Positions 1 to 64,000 of a stretch of DNA of 64,000 nucleotides are shown here, piece after piece. The notes under the pieces were generated by a model that was not told the DNA's origin, did not search any database, and saw only the letters and a program-made list of their open reading frames with translations. Origin of the DNA: Desulfurellaceae bacterium (GTDB lineage Bacteria; Desulfobacterota; Binatia; Bin18); the NCBI GenBank assembly GCA_021296095.1, contig JAGWBB010000002.1, positions 21,463 to 85,462 on the forward strand. Direction: 5' to 3'. The position numbers and the translations under genes were made by a program. Within the stretch, counting starts at the first letter, position 1, and every line of letters starts with the position of its first letter.

Positions 1-458
1 TGCGCCAGCGTGGCGATATGCGCCGCCTGGTCCAGACCGTGCGGCCCGATATTGCGATTGTGAATACCCTGACGCCCAGCTACAGCACCGATGTCGAACT
101 GCTCGGCACCTTGCAGGAGGAAATCCGGACCTTGTGCGACACGGTCGGCCCACGGTGTCGGTTTATCATCGACGGCGACGACCCGCTGCTGGCAGACATT
201 GCCGCGTCTGTCTCCGCTGCGGCGGCCGAGTCTGGGGACCCGCTCTTGGTGCGGCGGGCAGACTGGTCTCCGAACGGTGACGGGCTGGTCCTGCGCAGCC
301 CGACTCGTCGCTATCCGGTGAGTCGGGAGCTGATCGGCGAGAGCGAACGCAGCTCGGTTCAGGCTGCGGTGCTGCTGGCCGAGCGCTGGACCGCACTGAG
401 CCAGGCCGATATCAGCGGGTTTCTGGCTGCCGAGGGGGGACGGGCTGAGCCTCGGTGA
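1..458 (+). CDS. 3' part of a Mur-ligase-family protein; the 5' end lies outside the window. Motifs resemble the Mur ligase central domain (IVNTL...FIIDGDDP), but the C-terminal domain looks short.
   Basis: The reading frame stays open to the window edge. Motif similarity to the Mur ligase middle domain was judged by eye. Confidence 0.3.
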   Translation, partial: RQRGDMRRLVQTVRPDIAIVNTLTPSYSTDVELLGTLQEEIRTLCDTVGPRCRFIIDGDDPLLADIAASVSAAAAESGDPLLVRRADWSPNGDGLVLRSPTRRYPVSRELIGESERSSVQAAVLLAERWTALSQADISGFLAAEGGRAEPR

Positions 459-641
459 GGGTGTTGCACGTGCTCGGGTCGAGCCCGCATCCGGCGGGTT
501 CCTGTGTCCGCCCTCTTGCAAAAAAAGCACCGCTCATACTATGCTGGTCCACAGCTTATGGATGACCCTCCATATCAAAGTAGTCGCCCGAGGCTGACTG
601 CACTGGTGTCATCCTCCCCTCGGGAGAGATGAAAGCAGGCC

Positions 642-2003
642 ATGGACAGTCCGGCTCTCGGCATTCTCATTACGCTGCTGTTGGTGCTGGCCAACGCCTT
701 CTTTGTGGCGGCCGAATTCGCCCTGGTCAAAGTTCGCTCTTCACAGATTGAGCTACTGGTCCAGACCGGTAGCAGAACGGCCCGCATGGCCCAACACCTG
801 ATCGCCCACCTGGACGCCTACCTGTCGGCCACCCAGCTGGGCATCACCCTGGCCTCGCTCGGTCTGGGCTGGATCGGCGAACCGGTCGTCGCCCGCCTGT
901 TGCTCGGCGCCATGGCCGCGGTCGGCCTGCACCCCGATCCCGAACTGGCCCATACTCTGGCTCTGCCGGTCGCCTTTCTGCTGCTGACGTTTCTGCATAT
1001 CGTGTTTGGTGAGCTGGCTCCCAAATCGCTGGCCATCCAGCGTCCGCGACCGACCGCCCTGGTCGTGGCCTTTCCCCTGTGGCTGTTCTCGGTGTTGTTG
1101 TTTCCGGTCATCACCGCCCTCAACTGGGTGGCCAACAAGGTCTTGTGGCTGCTCGGCATCGAACCGGCCAGCGAGTCGTCGCACTACCACTCGGGCCAGG
1201 AACTCCGCCTGCTGCTCGAGCAGAGCCGCGAGGACGGAACGATTGAAGAAGCCGAGCACGAGCTGATCGAAAACGTCTTTGAGTTCAGCGAGACGGTTGT
1301 CAAGGAGATCATGGTCGCCCGGACGCACATTGTCGCTCTCGACATCCACGCCTCTTCAAGCCGGCTTCTCAAAACCATGGTCGAAGAGGGCTATACGCGG
1401 ATGCCGCTGTACGACGGCGACCTGGACAATATCCGCGGCATCGTGCACGCTAAGGATTTGTTTCCACTGCTGGAGCATAAGGACCTGATCATCCTCCAGG
1501 ACATTCTGCGGCCGGCCTTTTTTGTACCCGAAACCAAACCCATCTCGCAGCTGCTGCGCGAATTTCAGCGCCGTAAGGAGCAGCTGGCGATTGTAGTCGA
1601 CGAGTTCGGCAGCACGGCCGGGCTGGTGACGATGGAGGACATTCTGGAAGAGCTGGTGGGTGAAATCCAGGACGAGTATGACAACGAAACGGCCGGGGTG
1701 GAAAAGCTGGCCGAGGGCGGTTATGTCGTGCAGGGGTCGCTGACCATCTCGGATATCAATGATCGGCTGGACGATTTTCAGCTGCCCGAGGGCAGCGACT
1801 ACACCACCCTCAACGGCCTGGTCAACAAATGGTTCGACCGGATTCCGGAAGTCTCCGAGGCGTGCGAACGCGACGGGCTGCGCATCACCGTGCTCAAGAC
1901 CGAGAACCACCATGTCGAACAGGTCCGGATTGAGCATAGCGAACCCACCGGACCGCTCTCGCCGCAGCTGACCCAGTCCAACGGCCGGCCACCCCAGCCG
2001 TGA
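642..2003 (+). CDS. CNNM / HlyC-CorC family membrane protein (DUF21 TM domain + CBS pair + CorC_HlyC C-terminal domain)
   Basis: 453-aa ORF with an N-terminal hydrophobic DUF21-like region (AAEFALVKVR), a central CBS pair and a C-terminal transporter-associated domain. Confidence 0.85.
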   Translation: MDSPALGILITLLLVLANAFFVAAEFALVKVRSSQIELLVQTGSRTARMAQHLIAHLDAYLSATQLGITLASLGLGWIGEPVVARLLLGAMAAVGLHPDPELAHTLALPVAFLLLTFLHIVFGELAPKSLAIQRPRPTALVVAFPLWLFSVLLFPVITALNWVANKVLWLLGIEPASESSHYHSGQELRLLLEQSREDGTIEEAEHELIENVFEFSETVVKEIMVARTHIVALDIHASSSRLLKTMVEEGYTRMPLYDGDLDNIRGIVHAKDLFPLLEHKDLIILQDILRPAFFVPETKPISQLLREFQRRKEQLAIVVDEFGSTAGLVTMEDILEELVGEIQDEYDNETAGVEKLAEGGYVVQGSLTISDINDRLDDFQLPEGSDYTTLNGLVNKWFDRIPEVSEACERDGLRITVLKTENHHVEQVRIEHSEPTGPLSPQLTQSNGRPPQP

Positions 2004-2266
2004 CAGGATTCCCAGCCATGGCCAGCCTGACGCTGTACACCCGTCCCGATTGCTCCCTGTGTGACGCCATGCGCGCGACCCTGCTCGCAATCCAGGCCGA
2101 GACGCCGTTTCGGCTGGAGATCATCGACATCTCCGCCGACCCGGAGCTGAGCGCCCGCTTCGGCCTCGAGATCCCGCTACTGTATATCAACGGCCAGCGC
2201 GCGTTCATGTATGAGCTGAGCGCCACCGAACTCAGGCGGCGTCTGGACCAGGAACACACCCCATGA
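2000..2266 (+). CDS. Small glutaredoxin-like thioredoxin-fold protein with a CSLC motif
   Basis: 88-aa ORF. Its GTG start overlaps the upstream stop (gTGA); an alternative ATG is at 2018. CxxC motif near the N-terminus. Confidence 0.6.
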   Translation: MTGFPAMASLTLYTRPDCSLCDAMRATLLAIQAETPFRLEIIDISADPELSARFGLEIPLLYINGQRAFMYELSATELRRRLDQEHTP

Positions 2267-2598
2267 CCACTCCCTCCCCCCAGGCCTGCGTCGTCCTGGT
2301 CACCACCGGTTCGGAGGCCGAGGCCGAAACAATCGCCACTGCCCTGCTCGAAGAACGGTTGGCGGCGTGCGCCAATATTCTCAGCCCGGTCCGCTCCGTG
2401 TACCGCTGGCAGGGCAAGATTGCGGACGACCGCGAGTGGCTGCTGGTGATCAAAACCCGGGCGGAACGCTTTGCCGCAGTCGAGGCCAGGGTACGCGCCC
2501 TGCACTCCTACGAGGTTCCGGAGGTCATCGGCCTGCCGTTGCTGGCCGGATCGGCCGACTATCTCGACTGGATTGTGACCGAAACGGCCGACGGCTGA
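2263..2598 (+). CDS. cutA: Divalent-cation tolerance protein CutA
   Basis: 111-aa ORF with a CutA1-like sequence (VLVTTGSEAEAETIATALLEERLAACANI...YRWQGKI). ATGA overlap with the upstream gene. Confidence 0.8.
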   Translation: MTTPSPQACVVLVTTGSEAEAETIATALLEERLAACANILSPVRSVYRWQGKIADDREWLLVIKTRAERFAAVEARVRALHSYEVPEVIGLPLLAGSADYLDWIVTETADG

Positions 2599-2658
2599 GG
2601 ACGGGACGCGGTTTGGCGCGCTTGTCCTGACTTCACGTCGGGTGTACCATTCCAAGCC

Positions 2659-3357
2659 ATGGCAGGCTTCAATTCCCCCTTCCGCCACCTCAGCAAGCAG
2701 GCCCGCAAACGTCACAAGCAGGTCCAGTCCGCCCCCAAGCCGAAATCTCCGGCCCTGCGGATCGCGCAGGCGCCCAGCGACGCCGAACTGTTCGCGCAGG
2801 AGATGAAAGATGTCGTCCCACTCAAAAAGGACGCCGGCGCACGGGTCGGCCGGCCGTCCCCGGCCGTGTTACGCCGCAGCCTGATCGATGAGGAGAACGA
2901 GGCCCTGGCCGAGCTGTACGATCTGGTTGCCGGCCGGTCCGAGTTTGATGTCACCGATACCGATGAATACGTGGAGGGCTGCGTCATAGGGCTGGATACC
3001 CGGCTGGTCCATAAGCTGCGCCAGGGCGCCTTTTCCCGCCAAGCCTCGCTGGACCTGCACGGCATGACAACCGAGGAAGCCCAGGCCGAGGTCGAAGGCT
3101 TTGTGCTCGGAGCGCTGCGCTCCGGTCTGCGCTGCGTTCTGGTCATCCACGGCCGGGGACGCAACTCGCCCGGCCAGATGCCGGTGCTGAAAGATCGGCT
3201 GAAATACTGGCTGACCCGCGGCAAGCTGGCCAAGGTCGTGCTGGCCTTTGCCACCGCCCGGGCCTACGACGGGGGACCGGGCGCCCTGTACATCCTGCTG
3301 CGCCACGAGCACGCGCCCAAGCAGCCGCTGATCGTCCTGGAGGGAGCCAAGCGCTAA
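2659..3357 (+). CDS. Smr (MutS2-related small nuclease) domain protein
   Basis: C-terminal Smr motif LDLHGMTTEEA...VLVIHGRGRNS. Confidence 0.7.
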   Translation: MAGFNSPFRHLSKQARKRHKQVQSAPKPKSPALRIAQAPSDAELFAQEMKDVVPLKKDAGARVGRPSPAVLRRSLIDEENEALAELYDLVAGRSEFDVTDTDEYVEGCVIGLDTRLVHKLRQGAFSRQASLDLHGMTTEEAQAEVEGFVLGALRSGLRCVLVIHGRGRNSPGQMPVLKDRLKYWLTRGKLAKVVLAFATARAYDGGPGALYILLRHEHAPKQPLIVLEGAKR

Positions 3358-3379
3358 GTCGAACCGATAGGGAGGGCTT

Positions 3380-4636
3380 ATGGCCGTCGCAGCACCGCCT
3401 TCAGCTCCGCGTCTCGCCTACACCGGCGAGAAGGGCAACATCTTCATTGCTACCCCTCAGTCGGGCCAGCCACAGCAGCTGACCTGGAGTTGGGACGAGC
3501 CGGCCTCGGACAAGGACGGCGCCCAACTGAGCCATGTGTGGCCCAGCTGGGCGCCGGACGGCAGCCGGCTGGCCTGCTTTGGTCTGCGGGGGACGGGCGG
3601 TCCGGAGGTACGCACCAGTCTGTACGCGCTTGCGACCGACGGTGTTGAATCCTGGGAGCTGGCCAGTATCAGCGGCGGCATGCCGATCTACGGCAACTGG
3701 TCGCCCCGCGCCGATGCGTTCGCCGCCCTCATTCAGCGGGAGAAATCCGCGCTGTCGCTGGAAGTCGCCGTCCTGGGCCAGCCGGGTGACATGACGGCCG
3801 TGCTGCACGGCGCGCCGCTGTTCTGGTCCTGGTCGCCGAGCGGGAAGCGGCTGGCCGCCCATGTGGGCCGCCGCACCGGCTCTGACCAGGCGGCTCGAGT
3901 GGTCTTGCTGGACGTCGCCTCGCGACAGGTTATCCGTGAGATCTCAGACCGACCGGGCGATTTTCGCGTGCCGGCCTGGTCGCCGACCGAAGAGCTGCTG
4001 GTGTATGTCGAGCGGCAAGACAACGGCGACAATATGCTCCGTCTGTTCGACGTACCGAGCGGCCAGACGGCGCCGGTTGCCGTGCTGCCCGGCTCGGTCG
4101 CCGCGGTATGGTCGGCCGACGGACAAGCCCTGGCCTTTGGCAGCACCGCCAGACCGGGCTCGCTGCTGTTTTCCGGGCTGCGGATTCTCGATCTGGGCAG
4201 CGGCCGGATTACGTCGCTGCTGGACGAGACGGAGCGCGCGATTACGGGGTTCTTCTGGTCGCCGCGCGGCGACGCCCTGCTGTATCTGAGCGTTGACGTC
4301 CGCCACAGCCATATGCGCTGGCACCGGTTGTCGCGTGCCAACGACACCAGCCGTGAACTGGTCCGCTTTCTGCCCAGCCGCGAGCAGACCTTTATCTTTT
4401 CGTTTTTTGACCAGTACGCCGGCTCACATCCACCCGTCGCTCCAGACGGCAGCGCACTGGCCTTTGCCGGGCATCGCATCGGGCCGGTCGCGCTCGACAC
4501 CGGCTCCCCGGCCCGGGTGTACAGCGTGTCCCTGGACGAAATGGACGCTCCGCCCGCCATCCAAGCCGTCGGCACCGGCAATTTTGTGTGCTGGGAGCCA
4601 CCCTACCCCACCCTTTCGGCCCGCGGCAAAAAGTGA
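3380..4636 (+). CDS. TolB-like beta-propeller protein with PD40/WD40-like repeats
   Basis: Repeated WSPDG / WSPRGD / SWSPSGKRLA motifs typical of PD40 propeller blades. Confidence 0.6.
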   Translation: MAVAAPPSAPRLAYTGEKGNIFIATPQSGQPQQLTWSWDEPASDKDGAQLSHVWPSWAPDGSRLACFGLRGTGGPEVRTSLYALATDGVESWELASISGGMPIYGNWSPRADAFAALIQREKSALSLEVAVLGQPGDMTAVLHGAPLFWSWSPSGKRLAAHVGRRTGSDQAARVVLLDVASRQVIREISDRPGDFRVPAWSPTEELLVYVERQDNGDNMLRLFDVPSGQTAPVAVLPGSVAAVWSADGQALAFGSTARPGSLLFSGLRILDLGSGRITSLLDETERAITGFFWSPRGDALLYLSVDVRHSHMRWHRLSRANDTSRELVRFLPSREQTFIFSFFDQYAGSHPPVAPDGSALAFAGHRIGPVALDTGSPARVYSVSLDEMDAPPAIQAVGTGNFVCWEPPYPTLSARGKK

Positions 4637-4656
4637 GACCGCAGGGCTCGGCCGGA

Positions 4657-4872
4657 TCAGAGGTCGTCCGGTTTGAGGCCAGTCCGTTTAGCAATACGAG
4701 CCAGCATCCGCGGACCGATCTCTTCTCTATCATGAAAGGCAAAGACAAAATCCGGCCAGCCGGGACGTGTGAGAACTCGGTGTGAGCCACGAATGCGACG
4801 CTTTATGGTCCAGCCCAGCCTTTGCAACGCGACCAACACTTGCCGCGCTTTAGTGGCTGGCCACCGGCTCAT
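4657..4872 (-). CDS. hicA: HicA mRNA-interferase toxin
   Basis: 71-aa ORF with HicA/YcfA-like motifs (LGW...GSHRVL...P). 4-nt overlap with the upstream hicB. Confidence 0.75.
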   Translation of the reverse strand: MSRWPATKARQVLVALQRLGWTIKRRIRGSHRVLTRPGWPDFVFAFHDREEIGPRMLARIAKRTGLKPDDL

Positions 4873-5075
4873 GTGATGACCGAGAAGACGGCGGCCATCT
4901 GCGGCACTGACTCACCGTGCTCCAGCCGGTCAGCGACGACTCGGAGCGCTAAGGCTTGGACACGCGCTATGGCCTCTTCACGGGTCTGGCCGTAGGCGAG
5001 AGCCCCAGGGAGTTCTGCTACCTCGCCAAGCCAGCGTCCATCCTCTTCTTGCTCAACTTCGACCGTGAAGTTCAT
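4869..5075 (-). CDS. hicB: HicB antitoxin (UPF0150 family)
   Basis: 68-aa acidic ORF directly upstream of hicA and translationally coupled to it. Confidence 0.65.
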   Translation of the reverse strand: MNFTVEVEQEEDGRWLGEVAELPGALAYGQTREEAIARVQALALRVVADRLEHGESVPQMAAVFSVIT

Positions 5076-5361
5076 GGTCGTATCTTCCTTCTTTCAGTCA
5101 GACCGCTGTCGCCGTGGAGCATAGCGCACCACTGAGCAACTGCAACCAGCAGCGCTGCCGCCTTTGAGAAAAGAGCGAGTGAAGGGGATCTGCCAGGCGT
5201 GAGTCCCGGGTACTGTCCTAATTTGAGGTTTTTCCCTCAACAGCAACAGTGGCTTACAGTTCAAAATAGGACAGCACCGAGTCCCGGGCCTTCCCTTGCC
5301 CGTCCCGGCCAAGCGCGCTAGGCTGTCCGACACACCAGACCGAAGCCTAAAGGAGGGGACT

Positions 5362-6471
5362 GCCATGGCAGCACATCGGATTATTTCTGCGGATTCGCAT
5401 TTTGTCGAACCACCGACAATGTGGGCCGAACGGATTGACGCCAAGTTTCGTGACCGGGCACCACACACCCAGCAGGGGTATAAGGGCAGACCCGGCGAGT
5501 GGTTCAGGTGCGAAAATATCCAGCCGGTTCAGGTCGGCGGCTTTTTCGGTTCGGGCAAAAGCTCCGAGGAGCTGCCCGAACACCTCAAGAAAGGCTTTGA
5601 GGTCGCCCCCAAGAGCGTCTGGGACCCGGCCGAACGCCTCAAGGAACAGGACCGCGACGGCGTCAGCGCCGAGGGGCTGTACACCTCGATGGGCATGCTG
5701 CTGTTCGGCCTCGACGATGCCGAGCTGCGCGCCGCCAGTTTCACCGCCTTCAACGACTGGGCGGCCGAGTATTGCAGCTATGATTCCAAGCGCCTGATCG
5801 GCCTCGGCGCGATCACCCTGGAAGACATTCCGGCCGGCGTCAAAGAGCTGGAACGGATCGCCAACAAGGGCCTGCGGGGTACGCTGATCTGGGGCTCGCC
5901 GCCCGAAGACGCACCGTATAGCGATCCGGTCTACGATCCGTTCTGGGCCGCCGCCCAAGACCTGAACATGCCGCTGTCGCTGCATATCCTGACCGGCCGG
6001 GGCGGTAACCGGTTCAGCCGCCGCCGGGTCTTGTACGGCTATATGCGCCTGCCCCAGGAAATCCAGCTGACCCTGGCCGATATGGTCACCGGCGGGGTGT
6101 TTGAGCGCTTCCCCAAGCTGAGAATCGTGTCGGCCGAAAACGACGTGTCGTGGCTGCCCCACTTCATGTATCGGCTCGACCACGCCTATGATCGGCTGCG
6201 CCATATCGAGGGCCTGACCCTGTCGATGCTGCCCAGCGAGTACATCAAGCGCAACATCTGGGCGACCTTCCAGTTTGAGACCAGCAATGTCGAGTTCACC
6301 CGCCAGGCGGTCGGCACCGAACAGATCATGTGGTCCTCAGACTACCCCCATACCGACTCGCCGTGGCCGCGCTCGCGCGAGTTTATCGCCGGGGCGTTCG
6401 AGGACATGCGCGAAGACGACATAGCCAAGATCGTCGGCGGCAACGCCGCCGAGCTGTACGGGATCGAGTAG
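5362..6471 (+). CDS. Amidohydrolase family 2 (ACMSD-like metal-dependent hydrolase)
   Basis: Motifs ISADSHFVEP ... HI ... SSDYPH. AGGAGG ribosome-binding site 8 nt upstream of the ATG at 5362. Confidence 0.75.
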   Translation, partial: AMAAHRIISADSHFVEPPTMWAERIDAKFRDRAPHTQQGYKGRPGEWFRCENIQPVQVGGFFGSGKSSEELPEHLKKGFEVAPKSVWDPAERLKEQDRDGVSAEGLYTSMGMLLFGLDDAELRAASFTAFNDWAAEYCSYDSKRLIGLGAITLEDIPAGVKELERIANKGLRGTLIWGSPPEDAPYSDPVYDPFWAAAQDLNMPLSLHILTGRGGNRFSRRRVLYGYMRLPQEIQLTLADMVTGGVFERFPKLRIVSAENDVSWLPHFMYRLDHAYDRLRHIEGLTLSMLPSEYIKRNIWATFQFETSNVEFTRQAVGTEQIMWSSDYPHTDSPWPRSREFIAGAFEDMREDDIAKIVGGNAAELYGIE

Positions 6472-6530
6472 GACGCGTTTCGTCCTTCAGGAGGAGAGCC
6501 CGGGACGGCCCTCCTCCTGAAAGGGGCGGT

Positions 6531-7193
6531 ATGAGTACGATCAAAATCCTGCCGTCTATCCTGGCTGCGGATTTTCGCTGCCTGGGCCAGCAGATCGCCG
6601 AGGTGGAGCGGGCCGGAGCGGACGGAATTCATATTGATGTGATGGACGGCCGCTTCGTGCCCAATATCAGCCTCGGTCCGTTCATCGTCGAGGCGGTTCG
6701 GCACACCACCAGCCTCACCCTCGACGTGCATCTGATGATCGTCGAGCCCGAGCGCTATGTGGACGACTTCGCCCGCGCCGGGGCCGACATCATCTCGGTC
6801 CACCAGGAAGCCTGTCTCCATGTGCACCGCACCGTCCAACACATCAAGCAGCTGGGCAAGCAGGCCGGGGTGGTGCTGAACCCCGGCACGCCGCTGTCGA
6901 GCCTGGAAGACCTGCTGGATGAGGTCGATCTGATTCTGCTGATGAGCGTCAATCCCGGCTTTGGCGGCCAGCGTTTTATCGCCGCCAGCACCGATAAGGT
7001 CCGCCGGCTACGCGAGCTACTCGACACCCGGGACTCGACCGTCCTGCTGGAGATTGACGGCGGGATTGATCCCCGCACCGCGCCTCAGGCGGTCGCCGCC
7101 GGAGCCCGAATGCTGGTCGCCGGCTCAGCCGTGTTTGGCGCCCCCGGTGGCCCGGCTCAGGGCGTGAAGCGCCTGCGGGACAGCCTCGCCTAG
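6531..7193 (+). CDS. rpe: Ribulose-phosphate 3-epimerase
   Basis: Signature MSTIKILPSILAADF...HIDVMDGRFVPN...GGI. Confidence 0.85.
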   Translation: MSTIKILPSILAADFRCLGQQIAEVERAGADGIHIDVMDGRFVPNISLGPFIVEAVRHTTSLTLDVHLMIVEPERYVDDFARAGADIISVHQEACLHVHRTVQHIKQLGKQAGVVLNPGTPLSSLEDLLDEVDLILLMSVNPGFGGQRFIAASTDKVRRLRELLDTRDSTVLLEIDGGIDPRTAPQAVAAGARMLVAGSAVFGAPGGPAQGVKRLRDSLA

Positions 7194-7213
7194 GGGCGAC
7201 GCGGGCGGTCTGC

Positions 7214-8656
7214 CTACTTCTTCATTTTCTGCTGCAGCAGATCTCCCAGCGTGGTGCCAAAACCACGGCTGGCCTGTCCGGAATCGCTCATATACGCCTG
7301 GGCCTCGAGTCGTTCCTCCTGGGCTTGGGCTTTGGAACGCGACAGCCTGATCCGTCGGCCCTTGTCCTCAACCGCCAAGACCAGGACTTTCACCTCGGTG
7401 TCCGGCCCAAAGTCCTTGGTGTGGTCGGTGCCGCGCGGCGTCCCCATCTCGGCGTTAGGAACCAAGCCGATTTGTCCGGGCCCGAGCCGGACAAACACCC
7501 CGAACGGTTCGACCCGGTCGACCCGGCCGTTCAGCACGCTGCCGACGGTGATGACGGTTTCTTCGATCTGTTGGCCGAGACTCACTCCTTCGGGGGCCAG
7601 GGCCAGGGCAATCCGGCGCTTGTCAGGGTCGATGCTGAGGATCATGACCGTGATCTGGGACTGCTCGGCGGCCGCGTCCTTGAGCGTACCGTGCTGGCTG
7701 CGCGGGATTTCGCTGACGTGCAGGAGGCCGTTGACCCCGGGCAAGACCTCGACAAAGGCGCCAAAATCGGCCATCCGCACGACCTGGCCGGTGACGATCT
7801 GGCGCGCCTTGAGCTGCTCGGCGACCTGTTCCCAGGGGTCGCCCTCAAGCGCCTTCATGCTCAGGGAAATCTTGCCCGTCTGTTCGTTGACCTTGAGGAC
7901 TTTGACGCTCACCGCCTGACCGCCGCTCAGGAATTCGGCCGGCTTGACGGTGCGGGAGTGGGACAGCTCCGAAACGTGGACCAAGCCCTGGACACCGCCG
8001 CCGAGATCGACAAAGGCACCGAAGTCGGTCAGCGAGGTCACCGTGCCCGGCAAGACCGCGTCGGGCACGATTTTTTCCCGGACCGCCTCGGCTTCCTTGG
8101 CCGCCGCCGCTTCGAGCAGGCGCCGCCGTGAGATGACGATATTGCGGCCGTTTTCGGTATAGCGCGTCACCAGGAATTCCAGGGTCTGGTTCAGAAAAAC
8201 GTCTGAGGACTCGACCCGCCGGATATCCATCTGAGAAAACGGGCAGAAGGCCCGCAGCCCGCCGACCATGACCTCATAGCCGCCCTTGATGACCGCGTGG
8301 ACCGTTCCCTCGACCGGCAGCCCGTGCGCAAAGGCCGCCTCCAATTGCTGGCGGGCCTGCATGCCCTTGAGCAGCTTGCGGGACAGACGAATCTCGCCCT
8401 CGGTCGATAACACCGTCGCCTCGATCTCGTCCCCGACCTCGACCTGCAGGCTGCCGTCCTCGTCCTCCAACTCGGCCCGGGCGATGATGCCCTCGCCCTT
8501 ATCGCGGACATCGACGAAGATGCTGTCCTCGCCGATCTGGATCACACTGCCCTTGACGATCTGACCCGTTTGGAGCGTGGGCTGCGTCGCTTCCTGGGCC
8601 AGCAGCGCCGCAAAATCCTCTGCCGTGTCGGTGGTGGGTGTCTGCGCGTCACTCAT
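7214..8656 (-). CDS. rpsA: S1 RNA-binding-domain protein (four S1 repeats; ribosomal protein S1-like)
   Basis: 480-aa acidic protein with repeated S1 motifs (G.V.G.V..IT.FGAFV.L..GV.GL.H.SE). Overlaps the glnE stop by 4 nt. Confidence 0.6.
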   Translation of the reverse strand: MSDAQTPTTDTAEDFAALLAQEATQPTLQTGQIVKGSVIQIGEDSIFVDVRDKGEGIIARAELEDEDGSLQVEVGDEIEATVLSTEGEIRLSRKLLKGMQARQQLEAAFAHGLPVEGTVHAVIKGGYEVMVGGLRAFCPFSQMDIRRVESSDVFLNQTLEFLVTRYTENGRNIVISRRRLLEAAAAKEAEAVREKIVPDAVLPGTVTSLTDFGAFVDLGGGVQGLVHVSELSHSRTVKPAEFLSGGQAVSVKVLKVNEQTGKISLSMKALEGDPWEQVAEQLKARQIVTGQVVRMADFGAFVEVLPGVNGLLHVSEIPRSQHGTLKDAAAEQSQITVMILSIDPDKRRIALALAPEGVSLGQQIEETVITVGSVLNGRVDRVEPFGVFVRLGPGQIGLVPNAEMGTPRGTDHTKDFGPDTEVKVLVLAVEDKGRRIRLSRSKAQAQEERLEAQAYMSDSGQASRGFGTTLGDLLQQKMKK

Positions 8657-11600
8657 ACTTCAGGTCCTTTCTGGCGTGCAAACCAGCGCGTGTAACAGTC
8701 CCGGATGGCCTCGCGTTGGACGTGATAGTCGGCCAGCAGCCGGGACGCCGCGTCGTCGCCGCCATAGCCCATCCGTCTGGCCAACCGGGGCAGTTGCGCG
8801 CCCTCGCTCTCCAGCGCTTCAACCGGCTGGTCACAGTCGATGCGGAGACGGTTTTCCAAGGTCCGCAGAAAACGGTAGCCCTGACTTAAGAGCTGACAAT
8901 CGTCGGCCGGCAGAACTCCGCAGGTCTGGAGAGCCTCAAGAGCCTGGAGTGTGGCGCGCTGTCTCAGCGCCGGAAGACGCCGACCATACCGCAGCTGCAA
9001 CATTTGTACAAGGAACTCGATATCGACAATGCCGCCCCGACCGGTCTTGATATTGAAGCGGTCGCTGGCCTCGCCGGCCAGCTCATTTTCCATGCGTCCG
9101 CGCAGCCGGTCGATTTCGGCCACATCATCCACGGTGATGGCGTCGGCATACACGATTGACTCCAGCAAGGCCTGTATCGGATCGGCCAGAGACACATTCC
9201 CGACCACCACCCGGGCCTTGATCAGGGCCTGGCGCTCCCACACCTGAGAGCTGGCCTGATGGTAGCGTTCAAAAGCCGACAGGGACGAGACCAGCGAGCC
9301 GGACCGGCCCGAGGGCCGCAGCCGCGTGTCGATTTTATACACATAGCCCTCGCGGGTCTGGACTTGCAGGGTCGAGATAATGCGCTGGGCCAGCTTGGTG
9401 AAGAGTTCGTGCGGCCCGACCTTGGGGTGGGCAGCGCCCCGGTCGAGCTGTGCGGCCGGCTGGTACAGAAAAATCAGATCAAGGTCCGAGTTGTAGTTGA
9501 GTTCCCGGGCGCCCAGCTTGCCCATGCCGACAATGGCGAAGCGGCCCGGCAGGGCGCTGAGCCCGAGCTGCTCAAACAGGGCCGCCCGCGCCGTCTCATA
9601 GGCGCCGCCCAGACAGGTCTGGGCCAGGTCGGACAGCTGTATGCTGACCTGGGTGCAGTCCAGCAGCCCGTTGCTGTCGTTGATCCCAATCCGCAAAAAC
9701 TCTTCGGTCCGGTAGCGGCGCAGGATATCGAGCCGATCCTCCAGGTCGTTCACCTCGGCCAAACGGGCCGACAGCTCGGCCTGCATCATGGCCTGGGATT
9801 TATGGATGTGGACCAGATCGGCCCGCACCAGACTGTCGAGCAGCTCGGGGTGGCGCAAAAAGGTCCGCGACAGATAGGCGCTCGTGCCAAACAGCCCGAC
9901 CAGGGTGCGCAGGGTGGACGGATTCTCGCGCAGCAAGGCCAGAAAGCTGGAGCGCGCCCCAATCGAGGCGACCAGGTTGGCTATGCCGGACAGCGCAAAG
10001 TCCGGATCCGGGGTCTGGGTCACCTCGCGGAACAGACTCGGGGCGAGTTCGTACAGAATCTTGCGCCGCCGGGGTGAGGCCGGCGAGTGCGGCGGTCCGG
10101 CGTGGAGCAGCACCGCGTGCTGATAGCTGTGCTCGATATCGCGAAAGCCGAACTGCCGCAGCAACTCGGCGGCCCGTTCCCGGTCGTCCAGCGCCTCAAA
10201 AAAAGTCTGGACGGCCTCGGCGTGGGGGTCGTCGGCCTGCTGCTGTTCCTGGGGCGCATAGAAGAGCGAGCAGAAAACCTGATGGACCGCCTCGGTATGG
10301 GAGTGGAACAGCGACCGGAACAGCGCCACCTCGTCGTCCGGGAGAGGAGAGTTTTGCCCTTTGAGTTTTGCCCTTTGAGTTTTGCCTTCTCTCCAGTCTT
10401 CTACCCGCAGCCGGCGGGCCAGCACCCGAATCTCCGCCTCGGTGTCCGGCAGGCTGTGGGTTTGACGGTCGTGAACGATCTGGATTTTGTGTTCGACCTG
10501 ACGCAGAAAGCGGTAGGCATGGCGCAGGCGGTCACGATCCTTCGCCGACAGGTAATGGCCCTCGGCCAGGCGGTCGAGCGCCGGTAGGGTCTTCAGCTCC
10601 CGCACGTGGGGATCTTTGCCGGCGTGAATGAGCTGAAGCACCTGGCTGACAAACTCGACCTCCCGGATGCCGCCGCGCCCGAGCTTGACGTTGGAGCTGG
10701 CGGGTTCGGTTTTGTTCAGGCTGCGCTCAATCCGAGCTTTCATGTCCTTGAGGTCTTCAACCGTCGTAAAATCGAGATAGCGCCGAAACACAAACGGCTG
10801 AATCTCGGTAATGAAACGCTCCCCCAAGGCCAGGTCTCCGGCAATCGGCCGGGCCTTAAGCAGGGCCGCCCGCTCCCAGGTCTGGCCCCAGGCTTCGTAA
10901 TAACCCAGGGTATTGGACAGGGAATTGACCACCGGGCCATTCGAGCCGTCCGGCCGCAGGCGCAGGTCAACCCGAAACACCCGTCCACCAGCCACCTGAT
11001 CGCTCAGCGCTCGGGTCAATTTCTGGGCCAAATGGGTGAAGAACTCGCGCGGTGCCAGGCTGCCCTTGCTGCCCCCGGTGGTGTGCCCGGCATCGCTCTC
11101 GTACATATAGATCAGATCGATGTCAGAACTGAAATTCAAATCCTGACCACCGAGCTTCCCCATGCCAAAGACGACGAATCCGAGCGGCCGGCCGTCGGAC
11201 GAGACAGCCTGACCGTAGAGCTCACACAGCCGCGCCCGGCTGTACTCGTAGGCGACCTCGACCGCAGCGTCAGCCAGACAGCTCAGCTCCCGGGTCGTCT
11301 CTTCCAGCCTGGCCAGGGACAGCAGGTCGCGGGTACCGATGCGCAGGTACGCGCGGTCACGGTAGACCCGCAGCGCGTGCCAAAACTCCTCCTCAGGCAG
11401 CTCGTGCGGCAGCCGGGCGCGGAGCGTGGACAGATGCTGGGCAAGGCTGCTACCCGACGCCTGACAATCGGCCAAAAAGGCCGCTTCCCACGCCTCAGCC
11501 TGACGCAGCAAGACCGTGGTGAGATGTTGGCTGGCGCCGAGCACAAAGAGCAGGTCGGCACACCGCCGGGCGTCTCCCAGCACCCTGCCCCGGCCGCTTC

Positions 11601-11757
11601 CATGGTCGAGCAGGCGGCTCAGATTCGTCGCCGCCAGGCCAGGGTCCGGCGCGGCCGCCACGCCGGCCGCAATGGCGTCCCACCAGGCGGACAGGCTTTC
11701 ACGCAGGGGCAGGAGAATGTGGAGGGGCTCGGAGACGGACGGGGTGGCGGTGGACAT
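8653..11757 (-). CDS. glnE: Bifunctional glutamine synthetase adenylyltransferase / adenylyl-removing enzyme GlnE
   Basis: 1034-aa protein with two nucleotidyltransferase modules (GMGKLGG.ELN..SDIDLI). Contains an in-frame 54-nt repeat insertion in the linker. Confidence 0.85.
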   Translation of the reverse strand: MSTATPSVSEPLHILLPLRESLSAWWDAIAAGVAAAPDPGLAATNLSRLLDHGSGRGRVLGDARRCADLLFVLGASQHLTTVLLRQAEAWEAAFLADCQASGSSLAQHLSTLRARLPHELPEEEFWHALRVYRDRAYLRIGTRDLLSLARLEETTRELSCLADAAVEVAYEYSRARLCELYGQAVSSDGRPLGFVVFGMGKLGGQDLNFSSDIDLIYMYESDAGHTTGGSKGSLAPREFFTHLAQKLTRALSDQVAGGRVFRVDLRLRPDGSNGPVVNSLSNTLGYYEAWGQTWERAALLKARPIAGDLALGERFITEIQPFVFRRYLDFTTVEDLKDMKARIERSLNKTEPASSNVKLGRGGIREVEFVSQVLQLIHAGKDPHVRELKTLPALDRLAEGHYLSAKDRDRLRHAYRFLRQVEHKIQIVHDRQTHSLPDTEAEIRVLARRLRVEDWREGKTQRAKLKGQNSPLPDDEVALFRSLFHSHTEAVHQVFCSLFYAPQEQQQADDPHAEAVQTFFEALDDRERAAELLRQFGFRDIEHSYQHAVLLHAGPPHSPASPRRRKILYELAPSLFREVTQTPDPDFALSGIANLVASIGARSSFLALLRENPSTLRTLVGLFGTSAYLSRTFLRHPELLDSLVRADLVHIHKSQAMMQAELSARLAEVNDLEDRLDILRRYRTEEFLRIGINDSNGLLDCTQVSIQLSDLAQTCLGGAYETARAALFEQLGLSALPGRFAIVGMGKLGARELNYNSDLDLIFLYQPAAQLDRGAAHPKVGPHELFTKLAQRIISTLQVQTREGYVYKIDTRLRPSGRSGSLVSSLSAFERYHQASSQVWERQALIKARVVVGNVSLADPIQALLESIVYADAITVDDVAEIDRLRGRMENELAGEASDRFNIKTGRGGIVDIEFLVQMLQLRYGRRLPALRQRATLQALEALQTCGVLPADDCQLLSQGYRFLRTLENRLRIDCDQPVEALESEGAQLPRLARRMGYGGDDAASRLLADYHVQREAIRDCYTRWFARQKGPEV
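10341..10394. repeat. 54-nt element inside glnE: GTTTTGCCCTTTGA x2.6 flanked by a GGAGAG/CTCTCC inverted repeat
   Basis: Tandem 14-mers at 10351-10386 between GGAGAGGAGA and TTCTCTCC. Length is 18 codons, so the glnE frame is kept. Confidence 0.7.
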
Positions 11758-11807
11758 GGTGACAGGACGGGCCGTGTCACAGGCCGAAAGCCCGTGACAC
11801 GCGATCC

Positions 11808-12404
11808 CTATTTGCTCAGCGTCTCACACGCCCCCATCAGCCATTTGACACTGGACAGCTCATCGTCGACCAGCGAGCCGAGCAACTCTTTGCTGTGCTG
11901 ATCGTCCTGGATCTGGCCGATGGCGTCGGTCAGCGGTTTGAGGATCTCGACCGGATCCTTGAGCTGAGCGGCAATGGACTGGAGCTTCTCGATGTCGTTG
12001 CTGTCGGTCGAGGCAAAGAACGGCAGCTCTTTCTCGCGCCGTTCGGCCGGCACGCTGCACTGCGGGGAGCCGCCCAGCTCGCGCAGCCGCTCTTCCAGAA
12101 TCTGAGCGTGGTAAGCCTCGCGCTGCTGCACCACCCGCAGACCGCCCTTGACACACTCCTGATCGCTGACTTCAACCCAGCGGTTCAGGTATTCAGCCGC
12201 AAAATCCTCGGCGCACCGAAACTCGTCCAGGATACCCAGGACCAGCTCTTTCTCGGTCTCATAGGATTTCCCGTTGTAGCTGTAGCCCTGGCTGGCCGGG
12301 TCGCTCCGCAGCTCTTGCATCTGTTCCTCAAACAGCTCGTCCGAGATCAAGCCCTTGCGGTAGGCCTTGAGCAGTTGTCGGGCCTCAAAATCTGTCGTCG
12401 CCAT
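11808..12404 (-). CDS. Hypothetical helical protein with an N-terminal SHOCT-like motif, possibly a ferritin-like fold
   Basis: AAGGAG ribosome-binding site 7 nt upstream of the ATG at 12404. KGLISDELFEEQM motif. No recognisable catalytic motif. Confidence 0.4.
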   Translation of the reverse strand: MATTDFEARQLLKAYRKGLISDELFEEQMQELRSDPASQGYSYNGKSYETEKELVLGILDEFRCAEDFAAEYLNRWVEVSDQECVKGGLRVVQQREAYHAQILEERLRELGGSPQCSVPAERREKELPFFASTDSNDIEKLQSIAAQLKDPVEILKPLTDAIGQIQDDQHSKELLGSLVDDELSSVKWLMGACETLSK

Positions 12405-12603
12405 AGTGTGGCTCCTTTCGTGTGATTCCTGCAAACGTATCCACGTGCATAGGAAATCGCCTGGGTCTTGTCAAGCAATCGCCTGTGTCTAGAACTTAGG
12501 CACAAGTCGGCACGGCTGCCTGTCTGCTGAGCAGCTTTTTTGCCCGGCTGGCCGAAAACCGGCTTTTCCCCGGGATTTTTACGCTTTTTACCACGGCGGC
12601 GGC

Positions 12604-12618
12604 TGGTACGGTCTTTGC
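12604..12618 (+). promoter_or_regulatory. Sigma-54-type promoter (TGGTAC-N5-TTGC) upstream of porin-glnK-amtB
   Basis: The GG and GC dinucleotides are spaced as in the TGGCAC-N5-TTGC consensus, about 68 nt upstream of the porin start. Confidence 0.5.
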
Positions 12619-12685
12619 TCATACAGAGTAGACTTCGGGCACAGGGCAGGTGCGTCTGAAGTCACACCAGACCAAGGAGGTAGGA

Positions 12686-14352
<1,667 letters not shown>

Positions 14353-14477
14353 CGGTGCGAGGTGCACCGGCGGGCGGGGCGTACTGCCATACGCCCCGCC
14401 CCTTATCCGTCACACACAGCCCCAAAAGACTGCCCGGACAGGATACACCGGGCGATTATAACCAGGAGGTTCAGACA

Positions 14478-15911
<1,434 letters not shown>

Positions 15912-15992
15912 GACCAAGCCGGAAGGGCGCTCCGGTGACATGTCCCGGCCGCGCCCTTCCCTCGCGTCCTCTCGGTACACGCGTGGCCAAGC

Positions 15993-17183
15993 ATGAACGC
16001 CTTACAGGAACGTCTCGAGGCACTGTTTTCGATAGGGACGGAGATCTCCTCGACCCTCCAGCTCGACGAGGTGCTGAATCGGGTGACGGCCCAGGCCTGC
16101 CGGCTGATGGAGGCGCGGGTTGCCTCCCTGCTGCTGATTGACACCGAGCGCGGCACGCTCCGCCCGGCCGCGACCCACGGCGCCAGCGACGCCTATCTGG
16201 CCCTGCCCGACCGGGAGGTCAATTCGAGTCTGATCAGCCAGGTCATTACCAGCGGCCGGCCGCTGCACATTCCAGACGTACGCCAGGAAACCCGCTATCG
16301 CGTCTCCGACGTGGCGCGCCAGGAGGGGCTGTGCACGCTGGTTTCGATTCCGCTGCGGACCAAGACGGCGATCATCGGCGTTCTCAACGTGTATACCGGC
16401 GAGCCGCGCTGTTTTGACGACGACGACCTGCGGCTGCTGACCCTGCTGGCCAGCCAGTCGGCCATCGCCATTGAAAACGCCAGGCTGCACCGCGACGAGA
16501 TGGAGACCCGAGAGCGGCTGCGCCAGTCCGAGAAACTGGCCGCGCTAGGGACCTTGTCGGCCGGGCTGGCCCACGAGCTGCGCAATCCGCTCAACACGGT
16601 CAGCATGCTCATGTATGCCATGGGCCAAGACCTGGCGGCCGACAGCGCCTTTGCCGACGACGTCAAGATCGTCCGGACCGAGCTGGCCCGCATGTCGCTG
16701 TTGATTGAGCAGTTTCTCGAATTCGCCCGTCCGCGGCCGCCCCACTTTCAGCGCGAACGGATCGAAGAAGTCATGGAAGAAACCTTGCTGCTGATCGGGC
16801 CCGAGGCGCGTACGCGGGGGATTCGGGTGGTCAAAGACTGGGCCAGGCAGCTGCCTGCGGTCTGGGCCGACGGGACCCAGATCAAACAGGTCTTTTTGAA
16901 CCTGCTGCTCAACGCCATGCAGGCCATGGACCACGGCGGGACGCTGACCGTGCGCATCGCGGTCAGCGGCGGCAGTCTGTTGACCGCCATCATGGACGAG
17001 GGCACGGGCGTCTCGCCCGAGGTTCGGGCCAAACTGTTTGAGCCGTTTTTCAGCACCAAACAGGGCGGCACCGGTCTGGGTCTGTCCATCTCCCAGCGCA
17101 TTGTCGAGAGCCATAACGGCCGCCTGCGCCTGTCCTCCCAGCCCGGAGCGGGTACTGCGGTGATTGTCCGTCTGCCCTTATAA
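15993..17183 (+). CDS. Soluble GAF-domain sensor histidine kinase
   Basis: GAF region followed by an H-box (LAHELRNPLN) and N, G1, G2 boxes (GGTGLGL). No TM segment. Confidence 0.8.
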   Translation: MNALQERLEALFSIGTEISSTLQLDEVLNRVTAQACRLMEARVASLLLIDTERGTLRPAATHGASDAYLALPDREVNSSLISQVITSGRPLHIPDVRQETRYRVSDVARQEGLCTLVSIPLRTKTAIIGVLNVYTGEPRCFDDDDLRLLTLLASQSAIAIENARLHRDEMETRERLRQSEKLAALGTLSAGLAHELRNPLNTVSMLMYAMGQDLAADSAFADDVKIVRTELARMSLLIEQFLEFARPRPPHFQRERIEEVMEETLLLIGPEARTRGIRVVKDWARQLPAVWADGTQIKQVFLNLLLNAMQAMDHGGTLTVRIAVSGGSLLTAIMDEGTGVSPEVRAKLFEPFFSTKQGGTGLGLSISQRIVESHNGRLRLSSQPGAGTAVIVRLPL

Positions 17184-17197
17184 CAACGAGCCTCAAG

Positions 17198-18592
17198 ATG
17201 ACCAAGATTCTGGTGGTCGATGACGAGCGCAACGTGCACTATTCGTTCCGGCGCGTCCTGGGCGGCAGCTACGAGCTGCTGTCGGCCTACTCGGGTGAAG
17301 AGGCGCTGCAACAGATCGAGGACCCAGCCCTGCGGCTCGTGCTGATGGACGTGCGCATGCCGGGCAAAGACGGGCTGGCGACGCTCCAGGAACTCAAACA
17401 GCGCCGCCCCGATCTGCCGGTCATCATCATGACCGCCTTTGTGTCGGCCGAAACCGCCATCCGGGCCACGACTTTTGACGCCGAGGATTATCTCGAAAAG
17501 CCGCTAGACATCGAACGGCTCAAGCGGCTGATCAGCGAAACCCTCCAGCACTCGAGTCCGGCCATGACCGACGGAGCAGCCCTCCCCGACGAGACGGCCG
17601 AGGCCGAGGCGCTGACGACCAGGGGCGCAGCGCTGCTCGGCCACAGCCGCGCCATGCAGGAGGTGTATAAGACGATTGGCAAAACCGCAGCCCGCGACGT
17701 GACCGTCCTCATCACCGGAGAGAGCGGGACCGGTAAAGAACTCGTCGCCCGCGCGCTCAAGACCTACTCCCAGCGCGACCGGGGTCCCTTCGTGGCGCTG
17801 AACTGCGCCGCCATTCCAGAGTCCCTGTTGGAGAGCGAGCTGTTCGGCCATGAACGCGGCGCCTTTTCCGGGGCGGCCGAGGCACGACCGGGAAAATTTG
17901 AGCTGGCTCATACCGGCACCCTGTTCCTGGATGAAATCGGTGATATGCCGCTGGTGTTGCAGTCAAAGCTGCTGCGCGTGCTCCAGGAACGAGAGCTGTA
18001 CCGCCTGGGCGCCCGCGCGCCCCGCCTGGTCGATGTACGCATCATTGCCGCCACCAACCAGGCCCTGGAAGAGCTGGTGACAGCGGGCCGGTTTCGCGAA
18101 GACCTGTACTACCGGCTCAACGTCGTGCGGATCAAGCTGCCCCCGCTCCGCGAGCGGGGAGACGACATCGTGCTCTTGGCCAAACGTTTTCTGCAACGCC
18201 AAGCCGACGCCCAGGGGCCGCGCGGCTTTTCAGAAGACGCCTGCCACGCCCTCCTCGACTATGCCTGGCCGGGCAACGTGCGCGAGTTGGAGAACGTCAT
18301 CGCCCAGGCCGTTCTGCGCGCCCGGGGGCCGGTCATCCGGGCCGGGGATCTGGCCCTGCACGACAGCCAACTCCACTCCGTCGCCCGGGAAACGGCTCCG
18401 ACCGGCCCAGCGGACGCCAGCCTCGACGCCCTGTTTGAACGGCACGCCGGCAAGGTGTCCGCCGTTGCCGAGCAGCTGCTGGTCAGCAAGGCGCTCGAAC
18501 TGACCCGCCATAATCAGGTCCAGGCCGCCCGTCTGCTCGGCATCAGCCGCAACGTCCTGCGAGAGCGGATGAAGCGCTACCGCCTGTTCTGA
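17198..18592 (+). CDS. Sigma-54-dependent response regulator (NtrC family)
   Basis: REC domain (VDDE...D), AAA+ sigma-54 activator domain ([14 protein letters not shown]) and a C-terminal HTH. Confidence 0.85.
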
Positions 18593-18680
18593 CGGACGAC
18601 CTCTCCGCGGATCGCCCTCGCTCGCCCCGTCGCCTCCGACGTGCTAGCCTACGCAGGCTATCTCCGAGGAGGTTGGATAC

Positions 18681-18944
18681 ATGGCGTGGTTAGAACAAAT
18701 GGGTGAGCGACTGGCCGCCACCAGCGGACACACGGCCGACTCTCTGGCTGTGACGCCGGACCGCATGCGCGAGCTGCTCGAGCTGGCCGGACTGGCCGCC
18801 CGCAGCAGCGGCAACCGTACTAACGCGCCGCTGCTGTGTTACGTGCTCGGTCTGGCCGTGGGACGCGGAGCGACGTTTGACGAGTTAGCCGAGACGATCC
18901 GTGAGGCACTGGCTAACGACGGCTCGGATACGGCGGACGGCTGA
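18681..18944 (+). CDS. Hypothetical small protein
   Basis: 87-aa ORF with plausible codon usage but no recognisable motif. Confidence 0.35.
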   Translation: MAWLEQMGERLAATSGHTADSLAVTPDRMRELLELAGLAARSSGNRTNAPLLCYVLGLAVGRGATFDELAETIREALANDGSDTADG

Positions 18945-18982
18945 GCAGCTCTTCAGCTCCCTTTGGTCCAGGAGCATGTCCC

Positions 18983-19801
18983 ATGGCGTGGTTAGGCTCG
19001 GAACACCACAAAGAGGTGTTTTGCCGAGAGTTCCTCGATACCCATCAGCCCTATCAGGTCGCCAGCCTGCGCTGGCCTGAGCTCGACCCGGCGAGCCGGG
19101 AACGGCTGCGGAGCCTGCCCTTCTGGGACGAAGCCGTGGCCACCGAACGTCTGACCGCCGCCAAGGTCCAGGCCCAGACCGCGCTGGAGACCGACCCGCT
19201 GATCCGCCGCGCGGTCGCGCTGCAGGGCGCGGAGGAGAAGCGGCACTCACAGCTCCTCGACTCCCTGTTGCGGGCTTACGATATCCAGCCTGCTGGCACC
19301 GGAGCGCTGGCCCGGCCGGTCACGGTCGGGGCGGATATCGAGTGGGTCTTTATGCGGGCCGAGTACGGCGAATGTTTTGACTCCTTTTTTGCCTTCGGCC
19401 TGTTTGCCGTGGCCAAAGACTCGGGATTTTTTCCAGCCGCGCTGATCGAACGCTTTGAGCCGATCATCCAGGAGGAGGCGCGTCATATTCTGTTTTTCGT
19501 CAACTGGCTGGCCTACCGACGGATCCGGCTGGGCTGGTGGCAACAGCCCGTTCACCTGGGCCGCCGCCTGACAGCGCTGACCGTTCAGGCGTGGCGGCGG
19601 TTGCGGACGGCCCGCGGCATGGATGACGAACACTTCACCATACGCGGCCACGAAGCCATTGACCTCGATATCTCCCCGCGCGGCTTCCTGGAGCTGTGTC
19701 TGCGGGAAAACGAGCGGCGCCTCGGCGTGTACGACCGGCGCCTGCTGCGCCCGCGCCTCGTCCCCACTCTGGCCAGGGCCGCGTGTCGGTTTTTGCGCTA
19801 G
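18983..19801 (+). CDS. Ferritin-like diiron-carboxylate protein, possible oxygenase or desaturase
   Basis: Two E-x-x-H motifs (EEKRH, EEARH) with helical spacing typical of diiron sites. Confidence 0.45.
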   Translation: MAWLGSEHHKEVFCREFLDTHQPYQVASLRWPELDPASRERLRSLPFWDEAVATERLTAAKVQAQTALETDPLIRRAVALQGAEEKRHSQLLDSLLRAYDIQPAGTGALARPVTVGADIEWVFMRAEYGECFDSFFAFGLFAVAKDSGFFPAALIERFEPIIQEEARHILFFVNWLAYRRIRLGWWQQPVHLGRRLTALTVQAWRRLRTARGMDDEHFTIRGHEAIDLDISPRGFLELCLRENERRLGVYDRRLLRPRLVPTLARAACRFLR

Positions 19802-19805
19802 CCGC

Positions 19806-20966
<1,161 letters not shown>

Positions 20967-21194
20967 TTGGAGTGCTCAGAAAGAAGCGGCAGGTTTCGTC
21001 AGCCTCCTGTTACATGCAAGTGGACAGGCAGACGGGAGCATAGTCAGGAACCACCGGCAAGTCAACGACGGCCGCAGCTGTGAGCGTCCAACCTCTGAAA
21101 GGCGAGGCTCAGGGGCGACCGCCTCTGGTGAGCCGGATGTCTTGTGCGAAGGCCATCCGTGGCGTAAGCATGAGCAGAGAAGAACGGACCCCCC

Positions 21195-22273
21195 ATGCTG
21201 TCCGCAGTAGAACAAACACGTCGTGAGGTGTCACGAGCCATCGCGGCGAAGAGGAAATCGCAACTCGGTCAATTTTTCACCCCGGCGAGAACGGCTCGGT
21301 TCATGGCCGGGCTGTTTGTCCAGACACCGAGCAGCTCCTGCCATCTGTTCGACGCTGGCGCCGGGGTTGGCTCGCTGAGTGCGGCCTTTCTGGAAAGACT
21401 GGCTTCCGGCGGCCTCGACTATCAGCACATCACAATCGACGCTTTCGAGCGTGACGAGTCCCTCCACCCCTATTTGCACAAAACGCTGGAGGAGTACGGG
21501 CAGTCTCTCAATATCGTGTCACACGTCGAGGGGGGCGACTTCATAGAAATCGCGGTTCAGTCGATGTGCGGGAGCCTTTTTGCCCCAGCTCTTCCCCGCT
21601 ATACCCATGCCCTGCTGAATCCGCCGTACAAAAAAATACGGAGCGATTCTGTACACCGCAGGGCCTTGCGTAGAGCTGGTATCGAAACAGTCAACCTGTA
21701 CTCAGCCTTTGTCGCCCTGTCTCTCGCCCTGCTTGCCCATCGCGGTCAGCTTGTCGCAATCATACCGCGCAGCTTCTGCAACGGTCCCTACTATCGACCT
21801 TTTCGCGAGTTCGTTCTGGAGCGCGCGGCAATCCAACACCTGCACTTATTCGCCTCGCGCAACACGGCCTTCAAAGACGACGGCGTCCTGCAAGAAAACC
21901 TCATCCTCAGGTGTGAGCGAGGCGCACCGCAGGGCAAGAGGTCACGGTGACAAGTTCGACCGATGACAGTTTCACCGGTTTACAGACCGATACCTATCCC
22001 TTTGAACGCATTGTCCTTCCAGATGATCGTGAGCGTTTCATCCATATTCCCCACTCGTCCAGACAGCCCATGCTTGAGGAATCGCCGACGGCTCGCTCTT
22101 CCTTGAGCGAGCTTGGCATCAGCGTGTCCACCGGCCCGGTCGTCGATTTCCGTCGAGCGGCACGACGAAGAAAGAAAATTTTTCCAGAGTCGCCCCTGGG
22201 AAAAGCCCCGGAATTCGTGAGTGCCACTCTGCGTCTGGACAGCTTCGGACACCGTCAGGCACTCAGCCTGTGA
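21195..22273 (+). pseudogene. Decayed gamma-class N6-adenine DNA methyltransferase (Eco57I/TaqI-like), frameshifted and 3'-truncated
   Basis: Motif X (FFTPARTARFMA), motif I (FDAGAGVGSL) and motif IV (NPPY). The frame breaks near 21947 and the target-recognition domain is incomplete. Local GC is ~57%, against ~66% for the surrounding genome. Confidence 0.6.
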
Positions 22274-22298
22274 CTCGTAGCCCCGAACTGTAGATTTG

Positions 22299-24017
22299 TC
22301 AAAACAGAAAGTAGCGCTGGGCCAGCGCCAGCACGTTGGCCGGCTCGCAGGTCAGCAGCTGCCCGTCGGCCCGGACCTCATACGTCTCGGGATTGACCTC
22401 GATGTGCGGCAGCGCCCCATTGTGGATCAGGTCTGTTTTGCCCACCTGCCGGCAGTTGTGAACCGGCGCCAGCCGCTTTTGCAATCCGAGCTGCCCGGCC
22501 AGACCGTTGTCATGCGCCGCGCGGGAGACGAAACTGAGCGACAGGCTGGCCGGGGCACGACCAAAATGGCCGAACATCGGCCGACCGAAGACCGGCTGGG
22601 GGGTCGGAATCGAGGCGTTGGGGTCGCCCATCGCCGCCCAGGCAATAAAGCCGCCCTTCAGAATGAGTTCGGGCTTGACGCCGAAAAACTTGGGCTCCCA
22701 CAACACCAGATCAGCCAGCTTGCCGACCTCGATTGAGCCGACGTGGTCGGCAATGCCGTGGGTCAGGGCCGGGTTGATGGTGTACTTGGCCAGGTAGCGC
22801 TTGACCCGAAAATTGTCGTTGTCGCCGCTCTCCTCGGCCAGGCGTCCGCGCTGGACGCGCATTTTATGGGCCGTCTGCCAGGTGCGGAGAATCACCTCCC
22901 CGACCCGGCCCATGGCCTGGGAGTCGGAGGCCATCATGCTGAAGGCACCGAGATCGTGCAGCACGTCCTCGGCCGCAATGGTTTCCGGCCGGATGCGCGA
23001 CTCGGCAAAAGCCACGTCTTCGGGGACGCCGGGGTCGAGGTGGTGGCAGACCATCAGCATGTCGAGGTGTTCGTCAATCGTGTTGACAGTGAACGGCCGG
23101 GTCGGGTTGGTCGAAGACGGCAAGACGTTGGGAAAACCGCATACCTTGATGATGTCCGGGGCGTGGCCACCGCCCGCTCCCTCGGTATGATAGGTATGGA
23201 TCGTGCGGCCCTTGAAGGCCGCAAGCGTGTCCTCGACAAAGCCGGTCTCGTTCAGGGTATCGGTGTGAATGGCAACCTGGACATCATAGGCGTCAGCCAC
23301 CGACAGGGCGCAGTCAATCGCCGCCGGAGTCGAGCCCCAGTCCTCGTGCAGCTTGAGCCCCATCGCTCCGGCCTCAATCTGCTCGCGCAGCGCCTCGGGA
23401 CGCGAGGCGTTGCCCTTACCCAAAAACCCCAGGTTCATGGGAAAGGCTTCGATTGATTCGAGCATCCGGGCGATATTCCACGGTCCGGGGGTGCAGGTGG
23501 TGGCGTTGGTGCCGGTCGCCGGACCGGTCCCGCCGCCGAACATGGTGGTAATGCCGGAGGCCAGGGCTTCGGTGATCTGCTGCGGACAGATAAAGTGAAT
23601 ATGGGCGTCGATCCCGCCCGCAGTCAGGATCTTGCCCTCGCCGGCCAAAATCTCGGTGCCCGGCCCGATGACCAGTTCGGCCGATACGCCGTCCATCAGC
23701 AGCGGGTTGCCGGCCTTGCCGATGCCGCAGATACGGCCGTCTTTGATCCCCACGTCGGCTTTGACAATGCCCCAGTGATCGAGCACCGTGGCGTTGGTAA
23801 TGACCAGGTCGGGCGCGCCCTGAGCCGAGGTCTGGACCGGCGACTGGGCCATGCCGTCCCGAATCACCTTGCCGCCGCCAAACTTGACCTCGTCGCCGTA
23901 GACCGTGTGGTCGTGCTCGATCTCGACCACCAGCTCCGTGTCGGCCAGCCGTAGCCGGTCGCCGACGGTCGGCCCGAACATCTCGGCATACTGCCGGCGC
24001 TCAATCGTGTGACTCAT
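22299..24017 (-). CDS. ureC: Urease alpha subunit
   Basis: 572-aa protein with the canonical UreC N-terminus ([19 protein letters not shown]) and metal-site His residues. Confidence 0.95.
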
Positions 24018-24026
24018 GCCTGCCTC

Positions 24027-24329
24027 CTAGCGAATCGGCTGATGGACGCTGACCAGCTTGGTGCCGTCCGGGAACGTGGCCTCGACCTGGACCAGATCGA
24101 TCATCTCGGCCACCCCGTCCATGACCTCGGCGCGGCTGAGAATCGTCGCCCCGTAGGACATCAGCTCGGCGACCGACTTGCCGTCGCGCGCGCCTTCGAG
24201 AATCGCGCTGGTAATCAGGGCCATGGCCTCGGGGTAGTTCAGCCTCAGCCCCCGCCCCTGCCGCTCGCGGGCCAGCTGGGCGGCCAGGTAAATCATCAGC
24301 TTTTCCTGTTCGTGGGGGGTAAAGTGCAC
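24027..24329 (-). CDS. ureA: Urease gamma subunit
   Basis: [23 protein letters not shown]... Confidence 0.9.
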
Positions 24330-24403
24330 GGCGCTCCTCCTCGAAGAGGAAACGTGTCAACAGATTCATGTGGTTGGACGACACGTTTCCTCTTTGCTCA
24401 GTG

Positions 24404-25099
24404 CTAGACCGACAAATGCCGGCGGACAATCTCGTCGGTCAGCCCGGCGATGGGTCCCTCGGCGACCACACTGCCCTTTTCCATCACCGCAAAGGCGTCG
24501 GCCACTCGACGGGCAAAGGGCAGCTTCTGCTCAACCAGCAGGATCGTCAGCCCCTGCTCGTGGTTGAGCCGTAACAGAATATCGCCGATCTCCTGAACGA
24601 TATTGGGCTGGATGCCCTCGGTCGGCTCATCCAGAATCAGCAGCTTGGGATCGAGGACCAGGGCACGGCCGATGGCCAGCTGCTGCTGCTGTCCGCCCGA
24701 CAGATCGCCGCCGCGCCGGCCCAGCATCTGTTTCAGGACCGGGAAGAAGTCAAACACCGCGTCTGGAATCGCCCTCCGCCCGTCACGCCGCGCCGGCAGG
24801 CCGATGCGCAGGTTTTCCTCGACGCTCAGCTGGGGAAAGACTTCGCGCCCCTGGGGCACATAGCCGATACCCAGCCGGGCCCGCAGCTCGGCCGGGCGAC
24901 TCGTCAGCTCCAGGTCCTCAAACCGCAGACTGCCCGAGGCGGCCGGCAGGATGCCCATGATCGTCTTCAGCAGGGTGGTCTTGCCCACCCCGTTGCGTCC
25001 CATCAGGCAGGTGCACGAACCGGCCGGAATGGCGAGGCTGACATCCCACAGGATGTGACTCTCGCCGTAGTACTGGTTGAGCTGCTCGATTTGGATCAT
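24404..25099 (-). CDS. urtE: Urea ABC transporter ATP-binding protein UrtE (LivF-like)
   Basis: Walker A GRNGVGKTT and LSGGQQQ signature. Last gene of the urt cluster. Confidence 0.85.
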   Translation of the reverse strand: MIQIEQLNQYYGESHILWDVSLAIPAGSCTCLMGRNGVGKTTLLKTIMGILPAASGSLRFEDLELTSRPAELRARLGIGYVPQGREVFPQLSVEENLRIGLPARRDGRRAIPDAVFDFFPVLKQMLGRRGGDLSGGQQQQLAIGRALVLDPKLLILDEPTEGIQPNIVQEIGDILLRLNHEQGLTILLVEQKLPFARRVADAFAVMEKGSVVAEGPIAGLTDEIVRRHLSV

Positions 25100-25130
25100 C
25101 GCTGTCCACGCCTCTGCGGAACCGTTCCGG

Positions 25131-26003
25131 CTAGGCTCCCAGATACACCTCGACCACCCGAGGGTCGTTCTGCACCTCGGCCATACTGCCCTCGGCCAAG
25201 ACCCGTCCCTCGTGCAAGACCGTCACTTGCCGGGCCAGGCTGCGCACGAACTCCATGTCGTGCTCGACCACCACGACCGTATGCTGGCCGGCCAGCGAGA
25301 CCAGCAGTTCGGCCGTCCGCTCGGTCTCGTGCTGGCTCAGGCCGGCGACCGGCTCATCAACCAGCAGCAGCTGGGGGTCCTGGATCAGCAGCATACCCAG
25401 CTCCAGCCACTGCTTTTGTCCGTGGGACAGCAGGCCGGCCCGGGTGTGGAGGTGGTCGAGCAGGCCGATGGTCTCGGCAGTGGCGCCGATGCGGTCGTGC
25501 TGCTCGCCGCTCAGACGGGCCACCAGGCTGTGCCACACCGTCTTGGTCGCCTGCATGGCCAGCTCCAGGTTCTCGAACACGCTGTGGCCCTGAAACACGG
25601 TCGGTCCCTGGAACTTGCGGCCGATGCCGGCCAGGGCGATCTCGTACTCTGACAGCTGGGTCAGATCCAGGTTGTTGCCGAAAAATACCCGCCCGCTGTC
25701 GGGTCGGGTCCGGCCGGTGACGACATCCATCAGGGTCGTTTTGCCGGCTCCGTTGGGGCCGATCACACACCGCAGCTCGCCGGTGTTGAGATACAGACTG
25801 ATCCCGTCCAGGGCCTTAAAGCCGTCAAAGCTGACGGTCAGGTCTTCGATATACAGGCTCACCCCGTGGCTGGTGTCGATCACGCCCGGCCGGGCGACAT
25901 GGGCCAGCACCGGGCTGCCGCCCTGATCGCGATCAGTCGTCTCGTCTTTGGGCTCCATGCCAGGCTCCAGACTAGGGCCGCGCGGTGCGCTCGGCCGGAC
26001 CAA
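25131..26003 (-). CDS. urtD: Urea ABC transporter ATP-binding protein UrtD (LivG-like)
   Basis: Walker A GPNGAGKTT. N-terminal extension typical of UrtD. Start uncertain (25958 or 26003). Confidence 0.8.
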   Translation of the reverse strand: MVRPSAPRGPSLEPGMEPKDETTDRDQGGSPVLAHVARPGVIDTSHGVSLYIEDLTVSFDGFKALDGISLYLNTGELRCVIGPNGAGKTTLMDVVTGRTRPDSGRVFFGNNLDLTQLSEYEIALAGIGRKFQGPTVFQGHSVFENLELAMQATKTVWHSLVARLSGEQHDRIGATAETIGLLDHLHTRAGLLSHGQKQWLELGMLLIQDPQLLLVDEPVAGLSQHETERTAELLVSLAGQHTVVVVEHDMEFVRSLARQVTVLHEGRVLAEGSMAEVQNDPRVVEVYLGA

Positions 26004-27168
26004 ACAGGCCGATCACCCCGCGCGGCAGAAACAGGGTCACGGCGATGAACAGACCGCCCAGGATGTACAGCCACAGGTCGGGAAAGGCGGCCGTACACCA
26101 GCTCTTGGCCCCGTTAATCAGAAATGCGCCCAGCAGCGCGCCCGACAGGCTGCCGCGGCCGCCGACCGCCACCCAGATTGCCATCTCAATCGAGTTGGAC
26201 GGCTGCATCTCGCTAGGGTTGATAATACCGACCTGAGGCACGTACAAGGCCCCGGCCAGGCCGCACAGGACGGCCGACAGGGTCCATAAAAACAGCTTGT
26301 AGCTGTACGGGTTGTAGCCGCAGAACATCAGGCGGCTCTCGGCGTCACGGACCGCCGTCAAGACCCGGCCGAGCTTGGACCGCACCAGATAGCGGCAGCC
26401 CAGGTAGGCCGCCACCAGGACGGCTGCGGACACCATATACAGCCCGAGCTTGGTCGATTGGGCCTGGAGCGAAAAGCCCACGATGCGCTTGAAGTCGGTC
26501 AGTCCGTTGTTGCCGCCAAAGCCGGTATCGTTGCGAAAAAAGAGCAGCATCAGGGCGTAGGTCATGGCCTGGGTGATGATGGAGAAATACACCCCGCGGA
26601 TGCGCGAGCGAAAGGCAAAAAAGCCGAATATATAGGCCAACAGGCCGGGAATCAGCAGGGCCATGAACAGGGCGAAGCCGAAGCTGCTGAAGCCGTACCA
26701 GTACCACGGCAGCTCCTTCCAATCCAGAAAGACCATGAAGTCGGGCAGCTCGCTGCGATAAACGCCCTCGGTGCCGATGGCCCGCATCAGATACATGCCC
26801 ATGGCGTAGCCGCCCAGGGCAAAGAACACGCCGTGGCCCAGGCTGAGAATACCGGCGTAGCCCCAGATCAGATCGACCGCCAGGGCGACCAGGGCGTAGC
26901 ACATGAACTTGCCGAGCAGGGGGATGAGGTAGTCGGGCAGGTGGAAAGCCGATTCGGCCGGCAACAGGTTCAGGACCGGAACGACGACCAGGGCCAGCAG
27001 CAGCGCCGCCAGGACCAGGCTCCAGCCGCCCCGGGTGTGCAGCCCGAGCAGGCCCGTAGCCGGCAACGGCAGCTCATCCAGCCTCTCTGCGAGCGGCTCG
27101 GCTGGGGTCTTGGTCAGGGAAACAACGGCCACGGGACTAGCCTTCTGCAATCCGGCCCTTGAGCGCAA
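25972..27168 (-). CDS. urtC: Urea ABC transporter permease UrtC (LivM-like)
   Basis: Polytopic membrane protein between urtB and urtD. Confidence 0.8.
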   Translation of the reverse strand: MRSRAGLQKASPVAVVSLTKTPAEPLAERLDELPLPATGLLGLHTRGGWSLVLAALLLALVVVPVLNLLPAESAFHLPDYLIPLLGKFMCYALVALAVDLIWGYAGILSLGHGVFFALGGYAMGMYLMRAIGTEGVYRSELPDFMVFLDWKELPWYWYGFSSFGFALFMALLIPGLLAYIFGFFAFRSRIRGVYFSIITQAMTYALMLLFFRNDTGFGGNNGLTDFKRIVGFSLQAQSTKLGLYMVSAAVLVAAYLGCRYLVRSKLGRVLTAVRDAESRLMFCGYNPYSYKLFLWTLSAVLCGLAGALYVPQVGIINPSEMQPSNSIEMAIWVAVGGRGSLSGALLGAFLINGAKSWCTAAFPDLWLYILGGLFIAVTLFLPRGVIGLFGPAERTARP

Positions 27169-28765
27169 ACAACCCCTGGGGACGCTGCTGGATGAACAGC
27201 ACGACGAAAATCAGCACGCCAATCTTGCCCAGTACGGCGCCGGCGACGGGTTCGAGGAACTTGTTGACCAGGCCCAGGCTCAGCGCCCCGACCACAGTCC
27301 CGGCAATATTGCCCACCCCACCCAGGACAACGACCATGAACGAATCGACAATATACAGGCGGCCCAGCTCGGGACCGACATTGCCGATCTGCGACAGGGC
27401 CACCCCGCCCAGGCCGGCAATACCCGACCCCAGGCCAAAGGTCCACATATCGACCCGGGCGACCGAAATGCCCATGCACGAAGCGATGGGCCGGTTCTGG
27501 GTCACCGCCCGGACCTGGAGACCCAGGCGGGTGCGCTGGAGGATGAGCCACACCGCACCGACCACCAGGGCCACGAAGACGAGGATGGCCAGCCGACTGT
27601 AGGGCAGGACGATGCCGTACAACACCTCGGTGCCGCCCGACAGCCAGGCCGGGTTGGCGACCTGGACATTCTGGGCGCCAAACAGGACACGCACGCTCTG
27701 AATCAGCACCAGGCTGATGCCCCAGGTAGCCAGCAGGGTCTCCAGCGGACGGCCGTACAAGAAACGGATGACGCCGCGCTCCAGGATCATGCCGGCCACC
27801 AGACACACGCCAAAGGCGGCCGGCACGGCCACCACCAGATACCAGTCAAACAGGGCCGGGAAGCGCTCCTGGAATATACCCTGGACCACATAGGTGGCGT
27901 AGGCGCCCAGCATCAGCATCTCGCCGTGGGCCATATTGATCACGCCCATCAGACCGAAGGTAATCCCCAGGCCGAGGGCGGCCAGCAGCAGGACGCTGCC
28001 CAGGCTGAAGCCGTAGAACAGGTTGCCGAAGCCATTAGTCAGAAGCTGGCGGCGCTCAAAACTGGTCAGGACCGTTTGCGCGGCCTGGCGCACCGCCGCG
28101 TCGGGCTCGACAAACGCACCGTCCTGGTCGGTCTCCAGCAGGGCTTCGAGCTGAGGTCTGAGGCCCAGATTCCCGGACTCGCCAATCATCCCAATCGCGG
28201 CCAGACGCTCGGCCCGGTCCTGGCTCTGGAGCTGGAGCTGGGCCAGGGCAACGGCCAGCGCCGTACGCACGTCCGGCGCCTGCTCACGCTCCAGGGCGGC
28301 CTGCAAGGGGCCGACTATCTCGGCCTGCGGCCGCCTGACCAGCTCTTCGGCCGCAGCCAGACGAACCTCGGCCTGCGGAGAGCCCAGCCGCAGCTGGGCG
28401 ATCACCGGCCGCAGGGCGCGGCGAATGGCGTTATTGATCCGGGGCGTGCGCAGACGCGCGGGGTCGAGGCCGACCGGCTCGCCGCTCAGCGCGGCCCGTA
28501 GCCCGTCCTCGTGGCTGATGTAGACATGACCCGCCTCATCGACCCGCAGACGCCGCTCGCCCAGGGCTTCCAGGGCCGGCAGGGCGGCCGGGTCGTTGAG
28601 CCGACCCAGCTCGCCGATGGCCTGTCTGATGTGACTGCGGCTTTTTGCCCCCAGTCCCTTGAGCAGCTCGACCAGCTCGGTGTCGGCCGCCTGGCCGGAG
28701 CTGACAAAGAGAGGGCTGAGCATCACCACGACGCTCAGCCGCAAGAGAAAAGACCAGACCGTCAT
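27137..28765 (-). CDS. urtB: Urea ABC transporter permease UrtB (LivH-like) with an N-terminal ~240-aa periplasmic helical-repeat extension
   Basis: Signal peptide MTVWSFLLRLSVVVMLSPLFVSSGQA, then an Ala/Leu-rich repeat domain, then the LivH-like permease. The ORF could extend to 28951. Confidence 0.75.
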   Translation of the reverse strand: MTVWSFLLRLSVVVMLSPLFVSSGQAADTELVELLKGLGAKSRSHIRQAIGELGRLNDPAALPALEALGERRLRVDEAGHVYISHEDGLRAALSGEPVGLDPARLRTPRINNAIRRALRPVIAQLRLGSPQAEVRLAAAEELVRRPQAEIVGPLQAALEREQAPDVRTALAVALAQLQLQSQDRAERLAAIGMIGESGNLGLRPQLEALLETDQDGAFVEPDAAVRQAAQTVLTSFERRQLLTNGFGNLFYGFSLGSVLLLAALGLGITFGLMGVINMAHGEMLMLGAYATYVVQGIFQERFPALFDWYLVVAVPAAFGVCLVAGMILERGVIRFLYGRPLETLLATWGISLVLIQSVRVLFGAQNVQVANPAWLSGGTEVLYGIVLPYSRLAILVFVALVVGAVWLILQRTRLGLQVRAVTQNRPIASCMGISVARVDMWTFGLGSGIAGLGGVALSQIGNVGPELGRLYIVDSFMVVVLGGVGNIAGTVVGALSLGLVNKFLEPVAGAVLGKIGVLIFVVLFIQQRPQGLFALKGRIAEG

Positions 28766-28817
28766 ACGCGTTCCGCAGCCGGCGGGCCGAGCCGCCTCAA
28801 CGGCTCGGCCGCCGTGC

Positions 28818-30128
28818 TCAGTGCTTGAACTGCGGCGCGGTGCAGTTGCCACACACCCACGGATAGGTCCAGTCGGCGACCTTCTCGGCGCTGTCGGGAA
28901 TGAACGGGCTCCAGGCCTGAGCCCGGATCGGTCCGTCGGTATTCCACACAATATCGAACTGGCCGTCCTCGCGGACTTCGCCGATCAGCACCGGCTTGTG
29001 CAGGTGGTGGTTCTTAGCGTCCATGGTGATGTCAAAACCCGACGGGGAGCGGACGACCTGGCTGCCAACCGCCTGACGCACCGCGTCAACCTCGGTGGTT
29101 TTGGCCTGTTCGACCGCCTGGGCCCACATCTTGACACCGATATAGGTGGCTTCCATGGGATCGTTGGTCACCCGCTTGTCGCCACCCGGCAGGCCATGCT
29201 TTTTGACGTACGCGTCCCACTTGGCGACAAAGGCTGTGTTCTCGGGCGTCTCGACCGACATGAAGTAGTTCCAGGCCGCCAGATGCCCGACCAGGGGTTC
29301 GGTATCAATCCCCCGCAATTCTTCCTCGCCGACCGAGAAGGCCACGACCGGAATATCCTCAGCCTTCAGGCCCTGGTTGGCCAGCTCTTTATAGAACGGC
29401 ACGTTGGAGTCGCCGTTGATGGTAGACACCACGGCCGTCGGCTTGCCGACCGCAAAGCGCTTGATATCGGCCACAATGGTCTGGTAGTCGCTGTGCCCGA
29501 ACGGCGTGTACAGCTCCATGATGTCGGCTTTGGCCACCCCTTTGGATTCCAGAAAGTAGTTCAGGATCTTGTTGGTGGTGCGTGGGTAGACATAGTCGGT
29601 GCCCAGCAGCACAAAGCGCTCGGCGCCGCCGCCGTCTTCGCTCATCAGGTATTCAACGGCCGGAATCGCCTGCTGGTTGGGCGCCGCACCGGTGTAGAAA
29701 ACGTTGAACGAAGACTCCTCGCCCTCGTACTGGACCGGATAGAACAGCAGGCCGTTCAGCTCTTCAAAGACCGGCAGGACCGACTTGCGGGACACCGAGG
29801 TCCAGCAGCCGAACACCACCGCGACCTTGTCCTGCTGGATCAACTCGCGCGCCTTTTCGGCGAACAGCGGCCAGTCCGAGGCCGGGTCAACCACAATCGG
29901 TTCGATCTGACGGCCGAGCACGCCGCCGTTTTCGTTCAGCTCCTCAATCGCCATCAGGGCGACATCCTTGAGCGAGGTTTCGCTGATGGCCATGGTGCCG
30001 CTCAGCGAGTGCAAAATACCGACCTTGATCGGGTCTGCGGCCCAGCCGGCACGCGCCCCGGTCAGCGACGCGACGAGCAGGCCGGCGAGCAGCAGCCCGG
30101 TTTGCCATCCTCTCAACTTCCTTTTCAT
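28818..30128 (-). CDS. urtA: Urea ABC transporter substrate-binding protein UrtA
   Basis: Signal peptide plus the UrtA-like motif KVGILHSLSGTMAISE. Confidence 0.9.
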   Translation of the reverse strand: MKRKLRGWQTGLLLAGLLVASLTGARAGWAADPIKVGILHSLSGTMAISETSLKDVALMAIEELNENGGVLGRQIEPIVVDPASDWPLFAEKARELIQQDKVAVVFGCWTSVSRKSVLPVFEELNGLLFYPVQYEGEESSFNVFYTGAAPNQQAIPAVEYLMSEDGGGAERFVLLGTDYVYPRTTNKILNYFLESKGVAKADIMELYTPFGHSDYQTIVADIKRFAVGKPTAVVSTINGDSNVPFYKELANQGLKAEDIPVVAFSVGEEELRGIDTEPLVGHLAAWNYFMSVETPENTAFVAKWDAYVKKHGLPGGDKRVTNDPMEATYIGVKMWAQAVEQAKTTEVDAVRQAVGSQVVRSPSGFDITMDAKNHHLHKPVLIGEVREDGQFDIVWNTDGPIRAQAWSPFIPDSAEKVADWTYPWVCGNCTAPQFKH

Positions 30129-30155
30129 ACGCAGGACCTCCTTACGTGTGGGTTG

Positions 30156-31484
30156 CTAAAAGAGAATCTGGGTCTGGATCCGAAACCGATTATCGCCCGT
30201 GCTGGTTCTGCTCGGGTCAAACGGATCGCCGTCCAGAAAGCTGTAGTCCAGCTGAAGTTTCACGGCGTGGCCGTACAGGTAGTAGTTGAGGCCGGCCGTG
30301 TACTCGCGCACATCGCCCCGGGTCCGGGGGTTGGAGCGATTGGCATTGTTGTCGAAGTGGAAATCGACGCCCGAGACCCGCCCGGCGAGTTCCAGGCGCT
30401 CGGTCAGGTAATAGCCGAGCTGGCCGTAATAGCCCCAGTCGTGACCGACTTCGCGGCCGATCTGGGCGGCGTTCTGGAAGTTGTTGCGCCGGTAGTAGCC
30501 GGCGGCCTGGACGCTCAGGCCCAGGTAGCGAAAACCGCCGTCAAGGGTCACGTTGGTCGTCCGGTCGCCGGGCCTGACGTTCTGGAAGCCGGAGGCGTCG
30601 TCAACCGGGTTGAAGGCGGCGGCCACGCCCAGCGACAGCTGCGGGGCGGCGGCCGGCGTGGGCGAGCTTTCCAGGTAGCCGTAGGGTTCGAGCAGGTCGT
30701 ACTCCAGGCGGCCCTGCCAGGCGACCTCAGAGCCCACGTTCTGCTGCCCGCCGGCATCCAGGGCGCGGATGCTGTTGGTGACCACCGCGTGGTAGGACAG
30801 CTTGCCGAGACTGCCGCTCAGATTGGCCCCAACCGCGCGCTGGAGGTTGAAGGCATAGTCGGCCTCGGACAGGTCGGAGAACAACAGATTGCCCGGATGG
30901 GTGTAGAACTGTCTGCTGTAGGGCAGGATAAAGCGCCCGGCCTGGACCTTGGCGGAGTCTGAAAAGCTGTACTGCATCCACCAGTCGAGCATGGTCTGGC
31001 GGTTGTTGTTGCCGAAGGTGGTCCCTTCAAACTGGAAGAAGTAGGACACCTTGGGGTCAAACACCGTGCCCGAAAAGGCCAGACGGGCCAGGGCCACGTC
31101 GAAATTGTTGCGGCTGCGGCCCTGTTCCGGGGCCAGAAACGTGTAGCGGCTCTGGACGAAGCCGTTCACGTTGAGCGAATAGCTGTTGTCTTTGCTGCGG
31201 ACGTAGAAGCCGCCGTCGTACACATCGCCGGCCTCCAGGCCGTCGCGGCGCAGCGCCTCGGGTTGGCTATAGCCGTACTCGATCTCTTTTTCGCTTCGCG
31301 TCTGCTCTTTGCCCTCAAGCTCAAGCAGCCGTTTTTCCATCAACTCCATGACCCGACGCTGCTCGGCCAGCTGCTGGCGCAACTCACCAATCTCGTCGGC
31401 CGCTACCCGGCCTGGGGTCCCACCCAGCGCGCCACAGGCGCAACAGACTCCGACAATCAGAGTCTTCCATGTGTGTGTTTGCAT
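30156..31484 (-). CDS. Outer-membrane porin (phosphate-selective porin O/P-like beta-barrel) heading the urt operon; candidate urea/short-amide porin
   Basis: Signal peptide, coiled-coil leader, beta-strand periodicity and a C-terminal F. Confidence 0.65.
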   Translation of the reverse strand: MQTHTWKTLIVGVCCACGALGGTPGRVAADEIGELRQQLAEQRRVMELMEKRLLELEGKEQTRSEKEIEYGYSQPEALRRDGLEAGDVYDGGFYVRSKDNSYSLNVNGFVQSRYTFLAPEQGRSRNNFDVALARLAFSGTVFDPKVSYFFQFEGTTFGNNNRQTMLDWWMQYSFSDSAKVQAGRFILPYSRQFYTHPGNLLFSDLSEADYAFNLQRAVGANLSGSLGKLSYHAVVTNSIRALDAGGQQNVGSEVAWQGRLEYDLLEPYGYLESSPTPAAAPQLSLGVAAAFNPVDDASGFQNVRPGDRTTNVTLDGGFRYLGLSVQAAGYYRRNNFQNAAQIGREVGHDWGYYGQLGYYLTERLELAGRVSGVDFHFDNNANRSNPRTRGDVREYTAGLNYYLYGHAVKLQLDYSFLDGDPFDPSRTSTGDNRFRIQTQILF

Positions 31485-31538
31485 AAATCCCTTCCCTTTC
31501 CGATCGTGACACGAAGCGCTTCAGGCCAGTCGAATAGA

Positions 31539-31553
31539 GCAAAAAGCGGGCCA
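31539..31553 (-). promoter_or_regulatory. Sigma-54-type promoter for porin-urtABCDE-ureAC (minus strand TGGCCC-N5-TTGC)
   Basis: Plus strand reads GCAAAAAGCGGGCCA, the reverse complement of the -24/-12 consensus with correct spacing. About 55 nt upstream of the porin start. Confidence 0.5.
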
Positions 31554-31784
31554 TATCCTGGCAGGTCAGGGCGACGGGGAGCGCGCAACGCTTGACGGCA
31601 GGAGGTCGCATGGCAAAAATACGTGCAGTGAGTAGGGTTACGGGGCCAGGCGGGCAGACGGCTCCTGGCCCGGCGGGCGGGTCGGCGACGGGCCGGCTGC
31701 CCAGGCTTTGGGCATGACATGCTTACTTTGTGGGCATCTTTTCTCCTGGGCCGGGAAAAAGCCCTCCCCCACCGGCCGTCAAAC

Positions 31785-31799
31785 TGGCAAGCTTCTTGC
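31785..31799 (+). promoter_or_regulatory. Sigma-54 promoter TGGCAA-N5-TTGC for ureBGDEF
   Basis: Near-perfect match to the TGGCAC-N5-TTGC consensus, 38 nt upstream of the ureB ATG. Confidence 0.6.
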
Positions 31800-31836
31800 G
31801 CACTTCGACAGCACGACCTAATCAAGAGAGGAAAAC

Positions 31837-32238
31837 ATGGCATCCCAGACACCCACGCCTATCCCCGGCGAGATTCTGCCGGCCACAGGCACGCTCAGCC
31901 TCAACGCCGACCGGCCGAGCCACTCCCTGACCGTGCTGAATAGCGGCGACCGGCCCATTCAGGTTGGCTCGCACTACCATTTCTTTGAGGTCAATCGGGC
32001 GCTGCGCTTCGACCGCGCGGCCGCCTTTGGCCTGCATCTGGACATTCCGGCCGGCACTGCGGTGCGCTTCGAGCCCGGAGCAGAGAAACAGGTCAGCCTC
32101 GTGCCGTTCGGCGGCCAGCGCATCGTGCTGGGTCTGAACAGCCTGACCGAGGGCAGTACGACGGACGCCGAGGTTCGCCGGCAGGCGCTGCGGACCGCCC
32201 GGGAACGCGGCTTTGTGGAGCCCGAGGAGACGCCCTGA
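31837..32238 (+). CDS. ureB: Urease beta subunit
   Basis: IPGEI...LNADRP...[11 protein letters not shown]. Confidence 0.9.
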
Positions 32239-32849
32239 TGCCCGTCGAGGTGCCCCGTCTGGGCATTGGCGGCCCGGTCGGCTCGGGCAAGACGGCGCTG
32301 ATCGAGCGGCTCGTGCCCCGGCTGCAGGACAGCGGCAAACGGGTCGCGGTGGTGACCAACGATATCCTGACCGAAGAAGACGCCCGGCGTTTGCGCAGCC
32401 GAGGGTTCCTGGCCCCGGAACGGATCGTCGGAGTGGAGACCGGGGCGTGCCCGCATACGGTGATCCGGGAAGATCCGACCATGAACCTGGAGGCTGTCCG
32501 CCAGCTGGAAGTCCGCTTTCCCGACCTCGACCTCATCCTGCTGGAGAGCGGCGGGGATAATCTGGCCTCGACCTACTCACCGGAGCTGGCCGATGCGTTC
32601 ATTTTTGTGATTGATGTGGCCGGCGGCGACGATATCCCCCGCAAGCAGGGCCCGGGCATCACCCGCTCCGACCTGCTGGTCATCAATAAAGTCGATCTCG
32701 CCCCGTATGTGGGCGCCAGCCTTGAGGTCATGGCTGAGGACGCCCGGCGTGTACGCGGCCAGCGCCCGGTCGTGTTCACCAACTGCAAAACCGGCCAGGG
32801 CATCGGCGAGGTAGGGGCGTGGATACAGCGCGAGCTGCTGTTCGGCTAG
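32238..32849 (+). CDS. ureG: Urease accessory GTPase UreG
   Basis: P-loop GPVGSGKT and ESGGDNL motifs. Confidence 0.9.
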
Positions 32850-33775
32850 CCGAGCCGAACCCGGCCGACGCGCCGGTTTCGCGCCAGGCGGCGTCTGACG
32901 CCTGGCCGGCCGTCTTCCGCGCCTACGCGGCCGAGCCGCTCGCCCAGCGCCCGGCCGGATCGACCGGAAAGCGGGGGGTATGTCGGCTGGCCTTCGCCGT
33001 CCGCTCGGATACGACCCGACTGGGCCACGCCTTTGTCTCGCATCCGTTTCACTGCACCCGGCCGTGGTATCTCGACCCGGCCGTGCCGGGCATGGCTGTG
33101 GTATACGTCCAAACTCCGGCCGGCGGACTGATCCAGGGCGACCGCGCCGAGCTACGGTTTAGTCTGGACGCCGGCGCCCAGGTTCATATCACCAACCAGG
33201 CGGCCGAGAAGATCCACACCATGACGGCCAACTGCGCCCTCCAGCGCGTCGGCTTCAGCCTCGGCCCCGGGGCCTACGCCGAGTACTGCCCCGAGCCGCT
33301 GATCCTGTTTCCCGGGGCGCGTTTCGGTCAGGCGCTGCGCATCGAGCTGGCGGCCGGGGCGAGTTTTCTGGGAACCGAAGTCATCCTGTCCCGAGCCGCA
33401 GCCGACGGTGCGACTTTTGAGGCGTTCAGCACCAGCCTGAGCGTCGTGGACGCCGAGCGGCGCGTTCTCGTCCGAGACCACGGCCTGGCCCTGCCCGCCC
33501 AACTCCCCCTCGACGGGCCGGGAGTCCTGGGCGGATATCATGTCTGGGGCCAGGCTTTCCTGGTCGGTCCCGACATTCCGGCCGACTGGGCTCACGAACT
33601 CCAGGCCGACCTGCCGGGAACGGTCTGGGGGGTCAGCCTGTTGCCGCAAGAGCGCGGCATCAGCGTCAAGGTCGTCGGCTCGGAGGTGCAAGCCGTCCGG
33701 CGTCTGCTGTTCAGCGCCTGGCAGCTGCTGCGGCTGCGTCATCGGGGCGTGCCGGCGCCCCATTTTCCAAAATAG
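32819..33775 (+). CDS. ureD: Urease accessory protein UreD/UreH
   Basis: Position and UreD-like sequence. Start uncertain. Confidence 0.7.
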
Positions 33776-33795
33776 TCGGCAGACGAGGGAGAACC

Positions 33796-34341
33796 ATGCT
33801 GCGGATACGCAAACGGCTGGGCAATATGCACACCGACCCCGAGGTCGCCGAGCAGGTCCGGCGCTGGCGACAATCGGCCCGGCTGGAGGAAGTCAGCCTC
33901 GACGAGCGCGACGCCCACAAGAGCCGCCTGCGCGTCCAGACCGCCAGCGGTCTCGTCCTGGGTCTGATCCTGCCGCGTGGCACCAGCCTGGGCGAGGGCG
34001 ACGTGTTTGCCCTGGCCGACCAGGACGGGGGAGTGCTGATCCACATCAGTCTCCAGGAAGTCATGGTCCTCACCCCCTCGTCCGAGACCGACCCGGCCGA
34101 ACGGCTCAGGCGCGCGGTGCGGCTGGGCCACGTGCTGGGCAATCAGCACTGGCCGGTGGCGTTTGTCGGAGAGCACATCCTGGTGCCCGTGTCGCTGGAC
34201 CGGGCGGTGATGGAGACGGTGTTACGGACGCACCGCATGACGGACTGTTTTCGCATTCGCTACGAACGCCGTGCCTGGCCGCGCGATCAGCAGGGCGCCT
34301 CGCCAACTCACACCCATGAACGCCCAGATGAACATGGATGA
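33796..34341 (+). CDS. ureE: Urease accessory protein UreE (His-containing C-terminus)
   Basis: UreE fold motifs and a C-terminal HTHERPDEH tail. Confidence 0.75.
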   Translation: MLRIRKRLGNMHTDPEVAEQVRRWRQSARLEEVSLDERDAHKSRLRVQTASGLVLGLILPRGTSLGEGDVFALADQDGGVLIHISLQEVMVLTPSSETDPAERLRRAVRLGHVLGNQHWPVAFVGEHILVPVSLDRAVMETVLRTHRMTDCFRIRYERRAWPRDQQGASPTHTHERPDEHG

Positions 34342-35024
34342 ACATGGACGATAGCGCACTGCTGGCCGCCCTGCAGCTGGCCGACTCGTTTTTTCCGTCC
34401 GGCATGGTCAACCTGTCGCACGGGCTTGAGACCTTTGTGAGCCTGGCACCGGACACCGACGTGCGGCGTCTGCTCGAAGATTATCTCCGCTACAAAGTCG
34501 CCCCGCTCGAACTGCTGGCCTATCTGCACGCCTACCGGGCGGCCGAAGCGGCCGACCTCGAACGGCTGCACGAGGTGGACCGCGCGCTGAGCGCCTCGCT
34601 CCTGCCCCAGGAGTTACGCCAGGCCTCGGCCCGCTCGGGCCGGGCCATGCTGGAAAGCCTGCGCCCGTCGGAAAACGACGCCCTCTTCCGGGCCTTTGTC
34701 AGCGAGATTGACCGGCGCCGCAGCCAGGCCAACGGCCCGGTGTGTCTGGCCGTGGTATGTGTCGGCTGGCAGGTGCCGCAACGGGCCGGCGGGATTGTGC
34801 TGCTGCACAGCTTCATGGTCAGCTTTGTGAGCGCCGCCCTGCGGCTGGGCAGCCTCGGCCACCGCCAGGCCCAGGCCATCCTGCGCGACCTCCGCCCCCA
34901 GCTGTCGTCCCTGGTCGATATGGTCTGGCAACGCGAGCTGGACGAGCTGGGCGGCTTTACCCCCCTGGCCGACATCCGGGCCATGCAGCACGCCTATCTG
35001 CCGGTGCGGCTGTTCAGCAGCTGA
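34338..35024 (+). CDS. ureF: Urease accessory protein UreF
   Basis: LQLADSFFPSGMVNLSHGLE motif. Confidence 0.8.
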   Translation: MNMDDSALLAALQLADSFFPSGMVNLSHGLETFVSLAPDTDVRRLLEDYLRYKVAPLELLAYLHAYRAAEAADLERLHEVDRALSASLLPQELRQASARSGRAMLESLRPSENDALFRAFVSEIDRRRSQANGPVCLAVVCVGWQVPQRAGGIVLLHSFMVSFVSAALRLGSLGHRQAQAILRDLRPQLSSLVDMVWQRELDELGGFTPLADIRAMQHAYLPVRLFSS

Positions 35025-35087
35025 GCGCCACATGCCGGCAGCCCCGACACCGGCTACATCCCGTGGGCCGAGAGGCGCTGCACCGGC

Positions 35088-35885
35088 TCAGCTGGCCTGC
35101 ATCAGGAAATGCAACACCTCGTTGCGCAGCTGGGTGTACTCCGGCAGATCGATAATCGTCTCCCGTCGCCGCGGCCGAGGAATCCTGACATCTAAGCATT
35201 CGGCCAGACGGGCGGCGGGGCCGGTACTCATCAAGGCAACGCGGTCCGAGAGCAGAATCGCCTCATCCACGTCATGCGTCACCATGAAGACCGTGGTGCC
35301 GGTTGCCTCCCACATCTTCATCAGCTCTTGTTGAATGACACCTCGGGTGAGGGCGTCGATCTGGGCAAACGGCTCGTCCAGCAGCAACACTTTCGGCTGA
35401 ACGGCAAACGCCCGCGCCAGCCCGACCCGCTGCCGCATTCCGCCGGACAAGAAGGTCGGTTTCTTGTCGGCCGCACCGAGCAGGCTCATCATGCTGAGAT
35501 ACTTTTGGGTGTGGCTATCAACCTGCCCTCTGTCCCACTCCGGATAGGCCGCTTTGACCGCAATGCGGACATTGTCAAACGCGGACAGCCAGGGCATCAG
35601 GGCAAAGCTCTGGAACACGACCATCCGGTCCAAGCCCGGCTCGACAACCTCCCTGCCGTCCAGGATCATGCCGCCTTCGGAGGCCGTCTCAAAACCGGCC
35701 AGGATATTGAGCAGCGTACTCTTGCCACACCCCGAGTGACCAACCAGGGTAAGAAATTCTCCCTCCTCGATCTGGAGCGAGACATTCTCAAAGACACAGA
35801 AGGTGTCCGCATTGTGGCCGTTGCCGGCCGCGCCCTCGCGGAGCGGAAAATGCTTGGTCACGTGGTCGATTTCAAGAAAGGACAT
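35088..35885 (-). CDS. ABC transporter ATP-binding protein (NrtD/CynD-type, nitrate/cyanate/bicarbonate family)
   Basis: Walker A GHSGCGKST, LSGGMRQR signature, Walker B LLLDEP. Confidence 0.85.
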   Translation of the reverse strand: MSFLEIDHVTKHFPLREGAAGNGHNADTFCVFENVSLQIEEGEFLTLVGHSGCGKSTLLNILAGFETASEGGMILDGREVVEPGLDRMVVFQSFALMPWLSAFDNVRIAVKAAYPEWDRGQVDSHTQKYLSMMSLLGAADKKPTFLSGGMRQRVGLARAFAVQPKVLLLDEPFAQIDALTRGVIQQELMKMWEATGTTVFMVTHDVDEAILLSDRVALMSTGPAARLAECLDVRIPRPRRRETIIDLPEYTQLRNEVLHFLMQAS

Positions 35886-35974
35886 CCTGACCTCCCTCCA
35901 ATAGGGACGACGCCTGCGCCGTCCCTACCATCCCGGCTAGCGTGCTGGAATGCTCTGGGGAATTGGCAAATGCT

Positions 35975-36970
35975 CTAGTCTGTATATGTCACCAACCGGG
36001 CAAGCCGATTGAAGCCGGAATCGAGCACGATCCCCACCACGCCGACAATCAGAATGGCAAACATCACGCCGGAAATGTTGAGGTTGTTCCACTCAATCCA
36101 GGTCAAATAGCCCATGCCGAGTTCGCCCAGCAGCATCTCGGCAGGCACCACAGCCACCAGGGCACTGCCAAAAGAGATACGCAAACCCGCGATAATGGTC
36201 GGTGCTGCCGCAGGCAGGATGACCATGACGAGGCGGCGGGTCCAAGACAGCTGCAGTAATCGAGCGACCTGGATGTACTCCTTGCGGATCGAACTCACCC
36301 CAAATGCCGTGTTGGCAATGGTTGGCCACAGCGAAGCCATGAAGACCACAAGAATAGCGGTCCAGGTCGGGTCTTGCACGCTGTACAATAAGAGCGGCAT
36401 CCAGGCCAGGGGAGAAATCGGTTTCAAGATTTGAATAAAGGGGTTCAGGGCCTGGTACAGCGGTCGCGACAGACCAATCAGAATCCCGATACACACGGCG
36501 ATCAGCGAGGCCGACATAAATCCGGCCGCAAAACGCGTCACCGTATAGACGACCAGATGACCGACCCCGTGATCGTTGGTGCCCTTCTTGTGGAACGGCT
36601 CTGACAGCTCCTCAACCGTTTTCCTGGCCAGAATGAGAGGGCCCGGGATGCCTCGGATTTTGTCGGGATTGTAGAGGTAGCTTCCCTGCTCGGTCCGGAT
36701 AATATCCCCGTTGAACTCCATGGTCATCAGCTGATCTTGTGTCAGGCCGGTCGGGTCAAACGCGGGCTGAAGGGTCACCACGTGCCAAACCGCCAGAAAA
36801 AAGGCCAGCAGCGCGACCGACAGGAGCCAGGGCTGGCCTTGAAGAGACATTTTTTGTCCCGGCGGCCGCGCACGCGCGTCAGCACCCTGCCTTTCGCCTG
36901 CCTCACCCTCCGCCTGCCGCATGAGCAGGGCCGTTGTGGTGTCTCGCAGGGTTACAACACGTGTGTTCAT
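35975..36970 (-). CDS. ABC transporter permease (NrtB/CynB-type)
   Basis: Polytopic binding-protein-dependent permease. Start uncertain (36970, 36850 or 37006). Confidence 0.75.
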   Translation of the reverse strand: MNTRVVTLRDTTTALLMRQAEGEAGERQGADARARPPGQKMSLQGQPWLLSVALLAFFLAVWHVVTLQPAFDPTGLTQDQLMTMEFNGDIIRTEQGSYLYNPDKIRGIPGPLILARKTVEELSEPFHKKGTNDHGVGHLVVYTVTRFAAGFMSASLIAVCIGILIGLSRPLYQALNPFIQILKPISPLAWMPLLLYSVQDPTWTAILVVFMASLWPTIANTAFGVSSIRKEYIQVARLLQLSWTRRLVMVILPAAAPTIIAGLRISFGSALVAVVPAEMLLGELGMGYLTWIEWNNLNISGVMFAILIVGVVGIVLDSGFNRLARLVTYTD

Positions 36971-36974
36971 AGCC

Positions 36975-37418
36975 TTACCATTTGCGGTACGGGAGAAACT
37001 TGCCACTATAGGTCACAACGACCCGATCCCCTTTCGGATCTTCCTGTTTCTGAATATCGATCTCAAAGTCGATGGCGCTCATGATGCCGTCCCCGAACAT
37101 CTCGTGGATCACGGCCTTCATTGCCGTGCCGTAGACCTGGGTGATTTCGTGAAACCGATAGATGAGCGGATCGACCGGGACCGTGGTGTCCAAAGCCCCT
37201 TTAAGGGGGGGCTCCTGGAGTGGGGCGGTCACCTCTGGGCTTGTGCCCAAGACCTCGGCCAGCTGCCGCGCTTCGGCTGCCGACAGCGTCGCCTGGCCCA
37301 TCAGGGCGGCGGCGACCCAGACCTTGTCTCTGGCCAGGGTCTTTGCCAGGTCGGCGAAAGACAGCCCTTTCTCTTTTTTGGCGGTCAGTAATATGTCCAG
37401 TGCTTCCTGCCGTGTCAT
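36975..37418 (-). CDS. cynS: Cyanate hydratase (cyanase)
   Basis: 147-aa protein with the cyanase C-terminal domain (LIYRFHEITQVYG...FGDGIMSAIDF...GKFLPY). Confidence 0.9.
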   Translation of the reverse strand: MTRQEALDILLTAKKEKGLSFADLAKTLARDKVWVAAALMGQATLSAAEARQLAEVLGTSPEVTAPLQEPPLKGALDTTVPVDPLIYRFHEITQVYGTAMKAVIHEMFGDGIMSAIDFEIDIQKQEDPKGDRVVVTYSGKFLPYRKW

Positions 37419-37439
37419 GTTGTGTCCTCCTTTGCCTGA

Positions 37440-38630
37440 CTAGAGATTGCTGATCGGAAAACTCTTGACGTATTCCTCAGGTTTACCGGGGTCAAAAGTC
37501 TTTCCCATCAGGACATGCGTACTATAGGTCTGGGCGTGATCGTCGTAGCCAAGTTCCCGGGAAATTTTGTCGCACTCCGAGGCCAGATATACTTCCTCGG
37601 CGACCTTTTGATAATCAAAGTCGCTCTCGACATGCTTCCAGCGCTTCATCTGGGTCAGAATCCAAACCGCCATCGAATGCCACGGAAAGGGATCGAAGTC
37701 GATCCGGTCCGGCACATTCCGAATATTGCCGAGTCCGTCGGCAAACCTTCCGGTCAGGACTTGCTCAAGCACGATGACGGGTTGGTTGAGGTAGTTTTTG
37801 GGCGCAATGGCTTTGGCGATGTCTTTGCGGTTCTCCGGTTTGGAGGCGTAGTGGGTTGCGTCCACAATAGACTTGAACAGGGCCAGGAACGTATTGGGAT
37901 AGCTTGACGCAAACTCTTGAGAAATGGCAAAGGCACAGCACGGGTGCCGATCCCAGATCTCTTTTGACAGCAGGTAAATGAATCCGGCGTTTTCGTACAC
38001 CGCCCGTTGGTTAAACGGGTCGGGGGCGAGATAGCCGTCGACGTTTTCGGCTTTGAGGTTGGCCACCATCTCCGGCGGCGGAACGACCCGAATCTGTACA
38101 TCCTTGTCCGGGTGGACGCCGCCCTCGGCCAGATAGTAGCGCAGCAAGTAGTTGTGCATGGAGTAGCGAAAGGGCACACAGAAGCGGAAGCCCTTCATGT
38201 CTTGGGCCGATTTGACCTCCTTGTGCTTGGTATGCAGGGTAATGGCCTGGCCGTTGATGTTTTCCACCGCCGGCATGAAGTAGGGCACCTGCTGTGAGCC
38301 GGCCCCGAGCGTAATCGACAGGGGCATCGGACTCAGCATATGGGCCGCGTCAACGTCTTTGTTAATCGACCAGTCGCGCACCATTGCCCAGCCGGCGGCG
38401 CGACGAACCTTGGCGTTCAGCCCGTGTTTTTCGTAAAACCCCATGGGCTCGGCCATGATAATCGGCGTGGCGCAGGTAATCGGAATAAAGCCGATCGTCA
38501 GGTCTGTCTTTTCAATCGCGCCGGCCTTTTCCTGGGCCATGGCTTTTGCGGTTTTGAGGGGGAAGAAGGTCTCGATGAGCGCCGCCGCCCCGCCCGCCCC
38601 AACCAGCTGCATGAAGCGGCGCCGCTTCAT
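37440..38630 (-). CDS. ABC substrate-binding protein (NrtA/CynA-type) with a TAT signal
   Basis: TAT motif RRRFMQLVGAGGAAAL at the N-terminus if the start is 38630. The ORF is open to 38819. Confidence 0.8.
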   Translation of the reverse strand: MKRRRFMQLVGAGGAAALIETFFPLKTAKAMAQEKAGAIEKTDLTIGFIPITCATPIIMAEPMGFYEKHGLNAKVRRAAGWAMVRDWSINKDVDAAHMLSPMPLSITLGAGSQQVPYFMPAVENINGQAITLHTKHKEVKSAQDMKGFRFCVPFRYSMHNYLLRYYLAEGGVHPDKDVQIRVVPPPEMVANLKAENVDGYLAPDPFNQRAVYENAGFIYLLSKEIWDRHPCCAFAISQEFASSYPNTFLALFKSIVDATHYASKPENRKDIAKAIAPKNYLNQPVIVLEQVLTGRFADGLGNIRNVPDRIDFDPFPWHSMAVWILTQMKRWKHVESDFDYQKVAEEVYLASECDKISRELGYDDHAQTYSTHVLMGKTFDPGKPEEYVKSFPISNL

Positions 38631-39027
38631 GTCATTCCCGCCAAACAGGGCTCGCACCACCGTGCTCTCAACGGCCCGGTCAATGATTTTTTCGGAGGTG
38701 TCAGGCAGAGCCTGGTTGTCCGGCGTGGGCTGCCCACCATGGTCGTGGGCATGCTCAAGCGAGGTATTGGGATCGAAAGGATCTTGTAAGCTGTTATGGG
38801 CCATACACATGCCCTCCAAGCAAGAGGATTCGTTCCGCTAAGAAAGAGAACGTGGGAGAGAAGAACAGCAATTCACGTGCCAAGACACCGCGCAGAGCGC
38901 GGAAAGCCAAAAGACACGGAAAAACAAGGCGTTTACCGCAGGGGAAACGAACACAGATCAAACGAGCCGGGCACAGGGGTGTTTGTGGAGCAACAGAAGA
39001 GCACAAAACTGTTCATTCAATAGGCAG

Positions 39028-39058
39028 TGTTTGCAATAAACAGTGTTTGCAATAAACA
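39028..39058. promoter_or_regulatory. Two tandem copies of the 15-bp palindrome TGTTTGCAATAAACA upstream of the cyn transporter operon; candidate operator
   Basis: Perfect inverted repeat TGTTT-N5-AAACA, duplicated head to tail, in the divergent region between the SBP gene and the porin gene. Confidence 0.5.
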
Positions 39059-39103
39059 GCGTGTGACTGCTCAAGACGAACCGCCACAACGCCTCGCTTG
39101 CAT

Positions 39104-39133
39104 AAAAAAAGGGAGCCGGAAGCTCCCCTTTTC
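39104..39133. terminator. Rho-independent terminator hairpin GGGAGC-CGGAA-GCTCCC with an A-tract on one side and a T-tract on the other (bidirectional), at the 3' end of the minus-strand porin gene
   Basis: GC-rich stem-loop flanked by AAAAAAA and CTTTT. Confidence 0.7.
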
Positions 39134-39154
39134 TACTGACCATCTGGAGACCGC

Positions 39155-40699
39155 TCAGATCCTCAGCGTCATCTCAATATAGCCAAAGTTGGCGTCGTCG
39201 CCCGGGAATATCCGGTCCACAATGCTGTCGCCGAACACGTGGGCAAAGAAGACATTGACGTTGACGTGCTTGTTGACCGTGTAGCTCAGCGTGGTTTCGA
39301 TGATCTGGAACAGACCGCGTTTGCCGAACGCCGGCCGACCGACATAGCCAAAGCCGGCCTGACGATCCTCCAGCGTTGCCCCGGCGCCCTGGTACCACAG
39401 GTCGTTTTTCTCGCTGACCCGAATGTTGTGAAAATCGGTCCGCCAGATCAGCCCGGTGAGCGGCCGGAGGATGAGCTGGAAGAAGGCGTCCTCGTTGTTC
39501 ATCAGGTTGTAGAAGGTGGTGAACGAGTACACCCGGGCGGTGGGCAGGATCTGGAAGAAGGTCTCGTGGTCGCCGTCGGTGGGATCGTCGTCACCCGAGC
39601 TGCGGTTATAGCCGATCCGCAGCCAGGGTTTCCAGGGCAGGCCCTGTGGCTGCCAACCCGCCTCGAAGGCCAGCGCCCAGGCCGCATGGTCCTGCCGGCC
39701 CCAGTCGCCACCCTGTCCGACGCCCCAGCCCATCAGGTCGATGGGGCCGGCGGGAGTGGGCAGCAGGTGGATCAGATGGCCACCCCCGGTATGGATGGCG
39801 ATATGCTGGCGGTCGGCGTCACGCACCGCAGCAGGCCTGTTATCGGTCGGCCGCAGACCACGTCCATCGGCATAATAGATGTAAAACAGACGGGCGTCGC
39901 TGGTATCGGCAAACGACGGCCGGGTTATGTTGAACGCGGTGTACAGCAGGTCGATATCGTCTATCATTTTGATGCCGGCCAGATCGAATCCGCCCTGGGT
40001 CGGGTGAGAGCCGTGGACGGTCAGGTTATAGGCGTCCCTGGTATAACTGAAAGTGAATCCGTCGTATGAGCGACCGGTGTGCGACCAGCCAAACGGACCG
40101 ATCAGGCGCTGCGAGACGCGAAAGCGCTTGATCCAGTCGATAGTCGGGTCCTGGCTCAACACCTCGGCACCCTCGGCGATCAGGTGGCGGCCGCCCTTCA
40201 GCCTGAGGCCGGGAATACCGAGGTTTTTCAGCGTCAGATGCGCCTGTTTGAGAAAAATACCCGAGTCGTTATTGCGACGGTTGTGGGCACGATAGACTGT
40301 GCCGAGGCCAAACGCGGCCTGAGGGGCGGGGGCGCTGGCGTCGTCGGGCAGACCCATGAGCGAGGAGTTCTGGGCCTCCACGTACAGGTCGAACAGCTCA
40401 TCCGACCACTTCAGCCCAAACTTGGCTACGGTTGCCGCGTAGGCATAGGAAGGGTCACCCGACGAGCCCTCAAACCAGTCCCAGAACTCTCCCCGCACCC
40501 GCAGGTTGGCCGAGAGCGACAGTTTGGAGGAAATCTGGGGCAGCGCCATGTCTGCCCGGAGCCCGGACGGCAGGAACGCAAACAGGCACAGCGCGGGCAG
40601 GCAGAACGCGAGCAGAAGAGCCCGTCCGGGCCGTTTGAGAATAGGCCGATCCCTCATAGGTGTCATATGAGAAAGCCAAAGGTGTCGTCGCATCAGCAT
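39155..40699 (-). CDS. Outer-membrane beta-barrel protein (alginate-export/porin-like) next to the cyn transporter
   Basis: Signal peptide (LLLAFCLPALCLFAFLPSGLRA), beta-strand periodicity and a C-terminal aromatic motif. An alternative start is at 40666. Confidence 0.6.
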   Translation of the reverse strand: MLMRRHLWLSHMTPMRDRPILKRPGRALLLAFCLPALCLFAFLPSGLRADMALPQISSKLSLSANLRVRGEFWDWFEGSSGDPSYAYAATVAKFGLKWSDELFDLYVEAQNSSLMGLPDDASAPAPQAAFGLGTVYRAHNRRNNDSGIFLKQAHLTLKNLGIPGLRLKGGRHLIAEGAEVLSQDPTIDWIKRFRVSQRLIGPFGWSHTGRSYDGFTFSYTRDAYNLTVHGSHPTQGGFDLAGIKMIDDIDLLYTAFNITRPSFADTSDARLFYIYYADGRGLRPTDNRPAAVRDADRQHIAIHTGGGHLIHLLPTPAGPIDLMGWGVGQGGDWGRQDHAAWALAFEAGWQPQGLPWKPWLRIGYNRSSGDDDPTDGDHETFFQILPTARVYSFTTFYNLMNNEDAFFQLILRPLTGLIWRTDFHNIRVSEKNDLWYQGAGATLEDRQAGFGYVGRPAFGKRGLFQIIETTLSYTVNKHVNVNVFFAHVFGDSIVDRIFPGDDANFGYIEMTLRI

Positions 40700-41159
40700 G
40701 AATGTTCTCCTCCCTATCCCTGCCCTGTAAGTTAGCTAGCAAAAGAGAGACCAATCCTGTCAAAAGGCACGAGAGGGTGAAAGGAGCGCAGAATGACCGA
40801 ATTTATGACTCATTTCAAGCAGCTGTGTTTGAACAGGGAACAGGACGGTGCCGATTGCATAGGCACAACACCAACAATCTGCTGCGCGAGCAACAGACGT
40901 GGTGGGCACGTCAGATGATCGTTTCGTGCGCTTTCAGCACACCGGGTGCCCTAAAAACGGGCAGAAGGCGGGTTCAGACCGGTCTACTGTGGTCGTATCT
41001 CCACGAAAAACAAGGAGATAAGCGCTCAGCGTGATTTGGCACGTTTCCTGCCTTCACTATGGACCAACTGCATGACAGAACAGCCCTCCTGACATGCACC
41101 CTCCAGAGAGTCGGCCCCCCTCCTGGCCGGCTCTCTGCCTCCAAGGGATGGTGTTCCCC

Positions 41160-41906
41160 TCACATCTTTTGTGTAGCGTGCTGCGGGCGATGGTCGGCGC
41201 TGCCCTCGGTGCGGACCGCCCGGACAATCTGGGCCACTCCACCGCACAGCCGCTGTTTGCTGACCCGCTCGAATCCGGCGCTCTCAATCAGGCGCTGCAA
41301 CTCCCGGCTGTCGGGCAGGTAGGAGACCGAGCGTGGCAGGTAGGCATAGGCTGCGGCGTCGGATAGCAGAGCGCCAAGCCGGGGCACGATGCGGTTGAAA
41401 TACACCGCATGGGCGCGGCGTATGAGGCCGTTGGTGGGTGTATCGACCTCAATCAGGACCAGCCGTCCGCCGGCCTGGAGCACCCGGGCCGACTCGGCCA
41501 GCACGGCCGGAATCGACACGAAGTTGCGCAGCGCAAAGCCGGACACTACCGCGTCGGCCCAGGCCGACGGAAAGGGCAGCCGCCCGGCGTCAGCCTGCAC
41601 CCAGTCGGCCCGAATACCGCGCCGCCGCGCGCCGGCCAGCATCCGTCCGGCAAAGTCGACGCCCACCACCCAGGCCCCGGTCTGAGCGACCAGGGTACTC
41701 AGGTCGCCGGTCCCGCAGCCCAGGTCAATGACCCGGTCGCCGGCGCCAATCCCGGCCGCCCGCACCGCGCGCCGCCGCCAGCCCTGGTCCAGCCACAGCG
41801 AAATCAGGCGGTTCAGCATGTCGTAGCGCGGCGCGATGCGGTCGAACATGGCGCGCACGACGGCCGCCTTGTCCGCAGCGTCGGGCAACACGGATCGCTC
41901 TTTCAT
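41160..41906 (-). CDS. Class I SAM-dependent methyltransferase (UbiE/MenG-like)
   Basis: Motif VIDLGCGTGDL and UbiE-like N-terminus FDRIAPRYDMLN. Confidence 0.75.
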   Translation of the reverse strand: MKERSVLPDAADKAAVVRAMFDRIAPRYDMLNRLISLWLDQGWRRRAVRAAGIGAGDRVIDLGCGTGDLSTLVAQTGAWVVGVDFAGRMLAGARRRGIRADWVQADAGRLPFPSAWADAVVSGFALRNFVSIPAVLAESARVLQAGGRLVLIEVDTPTNGLIRRAHAVYFNRIVPRLGALLSDAAAYAYLPRSVSYLPDSRELQRLIESAGFERVSKQRLCGGVAQIVRAVRTEGSADHRPQHATQKM

Positions 41907-41920
41907 CGCTGCCGAACGGC

Positions 41921-43690
41921 CTAGGGAATGACCGGCAGGACAATATGGGAGCGAAACTCGCGGTTATGGAAAACCGTCTGCTCGGCCGTCTCAAACGTGG
42001 TGCCCGTGGCCTGCTCACCGCCGGTGTTGAGGTTGCGGTCAAAGCGCGGAAAATTGCTCGACGCAATCTCAAGCCGCAGCCGATGGCCGGGCAAAAACAC
42101 GTGGCTGGTGGCCCACAGGTCGATGCGCAGTTCAGTCGGCTTGCCGGGCGACAGGAGGGTCGGCGTCGTCCGCGACTCGCGGTAGCGGGCGCGGATGATG
42201 CCGTCGGCGATGTTCTGGGCATAGCCGTCGGGCCGGACATCGACCAGCTTGGCCGTGAAGTCGGTATCCAGGGCTGACGAGGCGGCGTACAGCACGACTG
42301 TCAGCGGGCCGGTCACCTCCAGGGGCTCGTCGAGCGGCGCGCCGGTATAGACCAGGACATCCTGGCGGCTTTCGACCTGGCGCTGGTCGGCCACGCCGAC
42401 CGGAATGACCAGCGTATTGCCGCCACAGGTCGGGACCGGATCGGCCGGGTCGTAGCGAAAGTGATCGTCGGCCTCCTCGGCCGGCGGCTCGGGGCTGAGC
42501 GCGCCGTCGCCGTTCAGGCTGTTGGCCTGGCCCGCGCTGTGCAGGTAGTAGGGTACGTATCGGGTTCGGGCCAGCGGCCACTCGTACTCATCGCGCCACT
42601 GGTTGGTGCCCATGACAAACAGCCGAATCGGGGCTTCCTCGGAAATACCGGTGTCGATTCCCTTCAGCCAGTAGTCGAACCAGCGCAGCTGGACATCGTG
42701 CAGCTCAATCGAGGCGTTCGGCCCAAAGTCAATGTCACCGGTCCCGCCGCTGATCGGCGTGGTGTATGGAAACAGGTGCGCCCAGGGACCGATCAACAGC
42801 TTTTGTCCGCCGCGCGCCTGGGGGGTCATGGCCCGGGACTGGAGGCCGCAGAAATGGACGAAGGCGTCGCGCAGAAAAATATCGTACCACGAGCTGACGT
42901 GGAACATGGGGATGTTGATATTGCGGTGCTGGCGTTCGACATTGATCGCCCACCAGTACGGCCCGTCCTCGGGATGGGTCAGGTAATCGCGCAGATACGG
43001 CGCCACATCGTGCAGGATGTCGGCCCAGTCCATCAGCGGCAAACGGCGGTAGGCCTCGGGCGTCAGGGGATTGGCGAAGTTGATCGAGCGCTCCAGACTG
43101 GGCCGGATGCGCGGCCACAGTTCGTCTTTGATGCCCTTGCGGTCAATCGTGTTGCGGGCCAGAAAAATGGCGTAGGGCACCTGCCAGCCCAGGGACAGGG
43201 CGCCGCCGGTATGGTACACCCAGCTCTGGTGCGCGTCGGCCGCAGCCGAGACCGGAAATGCGCAGCGCAGGTGGGGTGGTCGGGTCGGGGCCAGCTGATA
43301 CTGGGTGGCGCCGAGGTAGGACTGGCCCTGGGTGCCGACCAGACCGTTGCTGTAGGGCAGGCTGGCCGCCCACTCGACCGTATCGTAGCCGTCCTGGGCC
43401 TCGTCGATCAGGGCGTAGTACTCGCCCTCGGACTCAAACCGGCCCCGGCCGTCCTGAACAATCACCACATAGCCGCGGGCCGGAAAGTACTCGTGGTCGC
43501 CAAACAGCTCGGCCATGTGCTTGCCGTACGGCAGGCGGAGCAGGATGACCGGGAAGCGCCCCTCGGCGTCGGGCCGGTACACGTCGGCGTACAGCTTGGT
43601 GCCGTCCCGCATGGTGACACACACATTTTTTTCGGTTCGGATCGCGTATTGTGGACGACTGCCGTGTGGCATACACCCCTCCTTTTTCAC
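41921..43690 (-). CDS. CocE/NonD family hydrolase (S15 X-Pro dipeptidyl-peptidase-like)
   Basis: 589-aa protein with LPYGK...GYVVIVQDGRG and a GQSYLG nucleophile elbow. An alternative start is at 43672. Confidence 0.8.
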   Translation of the reverse strand: MKKEGCMPHGSRPQYAIRTEKNVCVTMRDGTKLYADVYRPDAEGRFPVILLRLPYGKHMAELFGDHEYFPARGYVVIVQDGRGRFESEGEYYALIDEAQDGYDTVEWAASLPYSNGLVGTQGQSYLGATQYQLAPTRPPHLRCAFPVSAAADAHQSWVYHTGGALSLGWQVPYAIFLARNTIDRKGIKDELWPRIRPSLERSINFANPLTPEAYRRLPLMDWADILHDVAPYLRDYLTHPEDGPYWWAINVERQHRNINIPMFHVSSWYDIFLRDAFVHFCGLQSRAMTPQARGGQKLLIGPWAHLFPYTTPISGGTGDIDFGPNASIELHDVQLRWFDYWLKGIDTGISEEAPIRLFVMGTNQWRDEYEWPLARTRYVPYYLHSAGQANSLNGDGALSPEPPAEEADDHFRYDPADPVPTCGGNTLVIPVGVADQRQVESRQDVLVYTGAPLDEPLEVTGPLTVVLYAASSALDTDFTAKLVDVRPDGYAQNIADGIIRARYRESRTTPTLLSPGKPTELRIDLWATSHVFLPGHRLRLEIASSNFPRFDRNLNTGGEQATGTTFETAEQTVFHNREFRSHIVLPVIP

Positions 43691-43824
43691 CGCCTCTTAT
43701 AGAAGCCCGCCGGGCAAAAGGCAATCCAAACCCGCATTGAGTCGTGCCTCAGTTATTGCCGCGTATCAGCCACAGCGGTCCGCTCTGACTATTGACGTTT
43801 GCGCCGGGAAAAATCCCCCTCAGT

Positions 43825-43908
43825 CCCCCTTTGGCAAAGGGGGAAGCACGAAGGCACAAGGAGGCCGGGAGGCAACCTCGTAGGGGCGGGTTTGAAACCC
43901 GCCCCTAC
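43825..43908. repeat. Two perfect hairpins (CCCCCTTTGGCAAAGGGGG and GTAGGGGCGGGTTTGAAACCCGCCCCTAC) in a divergent intergenic region; REP-like
   Basis: Perfect inverted repeats 43825-43843 and 43880-43908. Confidence 0.55.
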
Positions 43909-44015
43909 CCGCTGCGGCCGGCCTTGTTGGGGTGCGGTCAGGCGTGCTACACCCGCCACAGACCACGACCGCACTGACAGGCTGGCAGCGCTCAGCGCGG
44001 TCTTGCGAGGACGCC

Positions 44016-44441
44016 ATGCACTACTGGTTAGTCAAATCAGAACCGTACAAATACTCCTGGGATCAGTTCTGTCAGGACGGCTCGACCTACTGGGACGGGG
44101 TGCGCAACTATCAGGCCCGCAACAATCTGCAAGCCATGAAAGTCGGCGATCAGGTCTTGTACTACCACAGCAACGAGGGGTTGGCCGTTGTCGGGGTGGC
44201 CCGCGTCACCCGGGAAGCCTACCAGGACCCGACCACCGACGACGAGCGCTGGGTGGTGGTCGATCTGGAACCGGTCCAGGCCCTGGCCCGGCCGGTCAGC
44301 CTGCGTGAGATCAAGCAGGACGCCCGCTTGCAGGACATCGGCCTGATCAAACAGAGCCGTCTGTCTGTGATGCCGGTACGCAAAAAGGACTTCGACCTGA
44401 TCGTCAAAAAGGGACAGGGTCAGCCGACCCGAAAAGCCTGA
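44016..44441 (+). CDS. EVE (PUA-like) domain protein
   Basis: MHYWLVKSEPYKYSWDQ...VLYYHS motif. Confidence 0.8.
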   Translation: MHYWLVKSEPYKYSWDQFCQDGSTYWDGVRNYQARNNLQAMKVGDQVLYYHSNEGLAVVGVARVTREAYQDPTTDDERWVVVDLEPVQALARPVSLREIKQDARLQDIGLIKQSRLSVMPVRKKDFDLIVKKGQGQPTRKA

Positions 44442-44474
44442 TTCGCAGCGCGGGGACGCCATCCGGTCAAGAAC

Positions 44475-45290
44475 ATGAAAGAGCCGCAACGAAAGGCCCA
44501 GGCGACCTACAACGCCGCCGCTGACCACTTCGACGATCCAGCCAACGCCTACTGGGATCGCTACGGTCGGAGGACAGTCGAGCAGTTGCAGCCTCGTCCC
44601 GGGCTCAAGATACTGGACCTTGCCTGCGGTACCGGAGCATCCGCCCTGCCAGCGGCAGAGGCGGTGGGTCCGACCGGACAGGTCGTCGCCGTCGATGTAG
44701 CAGACCGGCTCTTGGCCCTTGCCCGAACGAAAGCGAAAGGCCGAGGTCTGGACCAGGTCGAATTTCGCAACGGCGACATGACCCGGCTGGGCCTGCCCGA
44801 CACCAGCTTCGATACGGTCGTTTGCGTTTTCGGCATCTTCTTTGTTCCCGACATGCAAGCGCTCGTCGCCGAGTTATGGCGCATGGTACGGCCGGGCGGC
44901 AGGCTGGCAATCACCACCTGGGGTCCGAATCTCTTCGAGCCCATGTATTCCGCCTTCGATCAAGCCCTTCAAGATGAGCGGCCAGACCTGGTATCGGATT
45001 TCCGACCGTGGGACCGTCTCACGGAAGTTCACGCGGTGGAAAAGCTTCTTGCGGAGAGTGGGGCCGCAGCAATCGAGGTTATGGCCGAGGAGGGGCAGCA
45101 AGCCTTGGCGAGCCCCGAGTCCTGGTGGAGCGTCGTGCTCGGCTCAGGACTGCGTGCTGCGGTAGAAACGATGGGACCCGCGTCCGCAGCGCGGGTCCGA
45201 GCGCATAATTTCGCATTCATTCGAGCGCATGGCGTGGAGTCGATTACGACGAACGTGATCTATGGCAGGGCCACCAAGGCGCACGTGTGA
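44475..45290 (+). CDS. Class I SAM-dependent methyltransferase
   Basis: ILDLACGTG motif. Confidence 0.7.
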   Translation: MKEPQRKAQATYNAAADHFDDPANAYWDRYGRRTVEQLQPRPGLKILDLACGTGASALPAAEAVGPTGQVVAVDVADRLLALARTKAKGRGLDQVEFRNGDMTRLGLPDTSFDTVVCVFGIFFVPDMQALVAELWRMVRPGGRLAITTWGPNLFEPMYSAFDQALQDERPDLVSDFRPWDRLTEVHAVEKLLAESGAAAIEVMAEEGQQALASPESWWSVVLGSGLRAAVETMGPASAARVRAHNFAFIRAHGVESITTNVIYGRATKAHV

Positions 45291-45380
45291 GCTGCTTGGC
45301 CCGAGGAATTCGGCATCCCTATCGCTTGGCTTGACCCGCCGGGAGGGGTTCGCTAACGTCCGGGCTGAGGAGGGACCGCC

Positions 45381-46193
45381 ATGCCATCACCTCGGTCGTA
45401 CCTAGCCGCAGCCGTCCAAATGACGGCCTCAAGCTCAAAAGAAGAAAATCTGGCCAAGGCCGAAACCTTTGTCCGCCTGGCGGCTCAGCGGGGCGCCGCC
45501 CTTGTGGTCCTGCCCGAGGTGTTTGCCTGGCGCGGGCCGCGCAAAGAGGAACCGGCCCAACTCGAATCCATCCCCGGCCCGACCTCGGAGCGTCTGGCCG
45601 AGCTGGCTCGCAGCCTGGGCATCCATCTGCTGGCCGGCTCGTTCCTGGAGAAGACGACCGAATGGCGCGCCTACAACACCAGCCTGCTGTTCAGCCCAAC
45701 CGGCGACCTGCTGGCCCAGTATCGCAAGATTCATCTGTTCGATATCGACCTGCCCGGGCAGGTCAGCATCAAGGAGTCGGACACCAAAAAACCGGGTCGC
45801 GAGGTGGTCACCGCCAGCACCGAGCTGGGGACGGTCGGCCTGTCAATCTGCTACGACCTGCGCTTCCCCGAGCTGTACCGTGGGCTGGCCGACGGGGGCG
45901 CCGAACTCATCTGCGTGCCGGCCGCCTTCACCTTTCCGACCGGGGCGGCCCACTGGGAAGCCCTGCTGCGCGCCCGCGCCATTGAGAACCAGAGCTATCT
46001 CATCGCGCCCAACCAGATCGGCAAAAACGTGTACGGCTTTGCCGACTACGGCAACTCGATGATTATTGATCCGTGGGGCAAGATCCTGGCCCGGGCGCCG
46101 GACAAAGAGTGCCTGATCACGGCCGAGATTGACCGTGATTATCTGGAGAAAGTCAGAAGGGAATTGCCATGCCTCGCGCATCGGCGGCTGTAG
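45381..46193 (+). CDS. Carbon-nitrogen hydrolase (nitrilase superfamily, Nit/YafV-like)
   Basis: E-K-C triad context (LPEVF, RKIHLFD, SICYDLRFPE). Confidence 0.8.
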   Translation: MPSPRSYLAAAVQMTASSSKEENLAKAETFVRLAAQRGAALVVLPEVFAWRGPRKEEPAQLESIPGPTSERLAELARSLGIHLLAGSFLEKTTEWRAYNTSLLFSPTGDLLAQYRKIHLFDIDLPGQVSIKESDTKKPGREVVTASTELGTVGLSICYDLRFPELYRGLADGGAELICVPAAFTFPTGAAHWEALLRARAIENQSYLIAPNQIGKNVYGFADYGNSMIIDPWGKILARAPDKECLITAEIDRDYLEKVRRELPCLAHRRL

Positions 46194-47443
46194 CGCCGGC
46201 TCCGGTCAAAGCTTTTTTCCGGGTCGTCAGCTGTAGCGACGCCCAGGCGCAGCTGGCAGCCTTCGCCCCCCTGACCCCAAGCGAAACCATTCCGGTCCTG
46301 AACGCCGACGGGCGGGTCCTGGCCAAGGCCCTGAGATCGTCGGTCCACCTGCCCCATTTCAACCGGGCCAATATGGACGGCTACGCCGTGCGGGCTCAGG
46401 ACACGTTTGGCGCCTCGCCGAGTTTGCCGACCTATCTCAAACTGGTCGGGGTAATCGAGATGGGCCAGGAGGCCAAGCGGCGGCTCAAAAAGGGTGAGAC
46501 CATGCGCATCTCGACCGGCGGCATGCTGCCGCCCGGCGCCAATTCCATGGTCATGGTCGAGTACACCGAGGAGATGGGCGACGGGACAATCGAAGTCCAG
46601 CGCAGCGTCTCGCCGTGGGAAAACATCCTGCGGGTGGGTGAGGACATCAAAAAAGGCGCCCCGATTTTTCCGGCCGGCCGCCGGCTCCACGCCCAGGACA
46701 TCGGGGCGTTGACCGGGGTCGGGATTGCCAAGGTCACGGTCTACCGGCGGCCGGTAGTGGGCCTGATCTCCACCGGCGACGAGATTGTGCCTCCCGAAAA
46801 AACGCCTAAGCCGGGCCAGATCCGAAATGTCAACCAGTACTCGCTGCGGGCGATGATTGCCCAGGCCGGCGGCGAAGTGTGTGACCTAGGCGTGGTCAAA
46901 GACGACCGCCAAGCGTTTGAGAAAGCCCTGGCTCAGGCGCTCAAAAAGGCCGACGTAGTCATGATCTCGGGCGGCAGCTCGGTCGGCACAAAAGACATGG
47001 CGGTCGAGGTGATCTGTTCCTTTCCGCGCTCCGAGCTGTTCTTCCACGGCATCTCGATTGCGCCGGGCAAGCCGACTATTTTTGCCGCCGCGGCGGGCAA
47101 GCCGGTCATGGGCCTGCCGGGCCACCCGGTCTCGGCGCTGGTCGTGTTCTCACTGTTTGGCATGCCGCTGGTCCGCATGATGGGCGGGGAATCGGCTCAG
47201 GTGGCGTTCACCCCGGCCCGCACCACCCGGGCCCGGCTGAGCCAGAACATTCCGTCCGCCCCGGGCCGCGAAGACTACGCCCGGGTCACCCTCAGCGGTG
47301 CCAACGGCAGCCTGGCGGCCGACCCCGTGCCCGGCAAATCGGGCGCCATCTTCAGCCTCGTCCGTGCCGACGGCATGGTCCGCATTCCGCACAACGCAGA
47401 GGGTAAGGAGGCGGGCGAAGAGGTGGAGGTCATTCTGTTTTAG
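46169..47443 (+). CDS. moeA: Molybdopterin molybdotransferase MoeA
   Basis: MoeA domains (NRANMDGYAV ... GGSSVG ... GLPGHPVSA). Confidence 0.8.
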   Translation: MPRASAAVAPAPVKAFFRVVSCSDAQAQLAAFAPLTPSETIPVLNADGRVLAKALRSSVHLPHFNRANMDGYAVRAQDTFGASPSLPTYLKLVGVIEMGQEAKRRLKKGETMRISTGGMLPPGANSMVMVEYTEEMGDGTIEVQRSVSPWENILRVGEDIKKGAPIFPAGRRLHAQDIGALTGVGIAKVTVYRRPVVGLISTGDEIVPPEKTPKPGQIRNVNQYSLRAMIAQAGGEVCDLGVVKDDRQAFEKALAQALKKADVVMISGGSSVGTKDMAVEVICSFPRSELFFHGISIAPGKPTIFAAAAGKPVMGLPGHPVSALVVFSLFGMPLVRMMGGESAQVAFTPARTTRARLSQNIPSAPGREDYARVTLSGANGSLAADPVPGKSGAIFSLVRADGMVRIPHNAEGKEAGEEVEVILF

Positions 47444-47445
47444 CC

Positions 47446-49527
47446 ATGCCACAGCACCATCCCCATAAATCGAATACTCCTGAAAGGCGAACGAGGCTGA
47501 CCGCCTCATCAGAAAGAGATCATCGTTCGTCTTCACGGAAACGCTACTTACAGAAGAAACCGCTGGGCGAAGCCCTGGCGCTTCTCCTCGATACCGTCAC
47601 ACCGCCACGACGAATGGAAACGGTGGCGGTGGAAGACGCCCTGGGCCGGACTACGGCCGAGCCCATCTTCGCCGTGCTGTCCGCCCCCCACTACCACGGG
47701 GCGGCCATGGACGGCATTGCGGTCCGCGCCGAGGATACCTTTGGGGCGAGTGAGTTTTCGGCCCTCAGCCTGACTGTGGTCAAGCCCGACACCAGGCGGC
47801 TCAGCTCCGACGGCCGCCCGTTTCAGTATGTGGACACCGGCAGCCCGCTGCCGGCCTGGGCCAACTCAGTCATCATGATCGAGCAGGTGTTCAAGAAGAG
47901 CGATACCGAGGTAGAAATCCGGGATGCCGCAACGCCCTGGCAGCACGTCCGCCTGGTCGGCGAGGACATTGTCGCCACCGAGCCGCTGCTGCCGCGCGGC
48001 CACACCCTGCGGCCCTACGACCTCGGCGCCCTGCTGGCCGCCGGCCACACCACTATTCCGGTTCTGGCCCGGCCAACGGTCGGCATCATTCCGACCGGCT
48101 CGGAGCTGATTGAACCGGGCGAGTTGGCCGAGCCGGGACGGATTATCGAGTTCAACTCGCGGGTGGCCGGCGCCTTTATTGAAGAGTGGGGCGGGCAGCC
48201 CAAACGCCGGCCTCGGGTTGTGGATGAGCTGGCCAAGATTGTCCGGGCGCTCAAAAAATCGGTCAGCGACAACGATGTCACCATCATCATTGCCGGCTCC
48301 TCGGCCGGTGAACACGATTTTACGCTACGCGCCCTGGAGTCGGTTGGCGAGGTCCTGGTCCACGGCATCGACGTCATGCCCGGCAAGCCGGCGATTCTGG
48401 CCGTCGTGGACGGCAAAGCGGTGATCGGTCTGCCCGGCTATCCGGTGTCGGCGGTCGTCATCTGTCAGCAGATTGTCCGCCCCCTGCTGGCCCACCTGCT
48501 GGGTCGGCCGGCCGAGGAGCCGCCTAAGATACAGGCTGTTCTGCCACGCAAGGTCCCCTCGCGGCTGGGTCTGGAAGAGTTTGTCCGGGTCAGTCTGGGC
48601 AAGGTCGGCGAGCGGCTGATTGCCAATCCGCTCGGGCGCGGTGCCGGGGTGATTACGACCATGGTCAAGGCCGACGGCGTGCTGCGGATTCCGCCGCTCG
48701 ACGAGGGGCTGAACGCCGGCCAGGAGGTGCTGATCGAACTCCTGCGCCCGGCCGAGGAGATTGCCCATACCATTCTGTTCACCGGCAGCAACGACCTCAC
48801 CATTGGTGTGCTCGACGACCAGCTGCGGGGTCAGCACCCGGGGTTCAAGATTTCGGCCAGTAATGTCGGCTCGCTGGGCGGCCTGGTCGCTCTCAAACGC
48901 GGCGAGGCGCATATCATCGGCAGCCATCTGCTCGACCCGAGCAGCGGGACCTACAACCTGCCCGACCTCAAAAAGCAGGGGCTGGTGTCCAAGGTCGTGG
49001 TGCTGAACCTGGTGATCCGCGAGCAGGGGCTGATCGTGCCCAAGGGCAATCCCAAAAAGCTGCGCGGCATCAAGGATCTGGCCCGCAAGGGCCTGCGCTT
49101 TGTCAACCGTCAGTCCGGAGCCGGCACGCGGATCTTGCTCGACTACACACTGGCCAAACTCGGCATCAGGCCGGACGCCATCCACGGCTATGAGCACGAA
49201 GAGGTCACCCACATGGCCGTGGCGGTCGCCGTGGCCAGCGGCCTGGCCGACACCGGACTCGGCGTCAAATCGGCCGCCAGAGCCCTCGGTCTGGACTTTA
49301 TCCCGGTCGAGCGCGAGGACTACGACCTCATTTTTCTCAAAGACTTCTTCAACACCGACGCCGGCCAAAAACTGGTCGCGGTGATCCGCTCCGACGCATT
49401 CAGACGGGCGGTCGAGCGCCTCGACGGCTATGACACGGCCAAGACCGGCAGCCTCAAAAGCCCGGCGCCCAAACGGACTGACAAGAAACGGGCGGGCAAG
49501 AAACCCGCAGCCCGGCGCACCGCGTAG
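47446..49527 (+). CDS. MoeA-like protein fused to a C-terminal periplasmic-binding-protein-like (PBP-like) domain
   Basis: Second MoeA module (YHGAAMDGIAV ... GSSAG ... GLPGYPVSA) followed by a ~260-aa PBP-like domain and a Lys/Arg-rich tail. Confidence 0.7.
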   Translation: MPQHHPHKSNTPERRTRLTASSERDHRSSSRKRYLQKKPLGEALALLLDTVTPPRRMETVAVEDALGRTTAEPIFAVLSAPHYHGAAMDGIAVRAEDTFGASEFSALSLTVVKPDTRRLSSDGRPFQYVDTGSPLPAWANSVIMIEQVFKKSDTEVEIRDAATPWQHVRLVGEDIVATEPLLPRGHTLRPYDLGALLAAGHTTIPVLARPTVGIIPTGSELIEPGELAEPGRIIEFNSRVAGAFIEEWGGQPKRRPRVVDELAKIVRALKKSVSDNDVTIIIAGSSAGEHDFTLRALESVGEVLVHGIDVMPGKPAILAVVDGKAVIGLPGYPVSAVVICQQIVRPLLAHLLGRPAEEPPKIQAVLPRKVPSRLGLEEFVRVSLGKVGERLIANPLGRGAGVITTMVKADGVLRIPPLDEGLNAGQEVLIELLRPAEEIAHTILFTGSNDLTIGVLDDQLRGQHPGFKISASNVGSLGGLVALKRGEAHIIGSHLLDPSSGTYNLPDLKKQGLVSKVVVLNLVIREQGLIVPKGNPKKLRGIKDLARKGLRFVNRQSGAGTRILLDYTLAKLGIRPDAIHGYEHEEVTHMAVAVAVASGLADTGLGVKSAARALGLDFIPVEREDYDLIFLKDFFNTDAGQKLVAVIRSDAFRRAVERLDGYDTAKTGSLKSPAPKRTDKKRAGKKPAARRTA

Positions 49528-49562
49528 GGCTGCGTTCCGTTTTCCTCTGCCATGATTGATCC

Positions 49563-50777
49563 ATGATCGACTTCAGCCCGCCCGCCCATGTCCAGACCGC
49601 AGTCGGCGATATCAGGCGCTTTATCGCCGACGACATCAGGCCCATGGAGCGCGAGCTGGCCGACTACCTGACCAACGAACACCTGTACCTGCAAGCCGAC
49701 GGCCGTCTCGCCCCGCCGATCCTGGCCGCCCAACGCACCATCCGCAAAATGTCTGCCAAGCGTGGCCTGTACGCCCTGCACATGCCGACCGAGGTCGGCG
49801 GCGGCGGTTTCAGCCTGACCGATATGTTCTTTGTTCACGAGGCCGTCTACCAGCACGGCATTGGGCTCAGCCAGTGGATGCTGTCGTGGACCGAGGGACC
49901 CAACCAGATGCAGATGTGGCTGAGCGAGGAGCAACAACAGCGCTACCTGTTGCCGCTGGTCCGGGGCGAGCAGACCGCCGCCTACGCCATCACCGAGTAT
50001 CGGGGCGGCTCGGACGTACTGGGCATGCAGACCCGGGCCGAGCGGCGCGGCGACGGGTGGAGCATCAATGGCACCAAAGCCTATATCACCAACGCCCAGT
50101 ACGCGGACCAGATCTTTGTCTGCGCGCTCACCGCACCCGACAAGGGTAGTGCGGGCGCGACCGCCTTTATCGTTGAGAACGACGCTCCGGGCCTCGGCAT
50201 CGGTCGCACGTATCGGACGATCATGGACGACGGCATGACCGGCGAGCTGATCTTCGACGACTGCCGGGTGCCGCTGGACAACACCTGGGGACGCGAGGGT
50301 CAGGGCTTCTACCTCAGCATGGGCATGATCAACTGGATTCGCGTCCGCCGGGGCGGCATGTGCAGCGGCCTGGGTCAGTATCTGCTCGACCGCTGCATCG
50401 ACTACACCAAAAACCGCCAGGCGTTTGGCGGCCGGCTGAGCCGTTTCCAGGCCCTGCAGTGGATGATGGTCGATTCCTATCTCGACGTGCAGGCGATGCG
50501 CAGCATGGCCTTGCAGAGCCTGTGGAAGGCCGACCAGGGCGATCTGTGGGCGCTCAAGGTTGACCCACAGCTGATCCAGACCGTGTGTGGCCTGAAAGTC
50601 TTCTGTGACGAGGCTCTGTACCGGGTCGCCGACCGGGCGGTGCAGCTGCACGGCGCCTACGGGCTCAGCAAGGACTCGGGGATTGAAAAAATCTTTCGGA
50701 TTGCCCGCAACCTGCGCATTCCGGGCGGCACGGACGAGATCCAGCGGGTGAATATTGCCAAGGCCCTGGGTCTGTGA
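49563..50777 (+). CDS. Acyl-CoA dehydrogenase family protein
   Basis: ACAD fold motifs. The 3' end (RIARNLRIPGGTDEIQRVNIAKALGL) is duplicated at 56578-56656. Confidence 0.8.
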   Translation: MIDFSPPAHVQTAVGDIRRFIADDIRPMERELADYLTNEHLYLQADGRLAPPILAAQRTIRKMSAKRGLYALHMPTEVGGGGFSLTDMFFVHEAVYQHGIGLSQWMLSWTEGPNQMQMWLSEEQQQRYLLPLVRGEQTAAYAITEYRGGSDVLGMQTRAERRGDGWSINGTKAYITNAQYADQIFVCALTAPDKGSAGATAFIVENDAPGLGIGRTYRTIMDDGMTGELIFDDCRVPLDNTWGREGQGFYLSMGMINWIRVRRGGMCSGLGQYLLDRCIDYTKNRQAFGGRLSRFQALQWMMVDSYLDVQAMRSMALQSLWKADQGDLWALKVDPQLIQTVCGLKVFCDEALYRVADRAVQLHGAYGLSKDSGIEKIFRIARNLRIPGGTDEIQRVNIAKALGL

Positions 50778-50796
50778 GGGCGTGTATTCAAATGGT

Positions 50797-51084
50797 TCAC
50801 GCCGGACGAACCACTTCGAGTTTCAAGCCTGTCGCCCGAACGACCGGAGCCAGGGTTGACCAGCGCGGCTTACCCTTGGCCGACAGCACGCGATACAGAC
50901 TCTCCCGGGGAATCCCCGCCCGTTTGGCGACCGCCGCCATGCCCTGCGCCTCGGCGACTTTCCGCAGCGCTTGCAGGAAGACCGCCGGCTCTTCGTCCTC
51001 TGCCGCTGCCGTCAGATAGTCGGCGCTGAAACCGGGATCTTTGAGCTGTTCACGCAGCCACTCGTTGTGCTTCACCTTTTTCAT
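50797..51084 (-). CDS. higA: Orphan HigA-type addiction-module antidote protein (HTH); near-identical copy of 56676-56963
   Basis: MKKVKHNEWLREQLKDPGFSA... No cognate toxin upstream; the Tn3-like IR-L begins 39 nt from its start. Confidence 0.7.
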   Translation of the reverse strand: MKKVKHNEWLREQLKDPGFSADYLTAAAEDEEPAVFLQALRKVAEAQGMAAVAKRAGIPRESLYRVLSAKGKPRWSTLAPVVRATGLKLEVVRPA

Positions 51085-51530
51085 GATCCTGTCGCTCACA
51101 GCTGCCCAACAATGCGGCAAGGTGGACCAGCGGGGGCATTTGCACAGAAACCTACGGTTTGGCGAATGTTGACCAACAGCATCACAGGATTTTCAGCCAT
51201 TGCCTCGTGCTCTCGATAAGGAATCCGCCCCCATAGGTGAGGGTTGGCCCATGTTTCAGATCGATGCGGCCCACACCGCCGCGAAAGACCGGAGTCCACA
51301 GCGCGAGATTCGTCGTCTCGCCACCGTCGTTCACGGATGGAACAAGGGATTCTGCACCTGGAATCCCTTGAACGAGTGGGCGATGCTCATCGCGCCGAGC
51401 GCAAACACCAGTACGACGGTGACGCTGACGACTCCCACAGACTTCCGTAGTCGGGGGTTTTTGCCCGCCCCCTCGAAAAGGTATAGTAGCGCGCGTCATC
51501 CGGCGAGAATCCGTCGCACGGGGCCATGGG

Positions 51531-52124
51531 CTAAGCACCACGCGTACTCTTTCCTGAGCGAGTCGTCTGATTCGCCACCAGCGTAACCGCCGTTTTTAGA
51601 GACGAGATTAGTCCGTTCAGGTCACGTCGGCTCTTCGCGCTATATTTGAATGCCATAGCTGCTGTCACAAAGAAATGGGCGAATTGGTTGAGACTTTGCC
51701 CTGACGCTTCTATCTGCTTTGTGTACGGCGACAGCAGGCGCGTAATCAGTTTCGTGTGGCGAGCATGGGATTCCGCGAGAGCGTCTCTCCCAGCTTCGTT
51801 GTGCCCGCTGATCAGATCCTCAGCGTCACCTGATGTTTGTAAGAGCTCAAAGGATTTGATGATGGTTTCCGCAAAATAGACGTCGAGTTGCGCCTCCAGG
51901 GATTCGCACGCGCCAAGGCGTGCTTCGACCTGAGACAGGTTGTGATCGGTGATGTGACGTACCGACGCAACGATCAACTGATCCTTGCTTCCAAAGACAT
52001 CGTACAGCGTCTGCCGTGAGACTTTGGCTTCTTGAGCGATGTCAGCCATCGCCGTTTTTCGGGCTCCGTATCTCACGAAGGTGCGGATGGCGGCTTCAAC
52101 AATCTTTGTTTCTATGTCAGACAT
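51531..52124 (-). CDS. TetR-family transcriptional regulator (transposon cargo)
   Basis: N-terminal HTH (AAIRTFVRYGARKTAMADIAQEAKVSRQTLYDVFGSKD). Confidence 0.85.
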   Translation of the reverse strand: MSDIETKIVEAAIRTFVRYGARKTAMADIAQEAKVSRQTLYDVFGSKDQLIVASVRHITDHNLSQVEARLGACESLEAQLDVYFAETIIKSFELLQTSGDAEDLISGHNEAGRDALAESHARHTKLITRLLSPYTKQIEASGQSLNQFAHFFVTAAMAFKYSAKSRRDLNGLISSLKTAVTLVANQTTRSGKSTRGA

Positions 52125-52390
52125 ATGCGCCCTGTACGTGGCTCCTCGTGTTTTAGGGAGCTAATTGTAGCAAAAATGGACTACTTGACAATACTCATAT
52201 TTATGTAAAACTACAACTTTACAGATGTCGTTAGTTTGTACACCCAGAACGCATTGGAGGATGGTGAGCGAGCCCAGATTCTAAGCCTGAATGCAGCTCA
52301 TGTTTTTAAGTTTGCAATTCCTGCGCGCTGTCTGAAGCACGCAGGTGCAGCAGCCGTTGCCTCGGCAGTGGCGTATCGAGAGGAGAGCAC

Positions 52391-53209
52391 ATGGAGAACA
52401 ACAGGAGTCAGAAGGTCATTTTGATTACGGGCGCCTCTTCCGGCATCGGTAAGGAGTCAGCCAAACAGCTCGTCTCAAAAGGGTATCGCGTATACGCGGC
52501 AGCCCGGCGACTTGAGCAGATGCAAGATCTTGAAGCACTCGGATGCGCGACGATCAGGATGGACATCTCGAAAGAAGAAGAGGTGGAAGAAGTCGTCGGC
52601 AACATCTTGGACGAAGCAGGGACAGTTGATGTGCTCGTCAATAACGCAGGGTATGCAACCCAAGGGCCAGTCGAAGAAATGCCTTTGGAGGATGCCCGGG
52701 CAATCTTCGATGTCAACCTGTTCGGACTTGGGTACCTCACGAAGCTGGTCCTACCCGGCATGCGGGAACAGGGCGCAGGGAGGATCGTTAATATTGGCTC
52801 TGCAGGCGGGAAGGTCTATCTGCCTTTGAGTGCCTGGTATATCGCGTCCAAGCATGCATTGGAAGGCTGGAACGATTGCTTGCGCACGGAGTTAAAGCAA
52901 TTTGGGATTGACGTCGTGTTGATTGAACCCGGCGCCATTGCTACGGAGTTCAACGGTGTGGCCATGAGCTCCATATTAGAAAGATCGGGCGATGGCCCGT
53001 ACGGCAAGTTGGCCCATGCGTATGTCAATCTGGACGTACCAGAATCACATCCGTCCGTCATCGCGGATGTGATTGTGAAGGCGGTTGAGACAAAAAAGAC
53101 GAAATACCGCTACGTCGCTGGAAAGATGGCTAGGACAACGATCGGAATGCGGAAGTGGTTGGGGGACAAAGCGTACGACCGGCTTCTCGACACCATTTAC
53201 AAAGTGTAG
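52391..53209 (+). CDS. SDR-family short-chain oxidoreductase (transposon cargo)
   Basis: TGASSGIG cofactor motif, NNAG, and the Y-x3-K catalytic motif (YIASK). Confidence 0.85.
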   Translation: MENNRSQKVILITGASSGIGKESAKQLVSKGYRVYAAARRLEQMQDLEALGCATIRMDISKEEEVEEVVGNILDEAGTVDVLVNNAGYATQGPVEEMPLEDARAIFDVNLFGLGYLTKLVLPGMREQGAGRIVNIGSAGGKVYLPLSAWYIASKHALEGWNDCLRTELKQFGIDVVLIEPGAIATEFNGVAMSSILERSGDGPYGKLAHAYVNLDVPESHPSVIADVIVKAVETKKTKYRYVAGKMARTTIGMRKWLGDKAYDRLLDTIYKV

Positions 53210-53360
53210 ACATCCCTAGCTCTACGCTGAGGTCTCTCAACAAGGAATCAATCAATGAGCAATCGTACCGTTGGTTTCGTTGGTCTCGGCGCGATGGGTG
53301 AACCCATGGTCGCCCGGGAACAACGGTGCTCCTCATGCGCACGATAATCTCTTTTTGTGA

Positions 53361-53861
53361 GTGATGAACATGACACTATTGCATGCAAAATGGTTTCTGT
53401 CGCTATTGCTGCTGACTGTGGGGGGCTGTCATTCTGTGTATACAGAACTGACGATCCCAGCCGGTCCCGAAGAAATTTGGCCCATCTTAACAGATGCCCC
53501 GGGATATCAAGAGTGGAACCCGGTCTTTGTTCACGTCGAAGGTGAATACCGGGAAGGGGGAACGCTCCAATATCAGATGAAATCCCCTGACAGTGAACAA
53601 ATGGCTGTGCAGGCGACCGTGAAAAAATTGGTTCCCAACAAAGAGTTGAACCAATATGGCGGCTTTCCTGGAGTTTTGACCTTTAGCCACACCTATCTTC
53701 TGGAACCTGTCGATGGAGGGACTCGCGTCATTCAAAAGGAGGAATACCGCGGCATATGGGTGCCGTTTTGGGATTCGAGTTGGGTGGAGCCAGCCTATAA
53801 TAAAGTGAATGAAGCCCTCCAGGACAGGGTGGCGCAGTTGAAGGAGAATGGACGACCATAA
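53361..53861 (+). CDS. SRPBCC (Bet v1-like / polyketide-cyclase-like) protein with an N-terminal lipoprotein-type signal (transposon cargo)
   Basis: LLLTVGGC lipobox-like N-terminus and SRPBCC-like length and pattern. Confidence 0.6.
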   Translation: MMNMTLLHAKWFLSLLLLTVGGCHSVYTELTIPAGPEEIWPILTDAPGYQEWNPVFVHVEGEYREGGTLQYQMKSPDSEQMAVQATVKKLVPNKELNQYGGFPGVLTFSHTYLLEPVDGGTRVIQKEEYRGIWVPFWDSSWVEPAYNKVNEALQDRVAQLKENGRP

Positions 53862-53897
53862 CTACCGTGCCTCGGCAATCTGCATCACCTCCATCGT

Positions 53898-54455
53898 CTA
53901 CGGGGAGGCACTCGGTGCGCTGAGATAGCGATAGACACTGGCTTTGGAGAGTTGGTAGTCCGCCATTAAGATTTTAATGAGTGTTCCTTTCTTGCGTCGG
54001 CGTCGCAGTTCCGTGGTCTTTTGGGGAGTCAACTGCTTTTGCCGGCCGAAGTGCACGCCGCGCGCTTTGGCTTGCTGTATCCCATCCATCTGGCGCTCGG
54101 CCCGAATCTCCGTCTCAAACTGCGCAATGGCTCCCAACATATTGAACAGCAAGCGGCCGGTCGCATCACTGGTGTCGATATGCTGATCGAGGACCTGAAG
54201 ATGGACCTGTTTGCGAGCGAGCTCGTCGGCAATCTGACACAGATGCAGGGTCGAGCGCGCCAAGCGGTCTAAGCGCGTGACGACGAGTGTATCGCCTTCT
54301 CTTACGTACTCCAAGCAGGCGTGTAGCCGGGGCCGCTTGTGGGTCGCACCGCTCTTTTTCTCTTGAAAGAGTTTATCGCAGTGTTTGAGCTTCTCACGCT
54401 GAACGGCCAGACTTTGGCCTACTGAACTGACGCGCGCATACCCGACCAAGGCCAT
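53898..54455 (-). CDS. tnpR: Serine recombinase (Tn3-type resolvase TnpR)
   Basis: MALVGYARVSSVGQSLAVQ... catalytic Ser motif and C-terminal HTH. Confidence 0.85.
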   Translation of the reverse strand: MALVGYARVSSVGQSLAVQREKLKHCDKLFQEKKSGATHKRPRLHACLEYVREGDTLVVTRLDRLARSTLHLCQIADELARKQVHLQVLDQHIDTSDATGRLLFNMLGAIAQFETEIRAERQMDGIQQAKARGVHFGRQKQLTPQKTTELRRRRKKGTLIKILMADYQLSKASVYRYLSAPSASP

Positions 54456-54595
54456 CGCTTGACTCCTCGTGTTTCAGTATGTCTCAGGCTATGTGCGAAG
54501 GCCACAATGAGACATGAATTGAGACACGTCAAGAGCAGTGTCTTGGAAGGTCTACCTTTGGAGACGCTGCGCTCCCCTACAGAAAGGTCCTCTCT

Positions 54596-55330
54596 ATGCC
54601 CATGCCCGAACAGTTTTTACCCAACCGCAAGCGCACGCAGCCCATCTCCCTGCCTCACGACTTTTCCGACGAAGAGATGGACCGCGACTGGTTTTTATCC
54701 GCAAAGGATAAAACCGAGATCAACAAGTATTGGCGCAGCTTCCGATTGGGGATCGCCGTCCAGCTCTGCGCGGTCCGCTTATATGGGCGCTTCTTGACCG
54801 GTCTCCAAGACCTTTCGCCACGCATTCTTAACCACCCCGCCAGCCAGCTCGCGCTGCCTCCGACCCTCACGATTGAAGAACCCGAGCGAGAAGCGACGGC
54901 ATTGGAGCAGCGCAAGAATATCCTCCGCTATCTGGGCTTTCAGCGCTTCGATAACACCCGTCAAGCGCAGCTCCAGAGCTGGTTGGAAGAGCAGGCCAAA
55001 CAGTACCGTCATAAGCTGCCCCGCCGGGTGTTCTTTGCCGATCAAGGCGAATTCACCACCGGCGATTATGAGGCGCTCATGAACAAAGCCAGCTGCTTGA
55101 GTCTGGTGTCGAACGCCATCCTGTATTGGAATACGCTCAAGATTACGGACATTGTGGACCAGCTCAGACAGCAGGGGGAAGCAATTGAGGACGAGACCTT
55201 AGCGCATGTCTCGTTGTTGCCATTTAAGCATGTCCTGCCCAATGGCACCTATTTTTTTAACGACGACTATCCGAGGGCATTTGGCCAGAAAGGTACGGTT
55301 CTGACTCCAGGACGCCGCCCGAAACCGTAG
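54596..55330 (+). pseudogene. tnpA: Internally deleted Tn3-family transposase: DUF4158-like N-terminus fused to the extreme C-terminus, 244 aa against a full length of about 1000
   Basis: N-terminal RLGIAVQLCAVRLYGRFL and C-terminal SNAILYWNT ... LLPFKHV..NG.Y.F resemble the Tn3 TnpA termini. The stop lies inside IR-R. Confidence 0.65.
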
Positions 55331-55438
55331 GTTTCTGTTCAAATGCCCCCGCTGGTCCAAGGTCTCAAACAGCATCTTCCCTGCACTTGCACCTAGGTTT
55401 GATATCTTTTGTAAATTTCCTGGTCTGAGAGAGCTGTT

Positions 55439-55699
55439 TCATTGCTCCCAGCTCTCGAACATGTCTTCCAGCGTGTCGAAGGTTTCCACATCCTCCCCCG
55501 TGCGGCTTTTCTCAAGTGTCTGTTTTGTCAAGGCATTCGGAATCAGGATGGGAAACGGCAGGCCCCCATGCAGACAGATCTGGCGGTAAAAGAGCCGAAT
55601 TGCCTCAGTGGGGGTAAGACCGAGTTTTCGGAGTACACTTTCGGCCTGCTTCTTGGTCTGCGGCTCCACACGCGCATGGACGACGGCTGATTTATTCAT
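55439..55699 (-). CDS. RelB/DinJ-family antitoxin (orphan; no toxin gene downstream before the transposon IR-R)
   Basis: MNKSAVVHARVEPQTKKQAESVLRKLGLTPTEAIRLFYRQ. Confidence 0.7.
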   Translation of the reverse strand: MNKSAVVHARVEPQTKKQAESVLRKLGLTPTEAIRLFYRQICLHGGLPFPILIPNALTKQTLEKSRTGEDVETFDTLEDMFESWEQ

Positions 55700-55992
55700 G
55701 CGGTCCAGCGTGTCACACATGCAACACACCATCAAGCTTGTCCCATCGTCATTGACCCACCCCCGCCACCTTGACAATCCCTCTGCTTGCTCCAGGTTGT
55801 TCTGCTATAAGCGTCCAGGTTTCCACAGGATATACTCCTACAGAAAACGGAGATACCGTCGGCATCTCGTGTGTGACCGAGTTATGTCGCTCCAACAGTC
55901 ATCAGCGCGCACAGTACGGATACGAGATAGTGCGTTTAGCATCAATATCGTGACCGTTGTTCAGAGAGTACCATAGTGGTACCATCGGCGGG

Positions 55993-56196
55993 ATGCCGCC
56001 GAAAATTCGAGAGCTGATCAAAGACTTGGAAGCGGCTGGATTCGTCAACAGAGGCGGAAGAGGAAGCCACAGAAATTTCAAGCATCCACAAGGCGTTCGT
56101 ATCACCATCAGCGGCAGACTGGGGAGCGATGCCCAGGCGTACCAAGAGCGCGAGGTGAAGAGAGCCATAGACAGAGTCCGTCATGAAAAAGAGTGA
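55993..56196 (+). CDS. hicA: HicA toxin
   Basis: MPPKIRELIKDLEAAGFVNRGGRGSHRNFKHPQG. Confidence 0.8.
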   Translation: MPPKIRELIKDLEAAGFVNRGGRGSHRNFKHPQGVRITISGRLGSDAQAYQEREVKRAIDRVRHEKE

Positions 56197-56521
56197 TCGC
56201 TACCTGAAAATCGTCGAATGGTCCGACGAGGACCAGTGCTATATCGGAAGAGCCCCCGGCGTCATGCTGGGTGGGGTACACGGCCGGAATGAGGCCGAGG
56301 TGTACGCCGAACTGTGTACGGCCGTAGAAGAGTGGATACACATCCAGGAGACCGATGGCGACCCGCTCCCGCCCGAGACCGCAAACAAGACGTATTCGGG
56401 CAAATTCAACCTGCGGGTAGGCAAAGTCCTGCACCAACGGCTGGCCGTCGCTGCCCGCAAAGCCGACCAGAGCCTGAATGCATTTTGTGTCAAAGCCCTC
56501 GAAAAGGCGCTTGGCGGCTAG
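56183..56521 (+). CDS. hicB: HicB antitoxin
   Basis: HicB N-terminal RNase-H-like fold region (YIGRAPGV...GVHGRNEAEVYAEL) and a C-terminal DNA-binding tail. Confidence 0.75.
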   Translation: MKKSDRYLKIVEWSDEDQCYIGRAPGVMLGGVHGRNEAEVYAELCTAVEEWIHIQETDGDPLPPETANKTYSGKFNLRVGKVLHQRLAVAARKADQSLNAFCVKALEKALGG

Positions 56522-56577
56522 CAGCCTATTGATGAGAGTATACTCTTCAGAAGCTCTTTCTCGTTGCCTTATGGTCA

Positions 56578-56656
56578 GATTGCCCGCAACCTACGCATTC
56601 CGGGCGGCACGGACGAAATCCAGCGGGTGAATATTGCCAAGGCCCTGGGGTTGTGA
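56578..56656 (+). pseudogene. Duplicated 3'-terminal fragment of the acyl-CoA dehydrogenase gene (26 codons plus stop)
   Basis: About 95% identical to 50699-50777. The homology continues through the adjacent higA copy. Confidence 0.7.
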
Positions 56657-56675
56657 GGGCGGTCAGTCAGGTCGC

Positions 56676-56963
56676 TCACGTCACGCGAACCACTTCGATC
56701 TTCAAGCCCGTTGCCCGAACGACCGGAGCCAGGGTTGACCAGCGCGGGTTGCCCTTGGCCGACAGCACGCGATACAGACTTTCCCGGGGAATCCCCGCCC
56801 GTTTGGCAACCGTCGCCATGCCCTGCGCCTCGGCGACTTTTCGCAGCGCTTGCAGGAAGACCGCCGGCTCTTCGTCCTCTGCCGCCGCCGTCAAATACTC
56901 GGCGCTGAAACCGGGATCTTTGAGCTGTTCACGCAGCCACTCGTTGTGCTTCACCTTTTTCAT
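56676..56963 (-). CDS. higA: HigA-type addiction-module antidote protein
   Basis: Paralogue of 50797-51084. Lies downstream of higB. Confidence 0.75.
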   Translation of the reverse strand: MKKVKHNEWLREQLKDPGFSAEYLTAAAEDEEPAVFLQALRKVAEAQGMATVAKRAGIPRESLYRVLSAKGNPRWSTLAPVVRATGLKIEVVRVT

Positions 56964-56995
56964 GATCCCGTCGCTCACTTCCAGCTCACAGTACG

Positions 56996-57316
56996 TCACA
57001 GTCTTGACCGCCAGTCCTTCAATCGCGCCTTCGCCGCTGCAATGTCAGACTGTTGCGTCCCCTTGGTGCCACCACACAGCAGCAAAATGACGTGCTTCTG
57101 GGTCGTGGCAAAGTAGACGCGGTACCCAGGGCCATAATTAATCCGCAGTTCCATGACTCCACCCTTCACTGATCGACAGTCACCCAGCAAACCGAATTCG
57201 AGGCGTTCAACCCGCGCCGCGATCCGCGCTACTGCCCTCTGGTCTCGCAAGCTGCTCAGCCAGGCATCAATCAAATCTCGCCCGTCAGCATCGGTGTAGT
57301 GGAGAACTTCAGCCAT
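56996..57316 (-). CDS. higB: HigB/RelE-type addiction-module killer protein
   Basis: 106-aa RelE-fold protein (MELRINYGPGYRVYF...VILLLCGGTKGTQ). Confidence 0.75.
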   Translation of the reverse strand: MAEVLHYTDADGRDLIDAWLSSLRDQRAVARIAARVERLEFGLLGDCRSVKGGVMELRINYGPGYRVYFATTQKHVILLLCGGTKGTQQSDIAAAKARLKDWRSRL

Positions 57317-57377
57317 AGAAGTCTTGGAAACTGTAACTTATTCGTTACATATGTCAAGGCATTGTTATGGCTAGGTC

Positions 57378-57560
57378 CAGGAAGTCGATGGCGACCCGCT
57401 CCCGCCCGAGACCGTAAACAAGGCGTATTCGGGCAAATTCAACCTGCGGGTAGGCGAAGCCCTGCACCAACGGCTGGCCGTCGCTGCCCGCAAAGCCGAT
57501 CAGAGCCTGAACGCATTTTGTGTCAAAGCCCTCGAAAAGGCGCTTGGCGGCTAGCAGCCT
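57378..57560 (+). pseudogene. Duplicated 3' half of hicB (about 90% identical to 56350-56530)
   Basis: Clear nucleotide homology, including the stop and the trailing CTAGCAGCCT. Confidence 0.65.
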
Positions 57561-57604
57561 CCCGCCACCTTGACAATCCCCCGCCTGCCCCATACTGCGT
57601 CCGA

Positions 57605-58924
57605 ATGAAGACCTCCCCCGCGGCGACCAGGGAACTGGCCGCTCCCCCTCCCCCGGCTCCCGCACCGCGCATCTTTTACGGCTGGATCGTACTCGGCCTG
57701 GCCTTTACCGTCCTGTTTTTCGCCTACGGCATTCAGTTCACGTTCGGGGTGTTCATGCCGGCCATTGAGGCCGATACGGGCTGGGATCGGGCCAGCCTGT
57801 CCCTGCCCTATGCCCTGTATGTGTTCCTGTACAGCGCCCTGGGAGCCGCCAGCGGCTGGGCGACTGATCGCTGGGGGCCGCGGGTGGTGATCCTGAGCGG
57901 GGGATGTCTGCTGGGCGGTGGTATTCTGCTGACCAGCCAAGTGCAGGAGCTGTGGCAGCTGTATGTCAGCCTCGGGCTCATTGCCGCCATGGGCATGAGC
58001 GCAGCCTTTGTGCCGTGCAACTCCACGGTCGTACGCTGGTTCATACGGCGCCGGGGCCTGGCTCTGAGTATTTCAACCAGCGGCGGCAGCATGGGCAATT
58101 TCCTTTTTCCGCCGCTTGCCGCCGCCCTGATCGGCGCCTATGGCTGGCGTTCGGCGTATCTGATTCTGGGCAGTGTCGGCCTGACCGTCATCGGCCTGTG
58201 CGCGGTGTTCATCGTGCGCGATCCACAACAGCTGAACCTCCAGCCGGACGGCGCTGCCCCGGCGCCGGCACAGGAAGAGCCGCACCCCCATACCGTTTCC
58301 GGAGCGGGCTACACGCTCGCCGAGGCGCGCGGGACGCTTTCTTTCTGGCTACTGAACCTCGTGTTTACCCTGACCTGGCTGGTCGTGTTCATGCCGTTTA
58401 TTCACCTCGTTCCGTTTGCCATCGACCTGGGCGTGCCCCAGGTTGGGGCGGCCACGGTGATGAGTGTGATGGGTCTCGGCAGTCTGAGCGGCCGGCTGCT
58501 GAGCGGCGCCATCTCCGACCGCCTGGGACGCCTGCCGACCCTGGGCATCAGCCTGGCCCTGCAAATGCTGGCCTTTATCGGCTTTATGCTGAGCAGCGAT
58601 CTGCGCCTGCTGTACCCCAGCGCGCTGATCTTCGGCGTGGCCTACGGCGGGGCGGCCACCCTGTTTCCGGCCATTGTGGGAGATTTTTTTGGTCTGATAT
58701 CGGTCGGCGCGATTGTCGGTTTCATCTTTGCCGTTGCCGGCTCGACCGCCGCCTTCGGTCCCTATATCGCCGGCTACATCTATGACGCCAGCGGTTCGTA
58801 TACCACGGCTTTTCTGCTCGGAGCGGGGCTCAATCTGCTCGGTCTGGGGGTGCTCTTTTTTGTCAGAAAGCCGCCGGCCAAGGGGATCGCGCCAGCCCCT
58901 GCGGCAGCTGTTCACAGCAGGTGA
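57605..58924 (+). CDS. MFS transporter (OFA-like)
   Basis: 12-TM MFS pattern. The ORF is open upstream to 57299, but the hydrophobic start is at MKTSP. Confidence 0.8.
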   Translation: MKTSPAATRELAAPPPPAPAPRIFYGWIVLGLAFTVLFFAYGIQFTFGVFMPAIEADTGWDRASLSLPYALYVFLYSALGAASGWATDRWGPRVVILSGGCLLGGGILLTSQVQELWQLYVSLGLIAAMGMSAAFVPCNSTVVRWFIRRRGLALSISTSGGSMGNFLFPPLAAALIGAYGWRSAYLILGSVGLTVIGLCAVFIVRDPQQLNLQPDGAAPAPAQEEPHPHTVSGAGYTLAEARGTLSFWLLNLVFTLTWLVVFMPFIHLVPFAIDLGVPQVGAATVMSVMGLGSLSGRLLSGAISDRLGRLPTLGISLALQMLAFIGFMLSSDLRLLYPSALIFGVAYGGAATLFPAIVGDFFGLISVGAIVGFIFAVAGSTAAFGPYIAGYIYDASGSYTTAFLLGAGLNLLGLGVLFFVRKPPAKGIAPAPAAAVHSR

Positions 58925-58972
58925 GCCTTGCGTCGCTCTTGTTGTTTGCCGTCACTCAGGATATGGCACACC

Positions 58973-59038
58973 CCAAGTCCAGGCCAAGTCCAGGCCAAGT
59001 CCAGGCCAAGTCCAGGCCAAGTCCAGGCCAAGTCCAGG
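58973..59038. repeat. Six perfect tandem copies of the 11-mer CCAAGTCCAGG immediately upstream of the ribosome-binding site of the hydrolase gene
   Basis: Read directly in the sequence. The repeat is followed by CG AGGAGG AAGCC ATG. Confidence 0.9.
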
Positions 59039-59051
59039 CGAGGAGGAAGCC

Positions 59052-59855
59052 ATGCTACGTGCACGGGTGAACAGCGTCGAGTTAGTCTACGAGCTGAACG
59101 GCTCGGGCGAGCCCCTGGTCTTGATTCACGGGGCACAGAGTGACCGGAGTATTTTTGCCGGACTGCTGCCCAGCTTCACTGATCGGTTTCAGGTCTTGAG
59201 CTTTGATCAGCGCGGCTCGGGTCAGAGCGACAAGCCCGACATGGACTACACCATCGGCCTACTGGCCGATGACACCGCAGCCCTCATGGAGCAGGTCGGG
59301 TTCGATTCAGCCCATATCATCGGCGTGTCCATGGGCGGCATGATCGCCCAGGAGTTTGCGCTCCGCCACCCGGCCAAGGCGCGCAGTCTGGTCCTCGGCT
59401 GCACCACCCCCGGCGGTCCCCAGGCTGTCCCGCTGTCCGGCGAGGGCATCGCCAGCGCTTATTCCACCAAAGAGATGTCGGCCGAAGAGCGCGGCCGAGC
59501 CCTGGCCGAGGCAGCCTTCACCACGGGCTATATCGAGGCCCACCCGGAGGTCATCACGGCCATGATTGAGGCCCGCCGCAACCGGCCGATTGATACGGTC
59601 GGCTTTGGTCATCGGATGAAAGCCGCCTTCAGCCACGATACCTACGACCGCCTGCCCAACATCGCCTGCCCGACCCTGGTGCTGACCGGCAAACAGGACG
59701 CCCTGATCGCCTGGGAAAATTCCACCTTGCTGGCCGAACGGATTCCCGGCGCCGAGTGTGTGGTGCTGGAGCCGGCCGGGCATGTGTTCTGGATTGAACA
59801 GCCCGAGCAGTCGCGTCGGGCCATCCTGGATTTTTTGCACCACCACACCGCATGA
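59052..59855 (+). CDS. Alpha/beta-fold hydrolase
   Basis: HG oxyanion motif (LIHGAQSD) and GVSMGG nucleophile elbow. AGGAGG ribosome-binding site 5 nt upstream. Confidence 0.8.
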   Translation: MLRARVNSVELVYELNGSGEPLVLIHGAQSDRSIFAGLLPSFTDRFQVLSFDQRGSGQSDKPDMDYTIGLLADDTAALMEQVGFDSAHIIGVSMGGMIAQEFALRHPAKARSLVLGCTTPGGPQAVPLSGEGIASAYSTKEMSAEERGRALAEAAFTTGYIEAHPEVITAMIEARRNRPIDTVGFGHRMKAAFSHDTYDRLPNIACPTLVLTGKQDALIAWENSTLLAERIPGAECVVLEPAGHVFWIEQPEQSRRAILDFLHHHTA

Positions 59856-59865
59856 AGGACGCCAT

Positions 59866-60903
59866 ATGTCACAGCGACAGCTGACGAAAGACAGCCAGGC
59901 CCGCACCCTGCGCGGCTGGATGCTGGGTTTGCACGCCACCCATATCATCGACGTTGGCGGGCGGCTGGGCTATTTTTCGGCCCTCCGCCAGCGGGACGGC
60001 AGGGCAACCGCAGCCGAGTTGGCGACCGCCCACGACCTCGACCCGTGGCGTACTGCGGTGTGGTGTAAAGCCGCCTGCACGGTCGGTATTCTGCGGGCGA
60101 CCGACGAAACGGCTGACACCGCCTACAGTTTTGCGCCGTTCATGGACGAACTGCTGGCCGACAACGCGCCCGACCTGCTGACCTCGCACGTGCTGGCCAG
60201 CCTATCCCGCGACTATCCGGGCTATCCCGAGGCGTTTCGGACCGGGGCGACCAAGACCTTTCACGACCACGACGAGGACTTCTTCGCCCACCAGGGGCGG
60301 ATTTCGGCGCTGCGTGCCCCGCTTATACTGGCCGCCGCCCGGCAACTGCCCGGCGTCGAAGAGCGTCTGAGTGCGGGCGGCACGATCATGGATATCGGCT
60401 CGGGCAGCGGGACGGTCCTGGTCAGCTTTGCCGAAGCCTTTCCCGGCTGTCAGGTAATCGGCATCGAGCCCCTGCCGTATTTTGTCCACAGCTCACGCCA
60501 GCGCCTGGCAGAGCGGGGTCTGGCCCAGCGGGTCCGGGTTGAATCGGTCGGCGGCGAGGGGATGGACTTCGCGCAGACTGCCGATCTGATCACCATGGTC
60601 CAGGTCTTCCACGAGCTGCCGGATACGGAAAAAATCGCCATTCTGCACCGCTGCCATCACGCCCTCAAACCCGGCGGCAGCCTGCTGCTGGTCGACCGCT
60701 GCGCGCCGGAGAGCGCCCAGGACATTCAGGACCGGCGCTTCAGCATGAGCATCCTGGAGCAGTGGTTCGAGGTCACCTGGGGCAATATCGTCAACACCCG
60801 GAGCGAAATCCTGGCCATGCTGGGCCAGACAGGCTTCAGCGTCAGCCAGGAAAACCCCGACATGGTGCCGACCTATTGGTCGTTTGTGGCAAACAAGGGC
60901 TGA
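59866..60903 (+). CDS. SAM-dependent O-methyltransferase (class I; plant/bacterial OMT-like with an N-terminal dimerisation domain)
   Basis: MDIGSGSGT motif and OMT-like architecture. Confidence 0.75.
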   Translation: MSQRQLTKDSQARTLRGWMLGLHATHIIDVGGRLGYFSALRQRDGRATAAELATAHDLDPWRTAVWCKAACTVGILRATDETADTAYSFAPFMDELLADNAPDLLTSHVLASLSRDYPGYPEAFRTGATKTFHDHDEDFFAHQGRISALRAPLILAAARQLPGVEERLSAGGTIMDIGSGSGTVLVSFAEAFPGCQVIGIEPLPYFVHSSRQRLAERGLAQRVRVESVGGEGMDFAQTADLITMVQVFHELPDTEKIAILHRCHHALKPGGSLLLVDRCAPESAQDIQDRRFSMSILEQWFEVTWGNIVNTRSEILAMLGQTGFSVSQENPDMVPTYWSFVANKG

Positions 60904-60926
60904 GGGTTGGAGGCGGGGAGCGTCGT

Positions 60927-61910
60927 ATGTCTCGACTTGGCATGGTGGTGTATCACGGGATTGAGAGTGGCGCCGAGCTGGCCGAGTACGGTCGGATTGC
61001 CGAAGGGGCGGGGTTTGACTCGCTGTGGGTCACCGAGCGCTATTTTCACGAGGAAACCTTTTCACTGTTAGGCTATCTGGCGGCCGTGACCCGAACGCTC
61101 ACGCTCGGCGTTGGGGTGGTCAATCCGTATACCCGCAACCCGGCCCTGCTGGCCATGGCCGCAGCGACTCTGGACCGGCTCAGCGGCGGGCGGCTGGTGC
61201 TGGGACTGGGCCGCAGCGAGCCGGCGGTCATTCAGGACAAAATGGGCATTCGCTACGGCAAGGCCGGCGCGGCCATGGAGGGCGCGGTCAGCCTGCTGGG
61301 CCGCCTGCTGTCGGGCCAGCGGGTGAGCGCCACGGCCGGTCCGTTCAGCCTGACCAACGCCAAGCTGTCGCCCGAGCCGATTCGGAAGACGCCGATTTAT
61401 CTGGCCGCCATCGGCCGCAAGGGCCTGGGGCTGACCGGCGCGATTGCCGACGGGGTGGTTCTCAACGCCTATGTGCCGACCAGCTATGTAGGCTATGCGG
61501 TCGAAGAAATCCGTAGCGCCGCGCGTGCCGCAGGCCGCGACCCGGCCGCGATTGACATCAGCTGCATGCTCGTCGTCCGCCTCACCGACGAACCGCAGCG
61601 GCTGTACCCGGGGCTGAAGAGGCGGCTGGCGCGTCTGTTGGACGAGGATTTTGTGGGAGAAATCCTGCTCGAAAAAGGCGGTTTTGACCCTGGCGTTCTG
61701 GTACCTCTGCGGGCGGCCTACCGCAGCCGGGATGAGGAAACTGCGGCCAAACTGGTAAGCGACGAGATGGTGAGAGCGTTCTATGTGATCGGGCCGGCCG
61801 AGACCTGCAAGGAGCGCATCAACGCCTACCGGGCGGCCGGGGTTGACGCGCCCCTGCTGTTGCCACGTCTGGAGGATTATCGCAAGGTGGCCGAGGCCCT
61901 GCGGGACTAA
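60927..61910 (+). CDS. LLM-class (luciferase-like) F420-dependent oxidoreductase
   Basis: LLM fold motifs (FDSLWVTERYF ... RLVLGLG). Confidence 0.75.
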   Translation: MSRLGMVVYHGIESGAELAEYGRIAEGAGFDSLWVTERYFHEETFSLLGYLAAVTRTLTLGVGVVNPYTRNPALLAMAAATLDRLSGGRLVLGLGRSEPAVIQDKMGIRYGKAGAAMEGAVSLLGRLLSGQRVSATAGPFSLTNAKLSPEPIRKTPIYLAAIGRKGLGLTGAIADGVVLNAYVPTSYVGYAVEEIRSAARAAGRDPAAIDISCMLVVRLTDEPQRLYPGLKRRLARLLDEDFVGEILLEKGGFDPGVLVPLRAAYRSRDEETAAKLVSDEMVRAFYVIGPAETCKERINAYRAAGVDAPLLLPRLEDYRKVAEALRD

Positions 61911-61937
61911 CTCTCGTCAGCCTTCACCCCGCCGGCC

Positions 61938-62017
61938 GCCGGCCAGCGTGCTTGGCAAAGCCATATTTTTAACATTTGACTTTTGCCCTTTGACTTTCCC
62001 CTCACTCCGTCCGACTG
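61938..62017. repeat. 80-nt AT-richer insert carrying TTTGACTTTTGCCCTTTGACTTTCCCC, bounded by the 15-18-nt direct repeat GCCTTCACCCCG(CC)GGCC; related to the glnE internal repeat
   Basis: Shares the exact 13-mer TTTTGCCCTTTGA with 10352-10364. Direct repeats at 61920-61937 and 62018-62032. Confidence 0.5.
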
Positions 62018-62931
62018 GCCTTCACCCCGGCCAAGAAATCAAGCACGGCCAGCCCAAAAGCATCGTTCTGGTCTCCGGCCACCATATGGCCCGCGCCCGA
62101 GACATCCGCGTACTGGGCGTGGGGTACGGCGTGACGAAACTCGTCGGCGGTCTCTTCACTGACCACATCGCTGATTTTTCCACGGACCAGCAGGGTCGGG
62201 ACGGTCAGGCCCCGGGCGGCCGCCAGCATCCGCTCGGGGTCACGGCGCAGCCGGGCCGGGCTCAGCATCTGGGGGTCCCAGTGCCAGCGGTAGCGGCCGT
62301 CCTCGCCCTGGCGCAGATTTTTTTCGAGGCCGCTCAGATTCTTGGGTCGTGGCCGGTGGGGCAGATAGGCGGCTACATAGTCGGCCGCCTCTTCGAGGTC
62401 GGCAAAGCCATTGGGCCGGCCGGTCATGAAGGCTCGGATGCGGTCAACCCCCTCCTGCTCTACCCGGGGCGTGATATCCACCAGCACGACGGCCGAGCTG
62501 ACCGGCTCGGCCGACTCGCCCTCGGTCAGCAGCGAGGTCATGCCGCCCAGCGAGGCGCCGATCAGGACCGGCCGCTGGCTGAAATGGCCCAGGACTTTAT
62601 GCAGGTCCGCCACATAGGCGTCGATATTATAATTGCCGTCCGGCGCCCAGTCGCTGTCGCCGTGGCCGCGCAGGTCAATCGAGACCGCATACCAGCCCTG
62701 CTCGGCCAGGGTCCGCGCCGTCCCGCCCCAGGCGTAGCGGGTCTGTCCCCCGCCGTGCAAGAGCAGAACGGGCGGAGCGTCGCTCGCCCCCCAGGCATCG
62801 GCGGTCAGCCTCAGTTGAGTCTCGACCTGATAGTGGATCTTTTGCGGAGAACCGGTGTTGTGTCCTACCATCGCACTTCCTTGTGTCTCAAAATGATGCC
62901 GCAGCCTAACAGGACGACGGGTCCGAGACAA
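62002..62931 (-). CDS. Alpha/beta-fold hydrolase
   Basis: HGGGQ oxyanion region and GASLGG nucleophile elbow. An alternative start is at 62871. Confidence 0.8.
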   Translation of the reverse strand: MSRTRRPVRLRHHFETQGSAMVGHNTGSPQKIHYQVETQLRLTADAWGASDAPPVLLLHGGGQTRYAWGGTARTLAEQGWYAVSIDLRGHGDSDWAPDGNYNIDAYVADLHKVLGHFSQRPVLIGASLGGMTSLLTEGESAEPVSSAVVLVDITPRVEQEGVDRIRAFMTGRPNGFADLEEAADYVAAYLPHRPRPKNLSGLEKNLRQGEDGRYRWHWDPQMLSPARLRRDPERMLAAARGLTVPTLLVRGKISDVVSEETADEFRHAVPHAQYADVSGAGHMVAGDQNDAFGLAVLDFLAGVKASRTE

Positions 62932-63041
62932 GTCTTATCCAACTGAACGCTCAGTCAGCCAGCCCCGCCTATTGACCCGGCCGAGAGAATTGAGTACCGA
63001 GCTAGGAGCACCTGACGGGTGTTGAGAAAGGAACGGACAGG

Positions 63042-63944
63042 ATGGCTGACAGCGCAAGTTTTGCGGCCGACCCGCGCTACGCGGGCTGCGACCAGATCAC
63101 GACGGTCGGCACCGGGGTGCTCAACAGCCGACGCGCGTTTCGGGCGCAGTCTCAGCTGGTGTGGGCGGTTCAGGGTGCGGGCAGAGCCTATCTGCAACGG
63201 CGCCCCGGCTCTGCACCCGGCCCGGACGCCACTCCCTGGCAGCGGCTCCAGTCGGCCTATGGACGGATCAGGGTACCGATTCCTGAGGGTCATGCGGCCC
63301 GCAGCCGGGTTGCCCGGCTTGAGGTCGGCGACGCCGCCGACCTGATCTACATCGGGGTTGAGGACCTGGACGCCGGCGGCCTGGGCTCAAAGTTTGTCGT
63401 GGCTTTTTCTGAGCGTCCGGCTGCGGTCGAGAACCTGCCGTCGCTGGCCAGCCTGCCCGATCACAGCTGGCAACCAGCCGTCCTGCCGACCGACCAGGCG
63501 CTGCGCTGGTTGGGGCCGCCGGCCGAGAGCATCGAAGCCCTGGCGGTCCAGGCGAGTCTGATGTCGATCAACCGTTCCAAAGCGTTTGACCGTCAGCTGG
63601 GCGTGGCGCCGGATCAAACCGGAAAGGGTAGACGTTTGTATATGGCGCTCGACCTCCGCATTGACCGCCTGGCAGACTGGCCCCACACGCCTGACGAGCC
63701 GCTGGTGGCCTACCACCGGACCGATCTATTACAGCCGGACTCCGGCTCACACCTGCACCAGCTGTTGCTCGCTCCGGTCGCTAGCCAACAGGTCTTGTGT
63801 CGGGCGGTGGTGCACATTGTGCGGATAGGGCCGCGCCAGGACACGGCGCGGCCGTGGGGGACGATTACTGCCGCCGGGGTGGCCACCAAGCCGCAGCGGC
63901 TGGACGGACTGTTCTTTTACCCGGCGCTCGACTTTGTGGCCTGA
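63042..63944 (+). CDS. Hypothetical protein
   Basis: 300-aa ORF with genome-typical composition and no recognisable motif. Confidence 0.4.
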   Translation: MADSASFAADPRYAGCDQITTVGTGVLNSRRAFRAQSQLVWAVQGAGRAYLQRRPGSAPGPDATPWQRLQSAYGRIRVPIPEGHAARSRVARLEVGDAADLIYIGVEDLDAGGLGSKFVVAFSERPAAVENLPSLASLPDHSWQPAVLPTDQALRWLGPPAESIEALAVQASLMSINRSKAFDRQLGVAPDQTGKGRRLYMALDLRIDRLADWPHTPDEPLVAYHRTDLLQPDSGSHLHQLLLAPVASQQVLCRAVVHIVRIGPRQDTARPWGTITAAGVATKPQRLDGLFFYPALDFVA

Positions 63945-64000
63945 GAGAAATCGGCCGGCGCTCGGCCCTTGGTAAAGACAAAGCTCTGGCCCATATCCGC

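Follow-up and report, generated by a model that had tools for sequence, protein, structure and literature searches.

Copy-number variation of an 11-nt tandem repeat next to the ribosome-binding site of a hydrolase gene in uncultured Binatia

Does a perfect tandem repeat placed between a transporter gene and the ribosome-binding site of the following gene control the expression of that gene, or is it an ordinary product of slippage? The question is raised by a Binatia contig, of which a stretch of 64,000 nucleotides (hereafter the window) was analysed. In it a short 11-mer is repeated head to tail directly in front of an alpha/beta hydrolase gene, which is followed by genes for an O-methyltransferase (OMT) and a luciferase-like oxidoreductase (LLM). 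The features of the locus are as follows.

57605 to 58924, plus strand: gene for an MFS transporter of 439 aa, 5' of the spacer (Pfam MFS_1, E 7e-48; orthologues 436-439 aa)
58938 to 58971, plus strand: conserved 34-nt non-coding block CTTGTTGTTTGCCGTCACTCAGGATATGGCACAC directly 5' of the array, a candidate promoter or operator (comparison with the sister clade)
58973 to 59038, plus strand: tandem array, 6x CCAAGTCCAGG, the variable part of the locus (sequence, Tandem Repeats Finder, orthologous arrays with 1-6 units)
59040 to 59046, plus strand: Shine-Dalgarno (SD) sequence GAGGAGG, 5 nt 5' of the ATG and the same in every orthologue of the 94-99% clade (sequence, alignment)
59052 to 59855, plus strand: gene for an alpha/beta hydrolase of 267 aa, the first gene 3' of the array (Pfam Abhydrolase_1, E 7.5e-32)
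59863 to 60903, plus strand: O-methyltransferase gene, 7 nt past the hydrolase stop codon (Pfam Methyltransf_2; synteny conserved)
60927 to 61910, plus strand: luciferase-like (F420-type) oxidoreductase gene, the last of the co-directional set (Pfam Bac_luciferase, E 3e-68)

The array and its immediate context

Direct reading of the sequence gives six perfect units with 0 mismatches. Tandem Repeats Finder reports the array at 58973-59039 with a period of 11, 6.1 copies and 100% matches, and its score of 134 is the highest in the 64-kb window, the runner-up scoring 76. The observed array is thus confirmed as real. It occupies 66 nt (52%) of the 127-nt spacer between the stop codon of the MFS gene (TGA, 58922-58924) and the start codon of the hydrolase gene (ATG, 59052-59054). 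The motif AGGAGG is located at 59041-59046, 2 bases 3' of the array, and the ATG lies 13 bases 3' of it. An earlier sequence-only reading of this DNA had described six perfect copies in a 127-nt spacer, filling most of it and ending 2 nt before AGGAGG; the sequence and Tandem Repeats Finder both agree with the copies and all of its coordinates are correct. The exact 11-mer does not occur within the 64-kb window outside the array. When one mismatch at most was allowed, the window had 11 matches where 1.45 would be expected, a count never reached in 100 shuffles. The window has two further perfect short tandem duplications, at 39025-39059 and 10349-10386. One is a 16-mer repeated 2.2 times, the unit of which holds the palindrome TGTTTGCAATAAACA and is operator-like in look; the other is a 14-mer repeated 2.7 times (GAGTTTTGCCCTTT).

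Most of the hydrolase homologues recovered by protein search are 264-267 aa long, which supports ATG 59052 as the start codon. None of the NCBIfam models reached its cut-off on the five genes of the locus, the matches of the LLM protein to F420-dependent families being below their cut-offs, and the pathway is therefore left without a name. An exact look-up of the window's hydrolase and of P0122 returned no identical record. A terminator scan of the window, L043 and L047 gave no terminator-like site between the MFS and hydrolase genes.

Copy number among orthologous loci

When one genome per species was searched for two units in a row, five loci were obtained, and three of the five belong to Candidatus Binatia MAGs. 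In these three GTDB Binatia species genomes the array lies between the same MFS and hydrolase genes and has 3, 5 and 6 units. Further loci were collected by a hydrolase protein search, by listing the members of the clusters and by fetching the encoding contigs. In total 19 orthologous MFS-hydrolase-OMT-LLM loci were obtained from Candidatus Binatia MAGs and marine metagenome assemblies. The metagenome records carry the names TARA, NGUY21, LUOR22, ROBB19 and PANK22, which are probably those of coral and sponge studies, and the uncultured lineage with the array is probably marine and host-associated. No match was found when viral contigs were scanned for two units. A search of metagenomes for the 17 nt that flank the array on its 5' side (CTCAGGATATGGCACAC) gave 36 loci, all of them chance matches in unrelated sequence, and a literature search for Binatota together with tandem repeats found no papers.

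The 11-mer also stands in tandem in two unrelated genomes. An alphaproteobacterial MAG (L002, 1615-1672) has three perfect and two degenerate units in the opposite orientation, 43 nt 5' of an unrelated gene's ATG, and an actinomycete MAG (L005, 5182-5225) has two perfect and two variant units. Since their flanks are unrelated and the collection is large, these are taken as independent or chance occurrences.

Every contig that is long enough keeps the same gene order: MFS, hydrolase, OMT and LLM, then a second hydrolase gene that converges on them. Within a clade of loci that are 94-99% identical (the ingroup), 1, 2, 3, 5 or 6 units are found at the same site between conserved flanks, although some of these copy numbers rest on short-read assemblies, which are liable to mis-resolve repeats. 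Counting of units in related strains had been proposed in the sequence-only reading as a check, and the count comes out in favour of variation. A sister clade, with a hydrolase gene 87-88% identical, is without the repeat and has an intact operon. The individual loci are given below, where the leader is the distance between the 3' end of the conserved 34-nt block (…GGATATGGCACAC) and the ATG.

Window: 6 perfect units; leader 80 nt
L004: 6 units, 5 perfect and 1 variant; leader 79 nt
L003: 5 units, 3 perfect and 2 variant; leader 68 nt
L050, L051, L052, L053: 3 perfect units; leader 46-47 nt
L001: 3 units, 2 perfect and 1 variant; leader 46 nt
L049: 3 units, 1 perfect and 2 variant; leader 43 nt
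L054: 3 variant units; leader 46 nt, read left of a scaffold gap
L042, L056: 2 units; leader 35 nt
L047, L048: 1 unit (CCAAGTCCAGA); leader 24 nt
L043, L044, L045, L057 (sister clade): 0 units, 18 unrelated-looking bases CTCAGTCTCAACCCCAG[G/T] instead; leader 31 nt
Not scorable: L055, which starts inside the array, and L046 (sister clade), the contig of which begins 13 nt before the ATG

The leader lengths of the ingroup (24, 35, 46, 68 and 79 nt, and 47 and 80 nt in the window's clade) are exact multiples of 11 nt apart, with the exception of L049. Position 58972 is an extra C particular to the window's clade, and it is also carried by L050 and L051. These two are the closest relatives, with a hydrolase gene 98.8-99.0% identical to that of the window, and they have three units against six. 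In a neighbour-joining tree of the hydrolase gene adjacent lineages likewise differ: the window with 6 and L050/L051 with 3, L003 with 5 and L054 with 3, L047/L048 with 1 and L001 with 3, L004 with 6 and L049 with 3. Pairs of loci that differ at 5-15 of the 804 hydrolase sites have the same copy number in only 3 of 21 cases, and both pairs with 0-3 differences at the 804 sites have identical arrays. Independent samples of one lineage are concordant (L050 and L051, L052 and L053, L047 and L048, L042 and L056). The sequence GAGGAGGAAGCC-ATG on the 3' side of the array is invariant across the ingroup loci. The units at the edges of the arrays are degenerate (ccaaatccaga, ccagatccagg) and the inner ones perfect, and TCCAG is invariant in all of the variant units.

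On the 5' side the array adjoins the 34-nt block, which is the only conserved candidate for a promoter. Between ingroup and sister clade the block shows 2-4 differences per 34 nt, and divergence at third codon positions in the neighbouring gene is 27-28% (binomial P 0.0014-0.024). The block is thus more conserved than synonymous sites, which argues that it is under selection. In the sister clade ~190 extra bases are present between the MFS stop codon and the block, which still adjoins the hydrolase gene, and this suggests that the block is part of the control region of the hydrolase gene itself. Within the block is the sequence TTGTYG-N17-TATGGC, which is only weakly sigma-70-like, and a sigma-70 consensus scan of the window, L043 and L047 called no promoter in the spacer, block included. 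A sigma-54 reading of TGGCAC in the block was considered by eye and rejected, as TTGC is missing at the distance that such a promoter needs and TGGCAC is replaced by TTGCAC in the sister clade. In L043 (5745-5965) the ~190 extra bases include a perfect hairpin, GAGACGCCCC-ACC-GGGGCGTCTC, and GGGGCGTCTCTAC for a second time; in L044 and L045 this extra spacer sequence is shorter.

The region directly 5' of the MFS gene in L043, L044, L047, L049, L052, L054 and the window (55439-57316) is a toxin-antitoxin hotspot, in which the modules differ by lineage (HicB, RelB, YafQ/ParE, Gp49 with an HI1420-type partner) and the operon downstream is constant. Further upstream the window has a remnant of a Tn3-family element at 51123-55359, bounded by 38-nt inverted repeats (51123-51160 and 55322-55359) that are 97% complementary. 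Its cargo consists of a TetR-like ORF, an SDR, a 166-aa ORF, a resolvase-like ORF and a truncated transposase (DUF4158 and the end of the DDE domain), and its GC content is 52-55% against ~63% around it. The remnant is absent from L044 and L047, where an acyl-CoA dehydrogenase gene lies at most ~1.5 kb from the MFS gene. Direct duplications flank the inserted region, one of 300 nt (50696-50995 and 56575-56874, 91%) and one of 185 nt (56343-56527 and 57376-57560, 95%). The 300-nt duplication doubles a 107-aa ORF (50797-51120 and 56676-56999, both on the minus strand), the position of which matches that of an L047 gene with a Pfam match to dnstrm_HI1420 in a scan of the L047 gene only. Elsewhere, the only Rfam match of the whole window is 5_ureB_sRNA at 23567-23864 on the plus strand (95 bits, full length). 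This match most probably indicates no more than a ureB gene and, with it, a urease cluster.

What the array could be doing

The units are short, near-identical and arranged head to tail, and the alleles differ by whole units between conserved flanks, as in a variable-number tandem repeat (VNTR). Our data make it fairly probable that the array is such a repeat, that it arose from native leader sequence, is driven by slippage and is transcribed, and that its effect is neutral or weakly graded and not one of on/off switching. The starting point would be an 11-nt stretch native to the leader of the hydrolase-OMT-LLM operon, present as the single copy CCAAGTCCAGA directly before CGAGGAGG-N5-ATG. 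This stretch would have been duplicated and would then have gained and lost whole units, the simplest route being slipped-strand mispairing in replication. Degenerate edges with perfect inner units are what is expected of slippage-driven homogenisation. The perfect units, six in the window and five in L004, are open to two readings, recent slippage and selection for long alleles.

Since the array is neither coding, nor a spacer between -35 and -10 hexamers, nor an upstream activator tract, it is presumably transcribed as 5' UTR or intercistronic spacer. Transcription would come from the 34-nt block or by read-through out of the MFS gene. The only direct effect of a change in units would be growth of the 5' leader or intercistronic spacer in steps of 11 nt, from 24 to 80 nt between block and ATG, and the spacing of promoter hexamers, the reading frame and the ribosome-binding site would be untouched. 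The likeliest consequence may be none at all or a weak graded shift in translation or mRNA stability. Lineages with one or no unit retain the operon and its flanks, and the context of the ribosome-binding site is constant, which makes a neutral or weakly graded effect most likely.

The sequence-only reading had suggested that slippage in the array could switch expression of the three genes. Such a switch is geometrically implausible, as the array is outside the ORF and a length of 11-66 nt is unfit for the space between -35 and -10. On/off contingency loci have their repeat in the ORF or at or between promoter hexamers; the array has neither position, and a spacer of 16-18 nt is impossible with 11-66 nt. 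There is also no room for a promoter downstream of the array, because only 13 nt separate it from the ATG and these hold the conserved Shine-Dalgarno sequence. The array thus leaves hexamer spacing and reading frame unchanged, and an on/off switch is unlikely. A related argument, that a unit of one helical turn would re-space and not re-phase a promoter element relative to the ribosome-binding site, is weak as well. It relates an element of DNA to a site that acts in RNA, and 11 bp correspond to ~1.05 turns, so that five extra units add ~85 degrees.

At the RNA level the array has no strong structure. Folding of the full leader was no better than that of shuffled controls (z = -0.95), and the array alone formed weak GGCC/GGCC pairings only (z = -1.76 as RNA and -2.24 as DNA). 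The nearest match to a reverse-complement partner of the repeat, with at most one mismatch, lies more than 50 kb away, and Rfam gave no match on the locus at permissive thresholds. When 0-10 units were modelled, the predicted unpaired probability of the region from SD to AUG was 0.33-0.52, with a small oscillation in predicted SD accessibility between odd and even numbers of units (0.51 vs 0.35). This modelled oscillation might produce some graded effect. The natural alleles of 1, 2, 3, 5 and 6 units show no preference of parity.

Other explanations have to be weighed against the VNTR. Copy-number differences could be errors of repeat resolution during assembly or sequencing. The scaffold of L054 does have an N gap, on either side of which the edge of the array is repeated, and the contig of L055 starts inside the array; the start of L046 13 nt before the ATG is irrelevant here, as L046 belongs to the repeat-free sister clade. 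However, varied lengths are found across methods, in megabase contigs (L001, L003), in a k141 MEGAHIT-style contig (L053) and in SPAdes-style scaffolds, and arrays in assemblies of such different kinds make an artefact very unlikely. Moreover, each array has clean flanks and lineage-specific variant units, the latter not producible by collapse, the four pairs of independent samples of the same lineage agree, and a typical read exceeds even the 66 nt of the longest array. It should be noted here that the gap of L054 and the contig end of L055 both fall exactly at the array, which is a weak hint of heterogeneity within samples. A coding role, as an N-terminal extension of the hydrolase or as a small upstream ORF from ATG 58963 in the block, is so improbable that it can be set aside. 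The hydrolase frame of the window is open through the array back to TTG 58713 and ATG 58963 opens a frame of ~60 codons across it. Yet alleles of 1, 2 and 5 units shift the frame, their lengths not being divisible by 3, and the array is therefore non-coding. ATG 58963 is ATT in the sister clade, the open upstream frame overlaps the MFS gene, and the strong SD and ATG 59052 are invariant, the usual length of homologues being that from this ATG. The upstream ORF and the extension were accordingly rejected on the frame-shifting alleles and the non-conserved ATG. As an observation, the ATG in the block of the window opens an out-of-frame ORF (58963-59145) through the array into the hydrolase gene, and in the single-unit loci L047 and L048 the same ATG would be in frame with the hydrolase and would give an 11-aa extension.

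The two remaining alternatives assign a function to the array. It could bind a protein, with the 11-bp units as half-sites for an OmpR/PhoB-type winged-helix or iteron-like binder and with cooperative occupancy rising with the number of units, to the effect of a roadblock or an operator. OmpR/PhoB-family regulators usually have direct repeats at 10-11 bp as their sites. Read directly from the sequence, the 11-bp period puts the units on nearly the same face of the DNA, and TCCAG is kept in every variant unit, though common descent may suffice for that. Iterons and operators have a conserved multiplicity and a cognate protein at or near the locus, and neither was found. L047 and L048 with one unit and L043-L045 and L057 with none keep the operon and flanks. 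The conserved neighbours of the array are the MFS, hydrolase, OMT, LLM and second hydrolase genes; no regulator gene is conserved beside it, the upstream neighbours being variable toxin-antitoxin genes. The unit is found nowhere else in the window, and the alphaproteobacterial and actinomycete arrays stand in unrelated contexts that fit chance recurrence. A binding array is therefore a distinctly improbable explanation, and the suggestion of an iteron-like site in the sequence-only reading is weakened by the one- and zero-unit lineages and the lack of a conserved regulator gene nearby. Alternatively, the array could be an adaptive rheostat, in which the number of units determines how long or how structured the 5' UTR is and thereby tunes translation of the operon or stability of its mRNA, the alleles being kept by selection from the host or environment. 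We consider this somewhat unlikely. Copy number turns over at a sequence divergence of 1% or less, the array has the SD on one side and a block conserved by selection on the other, long perfect alleles occur in the two separate lineages of the window and L004, and predicted SD accessibility has its small parity-dependent shift. There is also a precedent in the hmw genes, where 5' UTR repeats are transcribed and expression is inverse to repeat number (PMC12721329). Against this, the array has neither a complementary partner nor significant structure, unlike the long hmw hairpin, its alleles have no preferred parity, and the sister clade is repeat-free and yet has an intact operon. The genes encode, by family, ordinary enzymes of cytoplasmic type, whereas contingency loci typically involve surface or host-interaction genes. 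A selected tunable leader, with copy number setting the output of the transporter-linked operon through leader length or phased binding of a putative regulator, is unlikely. The analysis found no sign of regulation by the array, and the VNTR explanation describes it as an ordinary slippage-prone repeat in an operon leader.

Comparison with known repeats and significance

Burkholderia pseudomallei has a G+C content of ~68%. Intergenic tandem repeats are preponderant in its genome, are used as VNTRs for MLVA typing and have measured mutation rates above 1e-5 per locus per generation (PMC1853098). The earlier statement that simple repeats are unusual in high-GC genomes is thus overstated in view of a genome so rich in intergenic tandem repeats (PMC1853098). 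The array shares with these VNTRs, which have 4-10 copies, its short perfect head-to-tail units, mostly intergenic position in their case, high-GC setting, constant flanks and copy number that varies between relatives. It differs in its unit of 11 bp, those of B. pseudomallei being mostly of 6-9 bp. Turnover has been measured in B. pseudomallei, whereas in the uncultured Binatia it is deduced from comparison of lineages.

The hmw1A and hmw2A genes of Haemophilus influenzae carry (ATCTTTC)n in their 5' UTR, which is transcribed and varies in number among strains (PMC12721329, PMC2424069). That repeat forms a long hairpin with a G-rich partner and is cleaved by RNase III, and its natural alleles have at least 11 units (PMC12721329, PMC2424069). 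Both repeats lie 5' of the start codon in a leader, which in Binatia would likewise be transcribed, and both vary in number between strains. By analogy, the hmw repeat may be the best precedent for control by an intergenic repeat that is graded and not on/off. In contrast to it, the array has 1-6 units and lacks a partner and significant structure, and no hairpin of the hmw kind was found.

In Neisseria, Haemophilus and Mycoplasma phase variation depends on tracts such as the TA repeats between -35 and -10 of hifA/B and the TAAA repeats upstream of nadA. The array resembles these tracts in being an intergenic, slippage-prone repeat close to the start of a gene. However, the tracts lie within or upstream of the promoter and alter hexamer spacing or the geometry of an activator, whereas the array, directly next to the SD, is 3' of the one candidate promoter that is conserved, and the mechanisms of promoter tracts are inapplicable to it. 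The MIRU elements of Mycobacterium tuberculosis have units of 40-100 bp at many dispersed loci and often carry small ORFs that couple translation. Like them, the array is a variable repeat in a high-GC genome and stands between co-directional genes that look like one operon; unlike them it has an 11-nt unit, a single locus and no coding role.

The locus is a clean natural series for the effect of leader length on expression. Neither possible outcome touches a long-standing open question. If expression does not scale with copy number, the array is an ordinary neutral variable repeat; if it does, repeat-based tuning would extend from pathogens to an environmental or symbiotic phylum. The five alleles of 1, 2, 3, 5 and 6 units are a marker that is usable for typing uncultured Binatia strains in metagenomes.
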